In this document: positions 1 to 64,000 of the stretch, one piece after another | Layout of the letters: the number at the start of each line of letters is the position of its first letter | Numbering within the stretch: the first letter of the stretch is position 1 | Assembly: GCA_002720855.1 (NCBI GenBank) | Contig: PBIN01000009.1 | Location: 153,222 to 217,221, forward strand | Reading direction: 5' to 3' | From: Rhodospirillaceae bacterium | GTDB lineage: Bacteria > Pseudomonadota > Alphaproteobacteria > MPNO01 > UBA2964 | Length of the DNA stretch: 64,000 bases | Notes under the pieces: generated by a model | Told to the model about the DNA's origin: nothing | Databases searched by the model: none | Seen by the model: only the letters and a program-made list of their open reading frames with translations | Position numbers and translations under genes: made by a program

Positions 1-838
1 CAAGTCCGGTCGGGTTGCAGACACCGATCGTGGCTTTGTGTTCTTTAACCCAATCGAAGTAACGGCTCTGGGAAAATTTGCGCGCCAGTAGAATAGTCGC
101 GCCCTTTGAAAGTGGACTCAGTCCGCTCAGAACTTGCGCAGAAATCCAGTTAAAGGCTCGGAACTCGAGGATGCGGTCATCTTCGGTCAGTCCAAGCCCC
201 TCTGCGGTCGGTGGTGTATTTTCGATCAGCTCCCGAAAGCTGACGATGCAGCCCTTCGGTGCTGAAGCCGTTCCCGACGTGTAATAGATTGAGGCGTCGT
301 CTTCCCAATGGCTAACCGGCTCAACGCGGTCGGCGGGATGTTTCTCGATTTCGGCGTAAAGACCTTTAGAGTTGCCGTCAGCCTCCCAGCTGCCAAGATT
401 GAGCCAGTCGCCCGGTGTTTTGCCGCTCAAAACCTCAGAGTTGATTCTATCTTCTGAGTCTTCGTAAAGCGTGAGTTTTGGCTCAAGTGCATTGAGTATC
501 TGTTCAAAATAGACAGCGTTCATCTCAACATGGATGGTGCAAACCGTTGCACCGTAGGCCATGCCACCGATATAGACGCAAAGATGCTCAATGGAATTAT
601 TCGAGAGCATTGCGACCCGGTCATTGGCACCAATTTCTTTTGACTGCAGGTAGGTGGCCATTCGGTCGCAAACAGTTTTGAACTGGCTAAATGTAATGGA
701 TTTGTTTTGATCGACGCTATGAATAAAGATTTTGTCGGGGTGCTTTTCGGCATTCGCAGTGATCCAGTCGCGCAGGCTTGTTTCAGGCTTGCCTCTGCCT
801 GTTCCTACGTCCCCTGCCGATGAAGTGATGGAAGCCAT
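1..838 (-). CDS. AMP-dependent acyl-CoA synthetase/ligase. The N-terminal part lies in the window; the 3' end runs off the window edge.
   Basis: Reverse-strand ORF starts at the ATG at 838..836 and reads MASITSSAGD..., including YTSGTASAPKG, an AMP-binding P-loop variant. It is absent from the ORF track because it runs off the edge. Confidence 0.65.
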   Translation of the reverse strand, partial: MASITSSAGDVGTGRGKPETSLRDWITANAEKHPDKIFIHSVDQNKSITFSQFKTVCDRMATYLQSKEIGANDRVAMLSNNSIEHLCVYIGGMAYGATVCTIHVEMNAVYFEQILNALEPKLTLYEDSEDRINSEVLSGKTPGDWLNLGSWEADGNSKGLYAEIEKHPADRVEPVSHWEDDASIYYTSGTASAPKGCIVSFRELIENTPPTAEGLGLTEDDRILEFRAFNWISAQVLSGLSPLSKGATILLARKFSQSRYFDWVKEHKATIGVCNPTGL

Positions 839-1122
839 CTCTTATTCCGTCGCTTTATATTTTGCCGTCTTGACCTGATCGTTTGGCTGCTCAATATAGC
901 ACTCAAACGATACCGTCATTGACGGGATCGACCCTGTTGTTTAATATATACGTGACTAGTCAACAATTAGCAATCGAAGTTTTTTTACGCCTAGGAAAAC
1001 TGCGCTTTATCGCTATAGTGTTGATTTCTGAAGTAGGGCGATATTGGCCTTTTGAAGACAAATAGGGGCGACTCGGTTTACGCTTCGCCAATATTTGAAA
1101 GGTGTAACGAGGGAAATTCACA

Positions 1123-2832
1123 ATGGCGCCAGATGACGCTGCCGTAAAATCCGATGTCTCCGCCGATGGCGACGGTGAACCACGGGTCAATTTTGCTACC
1201 AGTCCTGATCAATACAAACACTGGAATTTGACGATTGACGGAAATGTCGCGCGGCTCGCGATGGCCGTCGATGAAAACGCGACCCTCAAACCGGGCTACG
1301 AATTGAAATTGAATTCCTATGACCTCGGTGTTGATATTGAACTCTATGATGCGATTCAACGTTTGCGGTTTGAGCACCCGGAGGTCGGTTGCGTTATCCT
1401 GTGTTCCGATCATCCGGCCGTATTCTGCGCCGGGGCGAACATTCGCATGCTTGGTATGTCTACACATGATCACAAGGTGAATTTTTGTAAATTTACCAAT
1501 GAGACCCGCAATGGGATCGAAGACGCCACCGAACATTCGCAACAGAAATATATATGCGCCATTAACGGCACGGCGGCGGGTGGCGGTTATGAGCTGGCGT
1601 TGGCGACGGATTACATCATGCTGATCGATGATGGGGCTTCCACAGTGTCATTGCCCGAATTGCCGTTGCTGGCCGTGTTGCCGGGCACGGGCGGGCTCAC
1701 CCGCCTCGTGGATAAACGCAAGGTTCGCCATGATCGCTCGGATGTATTTTGCACGACGACCGAAGGCATGCGCGGCAAGCGTGCCGTTGACTGGAATCTG
1801 ATCGATGAGATCGTCCCGCGCTCCAAATTCCATGACGCGGTAGCTGAGCGTGCAGCGGAGTTTGCTGCTCAATCGGACCGTCCAAAAGATGCCAAGGGTG
1901 TCGAGTTCACGCCGCTGAACGTCAAGGACGAAGGCGATAAAATTTCTTACGACCATCTATCTCTGGAGTTCGATCGCGGTCAGAACCTGGTGACCTTTAT
2001 CGTCAATGGGCCAAAGGACGCTCCGCCTGCCGATGCGGCTGGCGTTGCGGCGCAAGGCGTTGATTTCTGGCCACTGGCTTTGGCACGCGAGCTGGATGCC
2101 GCCATAGTGCATCTTCGCGTAAATGAGAATCAGATAGGCACCTGGGTGTTTCAGAGCGAAGGCGACAATGCGCTGGTTGAAGCGTATGACAATCTTCTCG
2201 AAGCCAATCAGGATGACTGGCTGGTTCGCGAAACGACACTCTATCTCAAACGCACACTCAAACGCGTCGACGTCTCGGCACGCAGCCTGATCGCGCTCGT
2301 TGAACCCGGCAGCTGTTTCTCCGGGACGCTGCTGGAATTTGTCTTGGTGGCCGACCGGTCCTACATGCTAGATGGGCAAATGGAAGGCAGCAATTTACCA
2401 GCGCCAACCATTCGGCTTACTGGCATGAACTTTGGACCGTACCCGATGTCAAACGGCTTAACGCGTCTCGAAACCCGCCTGTTTGGCGAACCGGATAAGG
2501 TTGACGCTGCAAAAGAACTAAAGGGTGAGGACCTTGAAGCCCTTGATGCGGATGATGCCGGTCTGGTGACATTTGCCCCTGACGATATCGATTGGGAAGA
2601 TGAAGTGCGACTCGCGATCGAAGAACGTGCTAGTTTCTCCCCAGATGGATTAACCGGGCTCGAAGCAAATCTCCGCTTCGCAGGACCGGAAACGATGGAA
2701 ACCAAGATTTTCGGGCGGTTAAGCGCCTGGCAAAACTGGATCTTCCAGCGACCAAATGCAGCCGGACCGGAGGGCGCGTTGAAGCTTTATGGTACCGGGC
2801 AACGTAGCGAATTCGACAAGAAGAGGGTTTAA
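1123..2832 (+). CDS. boxC: Benzoyl-CoA-dihydrodiol lyase (BoxC-like, enoyl-CoA hydratase/isomerase superfamily).
   Basis: 569 aa, matching BoxC length. It has a crotonase-like core (CAGANIRML, GGGYELAL) and an RBS GAGGGAA upstream. It sits immediately upstream of a BoxB homologue. Confidence 0.75.
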   Translation: MAPDDAAVKSDVSADGDGEPRVNFATSPDQYKHWNLTIDGNVARLAMAVDENATLKPGYELKLNSYDLGVDIELYDAIQRLRFEHPEVGCVILCSDHPAVFCAGANIRMLGMSTHDHKVNFCKFTNETRNGIEDATEHSQQKYICAINGTAAGGGYELALATDYIMLIDDGASTVSLPELPLLAVLPGTGGLTRLVDKRKVRHDRSDVFCTTTEGMRGKRAVDWNLIDEIVPRSKFHDAVAERAAEFAAQSDRPKDAKGVEFTPLNVKDEGDKISYDHLSLEFDRGQNLVTFIVNGPKDAPPADAAGVAAQGVDFWPLALARELDAAIVHLRVNENQIGTWVFQSEGDNALVEAYDNLLEANQDDWLVRETTLYLKRTLKRVDVSARSLIALVEPGSCFSGTLLEFVLVADRSYMLDGQMEGSNLPAPTIRLTGMNFGPYPMSNGLTRLETRLFGEPDKVDAAKELKGEDLEALDADDAGLVTFAPDDIDWEDEVRLAIEERASFSPDGLTGLEANLRFAGPETMETKIFGRLSAWQNWIFQRPNAAGPEGALKLYGTGQRSEFDKKRV

Positions 2833-2834
2833 CC

Positions 2835-4259
2835 ATGTCGATCGACCTAAATGCGAGAATTCCCAATAATGTGGACCTTGCTGAGGATCGCCGTCTTCAA
2901 CGTGCTCTGGAATCCTGGCAACCGAGCTTTATCAACTGGTGGAAAGAGCTCGGTCCCGAAGGAACGCTCAATTACGATGTGTATCTGCGAACGGCTGTAA
3001 GCGTCGAAGCCCAAGGCTGGGCGCATTTCGGTTATGTCAAAATGCCTGACTATCGCTGGGGTATTTTTGTTGCTCCGCCCGTTGAAGGGCGCACCATTCC
3101 GTTTGGTGAACACAAGGGCCAACCAGTATGGGACGAAGTGCCGGGCGAGTATCGCTCATCGCTGCGCCGGCTCATCGTGACGCAAGGCGATACTGAACCC
3201 GCATCTGTTGAGCAGCAGCGTTTGCTTGGTCTGACAGCACCGTCGCTGTACGACCTTCGAAATCTGTTCCAGGTCAATTGCGAAGAGGGGCGTCATCTCT
3301 GGGCAATGGTCTATCTGCTCCACGCTTATTTTGGACGCGATGGCCGCGAAGAGGCAGAGATGATGCTTGAACGGCATTCCGGCGATGTCGACAAGCCGCG
3401 CATTCTCGGCGCTTTCAATGAGGAAACACCCGATTGGTTGTCTTACTTCATGTTCACCTTCTTCACCGATCGCGATGGCAAGTATCAATTGTCATCGCTT
3501 GCTGAATCCGGCTTCGATCCGCTTGCTCGGACCTGTCAGTTTATGCTGACCGAGGAAGCGCATCACATGTTTATCGGTACAACCGGTATTATGCGGGTCG
3601 TGACACGAACCTGCGAAGTCATGGCTGAGTTAAAGACCGACGATCCGGAAAAGGTCCGGGCGGCGGGTGCCATCGATTTGCAGACATTGCAGAAGTATTT
3701 GAATTTTCATTACAGCGTGTCCCTTGATCTGTTCGGGCAGGAGGTCTCAACCAACGCCGCGAACTACTATACGGCTGGGCTTAAGGGCCGTTTCGAAGAG
3801 TCAAAGATTGAGGACGACCATGTGCTCAAAGATGATGTTGCACATCTCACAATGTTTGAAGATGGCGCTATCAAGGAAATCGAATACAACGCGCTGCTGG
3901 CTGTAAATGAACGGCTTCGGGACGACTACGTCACCGATTGTCAGCTTGGCGTCTCGCGCTGGAATAAAGTTATGAGGCGCCATAAGGTCGATTTCGAGCT
4001 GAAGCTGCCTCATCGTGGTTTTCACCGTTCGATAGGCACCTTTTCCGAAGGGAATATCACACCGGAAGGCGAGGTCATCAGCAAGGAAGAATGGAAGAAG
4101 AATGAGGATAAATGGCTGCCCTCACAGGCCGACCGTGAGTTCGTTATCTCGTTGCAAAGTGCCTGCATTGAGCCCGGCAAGATCGCCAGCTGGGTCGCAC
4201 CGCCAAGCCGCGGCATCGATGGTCATCCCTTCGATTACGAATACGTCCGGTTTGGTTGA
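2835..4259 (+). CDS. boxB: Benzoyl-CoA 2,3-epoxidase oxygenase component (BoxB-like diiron protein).
   Basis: 474 aa with a diiron-type E..H signature (EEGRHLWAMVYLLH, TEEAHHMF). Its start is 3 nt after the boxC stop, and it has an RBS AGAGGG. Confidence 0.75.
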   Translation: MSIDLNARIPNNVDLAEDRRLQRALESWQPSFINWWKELGPEGTLNYDVYLRTAVSVEAQGWAHFGYVKMPDYRWGIFVAPPVEGRTIPFGEHKGQPVWDEVPGEYRSSLRRLIVTQGDTEPASVEQQRLLGLTAPSLYDLRNLFQVNCEEGRHLWAMVYLLHAYFGRDGREEAEMMLERHSGDVDKPRILGAFNEETPDWLSYFMFTFFTDRDGKYQLSSLAESGFDPLARTCQFMLTEEAHHMFIGTTGIMRVVTRTCEVMAELKTDDPEKVRAAGAIDLQTLQKYLNFHYSVSLDLFGQEVSTNAANYYTAGLKGRFEESKIEDDHVLKDDVAHLTMFEDGAIKEIEYNALLAVNERLRDDYVTDCQLGVSRWNKVMRRHKVDFELKLPHRGFHRSIGTFSEGNITPEGEVISKEEWKKNEDKWLPSQADREFVISLQSACIEPGKIASWVAPPSRGIDGHPFDYEYVRFG

Positions 4260-4282
4260 TCTGAAATGAGTTTTTCATCATA

Positions 4283-4310
4283 ACCCCCGCCATCGAGCGG
4301 GGGTTTTTGT
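4283..4310 (+). terminator. Rho-independent terminator after boxB.
   Basis: Stem ACCCCCGC, loop catcga, stem GCGGGGGT, then TTTTTGTT. Confidence 0.6.
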
Positions 4311-5509
4311 TACGCTCCACCGGGCAGGCCGGTGTTTTTGCCATAAAGCCATTCAACACCGGCGTATGGATTGCCTTCCTTCTTACCACCCAGTAGCAGG
4401 TTGCGGAGCTCACGGGTGACGCCTTCGGCGTGATATATGTCGCCATAGAAACGAGCGGTGAGCTGCACGCGGCCGGTGCGCATGTAACGCTTGCCGGGAT
4501 AATCGGCGAAGGTCCTTTCGATGTCGCCGTCATATTCCTCGAGTAAGTCGACCAGGCAGACCGCATCCTCCATCGCCATTCCCGCACCTGCTGCGAGATA
4601 TTGCAGCATCGGGTGTGCTGCATCGCCGATCAGGGTAACCCGGCCCTTAGTCCATTCCTTCACTGGTATCCGGTCGCACAGCACCCACATTTTCCAGACA
4701 TCGATCTTGTTCAGGAGAGCCTGCACTTCGGGCCTGACATCCTTGAAATGCTCAAAGAGCTCTTTGGAGTCGCCATATTCGTCCCATCCTTCGACATATT
4801 TCTGGCTATGAAAGACGGCGACGATGTTGAACAGCTCGCCGCGCCGCAGCTTGTAGTGGACAAGGTGGTTGCGAGGCCCGGCCCATAGCACAACATCCTC
4901 CATCCAGTTTTCGAGTTCCGGGGGTACCTCATCGATTGGCAGTACTGCGCGATAGGCAATGTGGCCGGAGACGATGGGGTCGCCATCGCCGATTATGCTC
5001 TCTCGAATTTTCGACCAAAGCCCGTCAGCACCGATAAGCGAGGAGCCCTCAACCGTGTCACCGCTTTCAGTTTCAACAGAGACGCTATCGCCATTATCCG
5101 TATAGCCGGTAACACCCGAACTGGTGCGGAGGTCGATCTCCTCCATGCTCGCGCAGGCATCGTAAAGTACCTTGTGAAGATCAGCGCGATGAATAACGGC
5201 GTATGGTTTACCGAAATGTGATTCCAGCCGGCGACCAAGCTCCATGCGCAAGACCTCTTCGCCGGTAAGACTATCCATCATGATAATATGCTCAGGGAAA
5301 TGAGCGATCTCGTGCATCGCTTTGGTAACCTGCAACCTGTCAAACATGCGATGCGTATTGGGTCCCAACTGGATCCCTGCACCTATTTCCCCAAATTCAG
5401 GCGCCTGTTCCAAAACGATACTGCGGCGACCTTTTATCGCGAGCATTCTGGCGGCAGCCAATCCGCCGATACCGCCACCGGCAATTATGATGGGTTTCGC
5501 GTCGCTCAT
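4310..5509 (-). CDS. FAD-dependent aromatic monooxygenase (3-hydroxybenzoate 6-hydroxylase / salicylate hydroxylase family).
   Basis: N-terminal GGGIGG dinucleotide fold and C-terminal GDAAHPMLQYLAAGAGMAMEDA motif; 399 aa. Confidence 0.7.
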   Translation of the reverse strand: MSDAKPIIIAGGGIGGLAAARMLAIKGRRSIVLEQAPEFGEIGAGIQLGPNTHRMFDRLQVTKAMHEIAHFPEHIIMMDSLTGEEVLRMELGRRLESHFGKPYAVIHRADLHKVLYDACASMEEIDLRTSSGVTGYTDNGDSVSVETESGDTVEGSSLIGADGLWSKIRESIIGDGDPIVSGHIAYRAVLPIDEVPPELENWMEDVVLWAGPRNHLVHYKLRRGELFNIVAVFHSQKYVEGWDEYGDSKELFEHFKDVRPEVQALLNKIDVWKMWVLCDRIPVKEWTKGRVTLIGDAAHPMLQYLAAGAGMAMEDAVCLVDLLEEYDGDIERTFADYPGKRYMRTGRVQLTARFYGDIYHAEGVTRELRNLLLGGKKEGNPYAGVEWLYGKNTGLPGGA

Positions 5510-5573
5510 GCTTCTCTCTTTTGTCTCTTCTCACAGCGCTGTAGAATTCTGCCACTCAATAAGGACAGTAAAA

Positions 5574-7148
5574 ATGGCAAATAATCAAATCACCGTCGAT
5601 GACAGCCAAATACCGGCAAACATCTCCTTTTCCAAGAGTTTTAATGTCGCGGTGCCGTTTATCGACAGGCATCTAGAGGAAGGGCGTGAGAATAACATCG
5701 CAATTCAGGGTGATTTTGGCACGGTGAGCTATGCCGCTTTGGCGGAGAACGTCAATCGGTGTGGTAATGCATTGGCGGGCCTTGGGCTGTCCGGCAGCGA
5801 TCGAGTGTTGATGATGGTGAAGGATTGCCCTGAGTTCTTTTATATTTTCTGGGGCGCTATCAAGGCGGGCTTTGTGCCGGTGCCGCTCAATACGTTGCTT
5901 CGCTCAAATGACTACCAGTTCATGATCGAGGATTCCGAATGTGCGGCGGTAATTTATAGCGTTGAATTTGCAGCAGAAGTTGAAACCGCGCTGGCGGGCG
6001 CCGAACGCAAACCTGACCATGTGATGCTGACGGAGGGCGAAGAGTCGATTTCGGCCCTGATGGCGGATGCCGACACGGCGCTAGATGCTGCACCCGCGAC
6101 TGCGGAAGATGATTGCTTCTGGCTTTATTCTTCAGGTTCGACGGGGCGGCCAAAAGGCACAGTTCATGCCCATAAGGATATCCCTGTCACTTGTATTCAT
6201 TATGCGGTGGGAGTTCTCGGCATTCGTGAGGATGATGTTTGTTTTTCGGCGGCCAAGCTGTTCTTTGCGTATGGGCTCGGCAATGCCATGACGTTTCCGC
6301 TCTGGGTCGGCGCGACCGCTGTACTCTCCGGCTTGCCGCCGAGCCCAGCCATGACGTTTGAAGTGATCGAGCAAAACAAAGCTACAATTTATTACGGCGT
6401 GCCGACGCTCTATGCGGCTCAGCTGCAAGCAATGGAATCCAACATGCCCGACCTTTCTTCCGTTCGCGCGTGCGTTTCAGCGGGCGAAGCGTTGCCGGGC
6501 GACATTCTAAGGCGATGGAAGGATAAAACCGGCGACTCGATCCTTGACGGGATCGGTTCGACAGAAATTCTTCACATCTTTATTTCCAATTCGGAAGATG
6601 ACGTGAAACCAGGTGCGAGCGGACGCTTGGTGCCTGGCTATGAAGCGAAAATCGTTGGTGAGGAGAATGAAATTCTGCCGCAGGGAGAGAGCGGTGCCTT
6701 GTGGATCAAAGGTGGGTCGATTGCTAAATATTACTGGAACAATCCTGAAAAAACGGCTGCCACTATGCAGGACGAGTGGATCAATACAGGCGATACCTAT
6801 TATCAGGACGAGGACGGCTATTTCGTTTATTGCGGCCGCAATGATGACATGATGAAAGTTGGCGGCATTTGGTGTTCACCGTTTGAAATTGAAGCCAAGC
6901 TCATCGAGCATCCGGCGGTATTGGAGGCAGCAGTCGTGGCACGGGCGGACGATGACGAGCTGATCAAACCGGAAGCTTTCATTATCGTTGCCGAAGGGGC
7001 GACCGGCGGCGATGAGCTAGCCGCTGAATTGCTGGAGCATTGCAAGGACGGTCTTGCACGGTACAAATATCCGCGCTGGTTTAATTTTGTCGAAGAGCTG
7101 CCCAAGACCGCGACGGGCAAAATTCAGCGCTTCCGGCTGAGGAACTAG
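5574..7148 (+). CDS. Aromatic acid-CoA ligase (benzoate-CoA ligase family).
   Basis: The track ORF at 5322 is an N-terminal over-extension that overlaps the opposite-strand gene. The ATG at 5574 follows an AAGGA RBS. The product reads MANNQITVDD..., has YSSGSTGRPKG, and a C-terminal PKTATGKIQR. Confidence 0.7.
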   Translation: MANNQITVDDSQIPANISFSKSFNVAVPFIDRHLEEGRENNIAIQGDFGTVSYAALAENVNRCGNALAGLGLSGSDRVLMMVKDCPEFFYIFWGAIKAGFVPVPLNTLLRSNDYQFMIEDSECAAVIYSVEFAAEVETALAGAERKPDHVMLTEGEESISALMADADTALDAAPATAEDDCFWLYSSGSTGRPKGTVHAHKDIPVTCIHYAVGVLGIREDDVCFSAAKLFFAYGLGNAMTFPLWVGATAVLSGLPPSPAMTFEVIEQNKATIYYGVPTLYAAQLQAMESNMPDLSSVRACVSAGEALPGDILRRWKDKTGDSILDGIGSTEILHIFISNSEDDVKPGASGRLVPGYEAKIVGEENEILPQGESGALWIKGGSIAKYYWNNPEKTAATMQDEWINTGDTYYQDEDGYFVYCGRNDDMMKVGGIWCSPFEIEAKLIEHPAVLEAAVVARADDDELIKPEAFIIVAEGATGGDELAAELLEHCKDGLARYKYPRWFNFVEELPKTATGKIQRFRLRN

Positions 7149-7172
7149 GCTGCAAACTGATCGAGGGAAAAT

Positions 7173-8495
7173 ATGGTCGATCTTACAACAAAAGGACCGG
7201 TGGCCTTAAACGGGCTGACGGCATCTGAAGCCTCGGCGAAGCTAGAGGCAGGCGAAATCACCTCTGAAGCGCTGACCCGCGATTGTCTGGATCGCATTGC
7301 CGCTCGCGAGGGCGCAGTACAAGCTTGGGATTATATCGATCCGGACTATGCTCTATCTCAGGCAAAGGCGCTGGATAACGAACCCCGCCGAGGACCATTG
7401 CACGGCGTACCGGTCGGAATAAAAGACATCTTCGATACCAAGGACATGCCGACGGCCCATGGATTCGAGCCTTATCAGGGTAAGGAATTCGGTATCGACT
7501 CCGTTTGTGTGGAGCAGCTACGCGCCGCTGGCGTGGTAATCATGGGCAAGACGGTAACAACAGAATTTGCCTGTCCAAAGCCGCGCCATACGCTTAACCC
7601 GCATGATCCGACGCGGACACCTGGAGTTTCGTCCAGTGGTTCCGCGGCGGCTGTTGCGGATTTCATGATCCCTTTGGCAAACGGCACTCAAACCGGTGGC
7701 TCGGTAATTGGTCCGGCTGCCAACTGTGGTGTTTATGGCTACAAGGCGAGCCTCGATGGCATTGATCGCGGACGGTTCCGTCACTGCAAAAAATCGATCG
7801 ATACGATAGGCCTGTTTGCACGGTCAATCGCAGACCTTGTGCTGATGCGTCAGGTTCAAACCGGCACTGCACCCGGTGTCGCCGCTGCAAATCCGCGCAT
7901 CGCGTTTCTGCGGGCACCGAATTGGGAAGATGCCGAGCCGCCGATGCAGGCGGCCGTCGAACAGGTCGCTGAGATTCTGTCCGAAGCCGGTGCGTCTGTA
8001 AGTGACTTCAATCTGCCACAGGTTTTCACCGATATCATACCCGATGCCGCGGTCATCAATGCGTGGGAAGCAGCGGTTATGCTCGAAGAGGAAATTCGCG
8101 ACAATTATGACAGCTTCAACGATCACAATACCGAACGCATGGAGTGGGTAAAAACGATTGGCGAGGACGACTATCTTAATGCCGGCAAGGCGATGGACAA
8201 TGCGCGCGCTGAAATGGATTCAGTATTTGATGATTACGACCTGATCCTGTCGCCAAGCCTGCCCGGCGAAGCACCCGTCGGTCTCACTGAAGTCCGCACA
8301 GCAACCTTCGCACGGCTCTGGACACAGATGTATACGCCGTCAGTAAACTTCCCTCTATTTGAAGGCCCCGATGGATTGCCGGTCTGTTTTCAGCTGGTTG
8401 GTAAGCGCGATACCGATGATACGCACCTAGCGAATGCGCTTTGGGCGGACGAAAAGTTACGGGCAGCGCTGGGCAATATCCCGGTAAAAGTCTAA
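7173..8495 (+). CDS. Amidase (amidase-signature family).
   Basis: GVSSSGSAAAVA within a Gly/Ser-rich amidase-signature region. A GAGGGA RBS is present. Confidence 0.75.
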   Translation: MVDLTTKGPVALNGLTASEASAKLEAGEITSEALTRDCLDRIAAREGAVQAWDYIDPDYALSQAKALDNEPRRGPLHGVPVGIKDIFDTKDMPTAHGFEPYQGKEFGIDSVCVEQLRAAGVVIMGKTVTTEFACPKPRHTLNPHDPTRTPGVSSSGSAAAVADFMIPLANGTQTGGSVIGPAANCGVYGYKASLDGIDRGRFRHCKKSIDTIGLFARSIADLVLMRQVQTGTAPGVAAANPRIAFLRAPNWEDAEPPMQAAVEQVAEILSEAGASVSDFNLPQVFTDIIPDAAVINAWEAAVMLEEEIRDNYDSFNDHNTERMEWVKTIGEDDYLNAGKAMDNARAEMDSVFDDYDLILSPSLPGEAPVGLTEVRTATFARLWTQMYTPSVNFPLFEGPDGLPVCFQLVGKRDTDDTHLANALWADEKLRAALGNIPVKV

Positions 8496-9707
8496 CTATT
8501 CGAACAGCCAATAATACCCATAGGCCACAATGATGGCCGGTATCCCGCTATAAAGCGTCGCTATTAGGGCGGCTTTGGGCGCCATTGCGATTGCCGGGAA
8601 CAGGGCGTCACCGTCATTACTGATCGCGTTCCCTATTTCTGCAGAGAAGGGTACAAGGCCATTGAGATACATCGCGGCGACAACGACTTGAGGGCCGCAG
8701 CCCGGAATAAATCCAACTAAAATGGCAATCAAGGGGACGAGAGGCGCCCAGGTTTTGAACAATACCTGCAGGTCGACACCGGTGAAGTGCACGCCAAGCT
8801 CATAAATCAAATAGGCGAAGGCGACCCAGACGGTGACAAAGCAAGTGTCGCCGACGACGCGCGCAGGTGCGTCGCCCAGACGTCCTGTCCCCGCAGACGC
8901 CCAGCTCAGATTTGCATTGTCTTCGGAAATTGACTCAGGGCGGATAGGTGAGACCATGCCCCACAGCATTAACGAAACAACGGCGCCAATAAGCCCTACC
9001 CAAACAACTGTTTCAGTGCCCATGAATGTCCCAAAGATCGCTTCAGTGTCGGCCTGAAATGCAACAAATCCGCCAAAAAATAGGCCGGGCACCAGAAATA
9101 GGGTCCAGAGATACCGCCATGCCCGTGAGTCAACGCGCCGTATACAGGGGCTGCAGGTGGGTTCCGAACCATCGCCCTTGTAGCGAAGAAAATCAGTTCC
9201 ATGGATTGCATCAACGGCGTATCCCGATAGGACGCCGACAACGAAACCAATTGCGAAAATCGAAAGCCCTTCTCCAGGTGCCTGGGCCAACAGTAGAAAG
9301 GCCGCATCGCCCATTGTTGCCGTCAGAACGGAAACTACGGAACCAAAGCTAATCCCCCCGCGAATATATTGTGTGATGACCATAATGGCGCCGCCGCAAC
9401 CAGGCAGCGCACCCAAACCAGCGGCGATGGGAACCTGCCAGACATGGTGTTTCGCCAGGAGAGATGTGACGTCAATTTTGTACCAGGCTTCAAGCGAGTA
9501 AAAGATCGCCAGGGTTGCGGCAACAAAGACAGTTACCTGCAGAAACGCATCCGACAGGCTTTGCGCCATGATCTTTGCTGCATCAGTTGAAAGCGCGGCG
9601 AGCAACGCGAGTCCGAATAGCACGGCAAGCCGGATTGGACCAAAAGCGTTGGCCCACCTTGCTGTGCCTTCGAGGCTACGCCGCGCAACAATGCTAAGCG
9701 ATGTCAT
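8496..9707 (-). CDS. Polytopic inner-membrane protein with an internal duplication; candidate metal transporter.
   Basis: 403 aa, very hydrophobic. It carries two repeated units: PGCGGAIMV...GDAAF and PGCGPQVVV...GDALF. It is divergent from a DtxR/MntR regulator. Confidence 0.55.
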   Translation of the reverse strand: MTSLSIVARRSLEGTARWANAFGPIRLAVLFGLALLAALSTDAAKIMAQSLSDAFLQVTVFVAATLAIFYSLEAWYKIDVTSLLAKHHVWQVPIAAGLGALPGCGGAIMVITQYIRGGISFGSVVSVLTATMGDAAFLLLAQAPGEGLSIFAIGFVVGVLSGYAVDAIHGTDFLRYKGDGSEPTCSPCIRRVDSRAWRYLWTLFLVPGLFFGGFVAFQADTEAIFGTFMGTETVVWVGLIGAVVSLMLWGMVSPIRPESISEDNANLSWASAGTGRLGDAPARVVGDTCFVTVWVAFAYLIYELGVHFTGVDLQVLFKTWAPLVPLIAILVGFIPGCGPQVVVAAMYLNGLVPFSAEIGNAISNDGDALFPAIAMAPKAALIATLYSGIPAIIVAYGYYWLFE

Positions 9708-9769
9708 TGGAGGTTTTCCTCAGTTTTGCAGCCGCTCTTAGAGCCAAAGTGAACGGTTCTTTCCAAAAG

Positions 9770-9785
9770 TTTAGCCTTGGCTAAA
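9770..9785. promoter_or_regulatory. Palindromic operator-like site TTTAGCCttGGCTAAA in the divergent intergenic region.
   Basis: Perfect 7-2-7 inverted repeat. It is flanked by AAAATACTA direct repeats and lies between the membrane-protein gene and the MntR-like gene. Confidence 0.4.
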
Positions 9786-9843
9786 AATACTAGAAAATAC
9801 TAAAACATTGTCAAGACTCTAAACAATAACTTATGTTATTTTT

Positions 9844-10332
9844 ATGAAAAATAACGACAACACAGAGGAAGATATGAGTTCGGACCCAAAAGGGGGTGGC
9901 GCAGTTTCTGCGCACATGACACCAGACAAACAGGCGAGCCATTTTAAACGTGCCCGCGAGGCACGGGAGTCCGAGATAATCGAGGACTACGTCGAGCTTA
10001 TCGCTGATTTGATTGATGAGCATGGTGAAGCTCGTGCCGTCGATATTGGCAAACGTTTGGGCGTTACGGGCGCGACGGTCAACAAAATGATCGCACGGTT
10101 AAAAATGATGGATCTCGTCAATGCGGAACCTTATCGGTCAATATTTTTGACTGATGAAGGCCGTAAAATGGCCGAGGCATCCAGGGCCCGACACCATATT
10201 GTTGTAGCTCTCCTGAGAGCCGTCGGTGTGGATGAAGCGACGGCGTGGGCCGACGCAGAGGGGATGGAGCATTGCTGCAGTCCCGAAACCCTAGCGGCTT
10301 TTGCGGAATTCGTTAAGAAACAAGGCAGCTAG
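9844..10332 (+). CDS. mntR: DtxR/MntR-family metal-dependent transcriptional regulator.
   Basis: EDYVELIADLIDEHGEARAVDIGKRLGVTGATVNKMIARL matches the DtxR-type HTH and the metal-binding C-terminal half. The true start may be the internal Met at 9916. Confidence 0.7.
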   Translation: MKNNDNTEEDMSSDPKGGGAVSAHMTPDKQASHFKRAREARESEIIEDYVELIADLIDEHGEARAVDIGKRLGVTGATVNKMIARLKMMDLVNAEPYRSIFLTDEGRKMAEASRARHHIVVALLRAVGVDEATAWADAEGMEHCCSPETLAAFAEFVKKQGS

Positions 10333-10369
10333 TTGGTCGGTTGCCAGTATCCCTGCACGCCGATAGATT

Positions 10370-11248
10370 TTGGCTATGAGATATTGTCAGGGTCCTGACC
10401 CCCAAACCAAAACACCAAACTTTATCGCACCACCAAAAGCCTGCGATGCGCATTGCCATGTCTTTGGGCCGGAAGCGAAATTTCCGTTTGCTGAGGGCCG
10501 AACCTATACACCGCCTGATTCCCCGTTTGAAGCTATGCAGATATTGCAAAAGACACTGGGTATCGAGCGCGCCGTGATTGTACAAGCAACCTGCCATGGA
10601 ACCGACAACACGGCGGCACTGGATGCTATAGCGCGGTCCGAAGGCCGCTATCGCGGCGTTGCTATCGTTGATGACAGCTTTTCCGATGATGATTTTAAGC
10701 AGCTTGATGATGGCGGGATGCGGGGCATACGATTCTCGTTCGCACGCCATATAGGTAACGCGCCGGACTTTTCATTGGTTCGCCGCATAACGGAGCGCGT
10801 GGCACCCTTGGGCTGGCATGTTGTGATCTATATGGAAGCACCGGATATTGTTGAAAATGCTGACACATTGGCAGATCTTCCATTGCCGGTAGTGATAGAC
10901 CATATGGGGCGTGTAAAGACCAAAGACGGCGTCGAACAAGAGGCCTTTCAGCTTCTGCTTGGCCTCCTGCGTGACAAGGAAGATTTCTGGGTAAAGATTT
11001 GCGGTGCGGAACGAATTTCGTCGGGTGGTGCACCTTTTGAAGATGCCGTGCCGTTTGCGCAGGCCTGCATTGAAGCAGCGCCGGATCGTGTTTTATGGGG
11101 TACGGATTGGCCGCATCCCAATATTGAGGGGCTCATGCCCAATGACGGCGATTTAATGAATCTGCTGGCGCTTCACGCCCCGGATGAGGCCACACGCAAT
11201 CGTATTCTCGTTGACAACCCGGCAAGGCTATACGGTTTTCCAGACTAG
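10370..11248 (+). CDS. Amidohydrolase-2 family hydrolase, LigI-like (2-pyrone-4,6-dicarboxylate lactonase-like).
   Basis: 292 aa, matching LigI length. N-terminal CDAHCHVFGP and C-terminal WGTDWPHP are hallmarks of the metal-independent amidohydrolase-2 fold. Confidence 0.6.
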   Translation: MAMRYCQGPDPQTKTPNFIAPPKACDAHCHVFGPEAKFPFAEGRTYTPPDSPFEAMQILQKTLGIERAVIVQATCHGTDNTAALDAIARSEGRYRGVAIVDDSFSDDDFKQLDDGGMRGIRFSFARHIGNAPDFSLVRRITERVAPLGWHVVIYMEAPDIVENADTLADLPLPVVIDHMGRVKTKDGVEQEAFQLLLGLLRDKEDFWVKICGAERISSGGAPFEDAVPFAQACIEAAPDRVLWGTDWPHPNIEGLMPNDGDLMNLLALHAPDEATRNRILVDNPARLYGFPD

Positions 11249-12039
11249 CTCTTGAGGTCCTGACCGACGTCCCAGGTAACGACGAGCTTTTCCATTGCGA
11301 CAACGGCGGCATACAGGACAACACCAACGATGCTGAGGACGGTTAATGCCGCCATTAGGAGCGGTGTGTCGATATTGCCTTCGGCAAAAACGATGAGATA
11401 GCCCAACCCTCTTTGCGCAGTGACAAACTCTGCAACGATAATTCCGATGACAGCAAAGGTGATGCCGATCTTTAATCCACTGAAGATATAGGGCAGGGCG
11501 TTGGGAAACTCGATCTTACAGAAAACTGTCCAACGATTGGCGCTAAAGGAATGAGCCATGCGGACCATAAGCGGGTCGGTGCTAAGAATGCCAGCATATG
11601 TGTTCACAACCATCGGGAAAAAGGCGATGACGAAGGCCAGGAGCACCCGAGACAGTGTGCCCAAGCCGAACCAGACAATGAACAGTGGTGCGAGCGCAAC
11701 CTTGGGCACGACCTGAAACGCAACGACCAGCGGATAAACGCTATTGTGAAAGACCGGGAAAAAAGCCAGTAAAACGCCTAGACCCATTCCAACGATTACC
11801 GCAAGCGCAAACCCCAGCAGGCATTCGCTGGTCGTGGGCCAGGTATGAATGGCAAGCAATTCCCAATGTTTGAAAATTGTTTGAATAATTTTTACCGGCG
11901 TCGGCAAAATTGCTTCGGGTACGTTGAACGAAACCACCCAAACATGCCAAATGACGAGCATTAAGAGCGCTATCGCAGTTGGGCCTGCGATCTGCCCCGC
12001 CATTGAAAATAATTTGCTGTCCGAATTGTTGTTGGCCAT
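11245..12039 (-). CDS. ABC transporter permease (NitT/TauT family).
   Basis: Six hydrophobic segments and an EAA-like loop. It overlaps the stop of the upstream gene by 4 nt. Confidence 0.8.
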   Translation of the reverse strand: MANNNSDSKLFSMAGQIAGPTAIALLMLVIWHVWVVSFNVPEAILPTPVKIIQTIFKHWELLAIHTWPTTSECLLGFALAVIVGMGLGVLLAFFPVFHNSVYPLVVAFQVVPKVALAPLFIVWFGLGTLSRVLLAFVIAFFPMVVNTYAGILSTDPLMVRMAHSFSANRWTVFCKIEFPNALPYIFSGLKIGITFAVIGIIVAEFVTAQRGLGYLIVFAEGNIDTPLLMAALTVLSIVGVVLYAAVVAMEKLVVTWDVGQDLKS

Positions 12040-12057
12040 GGCTCTAACTTCCGGCGT

Positions 12058-12822
12058 CTAGTGTTCGATCAAGCCGCGCAAATGCGCGACATATTCGTTG
12101 AATTCAGGCGTTTCCTCGATAGAGAGTTCGCGTGGTCGCGGCAGGTCGATCGTTACGATTTCGCTGATCACCGCAGGGCGGGGTGACATCACGAAGACAC
12201 GGTCTGACAGGAACACGGCCTCGCGAATACTGTGCGTTACAAACAACACAGTCTTTTTATATTCTTCCCAGATCCGCAAAAGCTCCTGATTCATTAAATC
12301 ACGAGTCATTGCATCAAGAGCGCTGAACGGCTCATCCATAAGGAGAAGGTTCGGATTATGAATAAGCGCTCGGCAAATTGCGACACGTTGTTGCATCCCG
12401 CCAGAGAGTTCGCTCGGTACATTATCTGCAAACCCTGACAAACCTGTCATTTCGAGGAGTTCGTTCGCTCTCTCAATATAATCGTCGGTCTTCAACCCGA
12501 GACTCTCGATGGGGAACAGGACATTCTTCAGGATCGTCCGCCACGGCATTAGAACAGGTGCCTGGAAAACGACGCCTGTATCGCGGCGCGGCTTGGAGAC
12601 CGCCTCGCCACCCACCGACACGGTACCCGACGTTATCGGTAACAACCCGCCGACAATCATCAACAAGGTGCTTTTGCCGCATCCGCTGGGTCCAAGGATG
12701 GAAATAAATTCACCTTCCGCGACTTCCATCTGGACTTCGCGAATAGCCTCAATTTCGTCGCGACGCGTTTGGTATGTCTTGCGGAGATTTTCGACCCGAA
12801 CATGGGCGTTGGCTTCAGTCAT
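12058..12822 (-). CDS. ABC transporter ATP-binding protein.
   Basis: Walker A GPSGCGKST, signature LSGGMQQRVAICRAL and Walker B LLLMDEPFSALD. Confidence 0.85.
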   Translation of the reverse strand: MTEANAHVRVENLRKTYQTRRDEIEAIREVQMEVAEGEFISILGPSGCGKSTLLMIVGGLLPITSGTVSVGGEAVSKPRRDTGVVFQAPVLMPWRTILKNVLFPIESLGLKTDDYIERANELLEMTGLSGFADNVPSELSGGMQQRVAICRALIHNPNLLLMDEPFSALDAMTRDLMNQELLRIWEEYKKTVLFVTHSIREAVFLSDRVFVMSPRPAVISEIVTIDLPRPRELSIEETPEFNEYVAHLRGLIEH

Positions 12823-12908
12823 TTTAGGAGGTTACCAATCAAAACTAATTACGCAAACGACCCGTTTCCCCAATTTGGGGAAACGGGTGTCTGAGACAAA
12901 TGAAACGC

Positions 12909-14036
12909 TTACGATTTAGCCGGATCGTTGTTGGCCGAGAGCTTCTTGGCTTTCGCCCATTCGGCTTTAGACAGCTTGATGTTACCAGCAAATTTATTGG
13001 TAAATAGCTTGTCGATCGCCGGGACCTTCTTGGCATTCATGTACTTGATGACCACGTCGCGGGTCCGCGTCTGATCCTTTTCGTCCATCCAGCCAAGACC
13101 GTTCTTTTCTACAGCTGGGCCAATCGACAGGAAGTTGGTGTTGCCCGAATGGATCAATAGCAGTTCGCGCGACTTGGTTTTCAATTCAGGCCGTGCCGCA
13201 ATCATGTAATCCAAAGACTTGCCAGGATCGAGTAATTGCAGTTTCAGACCTTCCATGGCGCCGTCAACGATCGCCTGAACCAGGGCTGGCTCGTTCTTGA
13301 TCATGTCGGAACGCGTGATCAGTCCGAGGTCAAGCGTTTGCAATCCATAATCGGCATACATGAAATGAACAGCAGGTGTCTTGCTGGCGAGCGACGCTGC
13401 GTTACTGACATAGTAGGTGCCGGTGCAGTCGGCCTGCTTATTGAGAACTGAGCTGATGAGCTTACTCGGATGCACAAGATTGCGTTTGATCTTGCCAATA
13501 TCGACCCCTGCGGCCCGTGCAAAGCCAGGCATCATGAGTGTGTCGCCTGAAGCAGCGGCACCAACCAATGTAGCGCCTTCAAGGTCTTTGGGAGTTTTGA
13601 TCCCGCTATCCTTGCGGCAGGAGATCGCAATAGGACTCTTTTGCAGTTTCGCACCAATGGCGACGACATCGAGGCCTTTAGAAACGCCGTTAACCGCAAC
13701 GCCATAGCTGGCTTCCGCAAAATTAACAGTCTTCGAGGAAATTGCTTTGATCGCCGCGCCCGATCCGTATCCGCGTTGAATGGAAACGTCGAGACCGCGT
13801 TTTTTCCAATAATCTGCCGCAGCAGCAAACAGGAACGTATGTCCGCCAACGAAAAGCCAGGGCAGCATGAATTGAACTTTGCGCATTTTCGACGCACCGA
13901 CTTCGCTTACGATGGCGGGGGCAACGCCCGTCGCCAGCATAACGCCAAGACCAGTACCGCCTTTAACAATTGTCCGGCGCGTAACGTTTTTTGCAGCGCC
14001 CTTGTCAGTCTTCTTAGTCATCTGTCTCCCTCTCAA
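12909..14036 (-). CDS. ABC transporter periplasmic substrate-binding protein (NMT1/SsuA-like) with a Tat-type signal.
   Basis: N-terminal TRRTIVKGGTGLGVMLATG twin-arginine motif. It is first in the operon with the ATPase and permease. Confidence 0.7.
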   Translation of the reverse strand: MRGRQMTKKTDKGAAKNVTRRTIVKGGTGLGVMLATGVAPAIVSEVGASKMRKVQFMLPWLFVGGHTFLFAAAADYWKKRGLDVSIQRGYGSGAAIKAISSKTVNFAEASYGVAVNGVSKGLDVVAIGAKLQKSPIAISCRKDSGIKTPKDLEGATLVGAAASGDTLMMPGFARAAGVDIGKIKRNLVHPSKLISSVLNKQADCTGTYYVSNAASLASKTPAVHFMYADYGLQTLDLGLITRSDMIKNEPALVQAIVDGAMEGLKLQLLDPGKSLDYMIAARPELKTKSRELLLIHSGNTNFLSIGPAVEKNGLGWMDEKDQTRTRDVVIKYMNAKKVPAIDKLFTNKFAGNIKLSKAEWAKAKKLSANNDPAKS

Positions 14037-14093
14037 TAACGGTTTCTATCTTTATGAGCCCTAAGAAACTCGGACCACGAAGAAACTCTACGC

Positions 14094-14120
14094 TGATTCC
14101 CGCATAATGCGTAGGGGAAT
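14094..14120. promoter_or_regulatory. 27-bp nested inverted repeat GATTCCC-GCATAATGCG-TAGGGGAATC in the promoter region of the ABC operon.
   Basis: Outer arms GATTCCC/GGGAATC enclose an inner palindrome CGCATaATGCG. It lies 58 bp upstream of the binding-protein gene start. Confidence 0.35.
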
Positions 14121-14139
14121 CTACAAAAATAGAGCAGCC

Positions 14140-14724
14140 CTAACCGATAGGAATTTCCATTGATTTTTGGACGGCCGGCCGCTGGGTAAGGGCGTCCACC
14201 CATCGAACGAGATTGGGGTACTCATTGAGATCAATGAAATCGAAAGCGAATGCCGCAAATCTTCCGATCGCCATCATGTCAGCAACAGAATAGTTCCCCG
14301 CAAAATATTCGTTTTCTGCGAGGTGATGATTTATGGCTTCCAGAAGAGTACGACACTGTCCTTCCAGATCGCGTGCATGATTAAGGTTCGAAAAACTGAC
14401 CGAAACATTTGTGGCGAGATAGATAAGCCATTGTTTTACCTGCCATCTTTCTTCTTCGGTTTCGCCGATAAACTGGCCAGTTTTTCCGCCGATATATTCC
14501 AGGATAGCTGCGGACTCCATTAGATGAATCGGCTCGCCACCGGGTCCGTCTGGGTCAATCAGGCAGGGCACTTTGCCGCCCGGGCTGATTTTTAAATATT
14601 CCGGTTCTTTGTTTTTGCCGCTGTGCGGGTCAACCGCGATCAAATTATAGGGTGTGCCGGTTTCTTCTAAAATGATGATTGGCCGACGGCCGTTCGCAGA
14701 CTTCCAACAATAAAGATCGATCAT
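14140..14724 (-). CDS. Glutathione S-transferase.
   Basis: 194 aa with a thioredoxin-like N-domain (VPCLID, ESAAILEYI) and a helical C-domain. Confidence 0.75.
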   Translation of the reverse strand: MIDLYCWKSANGRRPIIILEETGTPYNLIAVDPHSGKNKEPEYLKISPGGKVPCLIDPDGPGGEPIHLMESAAILEYIGGKTGQFIGETEEERWQVKQWLIYLATNVSVSFSNLNHARDLEGQCRTLLEAINHHLAENEYFAGNYSVADMMAIGRFAAFAFDFIDLNEYPNLVRWVDALTQRPAVQKSMEIPIG

Positions 14725-14919
14725 GTCTTAAATTTCCAAAATGTTACGAGACCTGTTCGCTATACGATTTTGGCCGTTACGTTCTCATAAATGTTTAGGT
14801 CAGCTAAACCGGAATTCTTTTGCGGCGCAAGGCCGCTTGTCGGATTGTGCCTGCGGCGTTCGATCAGTACACTGCGGCCACCAAAACGAAATCTCCAGGG
14901 AATTCCTACAGGAAGTAAA

Positions 14920-15828
14920 ATGGCAGACATACCGAGACTCAATGGCGTGATTGGCGCACTCGCTGCTGGGAAGCCAGCCTTTACCGCTTTTTCGACACCC
15001 GATGTGACGTCAGCGCTCGCATACAGCACCAACACGGGCTATGACGGCATCGTGTTCGAAATGGAGCACAATCCGTGGGACGGACCGGTGCTGCGCGATT
15101 GCTTGCAGTACATGCTCAATCGCGGACAGATCGCAAAATCAGCTTCTCTCGCACCGACGGTGACCCCAATGGTTCGGGTGCCGCCCAACGGCAACGAGAT
15201 GGCGCAATGGCAGGCCAAGCAAGCACTGGACCTTGGCGTTTACGGCGTGGTCTGGCCGCATATCAGCTCGGTTGAAGAAGCTTATAACGCGGTGGCGGCC
15301 TGTCGGTATCCACGGATGAGCGACGCACCGCTTTATGAGCCTGCGGGTATTCGTGGGGATGGACCAACTGGCGCTGTGCGATATTGGGGTATCAGTCAGC
15401 AGGAATATTATCAGCGTGCCGATGTCTGGCCTCTGGCACCAGAAGGCGAAATTCTTGTCATTTTGATGATCGAAGATACCAAGGGGATGGCGGCATTGCC
15501 CGATATTCTCAAGGACGTGCCGGGCGTCGGTGCCGTTTTGATCGGCGAGGGAGACTTAAGTCAGGAACTCGGCTATCCCCGCCAATACGAGCATCCAGTC
15601 GTTCTCGAAGCAATGGCGGAGATCGTTGCGAATTGTAAGGAAAATAGCGTCGCTGTCGGGCACCCGCATGTGAACGCCGGAAATGTGGAGCGCATTTTGG
15701 AAGAGGGTTACACCTTCCTGATGGCTGCACCGGTCCGCTCGACGCCTGGGTTGGACAAAGGTCTGGAACTTTCGGGACGTGCGGATGGCGGTGGTGATAA
15801 ATCCACCGAACCCGCGCCGTCTTATTGA
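14920..15828 (+). CDS. HpcH/HpaI-family class II aldolase (4-hydroxy-2-oxo-acid aldolase).
   Basis: The track ORF at 14791 is over-extended. The ATG at 14920 follows an ACAGGAAG RBS. The product reads MADIPRLNG... and contains MIEDTKGMAALPDIL. Confidence 0.7.
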   Translation: MADIPRLNGVIGALAAGKPAFTAFSTPDVTSALAYSTNTGYDGIVFEMEHNPWDGPVLRDCLQYMLNRGQIAKSASLAPTVTPMVRVPPNGNEMAQWQAKQALDLGVYGVVWPHISSVEEAYNAVAACRYPRMSDAPLYEPAGIRGDGPTGAVRYWGISQQEYYQRADVWPLAPEGEILVILMIEDTKGMAALPDILKDVPGVGAVLIGEGDLSQELGYPRQYEHPVVLEAMAEIVANCKENSVAVGHPHVNAGNVERILEEGYTFLMAAPVRSTPGLDKGLELSGRADGGGDKSTEPAPSY

Positions 15829-15850
15829 TTAATTTAGGGAGTAACTTCAA

Positions 15851-16876
15851 ATGATTATCGATTGCCACGGCCACTATACAACCGAGCCGGAAGCGCTGAC
15901 CGATTACCGCAAAGAACAGTTAGCGGGTGTCGACAATGATCCCAACTTTGTGCCGTCCGAAGCGAGTTTTGAATGCAGCGACGATGAAATGCGCGAACGG
16001 CTTGAGCCAGCTCAAATCAAATTGCAACAGGACCGTGGTTCCGATTTAACAATCTTTTCGCCCCGTGCTGTTGGGATGGGCCATCATCTCGGTACTGCGA
16101 AAACCAGCGAATACTGGGCGACGATTTGTAACAATATGGTGCGCCGGGCCTGCGACCTTTATCCGGATAACTTCGTACCGGTATGCCAGTTGCCGCAATA
16201 TCCCGGCATTGAGCCCAGAAACTGCATTGCCGAGCTGGAACGCTGTGTCAATGAGATGGGTTTTATTGGGTTGAACCTGAATCCAGACCCTTCTGGAGCT
16301 ATGTGGACTGATCCACCGATCACAGACAAATGGTGGTATCCAATTTACGAGAAAATGGTCGAGCTTGACGTCCCCGCGATGTTGCATGTCAGCGGATCGT
16401 GCAATCCGAACTTCCATCATACCGGATCCCACTATCTCTGCGGTGACACGACAGTGTTTATGCAGTTGCTCATGTCAGACCTGTTTAAGGAATTCCCGAC
16501 ACTGAAATTCATTATTCCCCACGGTGGTGGTGCCGTGCCGTATCATTGGGGCCGCTTCCGGGGTCTTGCACAAGATATGGGCCGTCCGCCATTGGATGAA
16601 CTTTTGCTCAACAATGTGTTTTTCGACACTTGCGTTTATCACCAGGCGGGAATCGATTGCATGCTCAAAGTGATTCCCACGAAAAATATTTTGTTCGCTT
16701 CAGAAATGGTCGGTGCAGTGCGCGGTGTCGATCCCGAAACCGGATATAACTACGATGACACCAAACGTTACATCGATGCGGCCGATATTACAGACGCCGA
16801 AAGAGCGCAGATTTTCTCGGAAAATGCGTTCAATGTGTTCTCTCGTCTGGAAGGCGCAATCGGCGGCCGCAAATAG
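15851..16876 (+). CDS. Amidohydrolase-2 family hydratase/decarboxylase, LigJ-like (4-oxalomesaconate hydratase-like).
   Basis: 341 aa, N-terminal MIIDCHGHYT and C-terminal FASEMV. It sits 22 nt after the aldolase gene. Confidence 0.6.
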   Translation: MIIDCHGHYTTEPEALTDYRKEQLAGVDNDPNFVPSEASFECSDDEMRERLEPAQIKLQQDRGSDLTIFSPRAVGMGHHLGTAKTSEYWATICNNMVRRACDLYPDNFVPVCQLPQYPGIEPRNCIAELERCVNEMGFIGLNLNPDPSGAMWTDPPITDKWWYPIYEKMVELDVPAMLHVSGSCNPNFHHTGSHYLCGDTTVFMQLLMSDLFKEFPTLKFIIPHGGGAVPYHWGRFRGLAQDMGRPPLDELLLNNVFFDTCVYHQAGIDCMLKVIPTKNILFASEMVGAVRGVDPETGYNYDDTKRYIDAADITDAERAQIFSENAFNVFSRLEGAIGGRK

Positions 16877-16896
16877 CTGTTTATATTAAGGTAGAT

Positions 16897-16934
16897 GAAA
16901 CCGGTCGTAATTTTACGCGGCCGGTTTCTTTTTG
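16897..16934 (+). terminator. Rho-independent terminator.
   Basis: Stem GAAACCGG, 16-nt loop, stem CCGGTTTC, then TTTTTG. Confidence 0.6.
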
Positions 16935-16989
16935 AAATTCATCGATCCCGACAAAAAATTTCATCTATGTGAAATTTTTTTTCCACAGC

Positions 16990-17032
16990 TTTTCCACAGC
17001 GAAATCGGCAGTTTTCCACAGGCTATAAATAG
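16990..17032. promoter_or_regulatory. Three copies of TTTTCCACAG (DnaA-box-like, compare TTATCCACA) upstream of the RNR genes.
   Basis: Copies at 16990-16999, 17001-17010 and 17023-17032. Confidence 0.4.
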
Positions 17033-17062
17033 TTTCACCCCGTTGCATCCACCTAATTATGC

Positions 17063-17107
17063 ACAAAATATGGTATGTTGTAGGGGTCAAAACACTAATT
17101 CTTGTTG
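17063..17107. promoter_or_regulatory. Two imperfect NrdR-box-like 16-mers: ACAAAATATGGTATGT and ACACTAATTCTTGTTG.
   Basis: ACA-N10-TGT architecture, spaced about 29 bp apart, located about 240 bp upstream of the RNR start. Confidence 0.25.
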
Positions 17108-17342
17108 ACGGGACGATTCAGCTTCGGCAAACTTCACTCCGTTCCGTCATGTTGGGGGAAGGGAAGTTCAGCTTCACGCCTGCTCCAAATTGGGCCTGAA
17201 AAGGCCAAGCAGGTGCCGGGGTTTCGACTCCTCTGAAAACTCCTGACATTACGCGGATCCGGGGATTTGGTTGTCCCGGACGATTCATAAAGTGGGGGAT
17301 CTCCGGGATTATGTCGTTGTGTAGCGTAAAGGGAGTTTTGGG

Positions 17343-19253
17343 GTGCTAGATATCGTAAACGGAGACATTACACCTGAAGTCTTTCAGACCGAACGTGGTA
17401 TCCGCGTCATGGTCGATCACAGCCGTGATGAAAAGTTGACCGAATTCGGTAAAGAGACCCTGTCAGATCGATATTTAATGCCGGATGAAAGTTATCAGGA
17501 TCTCTTTGCACGTGTCGCGGCGCATTACGCGGACGATTCGGAGCACGCTCAGCGGCTTTACGATTACATCAGTAACCTATGGTTCATGCCCTCCACGCCG
17601 GTTCTTTCGAATGGCGGTACCAAGCGCGGATTGCCAATCTCGTGCTTTCTGAATGAGGCAAATGACAGCCTGAGCGGCATTGTGAATCTATGGAACGAGA
17701 ATGTCTGGCTCGCGGCAAAGGGCGGCGGCATTGGTAGCTATTGGGGCAATCTGCGTTCCATCGGCGAGAAAGTTGGCGCCAATGGCAAAACCTCGGGCAT
17801 TATTCCATTCATTCGCGTTATGGATTCGCTGACGCTGGCGATCAGTCAAGGCTCGTTGCGGCGTGGGTCTGCGGCAATCTATCTGCCAATTGACCATCCC
17901 GAAATTGAAGAATTTATCGAATTACGGCGTCCGACCGGTGGCGATCCCAACCGGAAAGCGCTCAACTTGCATCACGGGATTCTACTTACCGACGAGTTTA
18001 TGCGTTTGGTTGAGGAAGATGGCGAAATGCCGCTTCGCAGCCCGAAAGACCGTCACGTGGTACGGACTGTTTCCGCCCGCTCATTATGGATTCGCCTGCT
18101 GACGGCGCGCGTCGAGACCGGCGAGCCCTATTTCATCTATATCGACCATGTAAACAAGGCGATCCCGGAACATCACAAACTTGCTAATCTTGAAGTCAAA
18201 ATGTCCAACCTGTGCAGTGAGATTACGCTGCCGACGGGCACCGATAAGGATGGCAAGGAACGTACCGCCGTATGCTGCTTGTGCTCGCTCAATCTTGAAA
18301 CCTGGATGGAGTGGAACGAAGAACCGCAATTTATTCCTGATGTCATGCGGTTCCTCGACAATGTTCTGCAGGATTTCATCGATAATGCGCCCGATGAGAT
18401 GGACCGCGCCCGCTATTCGGCAATGCGCGAGCGTTCGGTTGGTCTTGGCGTGATGGGTCTGCACTCTTTCTACCAGCAGCAGAATATTCCGTTGGAATCG
18501 GTTATGGCGAAAGTGTGGAACAAGAAAATGTTCAAACACATCCGCGAACAGGCTGATGTGGCGTCAGTTGAGTTGGCACATGAACGTGGTGCCTGCCCGG
18601 ATGCCGCCGATTACGGCATCATGGAACGGTTCTCGAGCAAAATGGCGGTCGCCCCGACGGCATCAATTTCGATCATTTGTGGCGGTTCATCGCCTGGTAT
18701 CGAGCCGATTGCTGCGAATTCCTTTACGCACAAAACGCTGTCCGGCTCGTTTAGCGTCAAAAACAAGTATCTCAAGGAGCTGCTGGCCGAAAAAGGCAAG
18801 GATACCGACGAAATCTGGTCATCTATCACGACGCATGAAGGCTCGGTTCAGCATCTCGATTTCCTGACAGACGATGAAAAAGACGTGTTCAAGACGGCGT
18901 TTGAGCTTGATCAGCGCTGGATTATCGATCTTGCGGGCGATCGTTCCGAATTCATCTGTCAGTCGCAATCAATAAACGTATTCCTGCCGGCCGATGTCGA
19001 AAAGAAAGTGCTGCATCAAATCCATTGGCAGGCCTGGAAGAAAGGCGTCAAAAGCCTCTATTACTGCCGGTCCAAATCGATCCAGCGTGCCGAAGCAGTA
19101 TCGCAGAAGCAGGAAGTCACCGAGATTGCGGAGGACGGCATTATGCCGGTGCCGTCGCCGGATGCGATTGAGATCCCGCTGGCTGCTGCTGCTTCAAGCG
19201 AAGGCGGTTCGGAAAACGACAATGATTACGAGGAATGCCTCTCTTGTCAGTAA
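17343..19253 (+). CDS. nrdA: Class I ribonucleoside-diphosphate reductase large (alpha) subunit; short form without an ATP-cone.
   Basis: GTG start after an AAGGGAG RBS. An NrdA/E-type catalytic region (LCSEITLPT) is present. Confidence 0.75.
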   Translation: MLDIVNGDITPEVFQTERGIRVMVDHSRDEKLTEFGKETLSDRYLMPDESYQDLFARVAAHYADDSEHAQRLYDYISNLWFMPSTPVLSNGGTKRGLPISCFLNEANDSLSGIVNLWNENVWLAAKGGGIGSYWGNLRSIGEKVGANGKTSGIIPFIRVMDSLTLAISQGSLRRGSAAIYLPIDHPEIEEFIELRRPTGGDPNRKALNLHHGILLTDEFMRLVEEDGEMPLRSPKDRHVVRTVSARSLWIRLLTARVETGEPYFIYIDHVNKAIPEHHKLANLEVKMSNLCSEITLPTGTDKDGKERTAVCCLCSLNLETWMEWNEEPQFIPDVMRFLDNVLQDFIDNAPDEMDRARYSAMRERSVGLGVMGLHSFYQQQNIPLESVMAKVWNKKMFKHIREQADVASVELAHERGACPDAADYGIMERFSSKMAVAPTASISIICGGSSPGIEPIAANSFTHKTLSGSFSVKNKYLKELLAEKGKDTDEIWSSITTHEGSVQHLDFLTDDEKDVFKTAFELDQRWIIDLAGDRSEFICQSQSINVFLPADVEKKVLHQIHWQAWKKGVKSLYYCRSKSIQRAEAVSQKQEVTEIAEDGIMPVPSPDAIEIPLAAAASSEGGSENDNDYEECLSCQ

Positions 19254-19328
19254 GGAACAGATAATAGGAACTTTGGGGCCATCGGGGCCCCAATATTTTG
19301 GGAATTTGCGGGAAGGGAAGAATAGAAA

Positions 19329-20294
19329 ATGTCAGGGCTGTTGGAAGAAAAGATCGTCTATAAGCCGTTTCGCTATCCGTGGTGTTACGACGCTTGGCTG
19401 ACGCAGCAGCGTGTTCATTGGATTCCCGAAGAGGTGCCGTTGGCCGATGACGTCAAGGATTGGCACAACAAGCTAAATCCCGTGGAACGTCATACCCTGA
19501 CACAGATTTTCCGCTTCTTCACGCAGGCCGATATCGAGGTCAATAACTGCTATATGAAGCATTACTCGCAGGTCTTTAAACCGACCGAAGTGCAGATGAT
19601 GCTGGCGGCGTTCTCGAATATTGAGACCGTTCATATCGCAGCCTATTCCTATCTGCTCGATACTATCGGCATGCCCGAGACCGAGTATCAGGCTTTCCTC
19701 CGCTACAAGGAAATGAAGGACAAGTACGACTATATGCAGGGCTTCAACTGCAATAGTAAGGTGGATATCGCCAAGACGCTCGCAGTGTTCGCGGCCTTTA
19801 CTGAAGGGCTTCAGCTCTTTGCGTCATTTGCGATCCTGCTCAACTTCCCGCGTCACAACAAGATGAAGGGGATGGGCCAGATCGTTTCCTGGTCGGTGCG
19901 GGATGAGAGCCTGCATACTGAATCCATGATCAAGCTTTTCCGGACCTTTGTGTCGGAAAACCCTGAAATCTGGACAGCTGATTTACAGCGCGAAATCTAC
20001 AAAGCCTGCAATACAGTCGTGGATCACGAAGATGCCTTTATCAATTTGGCGTTTGAGTTGGGACCGGTTGAAGGGCTGACGGCGGGTGAGGTGAAGGATT
20101 ACATCCGTTATATCGCTGACCGGCGTTTGTCGCAGCTCGGCCTGCAGCCGATCTTCCGTATCGAAAGCAACCCGCTCCCCTGGCTGGATGAAATCCTCAA
20201 CGGGGTTGAGCATGCGAATTTCTTCGAAAACCGTGCGACCGAGTATTCCAAAGCGGCAACGCGAGGAGACTGGGACGAGGTATGGAACAGCTGA
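19329..20294 (+). CDS. nrdB: Class I ribonucleotide reductase small (beta) subunit.
   Basis: Ferritin-like R2 fold. IETVHIAAY carries the E-x-x-H ligands and a Tyr four residues after the His. An upstream Asp (QADIEV) is spaced 31 residues from that Glu, as in E. coli R2. Confidence 0.75.
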   Translation: MSGLLEEKIVYKPFRYPWCYDAWLTQQRVHWIPEEVPLADDVKDWHNKLNPVERHTLTQIFRFFTQADIEVNNCYMKHYSQVFKPTEVQMMLAAFSNIETVHIAAYSYLLDTIGMPETEYQAFLRYKEMKDKYDYMQGFNCNSKVDIAKTLAVFAAFTEGLQLFASFAILLNFPRHNKMKGMGQIVSWSVRDESLHTESMIKLFRTFVSENPEIWTADLQREIYKACNTVVDHEDAFINLAFELGPVEGLTAGEVKDYIRYIADRRLSQLGLQPIFRIESNPLPWLDEILNGVEHANFFENRATEYSKAATRGDWDEVWNS

Positions 20295-20338
20295 TTGCTT
20301 AGCGTAGTTTCTTAGAGTAGGCACCGGAGCAATTAGCC

Positions 20339-20374
20339 GGGCCGCCGTCCGCAAGGGCGGCGGCCCATTTCTTT
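20339..20374 (+). terminator. GC-rich hairpin terminator after nrdB.
   Basis: Stem GGGCCGCCG, 10-nt loop, stem CGGCGGCCC, then ATTTCTTT. Confidence 0.5.
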
Positions 20375-20395
20375 AGCCCACCAATGGATTTTGAT

Positions 20396-21313
20396 CTACG
20401 CGGATTCTTGCCCAAAGACACCAGAGGAAATCAGGGAGTTAATCTCCTTGCGGATGATCTCGCTTACGACCTCCGCGACCGGATCGCCCGCTAGGTCCTC
20501 CCGCATGATCAAGGTCCGTGTAATACCAATGCCATTCAACCGCGTGACATTAAATTTGTGATTCTTTAATTCTTCAAAAATCGAGGAATGCGGCAAAAGC
20601 GCATAGGCGAGGCCCCGTCTTACGAAGTCTTTAATTACATCGAGGCTTTCCAATTCGTAGGCAATATTGAGGGAGACACCGGCTTTTGCGGCGGCATGAT
20701 CAAATATTTTTTGTGGCCCACTTGCCCGGCCAAATGTTGCCAGCGGAAATGGTTGCAGTTCTGAAATCTCAATGTTTTCTGCAGAGAAACGTTCATCCGA
20801 ACGACCGCCGACAAGATAAACCGGTTCAGTGACAAGAGGTTCTAAAGTGAATCCTGTACGTGAGTCAGGATCTACCATTACTGCGATATCGACGCGTCGA
20901 GAATCAAGCGCTGCCAATAATGTATAGGCGCCACCCTCGACCACCCTAAGGGCTATTCTTGAAAAGTTTTTCTCAATCGAATTTGCTACACCGCCGAAAA
21001 GGTGTCTTCCCAATGAACCCGGTGCACCAATCGTGGCAATACCAGACGGGCTTTCGACATCTTCCGATACCAGCGATCGGATTTCGTTTAATTGGCGAAT
21101 GATTGCTGTCGCATGGTCGAGGAATCGCGTGCCGGCGGGCGTTAGGCGAATGCCTCTCGCATGCCTAGCACATAGTTCGACGCCAAGTTCCCCTTCCAAT
21201 GACCGGAGATGACGCGTTAGGGCTGGCTGGGCAACGTGAAGACGGTTTGACGCCTCTCTTAAACTGCCAGCGGCAGCAATTTCCACAAAATATCTGAGCT
21301 GGCGCAGTTCCAT
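20396..21313 (-). CDS. LysR-family transcriptional regulator.
   Basis: N-terminal HTH MELRQLRYFVEIAAAGSLREASNRLHVAQPALTRHLRSLE and a substrate-binding C-terminal domain. Confidence 0.85.
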   Translation of the reverse strand: MELRQLRYFVEIAAAGSLREASNRLHVAQPALTRHLRSLEGELGVELCARHARGIRLTPAGTRFLDHATAIIRQLNEIRSLVSEDVESPSGIATIGAPGSLGRHLFGGVANSIEKNFSRIALRVVEGGAYTLLAALDSRRVDIAVMVDPDSRTGFTLEPLVTEPVYLVGGRSDERFSAENIEISELQPFPLATFGRASGPQKIFDHAAAKAGVSLNIAYELESLDVIKDFVRRGLAYALLPHSSIFEELKNHKFNVTRLNGIGITRTLIMREDLAGDPVAEVVSEIIRKEINSLISSGVFGQESA

Positions 21314-21339
21314 ATCCGCTTCTTAATTGATCACAATTT

Positions 21340-21351
21340 GTTATCGATAAC
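21340..21351. promoter_or_regulatory. Perfect palindrome GTTATCGATAAC with two further TTATCG repeats; a likely LysR-type operator.
   Basis: It sits 27 bp upstream of the LysR gene start in the divergent intergenic region. Confidence 0.35.
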
Positions 21352-21451
21352 GAGACTAACACGATATTTATCGTTTCAAAATGTTATCGGTAGGTTGTCT
21401 ACAACAAAAATAAATTTTAAGACCAACAGGGTTCCGACGCAGTAAAACATC

Positions 21452-21985
21452 ATGTCATTGCCTATACCGAAAACGGCAGCAGAAGCGCTGCTCATGCGCA
21501 TGAAATTTTGCGGAATTGACTACGTCTTTTCCAACGGTGGGACTGATTTTGCTTCAATCATCGAAGCGTATGCACGCGGGGCGACCGCGGGGTTGCCAAT
21601 GCCGGAGCCCATCATCGTAGCGCATGAAACTGCAGCCGTCGCGATGGCGACAGCCGTGCAAGCGACCCGAATTGGCTTGGTTATCTTCGCGATCCCCTTC
21701 TTGTTTGCCTATAACCCGATAATGCTGATTGTCCCTGAAGGGGGTGCGGCCTGGGATACTGTTGCTTTCCTCTTCGTACTGATAAAGCTCGCGGCCATTG
21801 TTTACATGCTTTCAAGTGCCGCATCGGGTTTCGACAAGACGAAAATGCACGTGCTCGAATCCATTTTGCGTATCGCAATTGCCTTGATCATTATTCACCC
21901 TGATATGTTGATCAGCGGATGTGCGATTGGTGCCGCGATAGCGATTTTTGCCGGGCATCGAATGCTAAAGTTAAGTCGCACATGA
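21452..21985 (+). pseudogene. Chimeric ORF. About 70 aa of a thiamine-diphosphate enzyme N-terminal domain are fused to a hydrophobic C-terminal fragment of a membrane transporter.
   Basis: Residues 1-75 resemble a TPP-enzyme N-domain (AAEALLMRMKFCGIDYVFSNGGTDF...PIIVAHETAAVAMA). The sequence then switches abruptly, at about nt 21665, to transmembrane sequence (IGLVIFAIPFLFAYNPIML...). Confidence 0.4.
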
Positions 21986-22114
21986 ATTTGTAAATAAGCG
22001 CTGCTTTTGGTCCGGAAAAAGTCCTTTTCCATTGACAGGATATGGCTCTATGCGGATTCTGTCCGTCAGATTTATGGATGGAAAGTCATCTAGCGATTAA
22101 TAGGGAGATTTGGA

Positions 22115-23020
22115 ATGACGAATGAGACCCCCGTAAAGTTAGCGGTCATGAATGCTGTGCACGATTTGCCCGTGTTGGTGGCTCGCGACGAAGGGTTTTT
22201 TAAAGACGAAGGACTCGACATCGAGTTTGTGACGACGCCCGGCATGGCACAGGTCACAACTTCGCATACGGTTCAATTTGACTCTGTTTTCGAGCGCCCA
22301 CTCGACTCTGTCTATAACGATGGGGGCATAGATCAGTTCCGCATGTGCGAGTGGGGGATCGTCAAACGGGCTGTAGAAGCCGAGGCAAACGGATTGCGGT
22401 CGCGCAAAATTGTTTCTCTCGGTGCGTCCATGTCCAAATTCGCCATTGCCGTTAATCCCGACTCCGATATTTACGAGCCTGAAATGCTGAAGGGCAAGCC
22501 GATCGCGGTCACGCCGAATAACGGATCGCACTTCGTTACCCTGAAGATGATCGAAGGCTTTATTGCGAAGGAGCATGTAAAGGTCACTAATGCAGGCTCG
22601 ATGCCTAAACGGATCGATGCCCTCAAGAAGGGTGAGGTCGCTGGCGTCAGCTTGATGGAACCTTGGATTAGCGTCGCAGAAAAAGAAGGGCTTCGTATCC
22701 TGATGGAATCTCATTCAACCCGCGCGGAAGCGGCAGGTGATGACCTCGACGGGCCGACCCTTGCGGCAATGTTTCGGGCGCAGGCGCGGGCGTGCGAGGT
22801 TTTAGCCAATGATCCGACGCCTTATATCCACTATTTCATCAATGAAACCGGTGGACGGCTGGACGAGAAAGATTTCCGCCATGAGCGGTTGCTCCATGCG
22901 CCGCCGCAGCCTTATACGCGGGAACGTTGGGACGATACCTATAACTGGACGGTGAGCTGGAATATGACAGTGCCAGACGCCAGTTACGAACAAATCGTCG
23001 ATAACCGCGCGTTCGATTAA
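22115..23020 (+). CDS. NMT1/THI5-like periplasmic-binding-fold protein without a signal peptide.
   Basis: 301 aa. No N-terminal hydrophobic segment. A GGAG RBS is present. Confidence 0.55.
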   Translation: MTNETPVKLAVMNAVHDLPVLVARDEGFFKDEGLDIEFVTTPGMAQVTTSHTVQFDSVFERPLDSVYNDGGIDQFRMCEWGIVKRAVEAEANGLRSRKIVSLGASMSKFAIAVNPDSDIYEPEMLKGKPIAVTPNNGSHFVTLKMIEGFIAKEHVKVTNAGSMPKRIDALKKGEVAGVSLMEPWISVAEKEGLRILMESHSTRAEAAGDDLDGPTLAAMFRAQARACEVLANDPTPYIHYFINETGGRLDEKDFRHERLLHAPPQPYTRERWDDTYNWTVSWNMTVPDASYEQIVDNRAFD

Positions 23021-23033
23021 AGCAGTTTAATAA

Positions 23034-23078
23034 GCCACCACCAGTTGCCTTACGGGCGATTGGTGGTGGTTTTTTTTT
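23034..23078 (+). terminator. Rho-independent terminator between convergent genes.
   Basis: Stem GCCACCACCAG, loop, stem TTGGTGGTGG, then T9. Confidence 0.6.
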
Positions 23079-23092
23079 GTGAAATTGAACGC

Positions 23093-24118
23093 TTAGCTCG
23101 GCAGGAAAACGCCCTTGCCTGTCTTTTGCTGATCCAGCAATTTATAGGCCTCATCCGCCTGTTCGAGCTTGAACTGATGGGTGAAGACGCTATCGACGTC
23201 GATCTTGCGATCCGAGACAAATCGCGCACAATCGGCCTGTCCGTTCTTGGAAAATGTCCAATGGCCCACCAATGTCACCTGACGGAAAACAAGGTCTGGC
23301 CCAACCATGAAGGTAAGTTCGCCCCCACCCGCAATGAAACAGCAAGTGCCCCATTTACGGGTACCTTTGACCGCCGCTGTACGTGCCTGCGAGACGCCCG
23401 CCGTTTCAACAACTTTGTGGGCGCCCTCACCGTGCGTCAGCTCTTTGATGGCCTCGACTGGATCAACATCTGTTGGGTCAATAACAGCGTGCGCCCCTTT
23501 CTCAAGGGCAAGCTCTCGGCGTTCGGGAGATGTCTCAATAGCGATAACATGCGCGCCCATCTCCGCGCCGAATTGGGTTGTTGATAGTCCGACAGGACCC
23601 TGGCCATAAACAGCGAGCGTCTCGTCACCTTCAAGGCCTACTCTTTTAAGCGCGCCATACGCCGTCCCCGTGCCGCAGGAAATGGCAGCGCCGGTCATAA
23701 AGCTTAGATCCTCCGGCAACGGAACCAGCGTATGAGCCGCAGCGGCCATATAGCGTGCATGTGCGCCATGGCCTTGGCCAGAGCCATAAACCGTGGGGCC
23801 TTCATCGCAAAGTTGTGACCAGCCCGATTTACAGTGCCGGCAATTGCCACAGCCGTCATAGTGATGAACCATGACCCGGTCGCCGACCTTTGCTTCGCTC
23901 TCGGTAACATGTTCGCCGAGTGCCACGACGACGCCACATGGTTCGTGACCTGCAATAAAATGCTCGGTTCCTTTAAATTCACGACGATATGCATGTAAAT
24001 CGGTGCCGCACATACCGGACGCCTTGATTTCAAGAACAACGTCACGCGGGCTAGGCGTAGGGTCGGCAAACTCCCGCAATTCCAGTTCGCGGTTTCCGAG
24101 AAATGTAATGCCCAACAT
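23093..24118 (-). CDS. Zinc-dependent alcohol dehydrogenase (medium-chain dehydrogenase/reductase).
   Basis: Motif GHEPCGVVVALG. The start is at the internal Met (MLGITF...) rather than the track's 24187. Confidence 0.75.
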   Translation of the reverse strand: MLGITFLGNRELELREFADPTPSPRDVVLEIKASGMCGTDLHAYRREFKGTEHFIAGHEPCGVVVALGEHVTESEAKVGDRVMVHHYDGCGNCRHCKSGWSQLCDEGPTVYGSGQGHGAHARYMAAAAHTLVPLPEDLSFMTGAAISCGTGTAYGALKRVGLEGDETLAVYGQGPVGLSTTQFGAEMGAHVIAIETSPERRELALEKGAHAVIDPTDVDPVEAIKELTHGEGAHKVVETAGVSQARTAAVKGTRKWGTCCFIAGGGELTFMVGPDLVFRQVTLVGHWTFSKNGQADCARFVSDRKIDVDSVFTHQFKLEQADEAYKLLDQQKTGKGVFLPS

Positions 24119-24283
24119 ACTAATTTCGCCCCCAGATAATTCACATCGATTACAAATAGTAATAGCATTTTGCGAGTTGGGGGACACCTGACCGACTTTC
24201 TTTACTTGTCTCTCGTGACGTGGGCATTTGGGCTGGTATCATGAGCCATCATCAACGATCAGGCATTCGCCGGGGAGATCGAT

Positions 24284-24673
24284 ATGGCTCACAAATTTAC
24301 AAATCCGGATAGCGTAACGACGCCGCTAAATTATCATCAATCCGTAGAAGCAGAACCAGGTTGTCGATATCTGTTTGTCGCCGGACAGACGGGTATTGCG
24401 CTCGATGGTTCAATCCCGGATGGCATAGAGGCGCAGGCGGAGCTTGCCTTTGGTAATATGCAAAAAGTTCTCGCGGAATCGGGTTTTGGCCTTGAAGACG
24501 TCGTCTTTATGAAGTCATTTCTGACACGACGCGAGGATCGTGACGGATACCAAAAAGTTCGAGCCAGCGTCTGGGGAACAAACAAACCCGCCTCAACATT
24601 CTTGCTGGTTTCTGGACTAGCAAGGCCCCAATTTCTGGTCGAAGTCGAGTGTATCGCCGCAAAGAAAGATTGA
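24284..24673 (+). CDS. RidA/YjgF-family protein.
   Basis: 129 aa; YLFVAGQTG ... VEVECIA. Confidence 0.75.
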   Translation: MAHKFTNPDSVTTPLNYHQSVEAEPGCRYLFVAGQTGIALDGSIPDGIEAQAELAFGNMQKVLAESGFGLEDVVFMKSFLTRREDRDGYQKVRASVWGTNKPASTFLLVSGLARPQFLVEVECIAAKKD

Positions 24674-24674
24674 T

Positions 24675-25610
24675 ATGACGAACGTACCCGCCGATGCGCC
24701 CCAAACCCCGGGCGGTTCAGCCGTATTTCTTGACCATGTCGGATGGTTTGTACCCGATATGGATGCGCTTTCGGACACCATGGAAAAGCTGGGATTTGTT
24801 CTGACGCCCTTTGTTGCGCAGCACAATGCTGATCCAGATGGCGGAGCGCCTATACCGGCGGGGACCGGTAACCGCTGCGCGATGCTACAGCGTGGTTATC
24901 TTGAGTTTCTCGCGGCTGTTCCCGGTGTCGACACCCCTCTGGCGCAACAACTCAATGACGCGCTGGATCGCTATCATGGTTTGCATCTAATCGCTTTTAC
25001 CGTTGATGACAGTGAAGGAGCACATAAAAGGCTCCACGACGGTGGTTTTACACCGCTCGATCCGGTGCATCTGCGCCGGCCGCTGACGCTAGGCGACGGT
25101 AGTGAAGCCGAGGTCGCCTTTACGGTACTGCGTGTTCCGCCCGGCGTAATGGCGGAAGGCCGCATTCAAATGCTGCGTCAAGAAACGCCGGATCTGGTGT
25201 GGCAGGATCATTTGATTGCCCGCGAAAATGCCGTGGTGGCATTGGGTGGTGTGATTTTATGTGTTGATGACGTTGAGGAAGCATCTGAACGCTTTAGCCG
25301 GTTTGTCGGCGTACCGGTTGAGGGTGCTGGTGGTTATCGCTCTCTGCAGCTTGATCGTGGGAGACTGGGTTTTATGACGCCCGAAGAGATCAAGGGACGC
25401 ATATTTGCCATAGAAGTCCCGACGACACCGTTTATGGCAATCGTCTGCCTGCAATCAGAAGATCTTGGCAAAACCCAACATTTTTTATCAGACGCTGCTA
25501 TTTCGATCACGAAGCTTAGTGATCACGCCTTACTGGTAAATTCCCAGGATGCAGCTGGAGCTTCAATCATCATCTTCGATAAGGAAGAAGTGTGGCCGCC
25601 CGGAGATTAG
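24675..25610 (+). CDS. Two-domain VOC (glyoxalase/dioxygenase) family protein.
   Basis: Two glyoxalase-like halves (DHVGWFVPDMD..., VVALGGVILCVDD...). It begins 2 nt after the RidA stop. Confidence 0.5.
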   Translation: MTNVPADAPQTPGGSAVFLDHVGWFVPDMDALSDTMEKLGFVLTPFVAQHNADPDGGAPIPAGTGNRCAMLQRGYLEFLAAVPGVDTPLAQQLNDALDRYHGLHLIAFTVDDSEGAHKRLHDGGFTPLDPVHLRRPLTLGDGSEAEVAFTVLRVPPGVMAEGRIQMLRQETPDLVWQDHLIARENAVVALGGVILCVDDVEEASERFSRFVGVPVEGAGGYRSLQLDRGRLGFMTPEEIKGRIFAIEVPTTPFMAIVCLQSEDLGKTQHFLSDAAISITKLSDHALLVNSQDAAGASIIIFDKEEVWPPGD

Positions 25611-26719
25611 TCGTCGCTTTCTGAATAGTTGGTAATGTTCATGTCTGCATCGAATTCCAGCAGACCGTCCTGAAGCCACTGCGATGGTAGGACCTGCGGG
25701 CCGCGTTTTAAAGTCGGGAAAATCGCAGCGTCCTCCTTAGTTTGGGCTGGCCAGACATTGTTAGCGACAGCGGATTCGCGAACCAAAATGTCATCAGGGG
25801 TCACATTCCAAACCACCAGATCTTCCGCCAGAGTTAACGGGCCGTCATATATCGACCTGATTTCCTGCAGCACCTCGTATTTCGTGTCGAGGTCATTAAA
25901 AAAGTGGTAGGCGATGGCGAGCCGGGGTTTGACGACACTGAAGACCTTCCCAGCCTGCGCCGGGGATGTGTGATATTTGGTGGCAACCATCTCTGCGATT
26001 TCAGGTTTGAAGCCGCGGCGTCGAACCAGAGTGTCCGCCGTCATGAAAGATTCGTGAATTACCAGGTCGGCATTGCGGGCATATTCTAGGAACCACTTGT
26101 TGGGATTGGTGTCGGATGAATAGACAATGGTTCTACCATTCCATTCGAGCCGGAAGCTAACCGGGCCATCGGATATATGAACTGCGGGGAAAGAGGTGAT
26201 TTTGACGCCGTTCTCTTCATAGATCACAGCTGGTTCGGAAAAATCAAACTCATGCGCAATCAGATCGCCACCCCTTTCGGGTACGCTGCCTGTACGCGTC
26301 CGGTAATCCCAAGCCAGAGTTTTTTTGAGATTTTCAATGAAGGCGGCGGTCCCATATTCCGGTGCTTCACCTGAAGGTCCCCACACCTCTAGTGGCTCAG
26401 TTCTAGCGCCAAGCCACCCACCGATCCAAAGCTCGGCGAGATCGCCGACATGATCAACATGCAAATGTCCAAGAAAGACTTTCGTAAGCTGATTATAGGG
26501 AATTTCAAGCGAGGCAAGATTGGCAGCCGCTTGCGAGCCGATATCGAAAACAAAATTTTCACCGTTACCAAGTTGTACCAAGAACGATGCCGACGCCTGG
26601 CTTCGGCGGACCAAGGGCATGCCTGTGCCAAGCGCTATCACTCTTACCTCATCCTCGGCTAGCTCCTCTGTTCCGGGAAAATAATGGTCCCGATAATCGC
26701 GATTTTTTGTAGAGATCAT
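25607..26719 (-). CDS. MBL-fold metallo-hydrolase.
   Basis: HLHVDHVGDL metallo-beta-lactamase motif. The start is at MISTKN, 11 nt after the upstream stop; the track's extension overlaps the upstream gene. Confidence 0.65.
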   Translation of the reverse strand: MISTKNRDYRDHYFPGTEELAEDEVRVIALGTGMPLVRRSQASASFLVQLGNGENFVFDIGSQAAANLASLEIPYNQLTKVFLGHLHVDHVGDLAELWIGGWLGARTEPLEVWGPSGEAPEYGTAAFIENLKKTLAWDYRTRTGSVPERGGDLIAHEFDFSEPAVIYEENGVKITSFPAVHISDGPVSFRLEWNGRTIVYSSDTNPNKWFLEYARNADLVIHESFMTADTLVRRRGFKPEIAEMVATKYHTSPAQAGKVFSVVKPRLAIAYHFFNDLDTKYEVLQEIRSIYDGPLTLAEDLVVWNVTPDDILVRESAVANNVWPAQTKEDAAIFPTLKRGPQVLPSQWLQDGLLEFDADMNITNYSESDD

Positions 26720-26729
26720 GATTGTCGCC

Positions 26730-28430
26730 TCAATGCGTATCGAAGACTTTCTGATAGTCAGCGACCTTGGCATCGATAGCCTTAGCCTCTTCCTCAGTTG
26801 GGTTGTCGGGATCCCTCGCCGGCGGGATTGCACCAAACCGCATCAGGCATGCGATGAGTAATAGCCGCGCCTTTGTCGATGTCAGGTTGCTGCCGCCAAT
26901 AAAGCCACCGCCTCCAGATGAGAATCCTTCGTTATTTCCGCGTCCGACACGAACGACCGGCATTCCGCAGCGAATGGCACGGGCGAGCAGGCCCTCGCGG
27001 GGTTTATTGGTCATTGAGCCATAAGGTGACTGGCCCTCTATGACAAAGCCTGCCAGCGGATTATTCGCCAAATTATCCTCAATTTGCGCCAGCGTATCAA
27101 TTTCGCGCTCCGGTCCGCTGTCAAACGACTCTGCGGTGTAGTTCCCATCTTTTACGATAGAGACGTGCGGTACAGCGCTTTCCACCAGGTTCCCATCGCC
27201 ATCCTTCACGCGCACTTCGGTAGTAATGATCTGCGTCCCTTCCTGTGTAATACCATCCACGGTCTCCGGAATTTGGGTTCGGTTTACCGCTGATTGCCAG
27301 GTGTGTTTGGCTCCGGGCAAATAGGTGAGGATCGGCGGCAAATCGTGGCCACGGACCGCGCCAAGCAATCCGCCATGGCCGCCGGTTGCAACATAGCCAC
27401 CAGGACGCGCGTCTCCTTTCTGTACCTCTCGGGAGGCAAATACTTGCTGCTCCTGTATGACGACCGTACCAGCCTTGTTTCGGCCGTCGGCGTCCTCCCA
27501 AACCCGGGAGGTAATATACTCAACGGAATCTACGAGATTTTTAGGCCCATCATTGCTGATTTCACCATGAGGTCGCTGTGCCGCATTGCCGCAAACTGGC
27601 AAGGTGGTATCGAGAATGATGTTGAGCCAATAAAGAGTCTCTTCTACGCGCGGACTCCCTTGAGTCCAAATTGCTCCGAGATACTCGCCGGTATCCAGAA
27701 TCTTCTGCGCCTCATTGGCAATTCGCGCCAATGCGGGGCGAGGTGGTGAGACCGAAAGATGTCGTGGCCGGTAAACGAAATAGTCTTGACCTAGAGTTTC
27801 GGGCGCAATATCGCCGGACCCAACATCTGTTCGTTGATCGGCAGGCAGTCCCTTCGTGTAGCCGCTCGACGGTAGTATCCTGAAAAACTCCATGTCGGCG
27901 CGTGCGGATACAAGGTTACCCGTACCATTCTCTGCGATGCTGAGCCGGTCAATTTCCTCGAACATGCGTGAGCCGTCAGGGTAATAAGGCTGCCGACTTT
28001 TCTCCGCCGGCGCATTCGTGAAAGCGCAGTCATCCTCCCAGGCGCTACCATCTGCCTGTCGTGCCATATAGGGCAGGGGATAAAGCCCGTCCTCTGGCAC
28101 AAGTTCAACTTTGTACACAGGTGTATCATCGTCGTTTTGCTGCACTTCGTTAAATTCACCGTGAGTATCCAAATAGCCGTCGGGCGGGCCATATAGCTCC
28201 GCAGCATCAGCTTCCAGGGGGTGTGCACTAAATTGTTCAACATAAACGATCGCAGGGGCTGCCAACCGTTGCGGTCGCAAAACATCGAACCTCTGCGCGC
28301 TGCCGTCAAAATTAGTTCGCAGGGGTAGATCGTATTTCTGCCGCGCTTTGTTGCTCGTGACCAGCGGCGGACTATTGCTGATCGTTGCGTTTGACCCAGA
28401 TAAATGTGCAATTTTTGGTTTGTTGGCCAT
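26730..28430 (-). CDS. Asparaginase/glutaminase-superfamily protein with a ~200-aa insertion.
   Basis: Blocks IWTQGSPRVEETLYWLN, LPVCGNAAQRPHGEISNDGPKNL, VVRVGRGNNEG and KARLLLIACL track the AnsB motifs (HGTDTMEETAYFL, MRPSTSMSADGPFNL, GVGNGN). Residues 30-240 have no counterpart. Confidence 0.55.
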   Translation of the reverse strand: MANKPKIAHLSGSNATISNSPPLVTSNKARQKYDLPLRTNFDGSAQRFDVLRPQRLAAPAIVYVEQFSAHPLEADAAELYGPPDGYLDTHGEFNEVQQNDDDTPVYKVELVPEDGLYPLPYMARQADGSAWEDDCAFTNAPAEKSRQPYYPDGSRMFEEIDRLSIAENGTGNLVSARADMEFFRILPSSGYTKGLPADQRTDVGSGDIAPETLGQDYFVYRPRHLSVSPPRPALARIANEAQKILDTGEYLGAIWTQGSPRVEETLYWLNIILDTTLPVCGNAAQRPHGEISNDGPKNLVDSVEYITSRVWEDADGRNKAGTVVIQEQQVFASREVQKGDARPGGYVATGGHGGLLGAVRGHDLPPILTYLPGAKHTWQSAVNRTQIPETVDGITQEGTQIITTEVRVKDGDGNLVESAVPHVSIVKDGNYTAESFDSGPEREIDTLAQIEDNLANNPLAGFVIEGQSPYGSMTNKPREGLLARAIRCGMPVVRVGRGNNEGFSSGGGGFIGGSNLTSTKARLLLIACLMRFGAIPPARDPDNPTEEEAKAIDAKVADYQKVFDTH

Positions 28431-28530
28431 CGTGTCTCTCCCTGATCACTGCAAAAAGCGTAGCACGCCAATTTTGTGCCGTCTTGGGTTGGAGATTTTC
28501 GTTTTGCGATGGTTGCGTTAGAAAGAATGT

Positions 28531-29064
28531 ATGAGTGAAGACGTTTGGGTTTTTGGATATGGATCTCTCGTCTGGCGCCCCGATTTTAAATTCGCGGAGC
28601 GGCGACCGGCTACAATTGAGGGCTGGGTGAGGCGATTTTGGCAAGGGTCAACCGATCATCGGGGTGTCCCCGGAGCGCCTGGCCGTGTAGTCACGCTTGA
28701 AGCTGATGAAAAAGGGATCTGTTGGGGGATGGCCTATAGAATCGCGGCGGCGGATGTTGAACCAATTATGGTCGAACTCGATTACCGTGAAAAAGGCGGT
28801 TACAGCGTTAAAAACGTGGAGATGATCTTCCCAACTGACGATCACCCAAATGTGACGGGGCTTGCCTACATTGGTACTCCGGACAACCCCAACTACCTTG
28901 GTCCCGAAACTGAGGAAAGAATCGCTGCTCAAGTCGTCGCATCTACTGGCCCTAGCGGTCCGAATGACGAATACGTGCTGCGATTGGCAGAAGCACTGCG
29001 TGAACTTGGAGCAGATGACCCGCATGTCTTTGAGCTAGAAAGACAAGTTCGAAAGCTGATTTGA
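28531..29064 (+). CDS. ChaC-like gamma-glutamylcyclotransferase.
   Basis: VWVFGYGSLVW N-terminal motif and YREKGGY. Confidence 0.7.
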   Translation: MSEDVWVFGYGSLVWRPDFKFAERRPATIEGWVRRFWQGSTDHRGVPGAPGRVVTLEADEKGICWGMAYRIAAADVEPIMVELDYREKGGYSVKNVEMIFPTDDHPNVTGLAYIGTPDNPNYLGPETEERIAAQVVASTGPSGPNDEYVLRLAEALRELGADDPHVFELERQVRKLI

Positions 29065-29212
29065 TATTGTTCAAGAAACCTTTTTCGAGATTGTCCCATA
29101 AATCGGAATTAAATTTCGAACTTTGATCATTGATTAAAATTGTATCCCGCCTAAAATGTCGTTTACCAAAATTTAGAATTACATAACTAATGTAGTTCTG
29201 CAGGAGTTTTCG

Positions 29213-29788
29213 ATGCTTGATCTGGTCGATCTTGAAGATCATAGGAAGGCAGCGGCGGTGGGCCCGGATGCCGTAATTCCTGCTTTTTGTAAAACGGTAG
29301 GCAGGCTTCTGGCAGATCATCCATTGACTGAAGTACCAGAGCGTATTGCCGGTTACATGCCGACGCTCCTTTCGGTTCCTGATCTTCTGAAACCGGAACA
29401 AAAAACCCTTAGCGGCGAAAACTACGAAAAACATGAAGTTTTTCTTTGTCCCCATGATGAGTTTTCCGTCCTTGCCGTTGTCTGGCCCGCTGGAATTCAC
29501 TCGCCTATCCACGATCATTTGACGTGGTGTACCTTTGGTATTTTTGAGGGGGAAATTCAGGAGACGGTCTATGAAGCAGCCGATGTATCAGCGGATTGCT
29601 GTGATGCAATAGCGATCAACCGTACACACCATGTTGAAGGATCGGTCGCCCACTTGCCGGTCAATGCATCAAATATTCACTGCATGCACAATCCCGGAAA
29701 GACTCCGGCTGTTTCTATTCACGTTTATGGTGGCAATTCCTCGAAACTCGGGGCAAATGTCGAAAAAATCTATACTGCCCGGTCTTGA
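29213..29788 (+). CDS. Cupin thiol dioxygenase (cysteine dioxygenase type I / 3-mercaptopropionate dioxygenase family).
   Basis: 191 aa. It has H-x-H (HSPIHDH) and a downstream His (HCMHNPG), giving a 3-His cupin. Confidence 0.6.
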   Translation: MLDLVDLEDHRKAAAVGPDAVIPAFCKTVGRLLADHPLTEVPERIAGYMPTLLSVPDLLKPEQKTLSGENYEKHEVFLCPHDEFSVLAVVWPAGIHSPIHDHLTWCTFGIFEGEIQETVYEAADVSADCCDAIAINRTHHVEGSVAHLPVNASNIHCMHNPGKTPAVSIHVYGGNSSKLGANVEKIYTARS

Positions 29789-29869
29789 CGTAGCCTGTAC
29801 GATCAGGCACATCGCCTTCAGGACATAAGGGTCGTTACCACCCCTAAAGAAGTTCAACAGGAGAGATAA

Positions 29870-30883
29870 ATGCGCGCTGTATGCCTTCACGAACAAGGCG
29901 GAATTGAAAACCTTGTTTTGGAAGAAAATTATGACGATCCGAAAGCCGGAGAAGGACAAGTTGTCATCCGGGTAAAAGCAACGTCGCTCAATTACCACGA
30001 TGTGTTCACCTGCCGCGGCATGCCGGGGATCAAGATTCCAATGCCGATGATCATCGGCCTCGATGTTGCGGGAGAAATTACTGAAGTCGGCAGCGGTGTG
30101 GAAAATTGGAGCGCCGGTGATCGGGTGCTCGTTAATCCCCTTGATCCCACAGACCCAACAAAGGGCCTAATGGGGGAAATGCTGCCCGGTGGTACGGCTG
30201 AGTACTGTCTTGTTGACGCGACGCGGCTCATCACCATCCCCGAGGGATGTTCCTACGAGCAGGCGGCAGCACTTCCCGTCGCCTACGGCACCGCACATCG
30301 CATGATGATCGCCAATGGCGGACTTCAGGGCGGTGAACGCGTGCTTATTTTGGGGGCGAGCGGTGGTGTCGGTTCATGCTGTGTGCTGCTGGCAAAGGCT
30401 ATGGGCTGTGAGGTTGTCGCCTGTGGCAGTACCGAGGACAAGCTTAAGGCACTGACAGAGTGGGGCGCCGATCACGTTATCAATTACAAGGAAGAGGATT
30501 TCGTCAAAGCGATCTGGTCGAAGTTTGAAAAGCCTCACCGCCGCAAATTCGAGGGTGGTGTCGATGTTGTGATCAACTTTACCGGCGGTGATACCTGGGT
30601 GCCGTCGTTTAAGGTTACGCGCCGCGGCGGAAAAATTCTTACCTGTGGTGCGACAGCCGGTTTCGATCCAAAGACTGATTTGCGGTACGTCTGGACATTT
30701 GAACTCAAAATTCTCGGTTCAAACAGCTGGCTGCCCGAAGATCTCGAAACCCTGATGAAGATGATTGCCGAAGACAAGCTTAAACCCATCATCGACACCG
30801 TATTGCCTTTGGAAGATACAGCGAAGGGTGTAAAGCTGCTCGAGGATCGTGAAGTCATCGGAAAAATTATAATTACGCCTTGA
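29870..30883 (+). CDS. Quinone oxidoreductase-like medium-chain dehydrogenase/reductase.
   Basis: GASGGVGS NAD(P) motif. Confidence 0.75.
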   Translation: MRAVCLHEQGGIENLVLEENYDDPKAGEGQVVIRVKATSLNYHDVFTCRGMPGIKIPMPMIIGLDVAGEITEVGSGVENWSAGDRVLVNPLDPTDPTKGLMGEMLPGGTAEYCLVDATRLITIPEGCSYEQAAALPVAYGTAHRMMIANGGLQGGERVLILGASGGVGSCCVLLAKAMGCEVVACGSTEDKLKALTEWGADHVINYKEEDFVKAIWSKFEKPHRRKFEGGVDVVINFTGGDTWVPSFKVTRRGGKILTCGATAGFDPKTDLRYVWTFELKILGSNSWLPEDLETLMKMIAEDKLKPIIDTVLPLEDTAKGVKLLEDREVIGKIIITP

Positions 30884-30895
30884 AGACCATCTAAA

Positions 30896-32407
30896 ATGCG
30901 TCCCGACACTGGAAATTTGGGAGACGTTTTTGCGGCCTATAGCGACAGCGAGTCGACGGCCGTAATCGATCTTCGTTTTCCGGATGCGCCAAAGGAAATA
31001 TCGCATCGCGCTCTGAATGATGCAGTTGATGGTTTGGCGCGTGGGCTGGTTCGTGCGGGGTTTAATCCCGGTGACAGGGTCGGGATTCTATCTCTAAATC
31101 GCGTCGAGTTTTTAGAGGTTCTGTTTGGCGCGATGCGTGCCGGCTGCGTTCCGGTAATGATCAATGCAAAATTACCGGCCGATCAGGTGCGCTACATTGT
31201 CAAAGATGCTGGCGCAAATATCGTATTTTGCGAGGAGGACCTTTCTCCCCTTTGCGATCCCGGCACCCGAACGATTAACTTTGACGATGATGAGTACCGT
31301 GATTTTGTCGATGCGGGGGTCTTTGAATCTTTTGTCCCTGGTCCTACGGATATCGCGGAGCAGCCTTATACGTCGGGATCGACCGGAAGACCCAAGGGCG
31401 TTTTGTTGCATCATGTGGGTCAGCGCTGGATGATCGGGCAACTTATTGACAGCCGCTCCATCACCGAAAATGACCGCAGCATCATTTCTGCGCCGCTGTA
31501 TCACAAGAATGCTCTGCTTGCGATTAAATCAGCCTTGGGGGCTGGCGGCAGCGTGGTTCTCATGGCCCGATTTGATGTGAACGATTATATCCGCTGCATT
31601 GGCGATTACGGCCTGACCATGATGACGGGTGTTCCGACAATGTATGCCCTTTTGCTTCAACAGGAAGAGCTGCTGGAGCAGACCGAATTAAGCTCTGTCA
31701 GAACGCTCAGTATGGGCTCCGCACCTGCCTCGGAGGTTCTTCTCGATAATTTGCAGGAGGTCTTCCCCAAGGCCACGATTAATTTGAACTATGGAATAAC
31801 CGAAGGCGGACCGGTTCTCTTGTCCTGGCAGCACGCGGACGGGCTGCCGAAACCGAGATCAAGTGTTGGATATCCGCTGCCCGATTGTGAGATTAAATTG
31901 GTGGATGGGCCGGACGAGAATGAAGGGGTTCTGCACACACGTAATCCCGGGGTGATGATCGGATACCACAATCTGCCCGACGAAACCGCGCGGGTGCTGG
32001 AAGATGGCTGGCTGGATACCGGCGATATTTTGCGGCGGGACGATGACGGATGGTTTTATTTTGTCGGACGTGCCGACGATATGTTCGTCACTGGCGGTGA
32101 AAACATCTACCCGGGTGACGTTGAAACCATGCTCGAACGCCATGATGATGTAATGCAAGCCGTTGTTGTCCCAGCACCGAATGCGCTCAAGGCGCACGTA
32201 CCTCATGCTTTTGTCGTGCCCCGCGCAGGGAGTGACTTGACGGAAGATGAAGTAAAACAGCATGCACTTGCCAACGCACCCGCCTATGCTCATCCGCGAC
32301 GGGTTTATTTGGTTGAGGAACTGCCACTTGCTGGTACCAACAAAATTGATCTCAAGGTTCTTAAACAGCGAGCCGCTGAAGCTGCGGAGGCGGATGGCAC
32401 TGCCTAG
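30896..32407 (+). CDS. AMP-dependent acyl-CoA synthetase.
   Basis: YTSGSTGRPKG and the AMP-binding core. Confidence 0.8.
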   Translation: MRPDTGNLGDVFAAYSDSESTAVIDLRFPDAPKEISHRALNDAVDGLARGLVRAGFNPGDRVGILSLNRVEFLEVLFGAMRAGCVPVMINAKLPADQVRYIVKDAGANIVFCEEDLSPLCDPGTRTINFDDDEYRDFVDAGVFESFVPGPTDIAEQPYTSGSTGRPKGVLLHHVGQRWMIGQLIDSRSITENDRSIISAPLYHKNALLAIKSALGAGGSVVLMARFDVNDYIRCIGDYGLTMMTGVPTMYALLLQQEELLEQTELSSVRTLSMGSAPASEVLLDNLQEVFPKATINLNYGITEGGPVLLSWQHADGLPKPRSSVGYPLPDCEIKLVDGPDENEGVLHTRNPGVMIGYHNLPDETARVLEDGWLDTGDILRRDDDGWFYFVGRADDMFVTGGENIYPGDVETMLERHDDVMQAVVVPAPNALKAHVPHAFVVPRAGSDLTEDEVKQHALANAPAYAHPRRVYLVEELPLAGTNKIDLKVLKQRAAEAAEADGTA

Positions 32408-32897
32408 GCTATTTTCAATCGCCTTTTTCGTTCTTGGTGTGGCCTGTACGCCCGCCGCTATCGAACCGGTTTCCGCCGATGATCATGTCTCTGTTGGTCC
32501 GGTTCTTGCCACAATCAACAAATTTCGGTCCGCAAATGGGTTATCAACCCTCACCATCGATAAAAGATTGATGCAGGCAGCGGATCGTCATGCGAGATCT
32601 ATGGCAAAAGATGACTTTTTCAGCCATGTCGGTGCAAACGGGTCCCGCATAGGCCAACGCGTTTCGGATGCGGGATATCCCTGGCGACTTGTTGCAGAGA
32701 ACATTGCGGCCGGAATGGCGGATGGGATTGAAGCCGTTGGGGTTTGGATCGATAGCCCCGGTCATCGCAAGAATATGCTTACGGATGGCCATAAGCATGC
32801 AGGCATCGGTTATGCAAGAATTAGCCCTGATCCAGGTAAGGTCGTTTACAAGCAATACTGGGTTCTGGTGCTTGGAGCGCCACTAAAAAATTGGTGA
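32394..32897 (+). CDS. Secreted CAP/SCP (PR-1-like) domain protein.
   Basis: Signal peptide MALPRLFSIAFFVLGVA. CAP motifs HVGANG and the C-terminal YWVLVLG. The start is taken at the Met 44 codons into the track ORF. Confidence 0.65.
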   Translation: MALPRLFSIAFFVLGVACTPAAIEPVSADDHVSVGPVLATINKFRSANGLSTLTIDKRLMQAADRHARSMAKDDFFSHVGANGSRIGQRVSDAGYPWRLVAENIAAGMADGIEAVGVWIDSPGHRKNMLTDGHKHAGIGYARISPDPGKVVYKQYWVLVLGAPLKNW

Positions 32898-32965
32898 CCT
32901 TGTCTTTTCCAATTTATCGAATGCCCCTAAATTGGCGCTATAAATTTTGAAGGAGACCCCGCGCA

Positions 32966-34135
32966 ATGAGACGGAGCACTGATAGAATTTTGGTTACACA
33001 TGTTGGTAGCTTGCCACGTCCCCAGGAGTTGATTGACGTCATGATCGCCGAAGATTCAGGCGATCCCGTGCCCCCTGCGGAACATGCTCAGAAACTTAGT
33101 GATGCCGTAAACAACATTGTCGCAAAACAACTTGAACTCGGAATCGATGTCGTCGATGACGGTGAGTTTTCGAAACGCGGTTTTGCCGTCTATGCGCATG
33201 AACGTCTCGGTGGGCTAACCCCTACCGGTGGCAAACGACCTTCGCCTTGGGCGCATTCACGCGAGTCTCAGGAGTTTCCTGAATTTTATGAACCTATCAC
33301 GCAAGATGCCACGGGTGAGCCGACGCCGAGCAATGCGCAAATGGCGTGCACTGAACCCCTGACCTACAAAGGGAATGAACTTCTCGAACGCGATCTTGCC
33401 AACCTGACCAAAGCGGTTGAGGCCAATAAGGCTGAAGAAGCATTCGTCCCTGCGATTTCCCCCTGCGATATTGCCGGTAATGTCCTGAACGATCACTACG
33501 AGGACGATGAGGCATTTCTATTCGCCATCGCCGATGCGATGAATGTCGAGTACAAGGCGATCGTTGATGCAGGATTTTTGTTGCAGATCGATGACCCGCG
33601 CCTGATCAATTACTACGTCAAAAACCCTGACAAATCGGTCGAAGAATGTAGGGCTTGGGCTGAGCAACAGGTCGAAGGCATCAACCATGCCTTAAAGGGC
33701 ATTCCTTCAGATCGCGTGCGATATCATACCTGTTACGGCATCAATATGGGCCCGCGGGTTCATGATATGGAAATGAAGGATTTCATCGATATTATCCTGA
33801 AAATCAATGCGGATGCTGTTTCATTTGAGGCGGCTAACCCGCGTCATGAACATGAATGGAAACTGTGGGACGATATCAACCTTGCGGAAGGCAAAACGAT
33901 TATTCCCGGTGTGATTACGCATTCCTCCTTGCTTGTCGAACATCCGGAACTCGTTGCTGAAAGGCTTATGCGGTATGCATCAGTTGTCGGCAAGGAGAAC
34001 GTGATGGCTGGTGGCGACTGTGGCTTCGGCACACAGGCTTTGGCCGAGCCCGAAGTTCATCCGACGATTGTCTGGGCGAAATTTGCGGCGATGGCGGAAG
34101 GCGCCCAAATCGCGAGCATGGAACTCTGGGGATAG
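32966..34135 (+). CDS. Cobalamin-independent methionine synthase (MetE) C-terminal-domain-like protein, short form.
   Basis: ILVTHVGSLPRP N-terminal hallmark of MetE catalytic-domain homologues. Confidence 0.6.
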   Translation: MRRSTDRILVTHVGSLPRPQELIDVMIAEDSGDPVPPAEHAQKLSDAVNNIVAKQLELGIDVVDDGEFSKRGFAVYAHERLGGLTPTGGKRPSPWAHSRESQEFPEFYEPITQDATGEPTPSNAQMACTEPLTYKGNELLERDLANLTKAVEANKAEEAFVPAISPCDIAGNVLNDHYEDDEAFLFAIADAMNVEYKAIVDAGFLLQIDDPRLINYYVKNPDKSVEECRAWAEQQVEGINHALKGIPSDRVRYHTCYGINMGPRVHDMEMKDFIDIILKINADAVSFEAANPRHEHEWKLWDDINLAEGKTIIPGVITHSSLLVEHPELVAERLMRYASVVGKENVMAGGDCGFGTQALAEPEVHPTIVWAKFAAMAEGAQIASMELWG

Positions 34136-34140
34136 AGGTT

Positions 34141-34989
34141 CTAATTCTTCAGCGCTTCTATGTAATTAGGTAGCGCAAAACTCGCCACATGGGTTGCCGC
34201 TGAATAATATCTTAGGTTCAGATCGAGTGTCGTCAGTCGTTTCTCTATGTCTTCCAGAGACGTTTGACGTGGTTCAACGCTATGACATCCCCACCCAAAC
34301 GTCATAAATCCGGCGCTATATGTTGGCACCTGAGTAATATAGAGCGCTGAGTCCTCAAATAATTTTCTCATTCGCTCATAAGTACCGCGCGCTTCGTCGC
34401 TCTGCATATAGGTGACGCCGCTCTGGGTAACCAAGATACCGCGTTCGGTAAGACAATTTGCGCAATCGCTGTAGAAATCGTCCGTGAACAAGACTTCGCC
34501 GGGACCAATAGGGTCTGTTGAATCGACGATTATAACGTCGAATTTTTCGGCGGTTTCTTTTACGAATTTGATTCCATCCATGAATTGGACATCGGCACGG
34601 TCATTCTCAAAGGCGCCGTCGCTGAGACTTGGCAAATGCTCACGACATATATCCACGACAGTCCGGTCGAGTTCGATCATCGTTGGCTGCACATTGGGGT
34701 GCTTAAGCGCTTCTCGTAGAATGCCGCCGTCGCCACCGCCGATGATAAGAAGTTTTTTGACGTCGCCATGCGCGATCATTGGCACATGCACCATCATCTC
34801 GTGATAACAAAATTCATCGCGCTCTGTGGTTTGAATAACACCATCCAGCGTTAAAACCTTACCGAAGCGCGGGTTTTGGAAAATTAAGACATCCTGGAAA
34901 TTTGTGCGGCCTTCGAACAGAACTTCTTCGATCAGAAGCGATTGCTGAAAATCGGCATACAATGTCTCAGAAAACCAGCGTTCACTCAC
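34141..34989 (-). CDS. speE: Spermidine synthase (polyamine aminopropyltransferase).
   Basis: IIGGGDGG and VDSTDP motifs. Confidence 0.85.
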   Translation of the reverse strand: MSERWFSETLYADFQQSLLIEEVLFEGRTNFQDVLIFQNPRFGKVLTLDGVIQTTERDEFCYHEMMVHVPMIAHGDVKKLLIIGGGDGGILREALKHPNVQPTMIELDRTVVDICREHLPSLSDGAFENDRADVQFMDGIKFVKETAEKFDVIIVDSTDPIGPGEVLFTDDFYSDCANCLTERGILVTQSGVTYMQSDEARGTYERMRKLFEDSALYITQVPTYSAGFMTFGWGCHSVEPRQTSLEDIEKRLTTLDLNLRYYSAATHVASFALPNYIEALKN

Positions 34990-35429
34990 CCGATGAGACC
35001 TCGTTTTACAAGGTCATTTGTCATTCTTTTCGGTTTGAAGTGTTTCTGTAAAACGGGAAGCGCCAATTCAGGAACGCAGGCGCCACACATAAAGATATCG
35101 AATGCAGCGAAACCCCGCTCCGGCCAAGTGTGAACACTTATGTGCGATTCAGCGAGGACTGCGACGCCTGAAATACCGCCACCCGTCGAGAAACGATGTA
35201 GATGAATGTGCAAAAGCGTTGCATCGCAAGCGTCAATGGCTTTCCGAAGGCCCTCTTCGATATAATCAATGTCATCCAGACGGTCAGCGCCCCACAGATC
35301 GACCAAAATGTGAGCACCAGCGAAAACTTCACCATCGCGCTCCTTGAAGTAATCTTTCGATCGCGGCTCCGATAGGGTTGGGTCCACGAGCGTTGTAGAT
35401 TTTTCTGCACTGGGTGGGTTTTGATCCAT
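34986..35429 (-). CDS. speH: S-adenosylmethionine decarboxylase proenzyme (small, pyruvoyl-dependent form).
   Basis: ESHISVHTWPE processing-site motif. The start is at the Met preceded by AGGACAGAGG. It overlaps speE by 4 nt. Confidence 0.7.
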   Translation of the reverse strand: MDQNPPSAEKSTTLVDPTLSEPRSKDYFKERDGEVFAGAHILVDLWGADRLDDIDYIEEGLRKAIDACDATLLHIHLHRFSTGGGISGVAVLAESHISVHTWPERGFAAFDIFMCGACVPELALPVLQKHFKPKRMTNDLVKRGLIG

Positions 35430-35542
35430 CCGCCTCTGTCCTTCAATCGAGCTAACCGCGCATTTATTTATCGATTCCAACGTCGAAAACAAGGGCCAAA
35501 ACACTCGAAATATACAACGAAAGCGCTCGTTGCCGGAGGGTG

Positions 35543-37327
35543 TTAAAAGGCTTCCGGTTGCATATGGGAAACTGTTGCCGCGCCGCTTGTCGCTGCGAGC
35601 GCCAACCCCGCCGATCTGGGCAATATACTTTCGGCATAAAACAAGGCAGTAGCGAGCTTTGATCGATAAAATGCCGCGTTTTCGTCGCCCGCCGAAATAC
35701 GGTTCTCCGCAATGAGGGCGGAACGCGCCATATAATACCCACCGAGTACGGTGCCGGCGAGGTCCAGATATGGAACAGCCGCTGCGTCCGCTGTTTCGGG
35801 GTCATCTTCAAGCGCGCCGAGCAACGTATGTGTCGTTCTGGCAAGGGCAGAACCCGCCTCAGCGAAGCGGCCGCGAATGGCCACAATCGCACCGTCTTCA
35901 GTTGCTGAAAGCGCCGCATCGAACTGACGCATTTCTTCAATCAGCGACTTCATTGCGAGACCCTTATCGCCACCCAGTTTTCGACGGACGAGATCAAGCG
36001 CCTGAATGCCGTTGGTCCCTTCATAAATCGGTGTAACACGTGCATCCCGGAGAAGCTGCGCCGCACCGGTCTCTTCTATATATCCTGCGCCACCGTGAAT
36101 TTGGATGTTGGTCGTAGTGACATCAACCGCGCCGTCGGTGCACCACGCTTTGACAATGGGCGTTAACAACGCAACACGGTCATCATGCAGCACACGGACG
36201 GCTTGATCTGGATGATGCGCCGATAAGTCCGCCGAAAGTGCGGCATCATAACAAAGTGCCCGCATGGCTTCGGATCTTGCCTTCATTGAAAGCAGCATGC
36301 GGCGGACGTCGGGGTAAGCGATTATCGGTATTCCATCTCCATCGCAGTTTTTTCCCTGGAGACGTTCCTTTGCGTATGAGTTTGCTTGCTGATAGGCACG
36401 CTCAGCGATGCCAAGCCCTTCATGACCAACAGCAAGCCGCGCTGTATTCATCATTGTGAACATAGCCGCCAGCCCGCGATTTGGTTCGCCGACCAACCAA
36501 CCGATGGCACCGTCTTTTTCGCCGAACTCCATTACGCAGGTTGGGCTGGCGTGAATACCGAGTTTTTTCTCCAAAGCGATGCAACGCACGTCGTTTCGGG
36601 TGCCTGGCTCACCAGATTCATCGGGGATGAATTTGGGGACAACAAACAGCGAGATTCCATGCGAGCCCTCTGGTGCGTCGGGCAGGCGCGCCAGAACGAG
36701 GTATATAATGTTGCTGGTAAGATCGTGATCACCCCAACTGATGAAGATCTTTTGACCCTTAAGACGGTAGGCATCATCCTTGGGCTCGGCCCTGCAGGAA
36801 AGCGCACCGACATCGGAACCAGCCTGCGGCTCCGTCATTGCCATCGCACCAGTCCATTCACCGCTTACAAGTTTGGGAAGAAACTGTTTCCTTTGGAATT
36901 CCGTACCATGCAGCTGAAGAAGCTGTATCGCGCTATCAGTTAAGGTATTGCACAGGCTGAATGATATATTCGCGGCATTCCAAACATCATAGAGTGCTGT
37001 GTTGATTAGCCTGGGAAGGCCTTGTCCGCCATAGGTCGTCTCAGCTGCACTGGCACACCAGCCAGCCGAGCAAAATTCCCCGTAGGCCTCGCGAAATCCC
37101 GTTGCCGTACGCACCTCACCATTCGCAAGCGTTGCGCCTTCGAGGTCGCCGACGCGATTAAGGGGCGCGAGTGTCTCTGAGGCAAAACGCCCGGCCTGAT
37201 CCAGTATCGAGGTGACATCTTCTAAGGTCGTGTGGGTAAGGCCAGCCAGTTCAGCGACGGCCTCAAGTCCGATAAGTTCACTGAGAACAAATAAAATTTC
37301 ATCTTGCGGCAGCCGGTATTCCGACAT
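35543..37327 (-). CDS. Large acyl-CoA dehydrogenase (~594 aa).
   Basis: ACAD N-terminal, middle and C-terminal domains plus a C-terminal extension. Confidence 0.8.
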   Translation of the reverse strand: MSEYRLPQDEILFVLSELIGLEAVAELAGLTHTTLEDVTSILDQAGRFASETLAPLNRVGDLEGATLANGEVRTATGFREAYGEFCSAGWCASAAETTYGGQGLPRLINTALYDVWNAANISFSLCNTLTDSAIQLLQLHGTEFQRKQFLPKLVSGEWTGAMAMTEPQAGSDVGALSCRAEPKDDAYRLKGQKIFISWGDHDLTSNIIYLVLARLPDAPEGSHGISLFVVPKFIPDESGEPGTRNDVRCIALEKKLGIHASPTCVMEFGEKDGAIGWLVGEPNRGLAAMFTMMNTARLAVGHEGLGIAERAYQQANSYAKERLQGKNCDGDGIPIIAYPDVRRMLLSMKARSEAMRALCYDAALSADLSAHHPDQAVRVLHDDRVALLTPIVKAWCTDGAVDVTTTNIQIHGGAGYIEETGAAQLLRDARVTPIYEGTNGIQALDLVRRKLGGDKGLAMKSLIEEMRQFDAALSATEDGAIVAIRGRFAEAGSALARTTHTLLGALEDDPETADAAAVPYLDLAGTVLGGYYMARSALIAENRISAGDENAAFYRSKLATALFYAESILPRSAGLALAATSGAATVSHMQPEAF

Positions 37328-37334
37328 TAACGAC

Positions 37335-38765
37335 CTACAGGACTTTGCCCGGATTCATGATCTGCTTGGGATCAATTGCAGCCTTAATACTACGCATAAC
37401 ATCGAGCGCTATCGGTGATTTGTAATGGATCAACTCTTCGCGCTTCAGACGGCCGATCCCATGTTCCGCGCTAATGCTGCCACGCAAATCAGTTGCGATG
37501 TCATGGACAATCCGGTTGAGCTCATCCTTGTGTTTTAGAAATTCCTCGCCTGAAATATTGTCAGGCTGATTGAGATTGTAGTGGGCATTGCCGTCCCCGA
37601 TGTGGCCGAACGCACAAATCTGCACACCCTTAACAGCTTTCGCGACTTCCACGTTCGCCCGTTCTAGGAACGCCGGCATACTGGATACCGGGACGGAAAT
37701 GTCATGTTTGACGCCTGCACCCTCAATCGCTTGTGCTTCAGGAATTGTTTCGCGCAGTTTCCATAAATCCGCTGCCTGCTGACGACTGTCTGCAAGGGTG
37801 GCATCAAATACCTCGCCTCGTTCCATCGCATCGCCAAGGATTTCCTCGAGTGTTTCGCGGAGGCCGGCATCTTCATGACCGGAGGTCAGCTCAATGAGCA
37901 AATACTCTTCATAGGGTTGTGAAAGGGGGTCGCGGGCGCCCGGAATATTCTTAAACACCAGGTCCAGGCCTTTGCGTGCCATCCACTCGAAAGCCGTGAC
38001 ACGATCATCGCTGGCGGCGCGTGCCCTTGCCAAAATCTCGATCGCGGCATTTACGTCGCGCACGGCCGCAAATCCAGTTTGGACATCGCGCGGTTTGGGA
38101 AACAGCTTGAGAACAGCCGCCGTGATAATGCCGAGCGTGCCCTCCGAGCCGATAAATAGCTGTTTCAGGTCATAGCCCGTATTGTCTTTGCGCAGGGCAG
38201 AGAGCCCATCCCAAATCTGGCCGTCAGGCAATACAACTTCGATACCGACAACGAGTTCACGGGCATTGCCGTAGCGCAGCACACCGGTACCTCCGGCGTT
38301 GGTCGCAAGATTGCCGCCAATTCGTGCTGTCCCTTCGGCGCCAAGACTTAGCGGGAACAGCCGGTCATGATCGTCGGCCGCTTTTTGAATCTCTGTCAGA
38401 ATAACGCCGGCTTCAGCCGTTAAAGTGTAGTTTAGAGGGTCGATGTCGCGAACTTTATTCATTCTTGTAAGGCTAAGCAGCAGCTGATCACCGGCTTCAC
38501 TGGGGGTGGCGCCACCGCATAAGCCCGTATTGCCACCTTGCGGCACAATCGGCGTTTCGCTTTCTGCGCAGAGTGAAACGACTTTTGCGACCTCTTCCGT
38601 AGAGGCTGGACGGACGACCATTGGCGTCGCGCCCTCATAGGCCTTTCGTTGATCGATCACGTAGGGCGCGATATCGGCCTGATCCCGGATCAAACCTTTG
38701 TCGCCTACAATATCTGCGATGCGGTCTAACACCTCCGATGATACGGGGTGAGTGCTCCCGTCCAC
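37335..38765 (-). CDS. FAD-linked oxidase (GlcD / D-2-hydroxyacid dehydrogenase family).
   Basis: FAD-binding PCMH domain (PQGGNTGLCGGA). Confidence 0.75.
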   Translation of the reverse strand: MDGSTHPVSSEVLDRIADIVGDKGLIRDQADIAPYVIDQRKAYEGATPMVVRPASTEEVAKVVSLCAESETPIVPQGGNTGLCGGATPSEAGDQLLLSLTRMNKVRDIDPLNYTLTAEAGVILTEIQKAADDHDRLFPLSLGAEGTARIGGNLATNAGGTGVLRYGNARELVVGIEVVLPDGQIWDGLSALRKDNTGYDLKQLFIGSEGTLGIITAAVLKLFPKPRDVQTGFAAVRDVNAAIEILARARAASDDRVTAFEWMARKGLDLVFKNIPGARDPLSQPYEEYLLIELTSGHEDAGLRETLEEILGDAMERGEVFDATLADSRQQAADLWKLRETIPEAQAIEGAGVKHDISVPVSSMPAFLERANVEVAKAVKGVQICAFGHIGDGNAHYNLNQPDNISGEEFLKHKDELNRIVHDIATDLRGSISAEHGIGRLKREELIHYKSPIALDVMRSIKAAIDPKQIMNPGKVL

Positions 38766-38834
38766 GGCTTATCCTCTTGTTTGAAAATCCTGTGTCCAGC
38801 TTTAGCGGAACATTACGAAGTGGGCAAGCGGGCG

Positions 38835-39800
38835 CTAGCGACTGGCGCGTCGCAACCGGTCATTTATGGCCCGACCCAGACCGGTTTTGGGAATCTCCAT
38901 AACGGCAATTCCCTTGAGGTCTGGTCGGTCCAGTTTGCGCATCATATCGAACAGGTTGGCGGCGGCTTCGTTCAGGTCGCCCGCGCGGCTGAGATTGCAA
39001 ACCGCAGGGGCGGGGCCTAGCGTGCGGCCGCCAAACGCCAATAGCGCTTCTCCCTCTTCAAGCTCCGTAGCGTTCATTCTGAGTGGGATCGAGGTAGCGT
39101 AGTGGCGAGATAACATGCCGGGTGCTTTGGGCGCTGAATTGTCGTCGACCGCCGCCTGAATCGAACCGATCTGGCGTTCAAGCATTTCTATCGTTACACC
39201 ACCAGAACGCAGTAACACCGGCACGTCGTCTGTCAGGTCTATAATTGTCGACTCCAATCCGATCTGACAGGGACCATCATCCAGGATCAGGTCTACGACA
39301 TCGCCCAGTGATTCACGGACATGGTCCGCTGTCGTTGGGCTAACGGAACCGGATTTATTTGCACTCGGTGCGGCAATTGGAACATCCACTCGTGATAGAA
39401 ATTTCCGGGCGTAGCTGTTTTCTGGAACACGTATTGCCAACGTCTCCAATCCAGCGCCCGCAAGGAGCGCTACCGGACAATCATCTTTGCGAGGCAAAAC
39501 GATGGTCAACGGGCCAGGCCAATTTGTTTCGGCGAGTAATTTTGCATGGTCATTAAATTCGACCAGCTGTACCGCCTTCTCCATTGAAGCGACGTGTATA
39601 ATTAGCGGGTTAAATGCCGGGCGCCCTTTGGCGGCAAAAATAGAAGCTACCGCATCCGCATTGGTTGCGTCGGCGCCAAGCCCATAGACTGTTTCTGTAG
39701 GGAAGGCGACCAGTTTCCCAGCCCGAATAGCTTCGACCGCCTTTTCCAATTGCGCGCTTGCCAATGGATCGCCATTGGGGTCTACCACCGTACGCTTCAC
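38835..39800 (-). CDS. L-threonylcarbamoyladenylate synthase (Sua5/YwlC/YrdC family, long form).
   Basis: YrdC domain (VAFPTETVYGLGADA) plus a Sua5 C-terminal domain. Confidence 0.7.
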   Translation of the reverse strand: MKRTVVDPNGDPLASAQLEKAVEAIRAGKLVAFPTETVYGLGADATNADAVASIFAAKGRPAFNPLIIHVASMEKAVQLVEFNDHAKLLAETNWPGPLTIVLPRKDDCPVALLAGAGLETLAIRVPENSYARKFLSRVDVPIAAPSANKSGSVSPTTADHVRESLGDVVDLILDDGPCQIGLESTIIDLTDDVPVLLRSGGVTIEMLERQIGSIQAAVDDNSAPKAPGMLSRHYATSIPLRMNATELEEGEALLAFGGRTLGPAPAVCNLSRAGDLNEAAANLFDMMRKLDRPDLKGIAVMEIPKTGLGRAINDRLRRASR

Positions 39801-40579
39801 TCCCCTCTGCCGCCATAGGCGATAAATTCGGAGTTACGAAACCTTGGTTTCCCATATTGCATTTCACTGCCATCAAGTGTGCAAACGCTGCCACCCGCTG
39901 CCGTCAAAATCGCGTGACCTGCAGCAATATCCCATTCACTGGTGGGGCCATAGCGCGGATAAATATCTGCTTCGCCGCACGCGACTATACAGAACTTTAT
40001 GGAACTGCCCGAAACAACGACATCAGCAATATCATAGTCAGTTAGAAGCTTCTGCATTTGTGTTTTATCGCCATGCGAACGGCTGGCGGTTGCAATAACC
40101 CCTGTGGTTGGAATAGGACGCACGGTAATCGATTGTGGCGCGTTATCACCGATACGCTTCTTCGCTGTCCCCGGACCGTCAGCCGCATAGGATACGCCCT
40201 GAGCGGGAGCGAGCAAGACACCCATTGTTGGGCATGAGTTCTCAATAAGAGCGATATTGACAGTGAATTCATCGCGATGGGCGATAAACTCCTTTGTTCC
40301 ATCGAGTGGATCAACCAGCCAAAATGGTTTTGAACCAACGTCAACTATTTTACCGGCAGCGGCTTCTTCTTCTGCGACGACCGGAATGTTGGGGGTCAAT
40401 TTTCGCAAGCCAGAAAGGATAATCTTTTCTGCGGCCTCATCAGCTGCTGTAACCGGTGATTCATCGGCTTTTTGGCGAATTTGCATATCGCCACGATAAA
40501 TTTTCATTATTTCCGCACCTGCCAAATCAGCAAGGTCAATAATTTCGGACAAAATTTCGGCACGATCAGACAAGGTCAT
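39797..40579 (-). CDS. cysQ: 3'(2'),5'-bisphosphate nucleotidase (inositol monophosphatase family).
   Basis: WLVDPLDGT motif. Confidence 0.75.
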   Translation of the reverse strand: MTLSDRAEILSEIIDLADLAGAEIMKIYRGDMQIRQKADESPVTAADEAAEKIILSGLRKLTPNIPVVAEEEAAAGKIVDVGSKPFWLVDPLDGTKEFIAHRDEFTVNIALIENSCPTMGVLLAPAQGVSYAADGPGTAKKRIGDNAPQSITVRPIPTTGVIATASRSHGDKTQMQKLLTDYDIADVVVSGSSIKFCIVACGEADIYPRYGPTSEWDIAAGHAILTAAGGSVCTLDGSEMQYGKPRFRNSEFIAYGGRGE

Positions 40580-40694
40580 TTCAGATGTTTAGCTCGCAGG
40601 TCACTATTTTTCTTGTGCGAAAGCCGCCACCGATTTTGATGACGGCTTTTTAACGAAACGCGTTTCAGCCAGGTACTTAATTCGCAAGCGAAAT

Positions 40695-41555
40695 CTACCG
40701 GGGAATATCTTTTCCATGGCTGGTTACCGGCTGGCCCACAGAGGCAGCGTCGGCAAGCTCTGGCCAGGCGGCTGGCGCGCCAGCGGACTTTATGTTGTCT
40801 TCATCAGAAGCGTCCGGATCCCAATTACGGGCAAGGAAGCGCATGGAATTAATTCCATCGGAATCCTCTGAAGCAAGCCAACAAGCTGGCGGACCCATAA
40901 CAACAGGTTGCACAAGATTTTCCCGCGCATATGGAGATTCATTTGGCACCATCGGCGTGTCAGCGGCACCGCCTGGTACCAACACATTGCAGGTTACGCC
41001 CGTGTCTTGGAGGTCGTCTGCCCAGGCATTGCTTGCGGCTTCAAGCGACGCTTTAGATTGGCCATAGGGCATATTCCCTCCACGAATCATCGTGTTCATG
41101 CTGGTTGTAACATTAACGATCCGGCCCCATTTTTGTTCAACGAGGTGAGGAGCTGCGGCACGCCCCATCAGGAAAGCACCGCGGACGTTAACGTCCATAA
41201 GGCGTTGCCATTTATCGGGATCTGCTTCCCAGAAAAAGAGTCGGTTGTCCCAATAATCAACGCGCAATGTCGGCATTCCGAGTCCAGCGCAATTGATAAG
41301 AACATGAAGACCACCAAGATCATTTAATGCCGTGGAAATAGCCGTATCTACCTCATCGACACTCGTGATATCTGTTTTGATAGGCGTAAAGCTGCCACTA
41401 GCCATATCGCCGGTTTCGTTCATGCCGTCTACATTGACATCAACGCCCGCGACCGTGGCACCGGATTCTGCCAACGCTAAAGCCATGGCGCGGCCCAATC
41501 CGCTTCCCGCACCTGTGACCATCACGACTTTTCCACTTAAATCTCTATTTGGCAT
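40695..41555 (-). CDS. SDR-family oxidoreductase.
   Basis: TGAGSGLGRA Rossmann motif. The start is taken at MPNRDL rather than the track's upstream Met. Confidence 0.75.
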   Translation of the reverse strand: MPNRDLSGKVVMVTGAGSGLGRAMALALAESGATVAGVDVNVDGMNETGDMASGSFTPIKTDITSVDEVDTAISTALNDLGGLHVLINCAGLGMPTLRVDYWDNRLFFWEADPDKWQRLMDVNVRGAFLMGRAAAPHLVEQKWGRIVNVTTSMNTMIRGGNMPYGQSKASLEAASNAWADDLQDTGVTCNVLVPGGAADTPMVPNESPYARENLVQPVVMGPPACWLASEDSDGINSMRFLARNWDPDASDEDNIKSAGAPAAWPELADAASVGQPVTSHGKDIPR

Positions 41556-41663
41556 TTTGCTCTCCCAGTTGAGTAGTTGGCGCGAGGATAGTCCCCGTGA
41601 TGCCACGCTACAACCCGCAGACCGAAGCTTCTTACGAATCTTCGATATCGTTACTCTCGCTGT

Positions 41664-42353
41664 ATGTGCGGCAGGTTTTCTATTACGACGGCGCCCGAGG
41701 CAATGCGGGCCATATTCGACTACGAGAATATCCCCAATCTCGAGCCGCGATTTAATGTTGCGCCAACGCAGCCGATTATAACAATCCGACTGGCGGACAG
41801 CGGTGCGCGCACACTTGATATGAAGAGGTGGGGCCTTATTCCTTCCTGGTCGAAGGACGGAACGTCAGCTGCCCGCATGATAAATGCACGCGCAGAAACG
41901 CTAACAGAAAAGCCCAGTTTTAAAGAAGCATTTGAAAAGCGTCGTTGCCTTGTTCCGGCGGATGGATTTTACGAGTGGCGTATGGAAGACGGTAAGAAGC
42001 AACCGTTCAGAATTGGAATGAAAGGCGGAGATGTCTTTGCCTTCGCGGCCCTATGGGAGAGCTGGAAAGCAAGACAGGACGGTTACGGATATGAAGAAGG
42101 TGACATAGTTGAAACCGTCACCATCATAACCACGGATGCCAATGACAAACTGAGGCCAATCCATCACAGGATGCCCGTAATTTTGCCATCTGAGGAATAT
42201 GCTGCCTGGCTCGACCCTGCGAATGACACTTCGAAATGTCAAAAATTGTTGAAACCTTACCCGGTCGAACCAATGGCATTTTATCGGGTCGGGACCCATG
42301 TAAACAATGCGCGGAATGATGACAAACGATGCATCGAACCGTTGCGCGCATGA
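41664..42353 (+). CDS. SOS-response-associated peptidase (SRAP/YedK family).
   Basis: MCGRF N-terminus (catalytic Cys2) and PADGFYEW. Confidence 0.8.
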   Translation: MCGRFSITTAPEAMRAIFDYENIPNLEPRFNVAPTQPIITIRLADSGARTLDMKRWGLIPSWSKDGTSAARMINARAETLTEKPSFKEAFEKRRCLVPADGFYEWRMEDGKKQPFRIGMKGGDVFAFAALWESWKARQDGYGYEEGDIVETVTIITTDANDKLRPIHHRMPVILPSEEYAAWLDPANDTSKCQKLLKPYPVEPMAFYRVGTHVNNARNDDKRCIEPLRA

Positions 42354-42404
42354 AATATTGTGAAAAATCGAAAAACCGTCCCGAAACAGTCCAAAAAACG
42401 CCAG

Positions 42405-42414
42405 TTTTCCACAG
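42405..42414. promoter_or_regulatory. TTTTCCACAG DnaA-box-like motif upstream of gcrA.
   Basis: The same 10-mer appears three times upstream of nrdA. Confidence 0.3.
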
Positions 42415-42520
42415 AAACCTTGGAATTGAGCCAAAAATCAGTTTGCAACGGCAATACGACTATATATAGTAGCCTTGCTGTCATGGGGACACGATATATA
42501 GCAATAGAAGGACGGCAAAA

Positions 42521-42886
42521 ATGCAATGGACACCGGAACGCGTTGAGGTTCTAACCCGCCTGTGGGCCGAAGGCCTATCGGCCAGGCAGATAGCCGCAAA
42601 ACTAGGGGGTGTTACGCGCAACGCCGTAATTGGCAAGGCGCATCGGCTGAATTTACAGCGTGGTGCGCCCGTTCCAGAGCCGCCACCACCACCGGAACCT
42701 GTCATTCAGGAGGAACCGCCGGTTGCTCTTGGCCCGGACGTAAAGTCATGGATGTGCCGTTGGCAGACCGAAGATCCGGGGCGCCACGGTCTCTTTATTT
42801 GTGGAAAGACGGCTCAGCCGGGGCGTCCGTACTGCGCTGAACACATTACGGCGTCATATCTGCAGAGAAAACGCAGCGCCGCCTGA
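42521..42886 (+). CDS. gcrA: GcrA cell-cycle regulator (short form, 121 aa).
   Basis: MQWTPERVEVLTRLWAEGLSARQIAAKLGGVTRNAVIGKAHRL matches the conserved GcrA N-terminal domain. A proline-rich linker follows. Confidence 0.8.
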   Translation: MQWTPERVEVLTRLWAEGLSARQIAAKLGGVTRNAVIGKAHRLNLQRGAPVPEPPPPPEPVIQEEPPVALGPDVKSWMCRWQTEDPGRHGLFICGKTAQPGRPYCAEHITASYLQRKRSAA

Positions 42887-42908
42887 TCGGGAAATGATAA
42901 CACGAGTT

Positions 42909-42939
42909 ACGGCGGTGCAATGCACCGCCGTTTCTATTT
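42909..42939 (+). terminator. Rho-independent terminator after gcrA.
   Basis: Stem ACGGCGGT, loop GCAATGC, stem ACCGCCGT, then TTCTATTT. Confidence 0.6.
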
Positions 42940-42990
42940 GGGCTGAACAGATCTACAAGTAGTAAGCGGCATTGTGTTTTGACTTCCTGA

Positions 42991-43953
42991 ATGAGACCGC
43001 CTTTGTTGCCATCAGAAAATAAGCCTCAGCAATCGGAAACCGTGCCGGATAACGAATCGGTCTGGAAACGCGTCCTCTTAAATCCTTATCTCGCAGTTTC
43101 ATTTGCGATGTTTTGTTGGGCAACGACGACAATCCTGGTGCGATATCTTCGCGATGATGCCCCGCCGATGGGACTTTCGTTCTGGCGGCTTGTTTGTGCA
43201 TTTTTGATTTTACTACCCATTACCTATCCAAAAATTCGCAGCCAGATGGGGATTATCAAGGAACATTGGAAGACGCTTGCTCTGTTGTCGCTGCTGCTTT
43301 GGTTTGGTGGAAATTCGCTACTGTTTTTGTCGCTTCAATTCACCATCGCGATCAATGCGGCGGTGATCAACTCAGTTGAGCCCATTATCATAGTCTTTCT
43401 CGCGTGGCTCCTGTTCAGAGATCAATTTACCGGCAAGCAGGCCGTTGGTGCCGTACTGTCGCTTGGTGGCGTATTAGTATTGATCGCCGCAGGGTCTTTG
43501 GAACGGCTCTTGGCGCTCGATTTTAATCTCGGAGATATTATCGTGTTTTGCGCCTATATCTCGTGGGGACTTTACGCGGTGCTGCTGAGAAAATTGCCGC
43601 GTGACTTGGATCCAATCGTCATCGTCACCATGTTGCTCGGGTTCGGTATTCCGATGCTGTTCATACCCTATCTGATTGAAAGCGCTTTCTTCCAGGCGAC
43701 GCAATTTAACGCGCTTACAATCGGGACGATTATCTATCTTGGAATTTTTTCCGGTGCCATATCGATGGTCGGATGGAACCACGGCATCAAAACACTCGGC
43801 CCAATTCGCGCCGGGCAATTTCTCCACCTCATTCCCGCCTTTACGGTTGTACTGGCAATCTTGCTCCTGGGCGAAACGCTAAAGGGATACCATTTTGCCG
43901 GAATAGCGCTGATTGTCATAGGTATTTTTCTCGCGTCGCACGTTAAAAAGTAG
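42991..43953 (+). CDS. DMT-superfamily (EamA-like) transporter.
   Basis: Ten hydrophobic segments forming two EamA-like halves. Confidence 0.7.
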   Translation: MRPPLLPSENKPQQSETVPDNESVWKRVLLNPYLAVSFAMFCWATTTILVRYLRDDAPPMGLSFWRLVCAFLILLPITYPKIRSQMGIIKEHWKTLALLSLLLWFGGNSLLFLSLQFTIAINAAVINSVEPIIIVFLAWLLFRDQFTGKQAVGAVLSLGGVLVLIAAGSLERLLALDFNLGDIIVFCAYISWGLYAVLLRKLPRDLDPIVIVTMLLGFGIPMLFIPYLIESAFFQATQFNALTIGTIIYLGIFSGAISMVGWNHGIKTLGPIRAGQFLHLIPAFTVVLAILLLGETLKGYHFAGIALIVIGIFLASHVKK

Positions 43954-44040
43954 ACGTTTTCCGGGGGTGACCGGATACAGCCGTTGCGCTACAAACGCCT
44001 TTATATTTAGAAAAGTAATTCTCAGGGAGTTCGGCAAAAT

Positions 44041-46134
44041 ATGAGTGGAAATGCCCGCTTTCGCCTCGGCGTTGATGTCGGCGGTACCCATACAGATTTG
44101 GTCTTGCTCGATGTCGAGTCGGGAGAAATTGCTGTCGAAAAGGTCTCAAGCACACCGCACAATCCGGCGATCGGCGTCTTGAACGGTGTGAACAATTTTG
44201 TGGCGAAGGGTACACCTCCGGAAGAAATTGAATTCTTTTCCCACGGGACAACAATTACGACCAATGCGTTGCTTGAAATGCGTGGTGCAAAAGTCGGCCT
44301 CATGATTACTGATGGGTATCGGGCTGTTCAGGAAATTCAAAGTCAGGGTCGGGACGGCAATCCATTTGACTATTTCTATGACAAACCGGTTCATCTTGCA
44401 CCGCAGAGTATGACGCGCGAGATACCAGGGCGTGTCGATTGGGAAGGTACTGAACTCACGCCTTTGGATGAAAGCGCCGTGCAGGAACATGCCCGCTCAT
44501 TAATGGCATCTGGCGCAACGTCGATTGCGGTTTGTTATCTGTTTTCTTATGCGAATTCGGCGCATGAAGAGAGAACTCGCGATCTTATCCTCGAAGAATT
44601 TCCGGAGGCACATGTATCTCTCTCTTCGGAAGTTTTGCCCCGTATCCGTGAATGGCCACGCCTGTCGACGACTTTATTGAATGCCTATCTCGGTCCGGTT
44701 CTCGTCAATTACATCGGTGACCTGAACAAGGGTCTCAATGATGGTGGTGTAACCACTCAGCAACGTTTCCTCATGCAGTCGAACGGCGGCGTGATGCCGT
44801 TTACCGCTGCAGTGCAGGGCGGAAAAACCGTATACACCTTGTTTTCGGGTCCGGCAGCGGGTGCCCAGGCGGGTGCCTATCTCTCCGGCGATGATGCCAT
44901 GAAGGGCATTGTTACGCTCGATATGGGAGGCACATCAGCCGATATCGCTTTTATCGAAGGCGGTGAACCATTGGAGGTCACGGAAGTTGTCGTTGCCCGG
45001 AGACCAATGGGCGTTCCGGCCCTCGATTTGACGACGATTTCCGCCGGGGGAGGGTCGATCGCCTGGATAGACCGTGGTGGATTCCTCTGTGTTGGGCCAC
45101 AAAGTGCAGGCGCGGATCCCGGTCCGGCCTGTTACGGCAAAGGTGGAGAAGACCCTGCGGTCACGGATGCTGATATCGCGCTGGGATATCTGAATCCCGG
45201 CTATTTCCTGGGTGGCTCACAAAACCTGGATATAGAGGCTTCGGAAAAAGCGCTTGAAACGAAGATCGCCAAACCTCTCGGAATGACAGTGCGTCAGGCG
45301 GCGGCCGGAATTCGGCGGATCGTCGATCTCCGAATGGCCGATGAAGTCAAGGTGTTTGGGGCAAAACGGGGCGTCGATCCACAGGATTTCTGCTTGTTGC
45401 CGTTTGGTGGCGCCGGGGCAGTCCATGCGGCGTCCGTTGCTGAAGAGTTAGGTATTACCCGTATTTTTGTGCCTCCACGACCGGGGGCTTTTTCAGCGCT
45501 AGGGCTTCTTTGTACAGACATCGTTCACGATTACGTTCGGTCAGAACTGCGTCCCATGGAACTGGTGACACCGGAACATGCTGAAGAAGTCTTTCAGGAG
45601 TTAGAAGCGCGCGGAATTTCAGAATTGAAAGAAGAAGGCATTGAACCCGAAGGTGCACGGTTTGAACGTGAGCTTGACGTCCGGTACACGGGCCAGGGCT
45701 ATGAATTGCGGGTGTCTTTGGATGGTCTCGGCGGTGAAGGCGGACTTGCGAGTGACGATATGGCATCAGCGCGAGATCGGTTTGATGACCGTCATGCTCA
45801 AATTCATGGTCATGCGGCGAAGGACCGCCCTGTTGAAATTGTCAGCTATCGTGTTCGGCTGCGTGTCGCGGTTCCAAAATACGAACCCGTACCCGCGGAT
45901 GAGGTGAAAGAAATCGATGCACCGGCAGACGCCGTAAAGGGGACACGGATGGTTTTCTTTGATGCTGAGGAAGCAACAGAGACGACACTATTCGAGCGAG
46001 ACGGGTTACCCATCGGTGCCCGCATTGATGGCCCGGCAATCGTCGAACAGTTTGATTCGACCATCGTTGTCCCGCAAAGCTGGGTTGGGCGGATAGATGG
46101 TTTTGGCAACCTCATCCTGAGTAGGGAGAAGTAA
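44041..46134 (+). CDS. hyuA: Hydantoinase/oxoprolinase A-type subunit (HyuA-like).
   Basis: 697 aa. N-terminal LGVDVGGTHTD hydantoinase-A fold. Confidence 0.8.
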   Translation: MSGNARFRLGVDVGGTHTDLVLLDVESGEIAVEKVSSTPHNPAIGVLNGVNNFVAKGTPPEEIEFFSHGTTITTNALLEMRGAKVGLMITDGYRAVQEIQSQGRDGNPFDYFYDKPVHLAPQSMTREIPGRVDWEGTELTPLDESAVQEHARSLMASGATSIAVCYLFSYANSAHEERTRDLILEEFPEAHVSLSSEVLPRIREWPRLSTTLLNAYLGPVLVNYIGDLNKGLNDGGVTTQQRFLMQSNGGVMPFTAAVQGGKTVYTLFSGPAAGAQAGAYLSGDDAMKGIVTLDMGGTSADIAFIEGGEPLEVTEVVVARRPMGVPALDLTTISAGGGSIAWIDRGGFLCVGPQSAGADPGPACYGKGGEDPAVTDADIALGYLNPGYFLGGSQNLDIEASEKALETKIAKPLGMTVRQAAAGIRRIVDLRMADEVKVFGAKRGVDPQDFCLLPFGGAGAVHAASVAEELGITRIFVPPRPGAFSALGLLCTDIVHDYVRSELRPMELVTPEHAEEVFQELEARGISELKEEGIEPEGARFERELDVRYTGQGYELRVSLDGLGGEGGLASDDMASARDRFDDRHAQIHGHAAKDRPVEIVSYRVRLRVAVPKYEPVPADEVKEIDAPADAVKGTRMVFFDAEEATETTLFERDGLPIGARIDGPAIVEQFDSTIVVPQSWVGRIDGFGNLILSREK

Positions 46135-46135
46135 G

Positions 46136-47797
46136 ATGGATCCGGTAACCGTACAAATTCTCCGGAACAAGGTTTCAAGCCTCGTCGATGAAATGCACTA
46201 TCATTTCTACCGCTCAGGTTATTCAACGATTATTCGTGAATCTCGGGATTTCAGCTGCGTCATTCTGGATCCAAGAGGACGTCTCATCATCCCGCCGCCG
46301 ATGTTCTTTCACGGCATTGCCTACAGAACTTTTGTCGAAAATCTTTTTAAAAACTATGATTTAGAAGAGATTGAAGACGGCGACGTTTTTGTATCCAACC
46401 ATCCCTATGAAGCGGGCATGCCGCATGTCTCTGATATGGGGTTTGTCGCGCCGATTTTCGCAGATAGCAAACTCGTCGGATTCTCGGCCTCAATTGCCCA
46501 TAAAGCCGATATCGGAGGTACCAATCCAGGCAGCACCTCTGCCAATTCGACTGAGCTTTATCATGAGGGTCTTTTGTTGCCACCGATCAAGTTTCATCGC
46601 GCCGGTGTGCCCGATCCAGACATCGAACGCGTAATCCTCGGTAATAGCCGTCACCCCGATTTGGTGCGTGGCGATATTCATGCTCAGGTCGCCGCGACCA
46701 AAATGGGTGTCGAACGGATGAAGGAAAACGCTGAACGGTTTGGTGCGGATACCGTTATCGGTGCGTTCAACGCTATACTTGATGGCGCGGCCGAAGAATT
46801 GAAGAAAGCAATCGCCGCATTGCCCGACGGTACGTCATCTGCCGAAGGCTATATGGATGACGATGGTGTCGATCGGGATACACCGGTCAAGTTTGCAGTC
46901 ACTATCACCATAGACGGCGACAATGCCATTTTCGATTATTCGAACAGCGGACCGCAGGCGAAAGGTCCGGTCAATTTGCGCCCTGCTATGGTCGAAGCTT
47001 GCACTTTCTATTGCCTTGTTGGCGCTCTAGGGCCCCATGAGCTGCATTACAATGGCGGCATGGGTGATGTCGTCGAGTTGCGGTTCGCACCCAATACCGT
47101 AACCAATGCGAGCCCTCCGGCACCGGTGTCGTCCTATCAGAAGGCAAACCTGCGTCTCGTCGATGTCATTCTCGATGCGATGTCCAAATTTACCCCGACG
47201 CGCGCTATTGCCGGTTCAGGTTCCTCTGGTTCACTTCTCATTTCATGGCAGGGAGGTGGACGACCAGGACACTCCACGATGCAGTATGAAATTATGGGCT
47301 CTGCATATGGCGGCGGTTATGGTCACGACGGCTGTTCGATGACGGCGACGCATCTGTCGAATCTGCATATCACACCAATCGAAATTCTTGAATCGGAATA
47401 CCCCTGTCGTGTTACCGAAATGTCGGTGATTCCAGATTCTGCGGGGGCAGGGGAGTTCCGTGGTGGCGTTGTGTTCCGCCGACGCTATGAATTGTTGCAG
47501 GACGCCATAGTCGTGCGGCGCTACGAACGCGCCAAATTTCCTGCCAGCGGCGTCGGTGGCGGACAGGATGGCCAGGCGAGCAAGTTTATAAAAATTAATC
47601 ACAATGGCTCGGAAATTGAACTCGAAGCCGCCGGCAAGTATGAAATGACGGCTGGCGAGGGGTTTTATATGGAAAAGGCCGGCGGTGCCGGCTTTGGCGA
47701 TCCAAAAAAACGTGACCCTGAAGCGATCAAGCGAGACATCGCCGAAGGTTATATTACGCCCGAGGGGGCAAAGCGTGATTACGGCTATGACGGCTGA
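46136..47797 (+). CDS. hyuB: Hydantoinase B / oxoprolinase subunit (HyuB-like).
   Basis: 553 aa. Its start is 2 nt after the hyuA stop. Confidence 0.8.
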   Translation: MDPVTVQILRNKVSSLVDEMHYHFYRSGYSTIIRESRDFSCVILDPRGRLIIPPPMFFHGIAYRTFVENLFKNYDLEEIEDGDVFVSNHPYEAGMPHVSDMGFVAPIFADSKLVGFSASIAHKADIGGTNPGSTSANSTELYHEGLLLPPIKFHRAGVPDPDIERVILGNSRHPDLVRGDIHAQVAATKMGVERMKENAERFGADTVIGAFNAILDGAAEELKKAIAALPDGTSSAEGYMDDDGVDRDTPVKFAVTITIDGDNAIFDYSNSGPQAKGPVNLRPAMVEACTFYCLVGALGPHELHYNGGMGDVVELRFAPNTVTNASPPAPVSSYQKANLRLVDVILDAMSKFTPTRAIAGSGSSGSLLISWQGGGRPGHSTMQYEIMGSAYGGGYGHDGCSMTATHLSNLHITPIEILESEYPCRVTEMSVIPDSAGAGEFRGGVVFRRRYELLQDAIVVRRYERAKFPASGVGGGQDGQASKFIKINHNGSEIELEAAGKYEMTAGEGFYMEKAGGAGFGDPKKRDPEAIKRDIAEGYITPEGAKRDYGYDG

Positions 47798-47812
47798 AGA
47801 AAGAGTTGAATA

Positions 47813-47855
47813 AAAAAAGGGCCGGGAAATTCCCGGCCCTTTCTATTTTTGTTTG
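47813..47855. terminator. Bidirectional rho-independent terminator.
   Basis: A7, stem GGGCCGGGAA, a, stem TTCCCGGCCC, then TTTCTATTTTTGTTT. It lies between convergent genes. Confidence 0.7.
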
Positions 47856-47861
47856 GCGAGA

Positions 47862-48896
47862 TTAGCTCTTCTTACCAAAGATAATTCCACGGGCCCGTTT
47901 AACGATGGGCGTAGGAATATTCATCAGATCATTAACAACTTTCTGAATGTCCTTCCCGGAAATAGGATTGACTTGGAGGCCACGCTTATAGGCATCCTTG
48001 ATGAAAGCCTTGTCTTTGGTGATCTTGGCAAACGACGCGCGAAGCGGGGCTACGAGGCCTTTAGGAGCGCCCGGCGGCAATACGAGACCACGCCCGATAA
48101 CCGACGCTGAAGCCAACATTCGTGCGACAGCTTTGTCCTCGTCGTTCTTAAGCAATGACTTTACCATAGGAATGTTTTCGATACCCTTTTGCGGTGCGTA
48201 ACCACTCTGAACGAGAGCATAAGCAAATTGTTTCTTGCCCTTGAACCAATCTCCTTTGGCGGAGTCCCAAGCGGTCCAGCCAAGAGCGAGGCCTTGCACT
48301 TCGCCCTGTTCCATCGCCAGCTGCATCTTACGGGAACCACGGTAACCGGTAACGATCTTCAGTTTACTACCGGTCAACGCATTCAACATTGCGGGAATCA
48401 GGAATGTCGGTGAACCCTTTCCGCTTGACCCGACGATGACCTCTTTACCTTTCAGATCACTGAAAGTCTTGACTCCGCTATCAGCACGAACGGCCAATGT
48501 ACTATTCTGTCCGAAAACCCGACCAAGCCAAGTGAACTTTTTGACATCATATTTGACTTTTTTGGGCCGCAGTAGCTTTGAGGCGACAATCATCTCCGGA
48601 GGCATCAAGAAGTTTTTGCCGCGTTTCGGCATGACGTTATAGGCGTAGGAAGTTGCTTTAAGTCCGCCAGCGCCCGGCATATGTTGAACAACGATGTTCG
48701 GATTACCAGGAATAACCTTGCTCAAATGTGCGCCAAGCAAGAGTGATGTACGGCCATAAGTACCACCTGCGCCATAGCCGACGAGGATAGTAACAGTCCG
48801 GTCTTTATAAAGCTTATTAAGGTCCTGGGCGCTAACGCTTGCACCCATCGCCATCACAGCTGTTGCTGAAATGGCTCCCATCAATAGTTTTTTCAT
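47862..48896 (-). CDS. Tripartite tricarboxylate transporter substrate-binding protein (TctC/Bug family), orphan.
   Basis: Signal peptide MKKLLMGAISATAVMAMGASVSA. Bug-family fold. No tctAB genes are adjacent. Confidence 0.7.
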   Translation of the reverse strand: MKKLLMGAISATAVMAMGASVSAQDLNKLYKDRTVTILVGYGAGGTYGRTSLLLGAHLSKVIPGNPNIVVQHMPGAGGLKATSYAYNVMPKRGKNFLMPPEMIVASKLLRPKKVKYDVKKFTWLGRVFGQNSTLAVRADSGVKTFSDLKGKEVIVGSSGKGSPTFLIPAMLNALTGSKLKIVTGYRGSRKMQLAMEQGEVQGLALGWTAWDSAKGDWFKGKKQFAYALVQSGYAPQKGIENIPMVKSLLKNDEDKAVARMLASASVIGRGLVLPPGAPKGLVAPLRASFAKITKDKAFIKDAYKRGLQVNPISGKDIQKVVNDLMNIPTPIVKRARGIIFGKKS

Positions 48897-49033
48897 ATAT
48901 ACCTCCTGTGAAACTAATAACTTCTGCAAACGTTTGTTAATGCATGGGGCCAAGATAAGCAGACTACGCCTAACTTTTCCAGCCGAAATCGTCTAAGTGA
49001 AATCTGGCAAGATCAAGGCAAAACGGTTCACGA

Positions 49034-50083
49034 TTAGTTTAATCCGTAAAGCCGTTTCGCATTGTCGTCCAAAATCTTATCCGCGGACTTCTCAGGAACC
49101 TTTCCATCGCTCCGCAGCTTCCGTAGTGCCTCAATTTCTGTTGAAGTATCGCTGTGTCCATAATCCGTACCGACGACGATATTATCATCGCCTACTGTGT
49201 CCAGAATATAATCGAGGTCGTCGGTCACCTGGCACGCGATAAACATATTGTTGTCGCCAAGTGGGTCCTCTGAAAGCTCGCGACCGTGACGATTTATTCT
49301 TAGTTCCAAATCATTTAGCGCGTAGGGCACCCATTGCGCGCTCAGTTCCACAAACCCCCACCGCACTTTCGGGAATTTGCCTGGAATGTCATTAAAGAGA
49401 AGATCGTGAAAACTGCCTACGCCGGAAAGTTTGAAACGATTAAACCCCGGATCGGAGCGGTAAGCTTCGTGAATGGCGAAACTCGCAATGCCCGAATGCA
49501 GGCAAATCGGCAAATCAAACTCCGCCGACATTTCATATAGCGGGTAGAAGTAGGGATCTGATGGTAAACGGTCGGTTTCCATGGCGCGAACAAAAATACC
49601 GCAAGCGCCGTTATCCTTGCCGAACTTAAGCTCTTCGCGGACCTTATCCATTGCGTAAAGTGGCGGGCAAACCACCCAGCGTAACTCTTCCGGAGCGGCT
49701 TTATTAATTTCGGCGAGCCAGCGGTTATAGCCCTTGCACAGCGCATAATCGATTTCCGCATTTGTTGTTAGCGGCCGTAGAAATAGCGTCGGATAAAGAA
49801 CCTGAACGTCGACTTCTAGTTCATGCATGTGGTCAATGCGCGCCTGAACATCTCGCATTTCGCGAGACTCGGCTGCTGTATCAAGACCGACATTGAATTG
49901 TTTGTTGTGGATACGGCCGTCGACGACCCAAAACTCTTTTTGAACGTTGCCACTGGATCCGCGCAGTTCCTCTCCCGTGGACTGGGTAACGACCATCGGT
50001 GTGTATTTTTTATGGTCGGGATCCATGTGTTCCCAGGTAAGTGGAGTTTCGAGTACGTGGGCATCAGCATCTATCGTAGCCAT
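49034..50083 (-). CDS. Amidohydrolase-2 family enzyme (ACMSD/LigW-like decarboxylase or hydratase).
   Basis: IDADAHVLE N-terminal motif and C-terminal VVGTDYGHSD. Confidence 0.65.
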   Translation of the reverse strand: MATIDADAHVLETPLTWEHMDPDHKKYTPMVVTQSTGEELRGSSGNVQKEFWVVDGRIHNKQFNVGLDTAAESREMRDVQARIDHMHELEVDVQVLYPTLFLRPLTTNAEIDYALCKGYNRWLAEINKAAPEELRWVVCPPLYAMDKVREELKFGKDNGACGIFVRAMETDRLPSDPYFYPLYEMSAEFDLPICLHSGIASFAIHEAYRSDPGFNRFKLSGVGSFHDLLFNDIPGKFPKVRWGFVELSAQWVPYALNDLELRINRHGRELSEDPLGDNNMFIACQVTDDLDYILDTVGDDNIVVGTDYGHSDTSTEIEALRKLRSDGKVPEKSADKILDDNAKRLYGLN

Positions 50084-50403
50084 CTCTGTCTCCCTGAAAT
50101 GTCTCTAAGCGGACGTTAGGTTATTCACGCGCAAGCATACTCATTTTGGGCCAATATCCAAGCTGGTCGGCGCAAAAATTCCCAGCAGGAATGCGGTCAA
50201 ATTGCGACTAGATTGCTGTCGCTACCTTTCGGGACATAAAGAGGAATCAATGGTTTGTATCGGAACCGTCACGTTCTTATGACATGAAAGGCGTGAGATA
50301 AATAACGCCTTTGTTGGACATTTTACGTGGTTAACAGAACGTTTACGAAAACGGTCACATTATGTCTAAATATTTACCATGATTAGTTGGTGTTATTACT
50401 TAT

Positions 50404-51024
50404 ATGAAAATTCTTACAACGGCCGAAGCTGCCGATCTTCTAAAAATTAAGTCTGATACGCTCTATTCACTCGTTGAAAAAGAAGGTCTTCCAGGTGCAA
50501 AGGTAGGCAATCAATGGCGGTTTATCGAAGAAGATATCGTTAACTGGCTCTCTAGCAAACGGGATCGCAGGTCGGAGAACGCAGATTCCGTGTCGAAAAG
50601 CGAGTTCGAGTGGGTGTATCGCAGCCTGGTGGAAGCGACTTTCGACGCAGTTCTGGTTTCTGAAAATAATATCATCGCCGATTGCAACGACGCAGCGCCA
50701 TTGTTTTATGGATATCCAAAACAGGAATTAATCGGAAAATCTTTACACGACGTCATGGTTCCCGAGTTTCATGAGGAGTTGAATGAAACTTTGCGCCTTA
50801 GGCGAACTGGGATAATTCAACGCATTCATCGCCGAAGTGATGGAATAGTTATTCCGGTGGAGGTCTCTATAAAGTCCTTCGATCGCGATGGGGATATCGT
50901 CAGATTAGGGGCCATTAGAAGACTGACGCATCTAGACCCGGCGCTGTTATCTCCAAAGGTCCGGGAGGTTTTGGCCGGTTACGATGTGCAATCTATCACG
51001 CCTGGCAAGCTCTCCATTTCCTGA
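50404..51024 (+). CDS. Excisionase/MerR-type HTH domain fused to a PAS domain.
   Basis: The N-terminal 50 aa form a helix-turn-helix (AEAADLLKIKSDTLYSLVEKEGLPGAKVGNQWRF). A PAS-like core follows. Confidence 0.55.
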   Translation: MKILTTAEAADLLKIKSDTLYSLVEKEGLPGAKVGNQWRFIEEDIVNWLSSKRDRRSENADSVSKSEFEWVYRSLVEATFDAVLVSENNIIADCNDAAPLFYGYPKQELIGKSLHDVMVPEFHEELNETLRLRRTGIIQRIHRRSDGIVIPVEVSIKSFDRDGDIVRLGAIRRLTHLDPALLSPKVREVLAGYDVQSITPGKLSIS

Positions 51025-51038
51025 AGGTTTTCACTTTG

Positions 51039-52286
51039 CTATTCCCCGGCGACGGCAAGAGAAGCTTCATTTGAAGCGCGAGTAGCGGGCAACTTTATCG
51101 TAACCGTTGTTCCGACACCGAGTTCACTCTGAAGGTCAAGGGTTCCGTTGTGCAGCTCGACCAATGATTTTGTTAGCGGGAGCCCGAGCCCGGTCCCTTC
51201 GCGCTGTTTGCCATAGGTGCTATCTACCTGTTGAAAGCGGGCCAGCGCTTTGGGAATGTCATCTGCAGCAATTCCAATACCATTGTCACGTACCTGGACA
51301 ACGAATCCGGTCTCGGTGTCGAAGCGGGCTTTGACCGTTATTGTCCCTCCTGGGTCGGTGAATTTAACGGCATTGGAAAGGAGATTGATCAAAATTTGTT
51401 TTAGCCGTCTCTGATCAGCATAAACTAGCGGCAGTGATTGGTCTGAAAAGTCGTTGGAAAGGTTTACGTCTGTAGCCTCGGCACGTTCCTTGATAAACGT
51501 AATGCAGCTTGTAACTATCTCCTTAAAATCTAAATATTCTTCGGAAAATTCGACGTGGCCTGCCTCAAGTTTTGAAATATCAAGGACGTCGTTGATGAGG
51601 GCGAGGAGATGTTTTCCCGACAGCATGATATCGCCAGCATACTCTCGGTAATTAGAAGTGCCGACGGGACCAAGCGTCTCTCCGTTTATAATCTCGGAAA
51701 ATCCAATTATGGCATTTAGCGGCGTTCTAAGCTCATGGCTCATATTCGCAAGGAATTCTGTTTTTGCGCGATTGGCAAGTTCCGCTTCTTCTTTTGCGCT
51801 AACGAGTTCTTGTTCTGCTTTTTTGCGATCGGTTATGTCGCGACATACCACCTGAATGGCTTTCTCTCCTTTCCAATATAGCGGTGCAGCGGCGATCTCT
51901 CCAAAGTATATGCTGCCATCCAGGCGGACGCGCTTTACCTCATACAGATCGTCCTGACGGTGGCCCGCTCGAAGGTTCTCACGAAAACCGACCATCAATT
52001 TTTGACTGTCGGGATGTATGAAGTCGTCTGATGGTTTTCCCAAAATCTCCTCAAGGGATTTAGCGCCTACCTGTTTCAGAAAGGCATCGTTTGCGAATAC
52101 AAGCAGACGATCGACGTATATGATGATCGCTTCGGGGCATAATTCGAAAATCGTTCGAAATCTGTCCTCACTTTGGCGCAGCGTTGTTTCCTGCTGACGA
52201 AGTTTCCGGCGAAGCGACAGGTTCCAGATTAACGTTCCGCATATACCCAAAACGACAACAACACACACTATTAAAAAACTGGTCAT
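51039..52286 (-). CDS. PAS-domain sensor histidine kinase.
   Basis: N-terminal transmembrane segment, a PAS domain, an H-box [14 protein letters not shown] and HATPase motifs. Confidence 0.8.
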
Positions 52287-52502
52287 GAGTGTTCCGGATT
52301 TCAGAATGCTGGCTTCACGACCAGCGTTTGGTTCAAATGCAATTTAGGGCAAGAAAAGTGCTAAACCGAAGGACCTGTTTCAGAAACCTATTCCCCGTAT
52401 TAAGCGGGGAAGCGAGATTAATTGTTCACAGCACCCAAGATTGCACACCTCAATACCTGTTCCCCAAGAAAATTGGGGTTACCCTAGAGTGGGATTTCAC
52501 TG

Positions 52503-52517
52503 GTTAATATTTTGTTA
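52503..52517. promoter_or_regulatory. TTAA-N7-TTAA CtrA-box-like sequence.
   Basis: ttaaTATTTTGttaa sits within an AT-rich divergent region. Confidence 0.2.
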
Positions 52518-52623
52518 ATATTTGGCCAGCACGGATCGGTTCCCCAGCGTATTGGTCAAGAATATTCTTCCTGTTACGATTACCGAACTAAATATTGACA
52601 CGAAGAGTGCAAACACGCGCGCG

Positions 52624-53673
52624 ATGGCAGATCAAACGAAACCAAAAAAGATACCGCGTCGTTGGCTCAAGAATCTGTGGAGCCAAATCGCAATTGTTGG
52701 CCCTGCATTGGCTTTGGTTGTTGCAGGTTTCATTTTTGCAGGCCAGTTCGTTGGCCCCGCACCGCCCGATCGTATTCTCATGGCAACGGGGTCTTCCTCG
52801 GGTGCGTATCAAGCTTTCGCGCAAAAATATGCAGAACGGTTTAAAAGTGAAGGAATTGAGCTGGTCCTAAAAAACAGTGCGGGGTCGGCAGAAAACCTTA
52901 ATAGCCTCACAGCCACAAATTCGGATGTGCCGGTTGCCTTCCTGCAAGGGGGGATCGGGAGTCCACAAGAATATCCAGAACTTCGATCGCTCGGCAGTGT
53001 GTATTACGAACCCCTGTGGGTTTTCGTACGCGGCGACAAGCCCATTGAATTTTTAACCTCGCTCGCCGGCCGCCGAATCGCAGTTGGTGCCAAGGGTAGC
53101 GGTACGCGTGCTATTGCGCTCCGTCTTTTGCGAGAGAACGGTGTCACCGCGGAGCAGGCAACATTAATCGAAATTGGTGGGTTAAAGTCGGCGCAGGCAT
53201 TGAAGGCAGGAGAAATTGACGCGGCTATTTTTGTAACGTCAGCGACGTCGAACACTGTCCGGGGATTGCTGGCGACACCGGGCATCACCCTAATGAATTT
53301 CGATAGGGCCGATGCGTATATTCGGCTCAATCGATTTCTCTCAAAGCTCGTTTTACCGAAAGGCGCCGTCGATCTTGTAGCAAACCTGCCAGAGAAGGAC
53401 GTTACGCTTTTGGCGCCCACCGCAACTGTTGTGGCATCGCCCGAGCTACATCCGGCACTCATCGATCTTCTGCTCCTGACAATGAAAGATGTACATCGCC
53501 CGGGCGGGCTCCTGGAAGAACCAGACGAATTTCCTTCGGGTCGTTACATCACCTATCCGCTAAATGATGCTGCGCAACGCTTCTACGACAAGGGCCCGCC
53601 ATTTCTGCAACGTTTTTTGCCTTTTTGGGCGGCCAATCTAATCGACCGCCTCAAGGTGATGATCCTGCCATAA
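52624..53673 (+). CDS. TAXI-family TRAP transporter solute-binding protein.
   Basis: The start is taken at MADQTKPKK. A signal/anchor segment IAIVGPALALVVAGFIFA is present. No permease gene follows. Confidence 0.65.
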   Translation: MADQTKPKKIPRRWLKNLWSQIAIVGPALALVVAGFIFAGQFVGPAPPDRILMATGSSSGAYQAFAQKYAERFKSEGIELVLKNSAGSAENLNSLTATNSDVPVAFLQGGIGSPQEYPELRSLGSVYYEPLWVFVRGDKPIEFLTSLAGRRIAVGAKGSGTRAIALRLLRENGVTAEQATLIEIGGLKSAQALKAGEIDAAIFVTSATSNTVRGLLATPGITLMNFDRADAYIRLNRFLSKLVLPKGAVDLVANLPEKDVTLLAPTATVVASPELHPALIDLLLLTMKDVHRPGGLLEEPDEFPSGRYITYPLNDAAQRFYDKGPPFLQRFLPFWAANLIDRLKVMILP

Positions 53674-53956
53674 CTCACCTTGCTGTACCCGCTTTTCAAG
53701 GTTCTGCCGCCCGCTTATAGCTGGCGCATGAGGACCAAAGTCAATCGTTGGTACAAGGATGTCCAGAAACTGGATGATAGAGTGAGAAGCCAGACGATCT
53801 CCCGAGCTGATGCCACCGTTGAACTGGATCGTATTGAACATGCCGTTGAAGAGGTTTCCGTCCCCGCTGCCTTTGCTGCCAGTGCGTATACGCTGCGGCT
53901 GCATATTGATTTTCTTCGGCGTCGAATCGAGGTCGGTGGCGTAGATCCAGGCGGGC

Positions 53957-54274
53957 CTATTGCGGCGGGCGATTAGGAAACTTGATTACGCTCCCCTGTT
54001 TGCGCGCAATCTGTAAAGGGCCATCGATATCGGCGTCCGCTCCGGTTGCAACGGCATAAGAAAGACTGTCAAGAATATTGACGGTTCTGTCCCGACCTTC
54101 TTTTGTCAAAAGGCGTATCACCGCCACATTGAGGAGTGCGTTGGGCATATAACGCCGCAAATCCAGCGACAGATCCTGCTCAACAAATTCGACAGTATTT
54201 TCAACGAAATCCGTTGCTTCCTGAATAACAGCGGTTTCGTTCCGATCCTTGCCCGCACCCATTAATTTTCCCAC
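53957..54274 (-). CDS. Hypothetical protein (105 aa).
   Basis: This ORF is divergent from the Fur-box-like site. It has no recognisable motif. Confidence 0.3.
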   Translation of the reverse strand: MGKLMGAGKDRNETAVIQEATDFVENTVEFVEQDLSLDLRRYMPNALLNVAVIRLLTKEGRDRTVNILDSLSYAVATGADADIDGPLQIARKQGSVIKFPNRPPQ

Positions 54275-54314
54275 TTGTTAAGAATGATTCTTATTTGCAA
54301 AAGAAATTATTACT

Positions 54315-54330
54315 GATAATAATAATCATT
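54315..54330. promoter_or_regulatory. Fur/Mur-box-like site GATAATAATAATCATT.
   Basis: 15 of 16 positions match the Fur consensus GATAATGATAATCATT. The site is embedded in a longer AT-rich inverted repeat (AATGATT...AATCATT). Confidence 0.45.
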
Positions 54331-54367
54331 CGCAATACAAAATGGCTTATTTAGGCGGTTTACGGGA

Positions 54368-54868
54368 ATGAAACGAACATTTTTAGAAAAAATCGGATTC
54401 TCGGAAACGGCGCCACCGCAAGACAAATGTGATCAGGTATTACACCTTAGTTTTGAAAATCAAATAGCGTTGTGGAGTCTCCGCGCTGTTCTCAAAGGAC
54501 CTGATTATTCCGAGCGCGTTCACAGACAATTTCACAAAACCCTTCCTACAGCGGCAGCGCGACTTGCTTTCGAGTCGATTGATACGGTTGTTCAAACAGT
54601 TTGTGATTACGGAATTCGGTCATTGCGTTTCAACTGTCTCTGTCAGTCTGCGCTCACAGAGGACGAACAAAAACTGATAGAGTTTTTTCAGATCGCTCAA
54701 ACCGATACGCTATTTGAAATTCGGGAAGCTGCCCGGGCATTCGTAAATCCACCGGGTATTGATGCGTGGGTCAATGCTACGCTGACGTTCTTTGCGGCAC
54801 TCGAAACACGGCACAGTGAATCCGCACAAGGCATGACGGCGCTCACGCTTTCGACGACAATTCACTAA
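54368..54868 (+). CDS. Hypothetical protein (166 aa).
   Basis: The ORF lies directly downstream of the Fur-box-like site. No known motif was recognised. Confidence 0.4.
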   Translation: MKRTFLEKIGFSETAPPQDKCDQVLHLSFENQIALWSLRAVLKGPDYSERVHRQFHKTLPTAAARLAFESIDTVVQTVCDYGIRSLRFNCLCQSALTEDEQKLIEFFQIAQTDTLFEIREAARAFVNPPGIDAWVNATLTFFAALETRHSESAQGMTALTLSTTIH

Positions 54869-54883
54869 AAAGCGGGAAGCTTT

Positions 54884-55354
54884 TTAAAACGGTATTGCCA
54901 ACGGCTCGAAAACACCGTCGCAATTAATCAAATCGACCCGTTTCCAGGCAAGTTCAAAACCGCCGTCTTTTTCACGTAATAAATGCTGAGCCCGGCCGCC
55001 ATAGCTGGTTTGTTTGTCGAGTCGGAATTCCATCATCTGTAAGGTCGAATATACGAGGATTTCACCCTCTACGTCGTGCTCATTGCTGATTTCAATATTT
55101 GAGACCACATGCAGCGTTCGGCTTGCTGGCTTTTGGGCATGGATATCAGGATGATTGAGCCTGTTAAGGCGGGTTGTCATGAGTTCCTTATCGTCAAAAA
55201 AGATAGAAACGTTTTTATAAGGATCCTCCTGATCGGGGTAGGCTGGCACCCAATAATAACCATCATCGGCAAACAGGTTTATCCAATCCTCCCAGCGGCG
55301 TTCATCGAGTAGCCGGGCTTCCCGGTACAGAAATTGTTCGATTTCCGAAAGCAC
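54884..55354 (-). CDS. Aromatic ring-hydroxylating dioxygenase beta subunit.
   Basis: 156 aa with an NTF2-like fold. Confidence 0.75.
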   Translation of the reverse strand: MLSEIEQFLYREARLLDERRWEDWINLFADDGYYWVPAYPDQEDPYKNVSIFFDDKELMTTRLNRLNHPDIHAQKPASRTLHVVSNIEISNEHDVEGEILVYSTLQMMEFRLDKQTSYGGRAQHLLREKDGGFELAWKRVDLINCDGVFEPLAIPF

Positions 55355-55370
55355 GTAGGATTATCTCTTG

Positions 55371-56675
55371 TTAGCTCTCGCCGCACATTAAATCGACCCA
55401 GGCGAGTTGCTGGTTGCGGGCACCCGATTCCGAAGTACCCTTCGAGTCATATGATCCCTGATTGTCACCGCTGTACTTTTCATCCATGCCGCGTGCCAGG
55501 ACAACCCAGTCGGTGCTTTGCGTTTTGAGGCCTTCGTGACAGCGGACCCAGACTTCCATGTCATCCGACATCACCATGCCCGATGGTGAGTGACTGTTAT
55601 TGTTACTGCGTAGTGACGCTTGCCACATCTCCTCGGGGGCACCCTTGAGTTTCAGCGGAATGATGACATTCTCCGTGCAGTCGACGGAAATCGGGTTCAT
55701 GACCCGAATATGCTGCGTTAGATGCTGGATCGACCAGTGTGGATAGAAAATGCTGTTATGCGTTCTGACGGTCATGTTCTCTTCCGCCTGATCGCCATAG
55801 GACTCTTCCATCGCCGCCTTGTAGCGGTCATAAACCGGCCCTTGATTGGCCTTGTCCATCGCGAAACGTCCCATGAAAACGTGACCATGCCGATGGCCGC
55901 CGAGTGGAAGCTCTTCCCACTGCTCACTCAGAGACTGGTTGTCGGCCAGGACCTTTACCTTACCTGCCTCATCTTCCTCGGCGCCTTCGCGGCGAAACTG
56001 TTTGCCATCGTCGTCGGTCGTCGACACATGGGTGAACATGATGTGATAAACGTCGGTCTGGTTTTCCATCTGGAGTTTCCAGTTCCCGGCATATCGATAA
56101 CGGAACATCCCGGCACAGGCCTCGACCTCACCATCCGGAGCGCGGTCACAGAAAGCATCGATATGATCTTTCATCGGACCGAGAAATTCATCGACTTCTG
56201 GTCCGTCGGTACTCAGGCTGGAAAAGACAAATCCGCGATAGATTTCAGTACGCGGAAGCTTCACAAGATCGAGTTTCTCTTTTTTCAAAAACCCGTCTTC
56301 ATACCCTTTGGGGTAGGGCGCGCCTGCAAATCGGCCGTCTGTGTGGAACACCCACGCGTGATACGGACATTCGAACCGTTTGGTATTGCCAAACTGTTCC
56401 AGGCAAACCTGTGCGCCGCGATGGGTACAACGATTAAACATGACATGGACTTCGCCGTCCCGATGGCGACTCATTATCACCGGCTGGCGTGCGACGGTCG
56501 TCGTTATATAGTCGCCTGGATTAGGTACCTGGCTGGTATGACCAACGAACAGCCAGATTTTGCCGAAAATACGATCCATCTCGAGATCGAATACATCTGG
56601 GTCAATATAAAAGTCACGATGGACACGGTCCGGCTGGACGAGTGTACGTAAATGTTCGTTGCTTAATGACGTCAT
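55371..56675 (-). CDS. Rieske-type aromatic ring-hydroxylating oxygenase alpha subunit.
   Basis: Rieske motif CTHRG...CPYHAW and a mononuclear-iron catalytic domain. Confidence 0.85.
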   Translation of the reverse strand: MTSLSNEHLRTLVQPDRVHRDFYIDPDVFDLEMDRIFGKIWLFVGHTSQVPNPGDYITTTVARQPVIMSRHRDGEVHVMFNRCTHRGAQVCLEQFGNTKRFECPYHAWVFHTDGRFAGAPYPKGYEDGFLKKEKLDLVKLPRTEIYRGFVFSSLSTDGPEVDEFLGPMKDHIDAFCDRAPDGEVEACAGMFRYRYAGNWKLQMENQTDVYHIMFTHVSTTDDDGKQFRREGAEEDEAGKVKVLADNQSLSEQWEELPLGGHRHGHVFMGRFAMDKANQGPVYDRYKAAMEESYGDQAEENMTVRTHNSIFYPHWSIQHLTQHIRVMNPISVDCTENVIIPLKLKGAPEEMWQASLRSNNNSHSPSGMVMSDDMEVWVRCHEGLKTQSTDWVVLARGMDEKYSGDNQGSYDSKGTSESGARNQQLAWVDLMCGES

Positions 56676-56784
56676 GATGGCGGCCTAAATCGATTATTCG
56701 GTCCGTTATGTGTTTGTATACTTGATGTTATTGTAAATCGCCAATTAGCTTTGTCTCAACCCTCGAAAGCGAAAGACCGACAAG

Positions 56785-57978
56785 ATGGCGGAAAGCAAGC
56801 TGAAACTTGGAATTGCCGGGCTTGGGCGGGGTTTCACCGTCATGCTGCCGATGATCGCGTTTCATCCGCGTCTTGAAGTCGTGGCCGCTGCCGATACTCG
56901 GCAATCGGCGCGTGATCAATTTGAGAAAGATTTTGACGGCATCTCCTTTGAAAGCGTCGAAGCGATGTGCGCTGAGAGTGATGCCCACGCGATCTATATC
57001 GCAACGCCGCATCACTTCCATGCCGATCATACCGTCGCGGCGGCACAGGCAGGCAAACACATTTTGGTCGAGAAACCAATGGCGCTGACCGTAGAGGACT
57101 GCACGCGGATGATTGATGCCGCTGCTGACAATGGTGTGCATCTGTTGGTTGGTCACAGCCATAGCTATGACGCGCCCATCGTCAAAGCGAGGCAAATAAT
57201 TGAGAGCGGTGAATATGGACCGCTGCAAATGATCGCCGGGCTAAACTATACGGACTTTATATACAGGCCACGCCGTCCCGATGAACTTGATAGCACTCAA
57301 GGTGGCGGTGTGGTGTACAGCCAGGCGGCACATCAGCTGGATATCGCCCGGTTCCTTGCCGGTGGGGTGATCGAAACCGTCTATGCGACAACCGGCAACT
57401 ATGATCCTCAACGGCCGACGGAAGGTGCGTATAGCGCGATGCTGAAGTTCGCCAGCGGCGTTGTCGCCAATTTGACATTCTCGGGCTATGGCCATTTTGA
57501 CTCAGATGAGTTCTGCGACTGGCGTGGCGAAACCGGTGGTCAGAAAGACCCGGCAAATTATGGCGCGGCGCGGCGGGTTATCGCTGAGCTCGGCAGTATG
57601 GAAGAAGAAGGAAAATTCAAAGCGGATCGCGGCTACGGCGGAGCATCCGCAGCCCCATTCCCGGCGGAACCACCAAAAGGATTGTCGCATGAACATTTCG
57701 GCTTGTTTGTCTTGAGTTGCCGTGATGCCGATATCAGGCCTCTACCGCAAAGCGTTCGGGTCTATGCCGATGACGAGGTGATTGAGCACCCGCTTGACCC
57801 ACCTTCAGTGCCACGCGGCGAGGTGATAGACGAACTTGCGGCCGCTATACTTGACGGTGTCGCGCCGGTTCATACCGGCGAGTGGGGCCGGGCGACATTC
57901 GAAGCTTGCGCGGCGGTGTATCGGTCAGCGGAAGAGGGTGGCGAGGTAAAACTCAGCTATCAGTTGAAGGCTCGCTAA
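56785..57978 (+). CDS. Gfo/Idh/MocA-family oxidoreductase.
   Basis: N-terminal LGIAGLGRG Rossmann motif and EKP. Confidence 0.8.
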   Translation: MAESKLKLGIAGLGRGFTVMLPMIAFHPRLEVVAAADTRQSARDQFEKDFDGISFESVEAMCAESDAHAIYIATPHHFHADHTVAAAQAGKHILVEKPMALTVEDCTRMIDAAADNGVHLLVGHSHSYDAPIVKARQIIESGEYGPLQMIAGLNYTDFIYRPRRPDELDSTQGGGVVYSQAAHQLDIARFLAGGVIETVYATTGNYDPQRPTEGAYSAMLKFASGVVANLTFSGYGHFDSDEFCDWRGETGGQKDPANYGAARRVIAELGSMEEEGKFKADRGYGGASAAPFPAEPPKGLSHEHFGLFVLSCRDADIRPLPQSVRVYADDEVIEHPLDPPSVPRGEVIDELAAAILDGVAPVHTGEWGRATFEACAAVYRSAEEGGEVKLSYQLKAR

Positions 57979-59746
57979 ACCCAAGTGCCCGGAGCCCATC
58001 GGCTCGAATTCCAAAATCAGAAATATTTCGGAACGGCAAAACCTGTTTCTTGCGATCCAACGAAAATCCAGGGTCGATCTTCAGCAACGAGGCAAGGGCC
58101 TCTTTGCCTTCATCTAATTTTCCCAAATTTCCATAACATGATGCCAGCAAGGCAATTGCTGATTCAGAGTTGGGATTGCGATCAAGCCTTTGTCGGAGGA
58201 CCTCGACGGCTTTTTCGAATTGTTTGAGCGAGATCCGAGCCTCGGCGAGAAAATGAAGCATCAGATCGGGGAATAGCGGATCGAGGTCAATATAGGTTTC
58301 GATACGGTCTATCGCCGCTTCGGGTTCGCCATTAAAAATGAGCGCATGTGCAAGGGCCAGATAGCCGTCGGCCGAATTGGGCTCCAGTTCCAGACAGCGA
58401 GACGACTCCGCCATCGATCTGTCGAGCTGCTTACTCCACATGTAACCGACACCGAGAGCAAAATGTGCCAATGGTTCCTTGTCGTCCATATCCGCTGAAC
58501 GTTGCGCGAGTTCGAGGCCTGATTTTAGTGCGCTTTCCGGTTCTTCAGACCAGCCATTTGCGTAATCCATTACATGCGAAAATGCGATTGAGGCATGGGC
58601 AGCGGCATAGTCGGGCGCAAGCTCAATCGCGCGATCCAGAAGCTTTCGGCCCTCGATATTTCCACTTTTGGTATGGAGGCGGGTTTGTTCTCGTCCCCGT
58701 AGGTAAAAGTTGTAGGCGTCGATATCGATTTCGCGTTTGTGCGCCAAACGTTCCTGGTCATCCGGTGTCAGGGTAAGTTTGAGTGCCGAGACGATTTCCT
58801 GCGTCAGCTCATCCTGCACGGCAAATATATCTGAAAGGTCGCGATCATATCGATCAGCCCAAACGTGACCGCCGGAAGTGGAATCGATAAGTTGTGCGGT
58901 GACTCTCACCCGGTTTCCGGCTTTCCGGACGCTGCCCTCAAGGACGTACCGAACACCTAATTCTTTCGCGACATCGGGAATCGAGACGGCGCCGCCCTTG
59001 TAAACAAAGGACGAGTTTCGGGCGATGACATGCAGGTTCGCCAGTTTCGAAAGGTCGGTGATAATATCTTCGCTAATGCCGTCAGAAAAATATTCCTGAT
59101 CCGCATCGTCGCTCATATTGTTGAAGGCAAGAACAGCAATTGAGTTGCTTGTTGTCTCAGAAGATTCCACCCGCGTTTCTGTATCGGCATCATCACTGGT
59201 CTGGATTTCCGCGTCGCCATCCATGACGACGCTGTATACGCGAACGGGATTGGCAATGTTTTTTACGTTTTGCTCGCCTCTGTCTTCTATCCGGATCGGA
59301 ATCTTGTCATGGACCTGGTCATGGGCGGTGCGCGGAATATAGATACCACCAGGGTCAGCCAGTCCTTCAACACGGGCGGCCACATTGACACCGTCGCCAT
59401 AAATATCGTCGCCATCGACGATAATGTCGCCGACATTTATGCCAATTCTGAACTGGACTTTCTGATCATCGGGAATAGACGAATTTTGTTCCGCCATTTC
59501 CTTTTGGATATCGATTGCGCAGGTCACCGCGTCCACGGCGCTGGCAAACTCTACAAGCTGACCGTCACCCATGAGTTTGACCACACGCCCATCGTGCTGG
59601 GTTATCTTTGGATCAAAGACTTCCATTCTAATTTTCTGTAATTGCGCGAGGGTGCCAACCTCGTCATTGCCCATTAACCGGGAATAACCGACAACATCGG
59701 CGGCAAGAATGGCGGCAAGCCGTCTTTGAACCCGTTCTTCTGCCAT
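57953..59746 (-). CDS. Class III adenylate/guanylate cyclase with C-terminal TPR repeats.
   Basis: N-terminal CHD (LAAILAADVVGYSRLM...KLMGDG) and TPR-like repeats in the C-terminal half. Confidence 0.75.
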   Translation of the reverse strand: MAEERVQRRLAAILAADVVGYSRLMGNDEVGTLAQLQKIRMEVFDPKITQHDGRVVKLMGDGQLVEFASAVDAVTCAIDIQKEMAEQNSSIPDDQKVQFRIGINVGDIIVDGDDIYGDGVNVAARVEGLADPGGIYIPRTAHDQVHDKIPIRIEDRGEQNVKNIANPVRVYSVVMDGDAEIQTSDDADTETRVESSETTSNSIAVLAFNNMSDDADQEYFSDGISEDIITDLSKLANLHVIARNSSFVYKGGAVSIPDVAKELGVRYVLEGSVRKAGNRVRVTAQLIDSTSGGHVWADRYDRDLSDIFAVQDELTQEIVSALKLTLTPDDQERLAHKREIDIDAYNFYLRGREQTRLHTKSGNIEGRKLLDRAIELAPDYAAAHASIAFSHVMDYANGWSEEPESALKSGLELAQRSADMDDKEPLAHFALGVGYMWSKQLDRSMAESSRCLELEPNSADGYLALAHALIFNGEPEAAIDRIETYIDLDPLFPDLMLHFLAEARISLKQFEKAVEVLRQRLDRNPNSESAIALLASCYGNLGKLDEGKEALASLLKIDPGFSLDRKKQVLPFRNISDFGIRADGLRALGFSEPSTDS

Positions 59747-59983
59747 GATGTCCCCGCCAAGTCTTTTCTTGCGGGAAGTTTAGGCGGAGGAAAATCGCGT
59801 GTCTATTGCTCAGAAATTAAGGGAAGTGACCTTTGCCAGTCGTTTGCCATGTTCCCATTCTATGGTTTTGGGCGTTTTAATTGGGTTTCAGACACCAAAT
59901 TGTTTCGGGTCAATTTGCAAATCGATACCCGGTACGGCATACCGATAATGTTTGCTGAATAAAAACTTACCCTGAGACGCGCA

Positions 59984-61030
59984 TTGGAAATCCCTAAATC
60001 CCTCCGACTCTGGTTTGCAGTAATCGCCGCATCGGCGGTCTTTGGGTATTTGTTGCACCTTGCAGGGTTTCCAGCAGCTTTTCTGGTGGGCCCGATGCTT
60101 GTGGGCATGGTTTTTTCCGTGCGTGGCGCCAAATTACATGTGCCGCGGGTTTATCTGGTTGGATCACAAGCCGTTGTCGGCGTGCTCGTCGCAAGCTCGC
60201 TCGACCCCGCCGTTCTCGGGGCAATCTCGAATGAATGGGCCGCGATCTTACTGGTTGTGGCGACGACAGTGGCATTCAGCACCTTTGCCGGTTGGCTGAT
60301 TGCGCGGACGGGGCTTTTGCCGGGAACCACCGCGGCCTGGGGCTGCTCCCCTGGAGCAGCAACCGGTATGATTGCGATGGCTGAATCGTTTGGGGCCGAT
60401 CCCAGACTCGTCGCTTTCATGCAGTTTCTGCGCGTCACGATGGTGATGATTGTGGCAACGCTGGTATCGCGTTTTATTTTCGATGTGACGGCAGCGGAAC
60501 ACGGATCGGGAGCCGTTCAATCTTTAGCTGAAACCTTGCCGGACTTTCTGAAAACGCTTGGCGTTATTGCTGCGGGCGCGGTCGGTGCCCGCCTGTTGAA
60601 GGTGCCGTCGGGCGCTGTATTTGTGCCGTTGATTTTTGCCGGACTGCTTCAGGGGTTTGGTTTTCTGACAATTGTTCTGCCGCCGTGGCTGCTGATAGGC
60701 GCCTTCGCCCTTATCGGTTTGTGGGTCGGTCTGCGTTTCACGCAAGAAACCGTAATGTATGCCCTACGTGCGCTGCCAATCATGCTCGTCGGAACGCTGG
60801 CGCTTATCGCTCTATGCGGTATTTCGGCGATGCTACTTGTGTGGTTGGTTGATACAGATCCGTTGACCGCTTTTCTTGCGACTGTACCGGGTGCCCTGGA
60901 AGCTGTTGCCATTATTGCTGTTGCAAGCAGCGCAGATGTCTCCTTCATTCTGGCGCTGCAGACAGTGCGGCTGTTTGTCGTCATCGTGACAGGACCATTT
61001 CTGGCTAAAATGATCTGCAAATTGCTCTGA
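59984..61030 (+). CDS. AbrB-family duplicated membrane protein.
   Basis: 348 aa, highly hydrophobic, with two repeated halves. Confidence 0.6.
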   Translation: MEIPKSLRLWFAVIAASAVFGYLLHLAGFPAAFLVGPMLVGMVFSVRGAKLHVPRVYLVGSQAVVGVLVASSLDPAVLGAISNEWAAILLVVATTVAFSTFAGWLIARTGLLPGTTAAWGCSPGAATGMIAMAESFGADPRLVAFMQFLRVTMVMIVATLVSRFIFDVTAAEHGSGAVQSLAETLPDFLKTLGVIAAGAVGARLLKVPSGAVFVPLIFAGLLQGFGFLTIVLPPWLLIGAFALIGLWVGLRFTQETVMYALRALPIMLVGTLALIALCGISAMLLVWLVDTDPLTAFLATVPGALEAVAIIAVASSADVSFILALQTVRLFVVIVTGPFLAKMICKLL

Positions 61031-61091
61031 CGGTTGATCAATTGCGTCTGCGGCGAGACAATCCCTCAATATAAGAAATTCGGGAGGTGTT

Positions 61092-63413
61092 GTGGGACAA
61101 TTCGCGATGGGGCAGTCGGTGCCGCGCACCGAAGACCCCAGACTGCTGACCGGGGGCGGGCAGTATGTCGATGACATCAGATTACTCAACGAGTGCCACG
61201 CCTACATGCTGCGCTCACCTTATGCGCATGCGCGTATCGTAAGCATCGATTTCGATGCGGCGGGAGCAATGCCGGGGGTAATTGCCATATTTACCGGGGC
61301 CGACTGGTTGGCCGACGGGCATGGCCAGCATTCTTTCATAATTCCGCGGGCGCAGCGCAATGGCGAGCCGCAATTTTGCCCGACGCGACACGCTATCGAA
61401 CCCAACGTCGTCAAAGTCACTGGCGATATCGTTGCCATGGTCATCGCGGAATCAGTCGATCAAGGCAAGGATGCCGCTGAACAGATTGAGGTCGAATACG
61501 AACCGCTGCCGGTCATCGTCGACGGCAGAGACGCGCGCGTTGAAGGTGCTGTCGTCCTGCACGAAGGTTGCCCCACCAATGAGAGTTATTACTATGAAGC
61601 GGGCGACAAGGAGGCTGTAGAGGCAGCGATAGCGTCCGCCCATCACGTCACAAAATTTACATCCAAGATAAATCGCATTACCGCCAATACAATGGAGCCG
61701 CGCTGCTGTATCGGTGACTACGATCAAAGATTTGGTCGCTACACTCTCTATAGCGGCGCGCAGTTGCCGCACATGATCCGCAAGACTTTGGCCAATGATA
61801 TTTTGGGCGTGCCGGAAACGGCGGTGAGTATCGTCTCGCCTGATGTTGGCGGCAGTTTCGGCATGAAGCAATCGCACGCACCGGAGAACCATGCCTGTCT
61901 CTGGGCAGCGAGGAAAGTCGGTCGCCCTGTCCGCTGGATCGGCGAGCGCAGTGAAGGCCACATGACTGATTATCACGACCGTGATCAATATACCGAAGCC
62001 GAGCTCGCACTTGCGGAGGACGGCGAGTTTCTTGCGGTGAAGGTCGACAATGTGTGCAGCATCGGCGCCTGGCTTGATCCGTTTGGCACGATTTCGCCGG
62101 TCAGCCATCTTGGCGGTTTGGCGGCGACCTACAAGACGCCATTGATCTATGCGCAATCTTCTGCGGTCTTTACCAATACCAGCCCCAATGGACCGTTCAG
62201 AGGGTCGGGCCGTCCGGAAGCCGCTTATGTTATCGAGCGGCTGATCGACATGGCAGCCAAGGAGATGGATATAGACCGGGCGGAAATCAGACGGCGCAAT
62301 ATGGTTCTCTCAGAGGATATGCCGTTTAAGACCGGGCTGATCTATACATTCGATTGTGGAGATTTTGGCGGCAACATGGAAATCACGCTTGATGCCGCCG
62401 ATTATGACGGCTTCGAGGCGCGCCGCGAGGCGGCGAGCAAGTGTGGCAAGCTACGTGGTCTCGGCATTGCCAATTTCATCGAGCAGACAGCGCAGATGTT
62501 TGGCGAAACCGTCACCATACAGTTCGATCAGTCGGGCACTGTAACGTTGATGGCCGGTTCCGCAGATCAGGGGCAGGGCCATGACACGATGTACAAGATA
62601 TTGGTCTCCGATTTGTTGGGTATCGACACTGATGATATCCGTGTCTCAACGGGCAATACGGATGAAATGCCATTTGGCGGTGGGTCATATGCTTCACGAA
62701 CCGCCATTCTCGGCGGATCGGCAACTGCGCGGGCAGCCGATAAAATCCTGGAGAAAGGAACATTAATTGCAGCACATTTTCTGGAAGCCGCTGAAGCCGA
62801 TATCGAGTTCTCCAATGGTGCGTTTCAGGTCGTTGGCACGGACCGGCAGGTTGACATTCAAGAGGTGGCGCGCGCTTCCTATCGCAGCGACCTGATGCCG
62901 GAAGGCATGGAACGTGGCCTATTTGCAACCGATACATTCGAGCCGGGTACACCGACATTTCCAAACGGGTGTCATGTTGTTGAAGTTGAGATCGATCCGG
63001 AAACCGGTGTGACCGAGGTCGTAAAATACTCAGTCACCGACGATGTCGGGACGGTGATCAACGAGCTTACCCTCGACGGGCAAGTTCATGGCGGAATTGG
63101 TCAGGGTATCGGTCAGGCCTTTAGCGAGCAGATTGTCTATGACGACGATGGTCAGCTGGTGACGGGGTCTTTTCTCGATTACGGCATGCCGCGCGCCGAC
63201 GATATGTGCAGCTTCGATCTGTCGAACAACCCGGTGCCGACAAAGCTCAATCCCATTGGGGCGAAAGGCGCGGGCGAGGCCGGCAATGTTGGTGCGCTGG
63301 CAGCCATCATGAATGCTGTTGTCGATGCGCTGTCGCCGCTCGGTATTACAACACTGGATATGCCCGCGACACCCAATAAAGTTTGGCAGGCGATTCATGA
63401 GGCGCGGTCTTAG
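61092..63413 (+). CDS. Xanthine dehydrogenase/aldehyde oxidase-family molybdopterin-binding large subunit.
   Basis: 773 aa. N-terminal VPRTEDPRLLTG and molybdopterin-binding domain blocks. Confidence 0.8.
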   Translation: MGQFAMGQSVPRTEDPRLLTGGGQYVDDIRLLNECHAYMLRSPYAHARIVSIDFDAAGAMPGVIAIFTGADWLADGHGQHSFIIPRAQRNGEPQFCPTRHAIEPNVVKVTGDIVAMVIAESVDQGKDAAEQIEVEYEPLPVIVDGRDARVEGAVVLHEGCPTNESYYYEAGDKEAVEAAIASAHHVTKFTSKINRITANTMEPRCCIGDYDQRFGRYTLYSGAQLPHMIRKTLANDILGVPETAVSIVSPDVGGSFGMKQSHAPENHACLWAARKVGRPVRWIGERSEGHMTDYHDRDQYTEAELALAEDGEFLAVKVDNVCSIGAWLDPFGTISPVSHLGGLAATYKTPLIYAQSSAVFTNTSPNGPFRGSGRPEAAYVIERLIDMAAKEMDIDRAEIRRRNMVLSEDMPFKTGLIYTFDCGDFGGNMEITLDAADYDGFEARREAASKCGKLRGLGIANFIEQTAQMFGETVTIQFDQSGTVTLMAGSADQGQGHDTMYKILVSDLLGIDTDDIRVSTGNTDEMPFGGGSYASRTAILGGSATARAADKILEKGTLIAAHFLEAAEADIEFSNGAFQVVGTDRQVDIQEVARASYRSDLMPEGMERGLFATDTFEPGTPTFPNGCHVVEVEIDPETGVTEVVKYSVTDDVGTVINELTLDGQVHGGIGQGIGQAFSEQIVYDDDGQLVTGSFLDYGMPRADDMCSFDLSNNPVPTKLNPIGAKGAGEAGNVGALAAIMNAVVDALSPLGITTLDMPATPNKVWQAIHEARS

Positions 63414-63492
63414 ATCTCGAAAACCTTTTGTGCCGCGTTGTTCGCATCACCGTTCTCTGTAATAGTTTCCGCCAAATTTCGAGGATGAAAAA

Positions 63493-64000
63493 ATGAAATG
63501 TTACTACACGACAAATTCACCTTACGCCCGCAAAGTGCGCGTTGCCGCGCATGAGAAAGGCGTTAGCGATCAGGTGGAATGGCAGGCGATTACCCGCGAA
63601 GAACGGGCCGAGATCGTGCCGGGTATAAACCCGCTGGTTAAGGTTCCTTCCGCGGTTCTCGACTCCGGCGCTCCTTTGCTCGATTCCCCCGTGATTTGCG
63701 CCTATGTCGACTCTTTGAGCAACGACCGCAAATTAATTCCGGATGAGGGCGATGAACGCTGGGCGGTTCTTACCCTGGAAGCCTTGGGAGATGGGCTTGG
63801 CGAGGCGGTGATTGCGGCGTCGCAGGAAGACCAGAGACCGGATGGTGAGCGATCGCAAGCGGTGGTCGATCGGCAAAAAGGCAAGGCCGAGAACGCGTTG
63901 GCCACATTGGACAAACAGGCCGGGGATTTTAACGACCGGCCCTTAATGGGAGAGATCGCGGTTGCCTGTGCGCTCGGCTATATGGAATTCCGTGATGTCA
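63493..64000 (+). CDS. Glutathione S-transferase-like protein; N-terminal part only, as the 3' end runs off the window edge.
   Basis: MKCYYTTNSPYARKVRVAAHEKG is a thioredoxin-fold GST N-terminus. Confidence 0.6.
   Translation, partial: MKCYYTTNSPYARKVRVAAHEKGVSDQVEWQAITREERAEIVPGINPLVKVPSAVLDSGAPLLDSPVICAYVDSLSNDRKLIPDEGDERWAVLTLEALGDGLGEAVIAASQEDQRPDGERSQAVVDRQKGKAENALATLDKQAGDFNDRPLMGEIAVACALGYMEFRDV

Follow-up and report, generated by a model that had tools for sequence, protein, structure and literature searches.

Gene organisation of the locus

The window analysed here is the whole 64,000-nt stretch of DNA, in which an asparaginase-fold protein of 566 amino acids without a signal peptide (hereafter ASNL) is encoded at 26730..28430 on the minus strand. 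Its ORF is judged to be a real gene and not a chance frame, because it has more than 4,000 homologues and identity holds at 42% or above along the whole protein. On the same strand it is followed by a PNGM-1/GntH-type MBL-fold hydrolase of 370 amino acids (25607..26719), with HLHVDH at residues 85-90. The TGA of ASNL (26732-26730) is separated from the ATG of the MBL gene (26719-26717) by 10 nt, not by the 11 nt given in the first-pass annotation, and the ATG is preceded by GAGG. Given this ATG with its GAGG, the 370-codon frame was preferred to a longer ORF beginning with TTG; the short spacer and the GAGG also imply that the two genes are very probably co-transcribed in the source genome.

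A convergent two-gene unit lies on the plus strand, consisting of a Rid (YjgF/UK114) family gene (24284..24673; PF01042, 66 bits) and then a gene for a 311-aa VOC (Glyoxalase_3) protein (24675..25610; PF13468, 79 bits), whose 3' end overlaps that of the MBL gene by 4 nt. On the other side of ASNL, a divergent intergenic region of 100 nt (28431..28530) leads to ChaC (28531-29064, plus strand). This region is partly conserved in two related loci (L006 and L007), and a scan of 24100-28700 for promoter and terminator consensus sequences, including the ASNL-ChaC region, gave nothing above shuffled expectation. The flanking genes encode ChaC, a CDO-like protein, Zn-ADHs, an AMP-binding enzyme, the Rid and VOC proteins and an NMT1-like protein. 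The locus had been described as an ASNL-MBL operon beside RidA and VOC genes. The close ASNL-MBL pair stands; the Rid and VOC genes, being on the opposite strand, fall outside the operon, and the name RidA is not retained. Indeed, the catalytic Arg105 of E. coli RidA aligns with Ser103 of the Rid protein (PARS vs PAST), whose TIGR00004 score is 42.3 bits against a cutoff of 106.25; membership of the wider Rid/YjgF superfamily holds.

The MBL gene scores 451 bits with NCBIfam NF041257, above the cutoff of 333, contains the HxHxDH metal motif and matches PDB 6j4n (PNGM-1) over residues 10-357 with E 5e-110, a likeness that concerns the neighbour gene only. PNGM-1, a B3-like MBL of metagenomic origin, is reported to act as a beta-lactamase and as a tRNase Z (PMC6882493); its gene context is not described in the original paper. 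A link to guanitoxin through the name GntH was considered and rejected: the flanking genes checked include no gnt (guanitoxin biosynthesis) gene, and the papers found in a literature search for GntH say nothing on it. In the present genomic context, there is reason to question both labels carried by this MBL, that of toxin biosynthesis and that of antibiotic resistance.

Catalytic residues and family-specific segments of ASNL

The assignment of ASNL to the asparaginase superfamily, made at first sight of the sequence, was upheld by a profile search and by the alignment of the catalytic blocks. The Pfam Asparaginase N-terminal domain is matched over residues 234-341 only (E 1.1e-10), and Asparaginase_C scores 22.6 bits, under its cutoff of 34.6. 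ASNL has the two-domain alpha/beta fold of the class 1, bacterial-type superfamily, and its nearest structures are type II asparaginases. The ORF and the structure model agree that the protein begins straight at strand beta-1; with this N-terminus and no signal peptide, it is read as cytoplasmic.

Residue conservation was counted over 140 diverse ASNL homologues, with identity down to about 40%. The nucleophile block KIAHLSGSNATISNSPPL (residues 6-23; 28362..28415, minus strand) comprises strand beta-1 followed by Gly12 and Thr16, and includes the divergent LSGSNATIS segment remarked on in the first-pass annotation, which had left open the nature of the retained nucleophile. The alignment indicates that Thr is kept: Thr16 and Leu23 are found in 140/140 homologues, Gly12 in 139/140 and Asn19 in 138/140. 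MAFFT aligns Thr16 with Thr12 of EcAII, and in the structure model it comes after the strand formed by residues 6-11, just as the nucleophilic Thr12 of EcAII directly follows strand beta-1. When the first 80 residues were aligned to EcAII by profile, whether with hhalign (global or local mode) or with an HMM from which the insertion had been deleted, nothing significant emerged, and for this reason the equivalence of Thr16 and Thr12 is based on position and invariance.

In the second half of the active site, QGSPRVEETLYWL (residues 257-269) pairs with HGTDTMEETAYFL in phmmer searches against PDB, in MAFFT and in hhalign; the block WTQGSPRVEETLYWL (residues 255-269; 27624..27668, minus strand) is thus the equivalent of EcAII ITHGTDTMEETAYFL. 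These alignments equate Ser259 with Thr89, Pro260 with Asp90 and Lys338 with Lys162, confirming that the canonical Thr-Asp pair reads Ser-Pro. At the Thr89 position 138/140 homologues have Ser and 2 have Thr, while Pro occupies the Asp90 position in 129/140. The block SREVQKGDARPGGYVATGGHGG (residues 333-354; 27369..27434, minus strand), located by hhalign and phmmer, carries Arg334 and Lys338 (both 140/140), Arg342 (139/140) and Asp340 (130/140). Therefore, of the second catalytic triad Thr89-Lys162-Asp90, ASNL keeps the Lys, with Ser in place of Thr and Pro in place of Asp. In EcAII structures, Asp90 and Glu283 bind the alpha-amino group of the substrate, Glu283 being contributed by the partner subunit. 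ASNL lacks this set as well, the loop bearing Glu283 being deleted in the hhalign alignment. No conserved Tyr occurs within 35 residues of Thr16, and the region after Thr16 is not alignable to EcAII; Y121 and Y220, invariant or near-invariant among the homologues, both lie in the insertion.

ASNL carries about 240 residues more than canonical asparaginases. Most of them belong to a family-specific segment (residues 20-232; 27735..28373, minus strand) which extends from the nucleophile block to the helix before the Ser259 block. In the model, the order of secondary-structure elements splits the extra material into approximately 15 residues after the nucleophile loop and a core of approximately 160 (residues 72-232; 27735-28217, minus strand). 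The unmatched acidic segment of some 200 residues, pointed out earlier between the blocks, was recovered here at residues about 20-232 (34 D/E vs 20 K/R, pI 4.55); it matched no family in Pfam and no fold in PDB, and overall the N-terminal 230 residues are not alignable to canonical enzymes. The mean column conservation of the insertion (0.62) is close to that of the core (0.66) and eight of its residues are invariant, which indicates that the insertion is under purifying selection. There are two further additions. An extra beta-hairpin of 33 residues (about 388-420; 27171..27269, minus strand), modelled with strands at 390-397 and 400-407, occupies the inter-domain region and faces a gap in EcAII according to hhalign. 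A C-terminal extension of about 30 residues (536-566; 26733..26825, minus strand), modelled as a helix at 546-565, ends in FDTH-COOH; the terminal residue is His in 140/140 homologues and the whole FDTH is found in 103/140.

Features shared by ASNL and type II asparaginases (EcAII; C. jejuni 3NXK; H. pylori 2WLT; PF00710+PF17763, TIGR00520) are a Thr just behind strand beta-1, the blocks xGxxxxEET and R-x-V-x-K, the latter with its catalytic Lys, and a C-terminal KAR motif. ASNL differs from these enzymes in the three added elements, in the Ser and Pro replacements, in the absence of the Glu283 loop and of an identifiable Tyr25 lid, in the invariant terminal His, in the lack of a signal peptide and in scores far under the equivalog and subfamily cutoffs (TIGR00520, type II L-asparaginase, 54.4 vs 314.3; NF008304, 32.8 vs 506). 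An ordinary L-asparaginase/glutaminase with decorative insertions, engaged in Asn/Gln nitrogen scavenging, would agree with the complete fold, with the nearest structures, with the retained Thr and Lys and with the labels 'asparaginase' or 'L-asparaginase' given to ASNL relatives in the source databases; in principle, Ser could also stand for Thr89. However, the loss of Asp90 and of the Glu283 loop, the low scores, the unalignable N-terminal region and the further functional constraints implied by invariant positions in the insertion and by the fixed terminal His make this reading improbable, and are in line with the earlier view that the substitutions argue against a standard L-asparaginase.

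Other members of the fold are more distant. GatD (PDB 2D6F), which in archaea is the asparaginase-like subunit of the Glu-tRNA(Gln) amidotransferase, gives an insignificant sequence match (E 0.4), and its added segment is prepended, whereas that of ASNL lies inside the N domain. In the mammalian-type 60-kDa lysophospholipase/asparaginase (guinea pig 5DNC, type I-like), the extra length is a C-terminal ankyrin-repeat domain; the added residues of ASNL are internal and show no fold that could be recognised.

Distribution and gene neighbourhoods of the family

Among 8,000 candidates scored, 4,119 relatives of ASNL were found at E<=0.001; 204 clusters (50% identity) have E<1e-30 to ASNL, at least 577 species genomes contain a relative, and the subfamily is very abundant in marine metagenomes. 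ASNL belongs to a distinct, widespread subfamily of the class 1 asparaginase/glutaminase fold. A literature search for a characterised family member found none, and to our knowledge current classifications of the asparaginase fold list only the type I, type II, GatD and lysophospholipase forms.

Analysis of homologous neighbourhoods, proposed as a check in the first-pass annotation, disclosed no constant partner of ASNL in 80 loci. The 145 immediate neighbours span 104 Pfam families, a diffuse signal, and many of the associations represent single evolutionary events. C-N hydrolases of other kinds, and enzymes of N-heterocycles, recur beside ASNL in independent clades. Isochorismatase-like (RutB/BiuH-like) proteins occur in 2 clades, with a distinct ABC transporter in each, amidase-signature proteins in 3 clades, Amidohydro_2 in 3 cases, and polysaccharide-deacetylase-like proteins and the Mo-hydroxylase large subunit in 2-3 cases each, with hydantoinase A/B and LigAB also represented. 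No GatE-like partner occurs among the top neighbour families of the 80 loci. This bears on the idea that ASNL is a non-catalytic or non-hydrolytic derivative, i.e., a ligand-binding or regulatory protein or a GatD-like, ammonia-donating amidotransferase subunit, which would account for the incomplete canonical triad and for a large added surface that could serve protein contacts. Such a role is very unlikely: these loci show no GatE-like or other constant partner, and a protein without catalytic function would hardly keep Thr16, Lys338 and Arg334 invariant and Ser259 nearly so.

MBL genes of two subfamilies are found beside ASNL. The pair with a PNGM-1-type MBL occurs in 3 of the 80 loci, all closest relatives, and is kept in L006 and L007 with 84-87% identity; in L058, L063 and L070 the gene immediately downstream of ASNL encodes an MBL of another kind, lactonase-like and unrelated to the first, and overall 7/145 immediate neighbours are MBL-fold proteins. 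Together with the 10-nt spacer and its RBS, these pairs leave room for a two-enzyme pathway with the operon as its functional unit, in which the MBL would either cleave an ester or open a ring (cyclic amide, lactam or lactone), and ASNL would deamidate the product, or the reverse. Against this possibility, which we regard as rather doubtful, the two kinds of pair (3 loci each) amount to about two evolutionary events. Moreover, the same syntenic slot contains ASNL without the MBL in L001 and the MBL (82% identical) without ASNL in L086/L087, and two PNGM-1-like genes, with 72% and 61% identity, stand among unrelated genes. Given the two one-gene forms of the slot, the pairing is dispensable; it is lineage-specific and does not define the family. 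The Rid and VOC genes accompany ASNL only in the closest clade (at least 78% identity). The earlier suggestion of an unusual amino-acid-derived substrate, drawn from the neighbours, consequently loses its footing, as Rid and VOC are encoded on the opposite strand and confined to that clade, Rid is without the Arg and the MBL is dispensable.

In one marine clade ASNL is divergent from a ZrgA/DUF3299 zinc-uptake operon. Regulation of ASNL by zinc (Zur) was dropped as a candidate, with a single clade concerned and no TGTTAT...ATAACA-type box seen by eye in the intergenic regions.

Proposed activity

Asparaginases serve in leukaemia therapy and in food processing, and are for that reason among the best-studied hydrolases. 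The reading we favour, and consider fairly probable, is that ASNL is a cytoplasmic Thr-nucleophile amidohydrolase acting on an amide other than free L-asparagine. The invariant Thr16 would attack the amide carbonyl, giving an acyl-enzyme with departure of ammonia or an amine, and the pair Ser259-Lys338, a Thr-to-Ser form of the second catalytic pair, would aid water-mediated deacylation. Free L-Asn or L-Gln is probably not the substrate, because both contacts to the alpha-amino group are lost through the change of Asp90 to Pro260 and the deletion of the Glu283 loop. A carboxylate-bearing amide without an alpha-ammonium group seems more likely, for instance a dicarboxylic acid monoamide, a 2-oxo- or 2-hydroxy-amide, or a ureido compound. 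Alternatively, the loss of Asp90 could mean an altered or weakened catalytic mechanism and not an altered substrate. The segment of approximately 210 residues, judging from its topological position straight after the nucleophile loop, probably replaces the mobile Tyr25 lid and forms a new substrate pocket.

Since the nucleophile is kept, the alpha-amino contacts are lost and a conserved, fold-less segment is gained, ASNL is likely an old scaffold with a new substrate specificity, and for many genomes and MAGs the database label 'asparaginase' probably gives a wrong picture of nitrogen metabolism. More speculatively, and with lower confidence, the family might constitute a new enzyme class on the asparaginase scaffold, with a Thr/Ser-Lys core, a fold-less lid of ~160-210 residues, a C-terminal His reaching into the active site, possibly that of the partner subunit, and an environmentally common amide or ureido substrate. 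Such a class would account for a step of nitrogen release so far missing from the picture of Alphaproteobacteria, Rokubacteria and Actinobacteria in sea and soil. As a minor point, conjectured from the strand order of the model alone, Ser68-Ala69-His70 may be the match of the Ser58-Gln59-Asp60 substrate loop of EcAII.

The active site and the extra segment of ASNL

ASNL, the 566-aa protein encoded at positions 26730–28430 of the minus strand, is almost certainly a member of the asparaginase-fold family. The Pfam N-terminal asparaginase domain matches residues 234–341 only, the match to the C-terminal domain stays under the cutoff, and the NCBIfam type II asparaginase models score 54 and 33 against cutoffs of 314 and 506, respectively. 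AlphaFold2, given an alignment of 140 diverse homologues, yields a model of very high confidence (pLDDT 96.2, pTM 0.93) that displays a complete asparaginase fold.

The residues of E. coli type II L-asparaginase (EcAII) were located in ASNL using three independent alignments (phmmer against the PDB, MAFFT with EcAII, and hhalign comparing EcAII with the family profile), all of which pair Ser259, Pro260 and Lys338 with Thr89, Asp90 and Lys162, respectively. Conservation was counted over 140 sequences with identities to ASNL down to ~40%: Thr16, Arg334 and Lys338 are found in 140/140, Ser259 in 138 (Thr in the other two) and Pro260 in 129, the remainder having Ala or Ser and none having Asp. The hhalign comparison further indicates that the EcAII loop bearing Glu283 is deleted in the ASNL family and that ASNL carries a 33-residue insertion at ~388–420, which forms a beta-hairpin in the model. 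Profile methods gave no usable alignment of the N-terminal Thr16 region with EcAII. We equate Thr16 with Thr12 because it lies five residues past strand beta-1 within a G-x-x-A-T-I motif, is invariant, and is aligned with Thr12 by MAFFT. At the catalytic positions, the alignments show an invariant Thr and Lys and a Ser for Thr89, with Asp90 and the Glu283 loop both lost.

The first-pass annotation had argued, from a Ser-Pro in place of the canonical Thr-Asp pair, against a standard L-asparaginase, and on this point its reading was right. We found neither a canonical pair at shifted positions, Ser-Pro being a fixed family character, nor an insertion corresponding to a known accessory domain of characterised asparaginases.

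The extra segment is a conserved, novel insertion. A Pfam search of residues ~20–232 returned zero matches, and residues 70–234 folded alone with a 30-sequence alignment are mostly coil (pLDDT 85). The segment is acidic (pI 4.2–4.55; 4.9 for the whole protein), its conservation equals that of the catalytic core (0.62 vs. 0.66), and R52, Q54, H70, P71, R155, E159, R184 and Y220 are invariant. Overall, the segment resembles a selected elaboration that is integral to the protein and packs on the core, more than a domain that could be separated from it. Since the insertion begins directly after the nucleophile loop, it probably stands in for the mobile lid of the canonical enzymes. At the other end of the protein, His is the terminal residue in 140/140 sequences and 103 of them end in FDTH (26733–26744 in the window); this fixed C-terminus suggests a functional role for the terminal His or carboxylate, possibly a contact with the active site or a metal.

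Gene layout and the variable slot

The ASNL stop codon (TGA, 26732–26730, minus strand) is followed, after the 10-nt spacer GGCGACAATC (previously counted as 11 nt), by the ATG (26719–26717) of a gene for an MBL-fold hydrolase, here called MBL, with a GAGG located 9 nt upstream of the ATG and overlapping the ASNL stop. The position of this ATG places MBL at 25607–26719 (minus strand, 370 aa), in agreement with homologues of 370–375 aa and with an alignment to the metallohydrolase PNGM-1 (PDB 6j4n) that opens at MBL residue 10. A longer TTG-start ORF in the mechanical ORF list was discarded on the basis of the same homologue lengths and alignment start. Co-transcription of ASNL and MBL is likely. 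Rid (24284–24673) and VOC (24675–25610), 1 nt apart on the plus strand, both point towards MBL, and the VOC and MBL stop codons share a 4-nt overlap; therefore, the four genes form two units that converge, ASNL-MBL and Rid-VOC, instead of a single operon.

On the other side of ASNL, ChaC (28531–29064, plus strand) is divergent and separated by 100 nt. This intergenic region (28431–28530) contains a stretch, TTTCTAACGCA.C.ATC...AAACG.AAAT, conserved in the window and in the ASNL upstream regions of the homologous loci L006 and L007, which may be a regulator site; a simple scan of the region detected no sigma-70-like promoter. Further away, a 177-aa ORF (21452–21985) resembles, over its first ~66 residues only, the N-terminal end of a TPP-dependent enzyme of 583 aa (46% identity to that of L009, 17847–19598), of a type found near ASNL in several other loci, and the remainder of the ORF is hydrophobic and unrelated to it. 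This ORF is probably what remains of a truncated or fused gene.

MBL is a close homologue of PNGM-1 (E 5e-110, HxHxDH conserved), and scores 451 against the NCBIfam equivalog "guanitoxin biosynthesis GntH" (cutoff 333). PNGM-1 is a metagenomic protein described as an "ancestral B3 beta-lactamase/tRNase Z" (PMC6882493). The family to which MBL belongs comprises over 6,000 members, mostly called "ribonuclease Z" in the JGI naming. MBL lies in an alphaproteobacterial catabolic neighbourhood, and no gnt genes were found among the flanking genes checked; both names look unreliable as indications of physiological function.

Related genomes share the order AMP-binding / ADH / CDO-like / ChaC, slot, VOC / Rid. 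The slot holds ASNL and MBL in the window, L006 and L007; ASNL (83% identical) and an opposite-strand amidase, without MBL, in L001; and MBL (82% identical) without ASNL in L086/L087. In L008, ASNL is followed by a gene without a Pfam family, and in L034 by one from the same cluster. The more distantly related PNGM-1-like genes are flanked by unrelated genes. ASNL and MBL are therefore gained and lost independently, and an obligate functional couple is not likely. The slot appears to be a small hot spot for gene turnover, set in marine alphaproteobacterial genomes that are otherwise syntenic.

The first-pass annotation had also taken RidA and VOC as hints to the substrate, with enamine/imine deamination by the former. 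Both genes lie beside ASNL only in the close clade of the window. In addition, Rid has Ser103 at the position of the catalytic Arg105 of E. coli RidA (PAST vs. PARS) and scores far under the TIGR00004 cutoff, so that an archetypal deaminase seems unlikely from its sequence and the argument from enamine/imine deamination carries little weight. The original observation on ASNL holds with small corrections; the interpretation was wrong to rely on the neighbours.

Recurring neighbours and the probable substrate

Across 84 ASNL loci, no neighbouring gene cluster occurs in more than one third, the commonest being a generic ABC ATPase. The 145 immediate neighbours are spread over 104 Pfam families, led by isochorismatase and MBL (7 each), amidase, 3-hydroxyacyl-CoA dehydrogenase, D-2-hydroxyacid dehydrogenase and DUF3299 (5 each), and Amidohydro_2 (4). 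Arrangements track clades when mapped on ASNL similarity groups, and certain partner types reappear in separate clades: RutB/BiuH-like isochorismatase hydrolases (in two clades, following a different ABC transporter in each), amidase-signature enzymes (in three clades), MBL-fold hydrolases from two subfamilies unrelated to each other, Amidohydro_2, polysaccharide-deacetylase-like proteins, hydantoinase A/B accompanied by a GntR regulator, Mo-hydroxylase large subunits, and LigAB. Such neighbours are typical of C-N-bond hydrolases in amide, ureide and N-heterocycle catabolism; they support an amidohydrolase role for ASNL without naming the substrate.

ASNL is cytoplasmic and, judging from its conserved residues, has a good chance of being a catalytically active Thr-dependent hydrolase, in which Thr16 would be the acylating nucleophile and Ser259-Lys338 would help deacylation. 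It is probably not a dedicated L-asparaginase/glutaminase. In published structures of EcAII, Asp90 and Glu283 hold the alpha-ammonium group of L-Asp/L-Asn; because Asp90 and the Glu283 loop are lost, the substrate of ASNL probably does not have this group. The abundant invariant arginines suggest that it is anionic. In one well-sampled clade, a D-2-hydroxyacid dehydrogenase lies directly downstream of ASNL and a split TPP decarboxylase is divergent upstream, a context that would be compatible with the monoamide of a 2-oxo- or 2-hydroxy-dicarboxylate as substrate; this identification is a conjecture, possible but rather unlikely. With some reserve, we favour as the best combined explanation a distinct asparaginase-fold subfamily of Thr-nucleophile amidohydrolases acting on an amide other than free L-Asn.

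Two upstream regions deserve mention. In L022 (~4921–5018) and L020-type loci, a perfect palindrome, AACTGGTTAGACCAGTT, precedes the operon ASNL / D-2-hydroxyacid dehydrogenase / GntR / hydantoinase B/A; it resembles a GntR/FadR-type operator, which suggests putative control of the operon by its own GntR. In an abundant marine clade (~72% identity; L009, L010, L014, L017, L054), ASNL is divergent from a zinc-uptake-type operon (ZrgA / DUF3299 / FtsX-like permease / ABC ATPase). Visual inspection upstream of ASNL revealed no Zur-like box in this clade, to which the association is confined.

Distribution of the ASNL family

At least 4,119 proteins have E ≤ 0.001 among 8,000 candidates scored in a 90%-clustered collection, where the best 120 matches are all ~565 aa long. 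In a 50%-clustered library, 204 clusters lie at E < 1e-30 and full-length members reach down to 42% identity. Relatives occur in at least 577 species genomes, including Alpha- and Betaproteobacteria, Rokubacteria/Methylomirabilota, Chloroflexota and Actinobacteria, with Bradyrhizobium elkanii WSM2783 and Bradyrhizobium sp. dw_78 among the cultured carriers. The homologues are named only "asparaginase", "asparaginase domain-containing protein", "L-asparaginase" or "hypothetical protein" in the source databases, and literature searches for the family found no paper. The family represents a distinct structural variant, widespread, mis-annotated and uncharacterised, of an enzyme fold that is itself well known; it is worth an enzymologist's attention, if not categorically new. 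Finally, the MAG MFD03044.bin.2.60 holds two paralogues, L028 and L073 (65% and 60% identical to ASNL), in different contexts, one of them with a Mo-hydroxylase large subunit encoded directly downstream; this pair hints at diverged substrate specificities inside the family.
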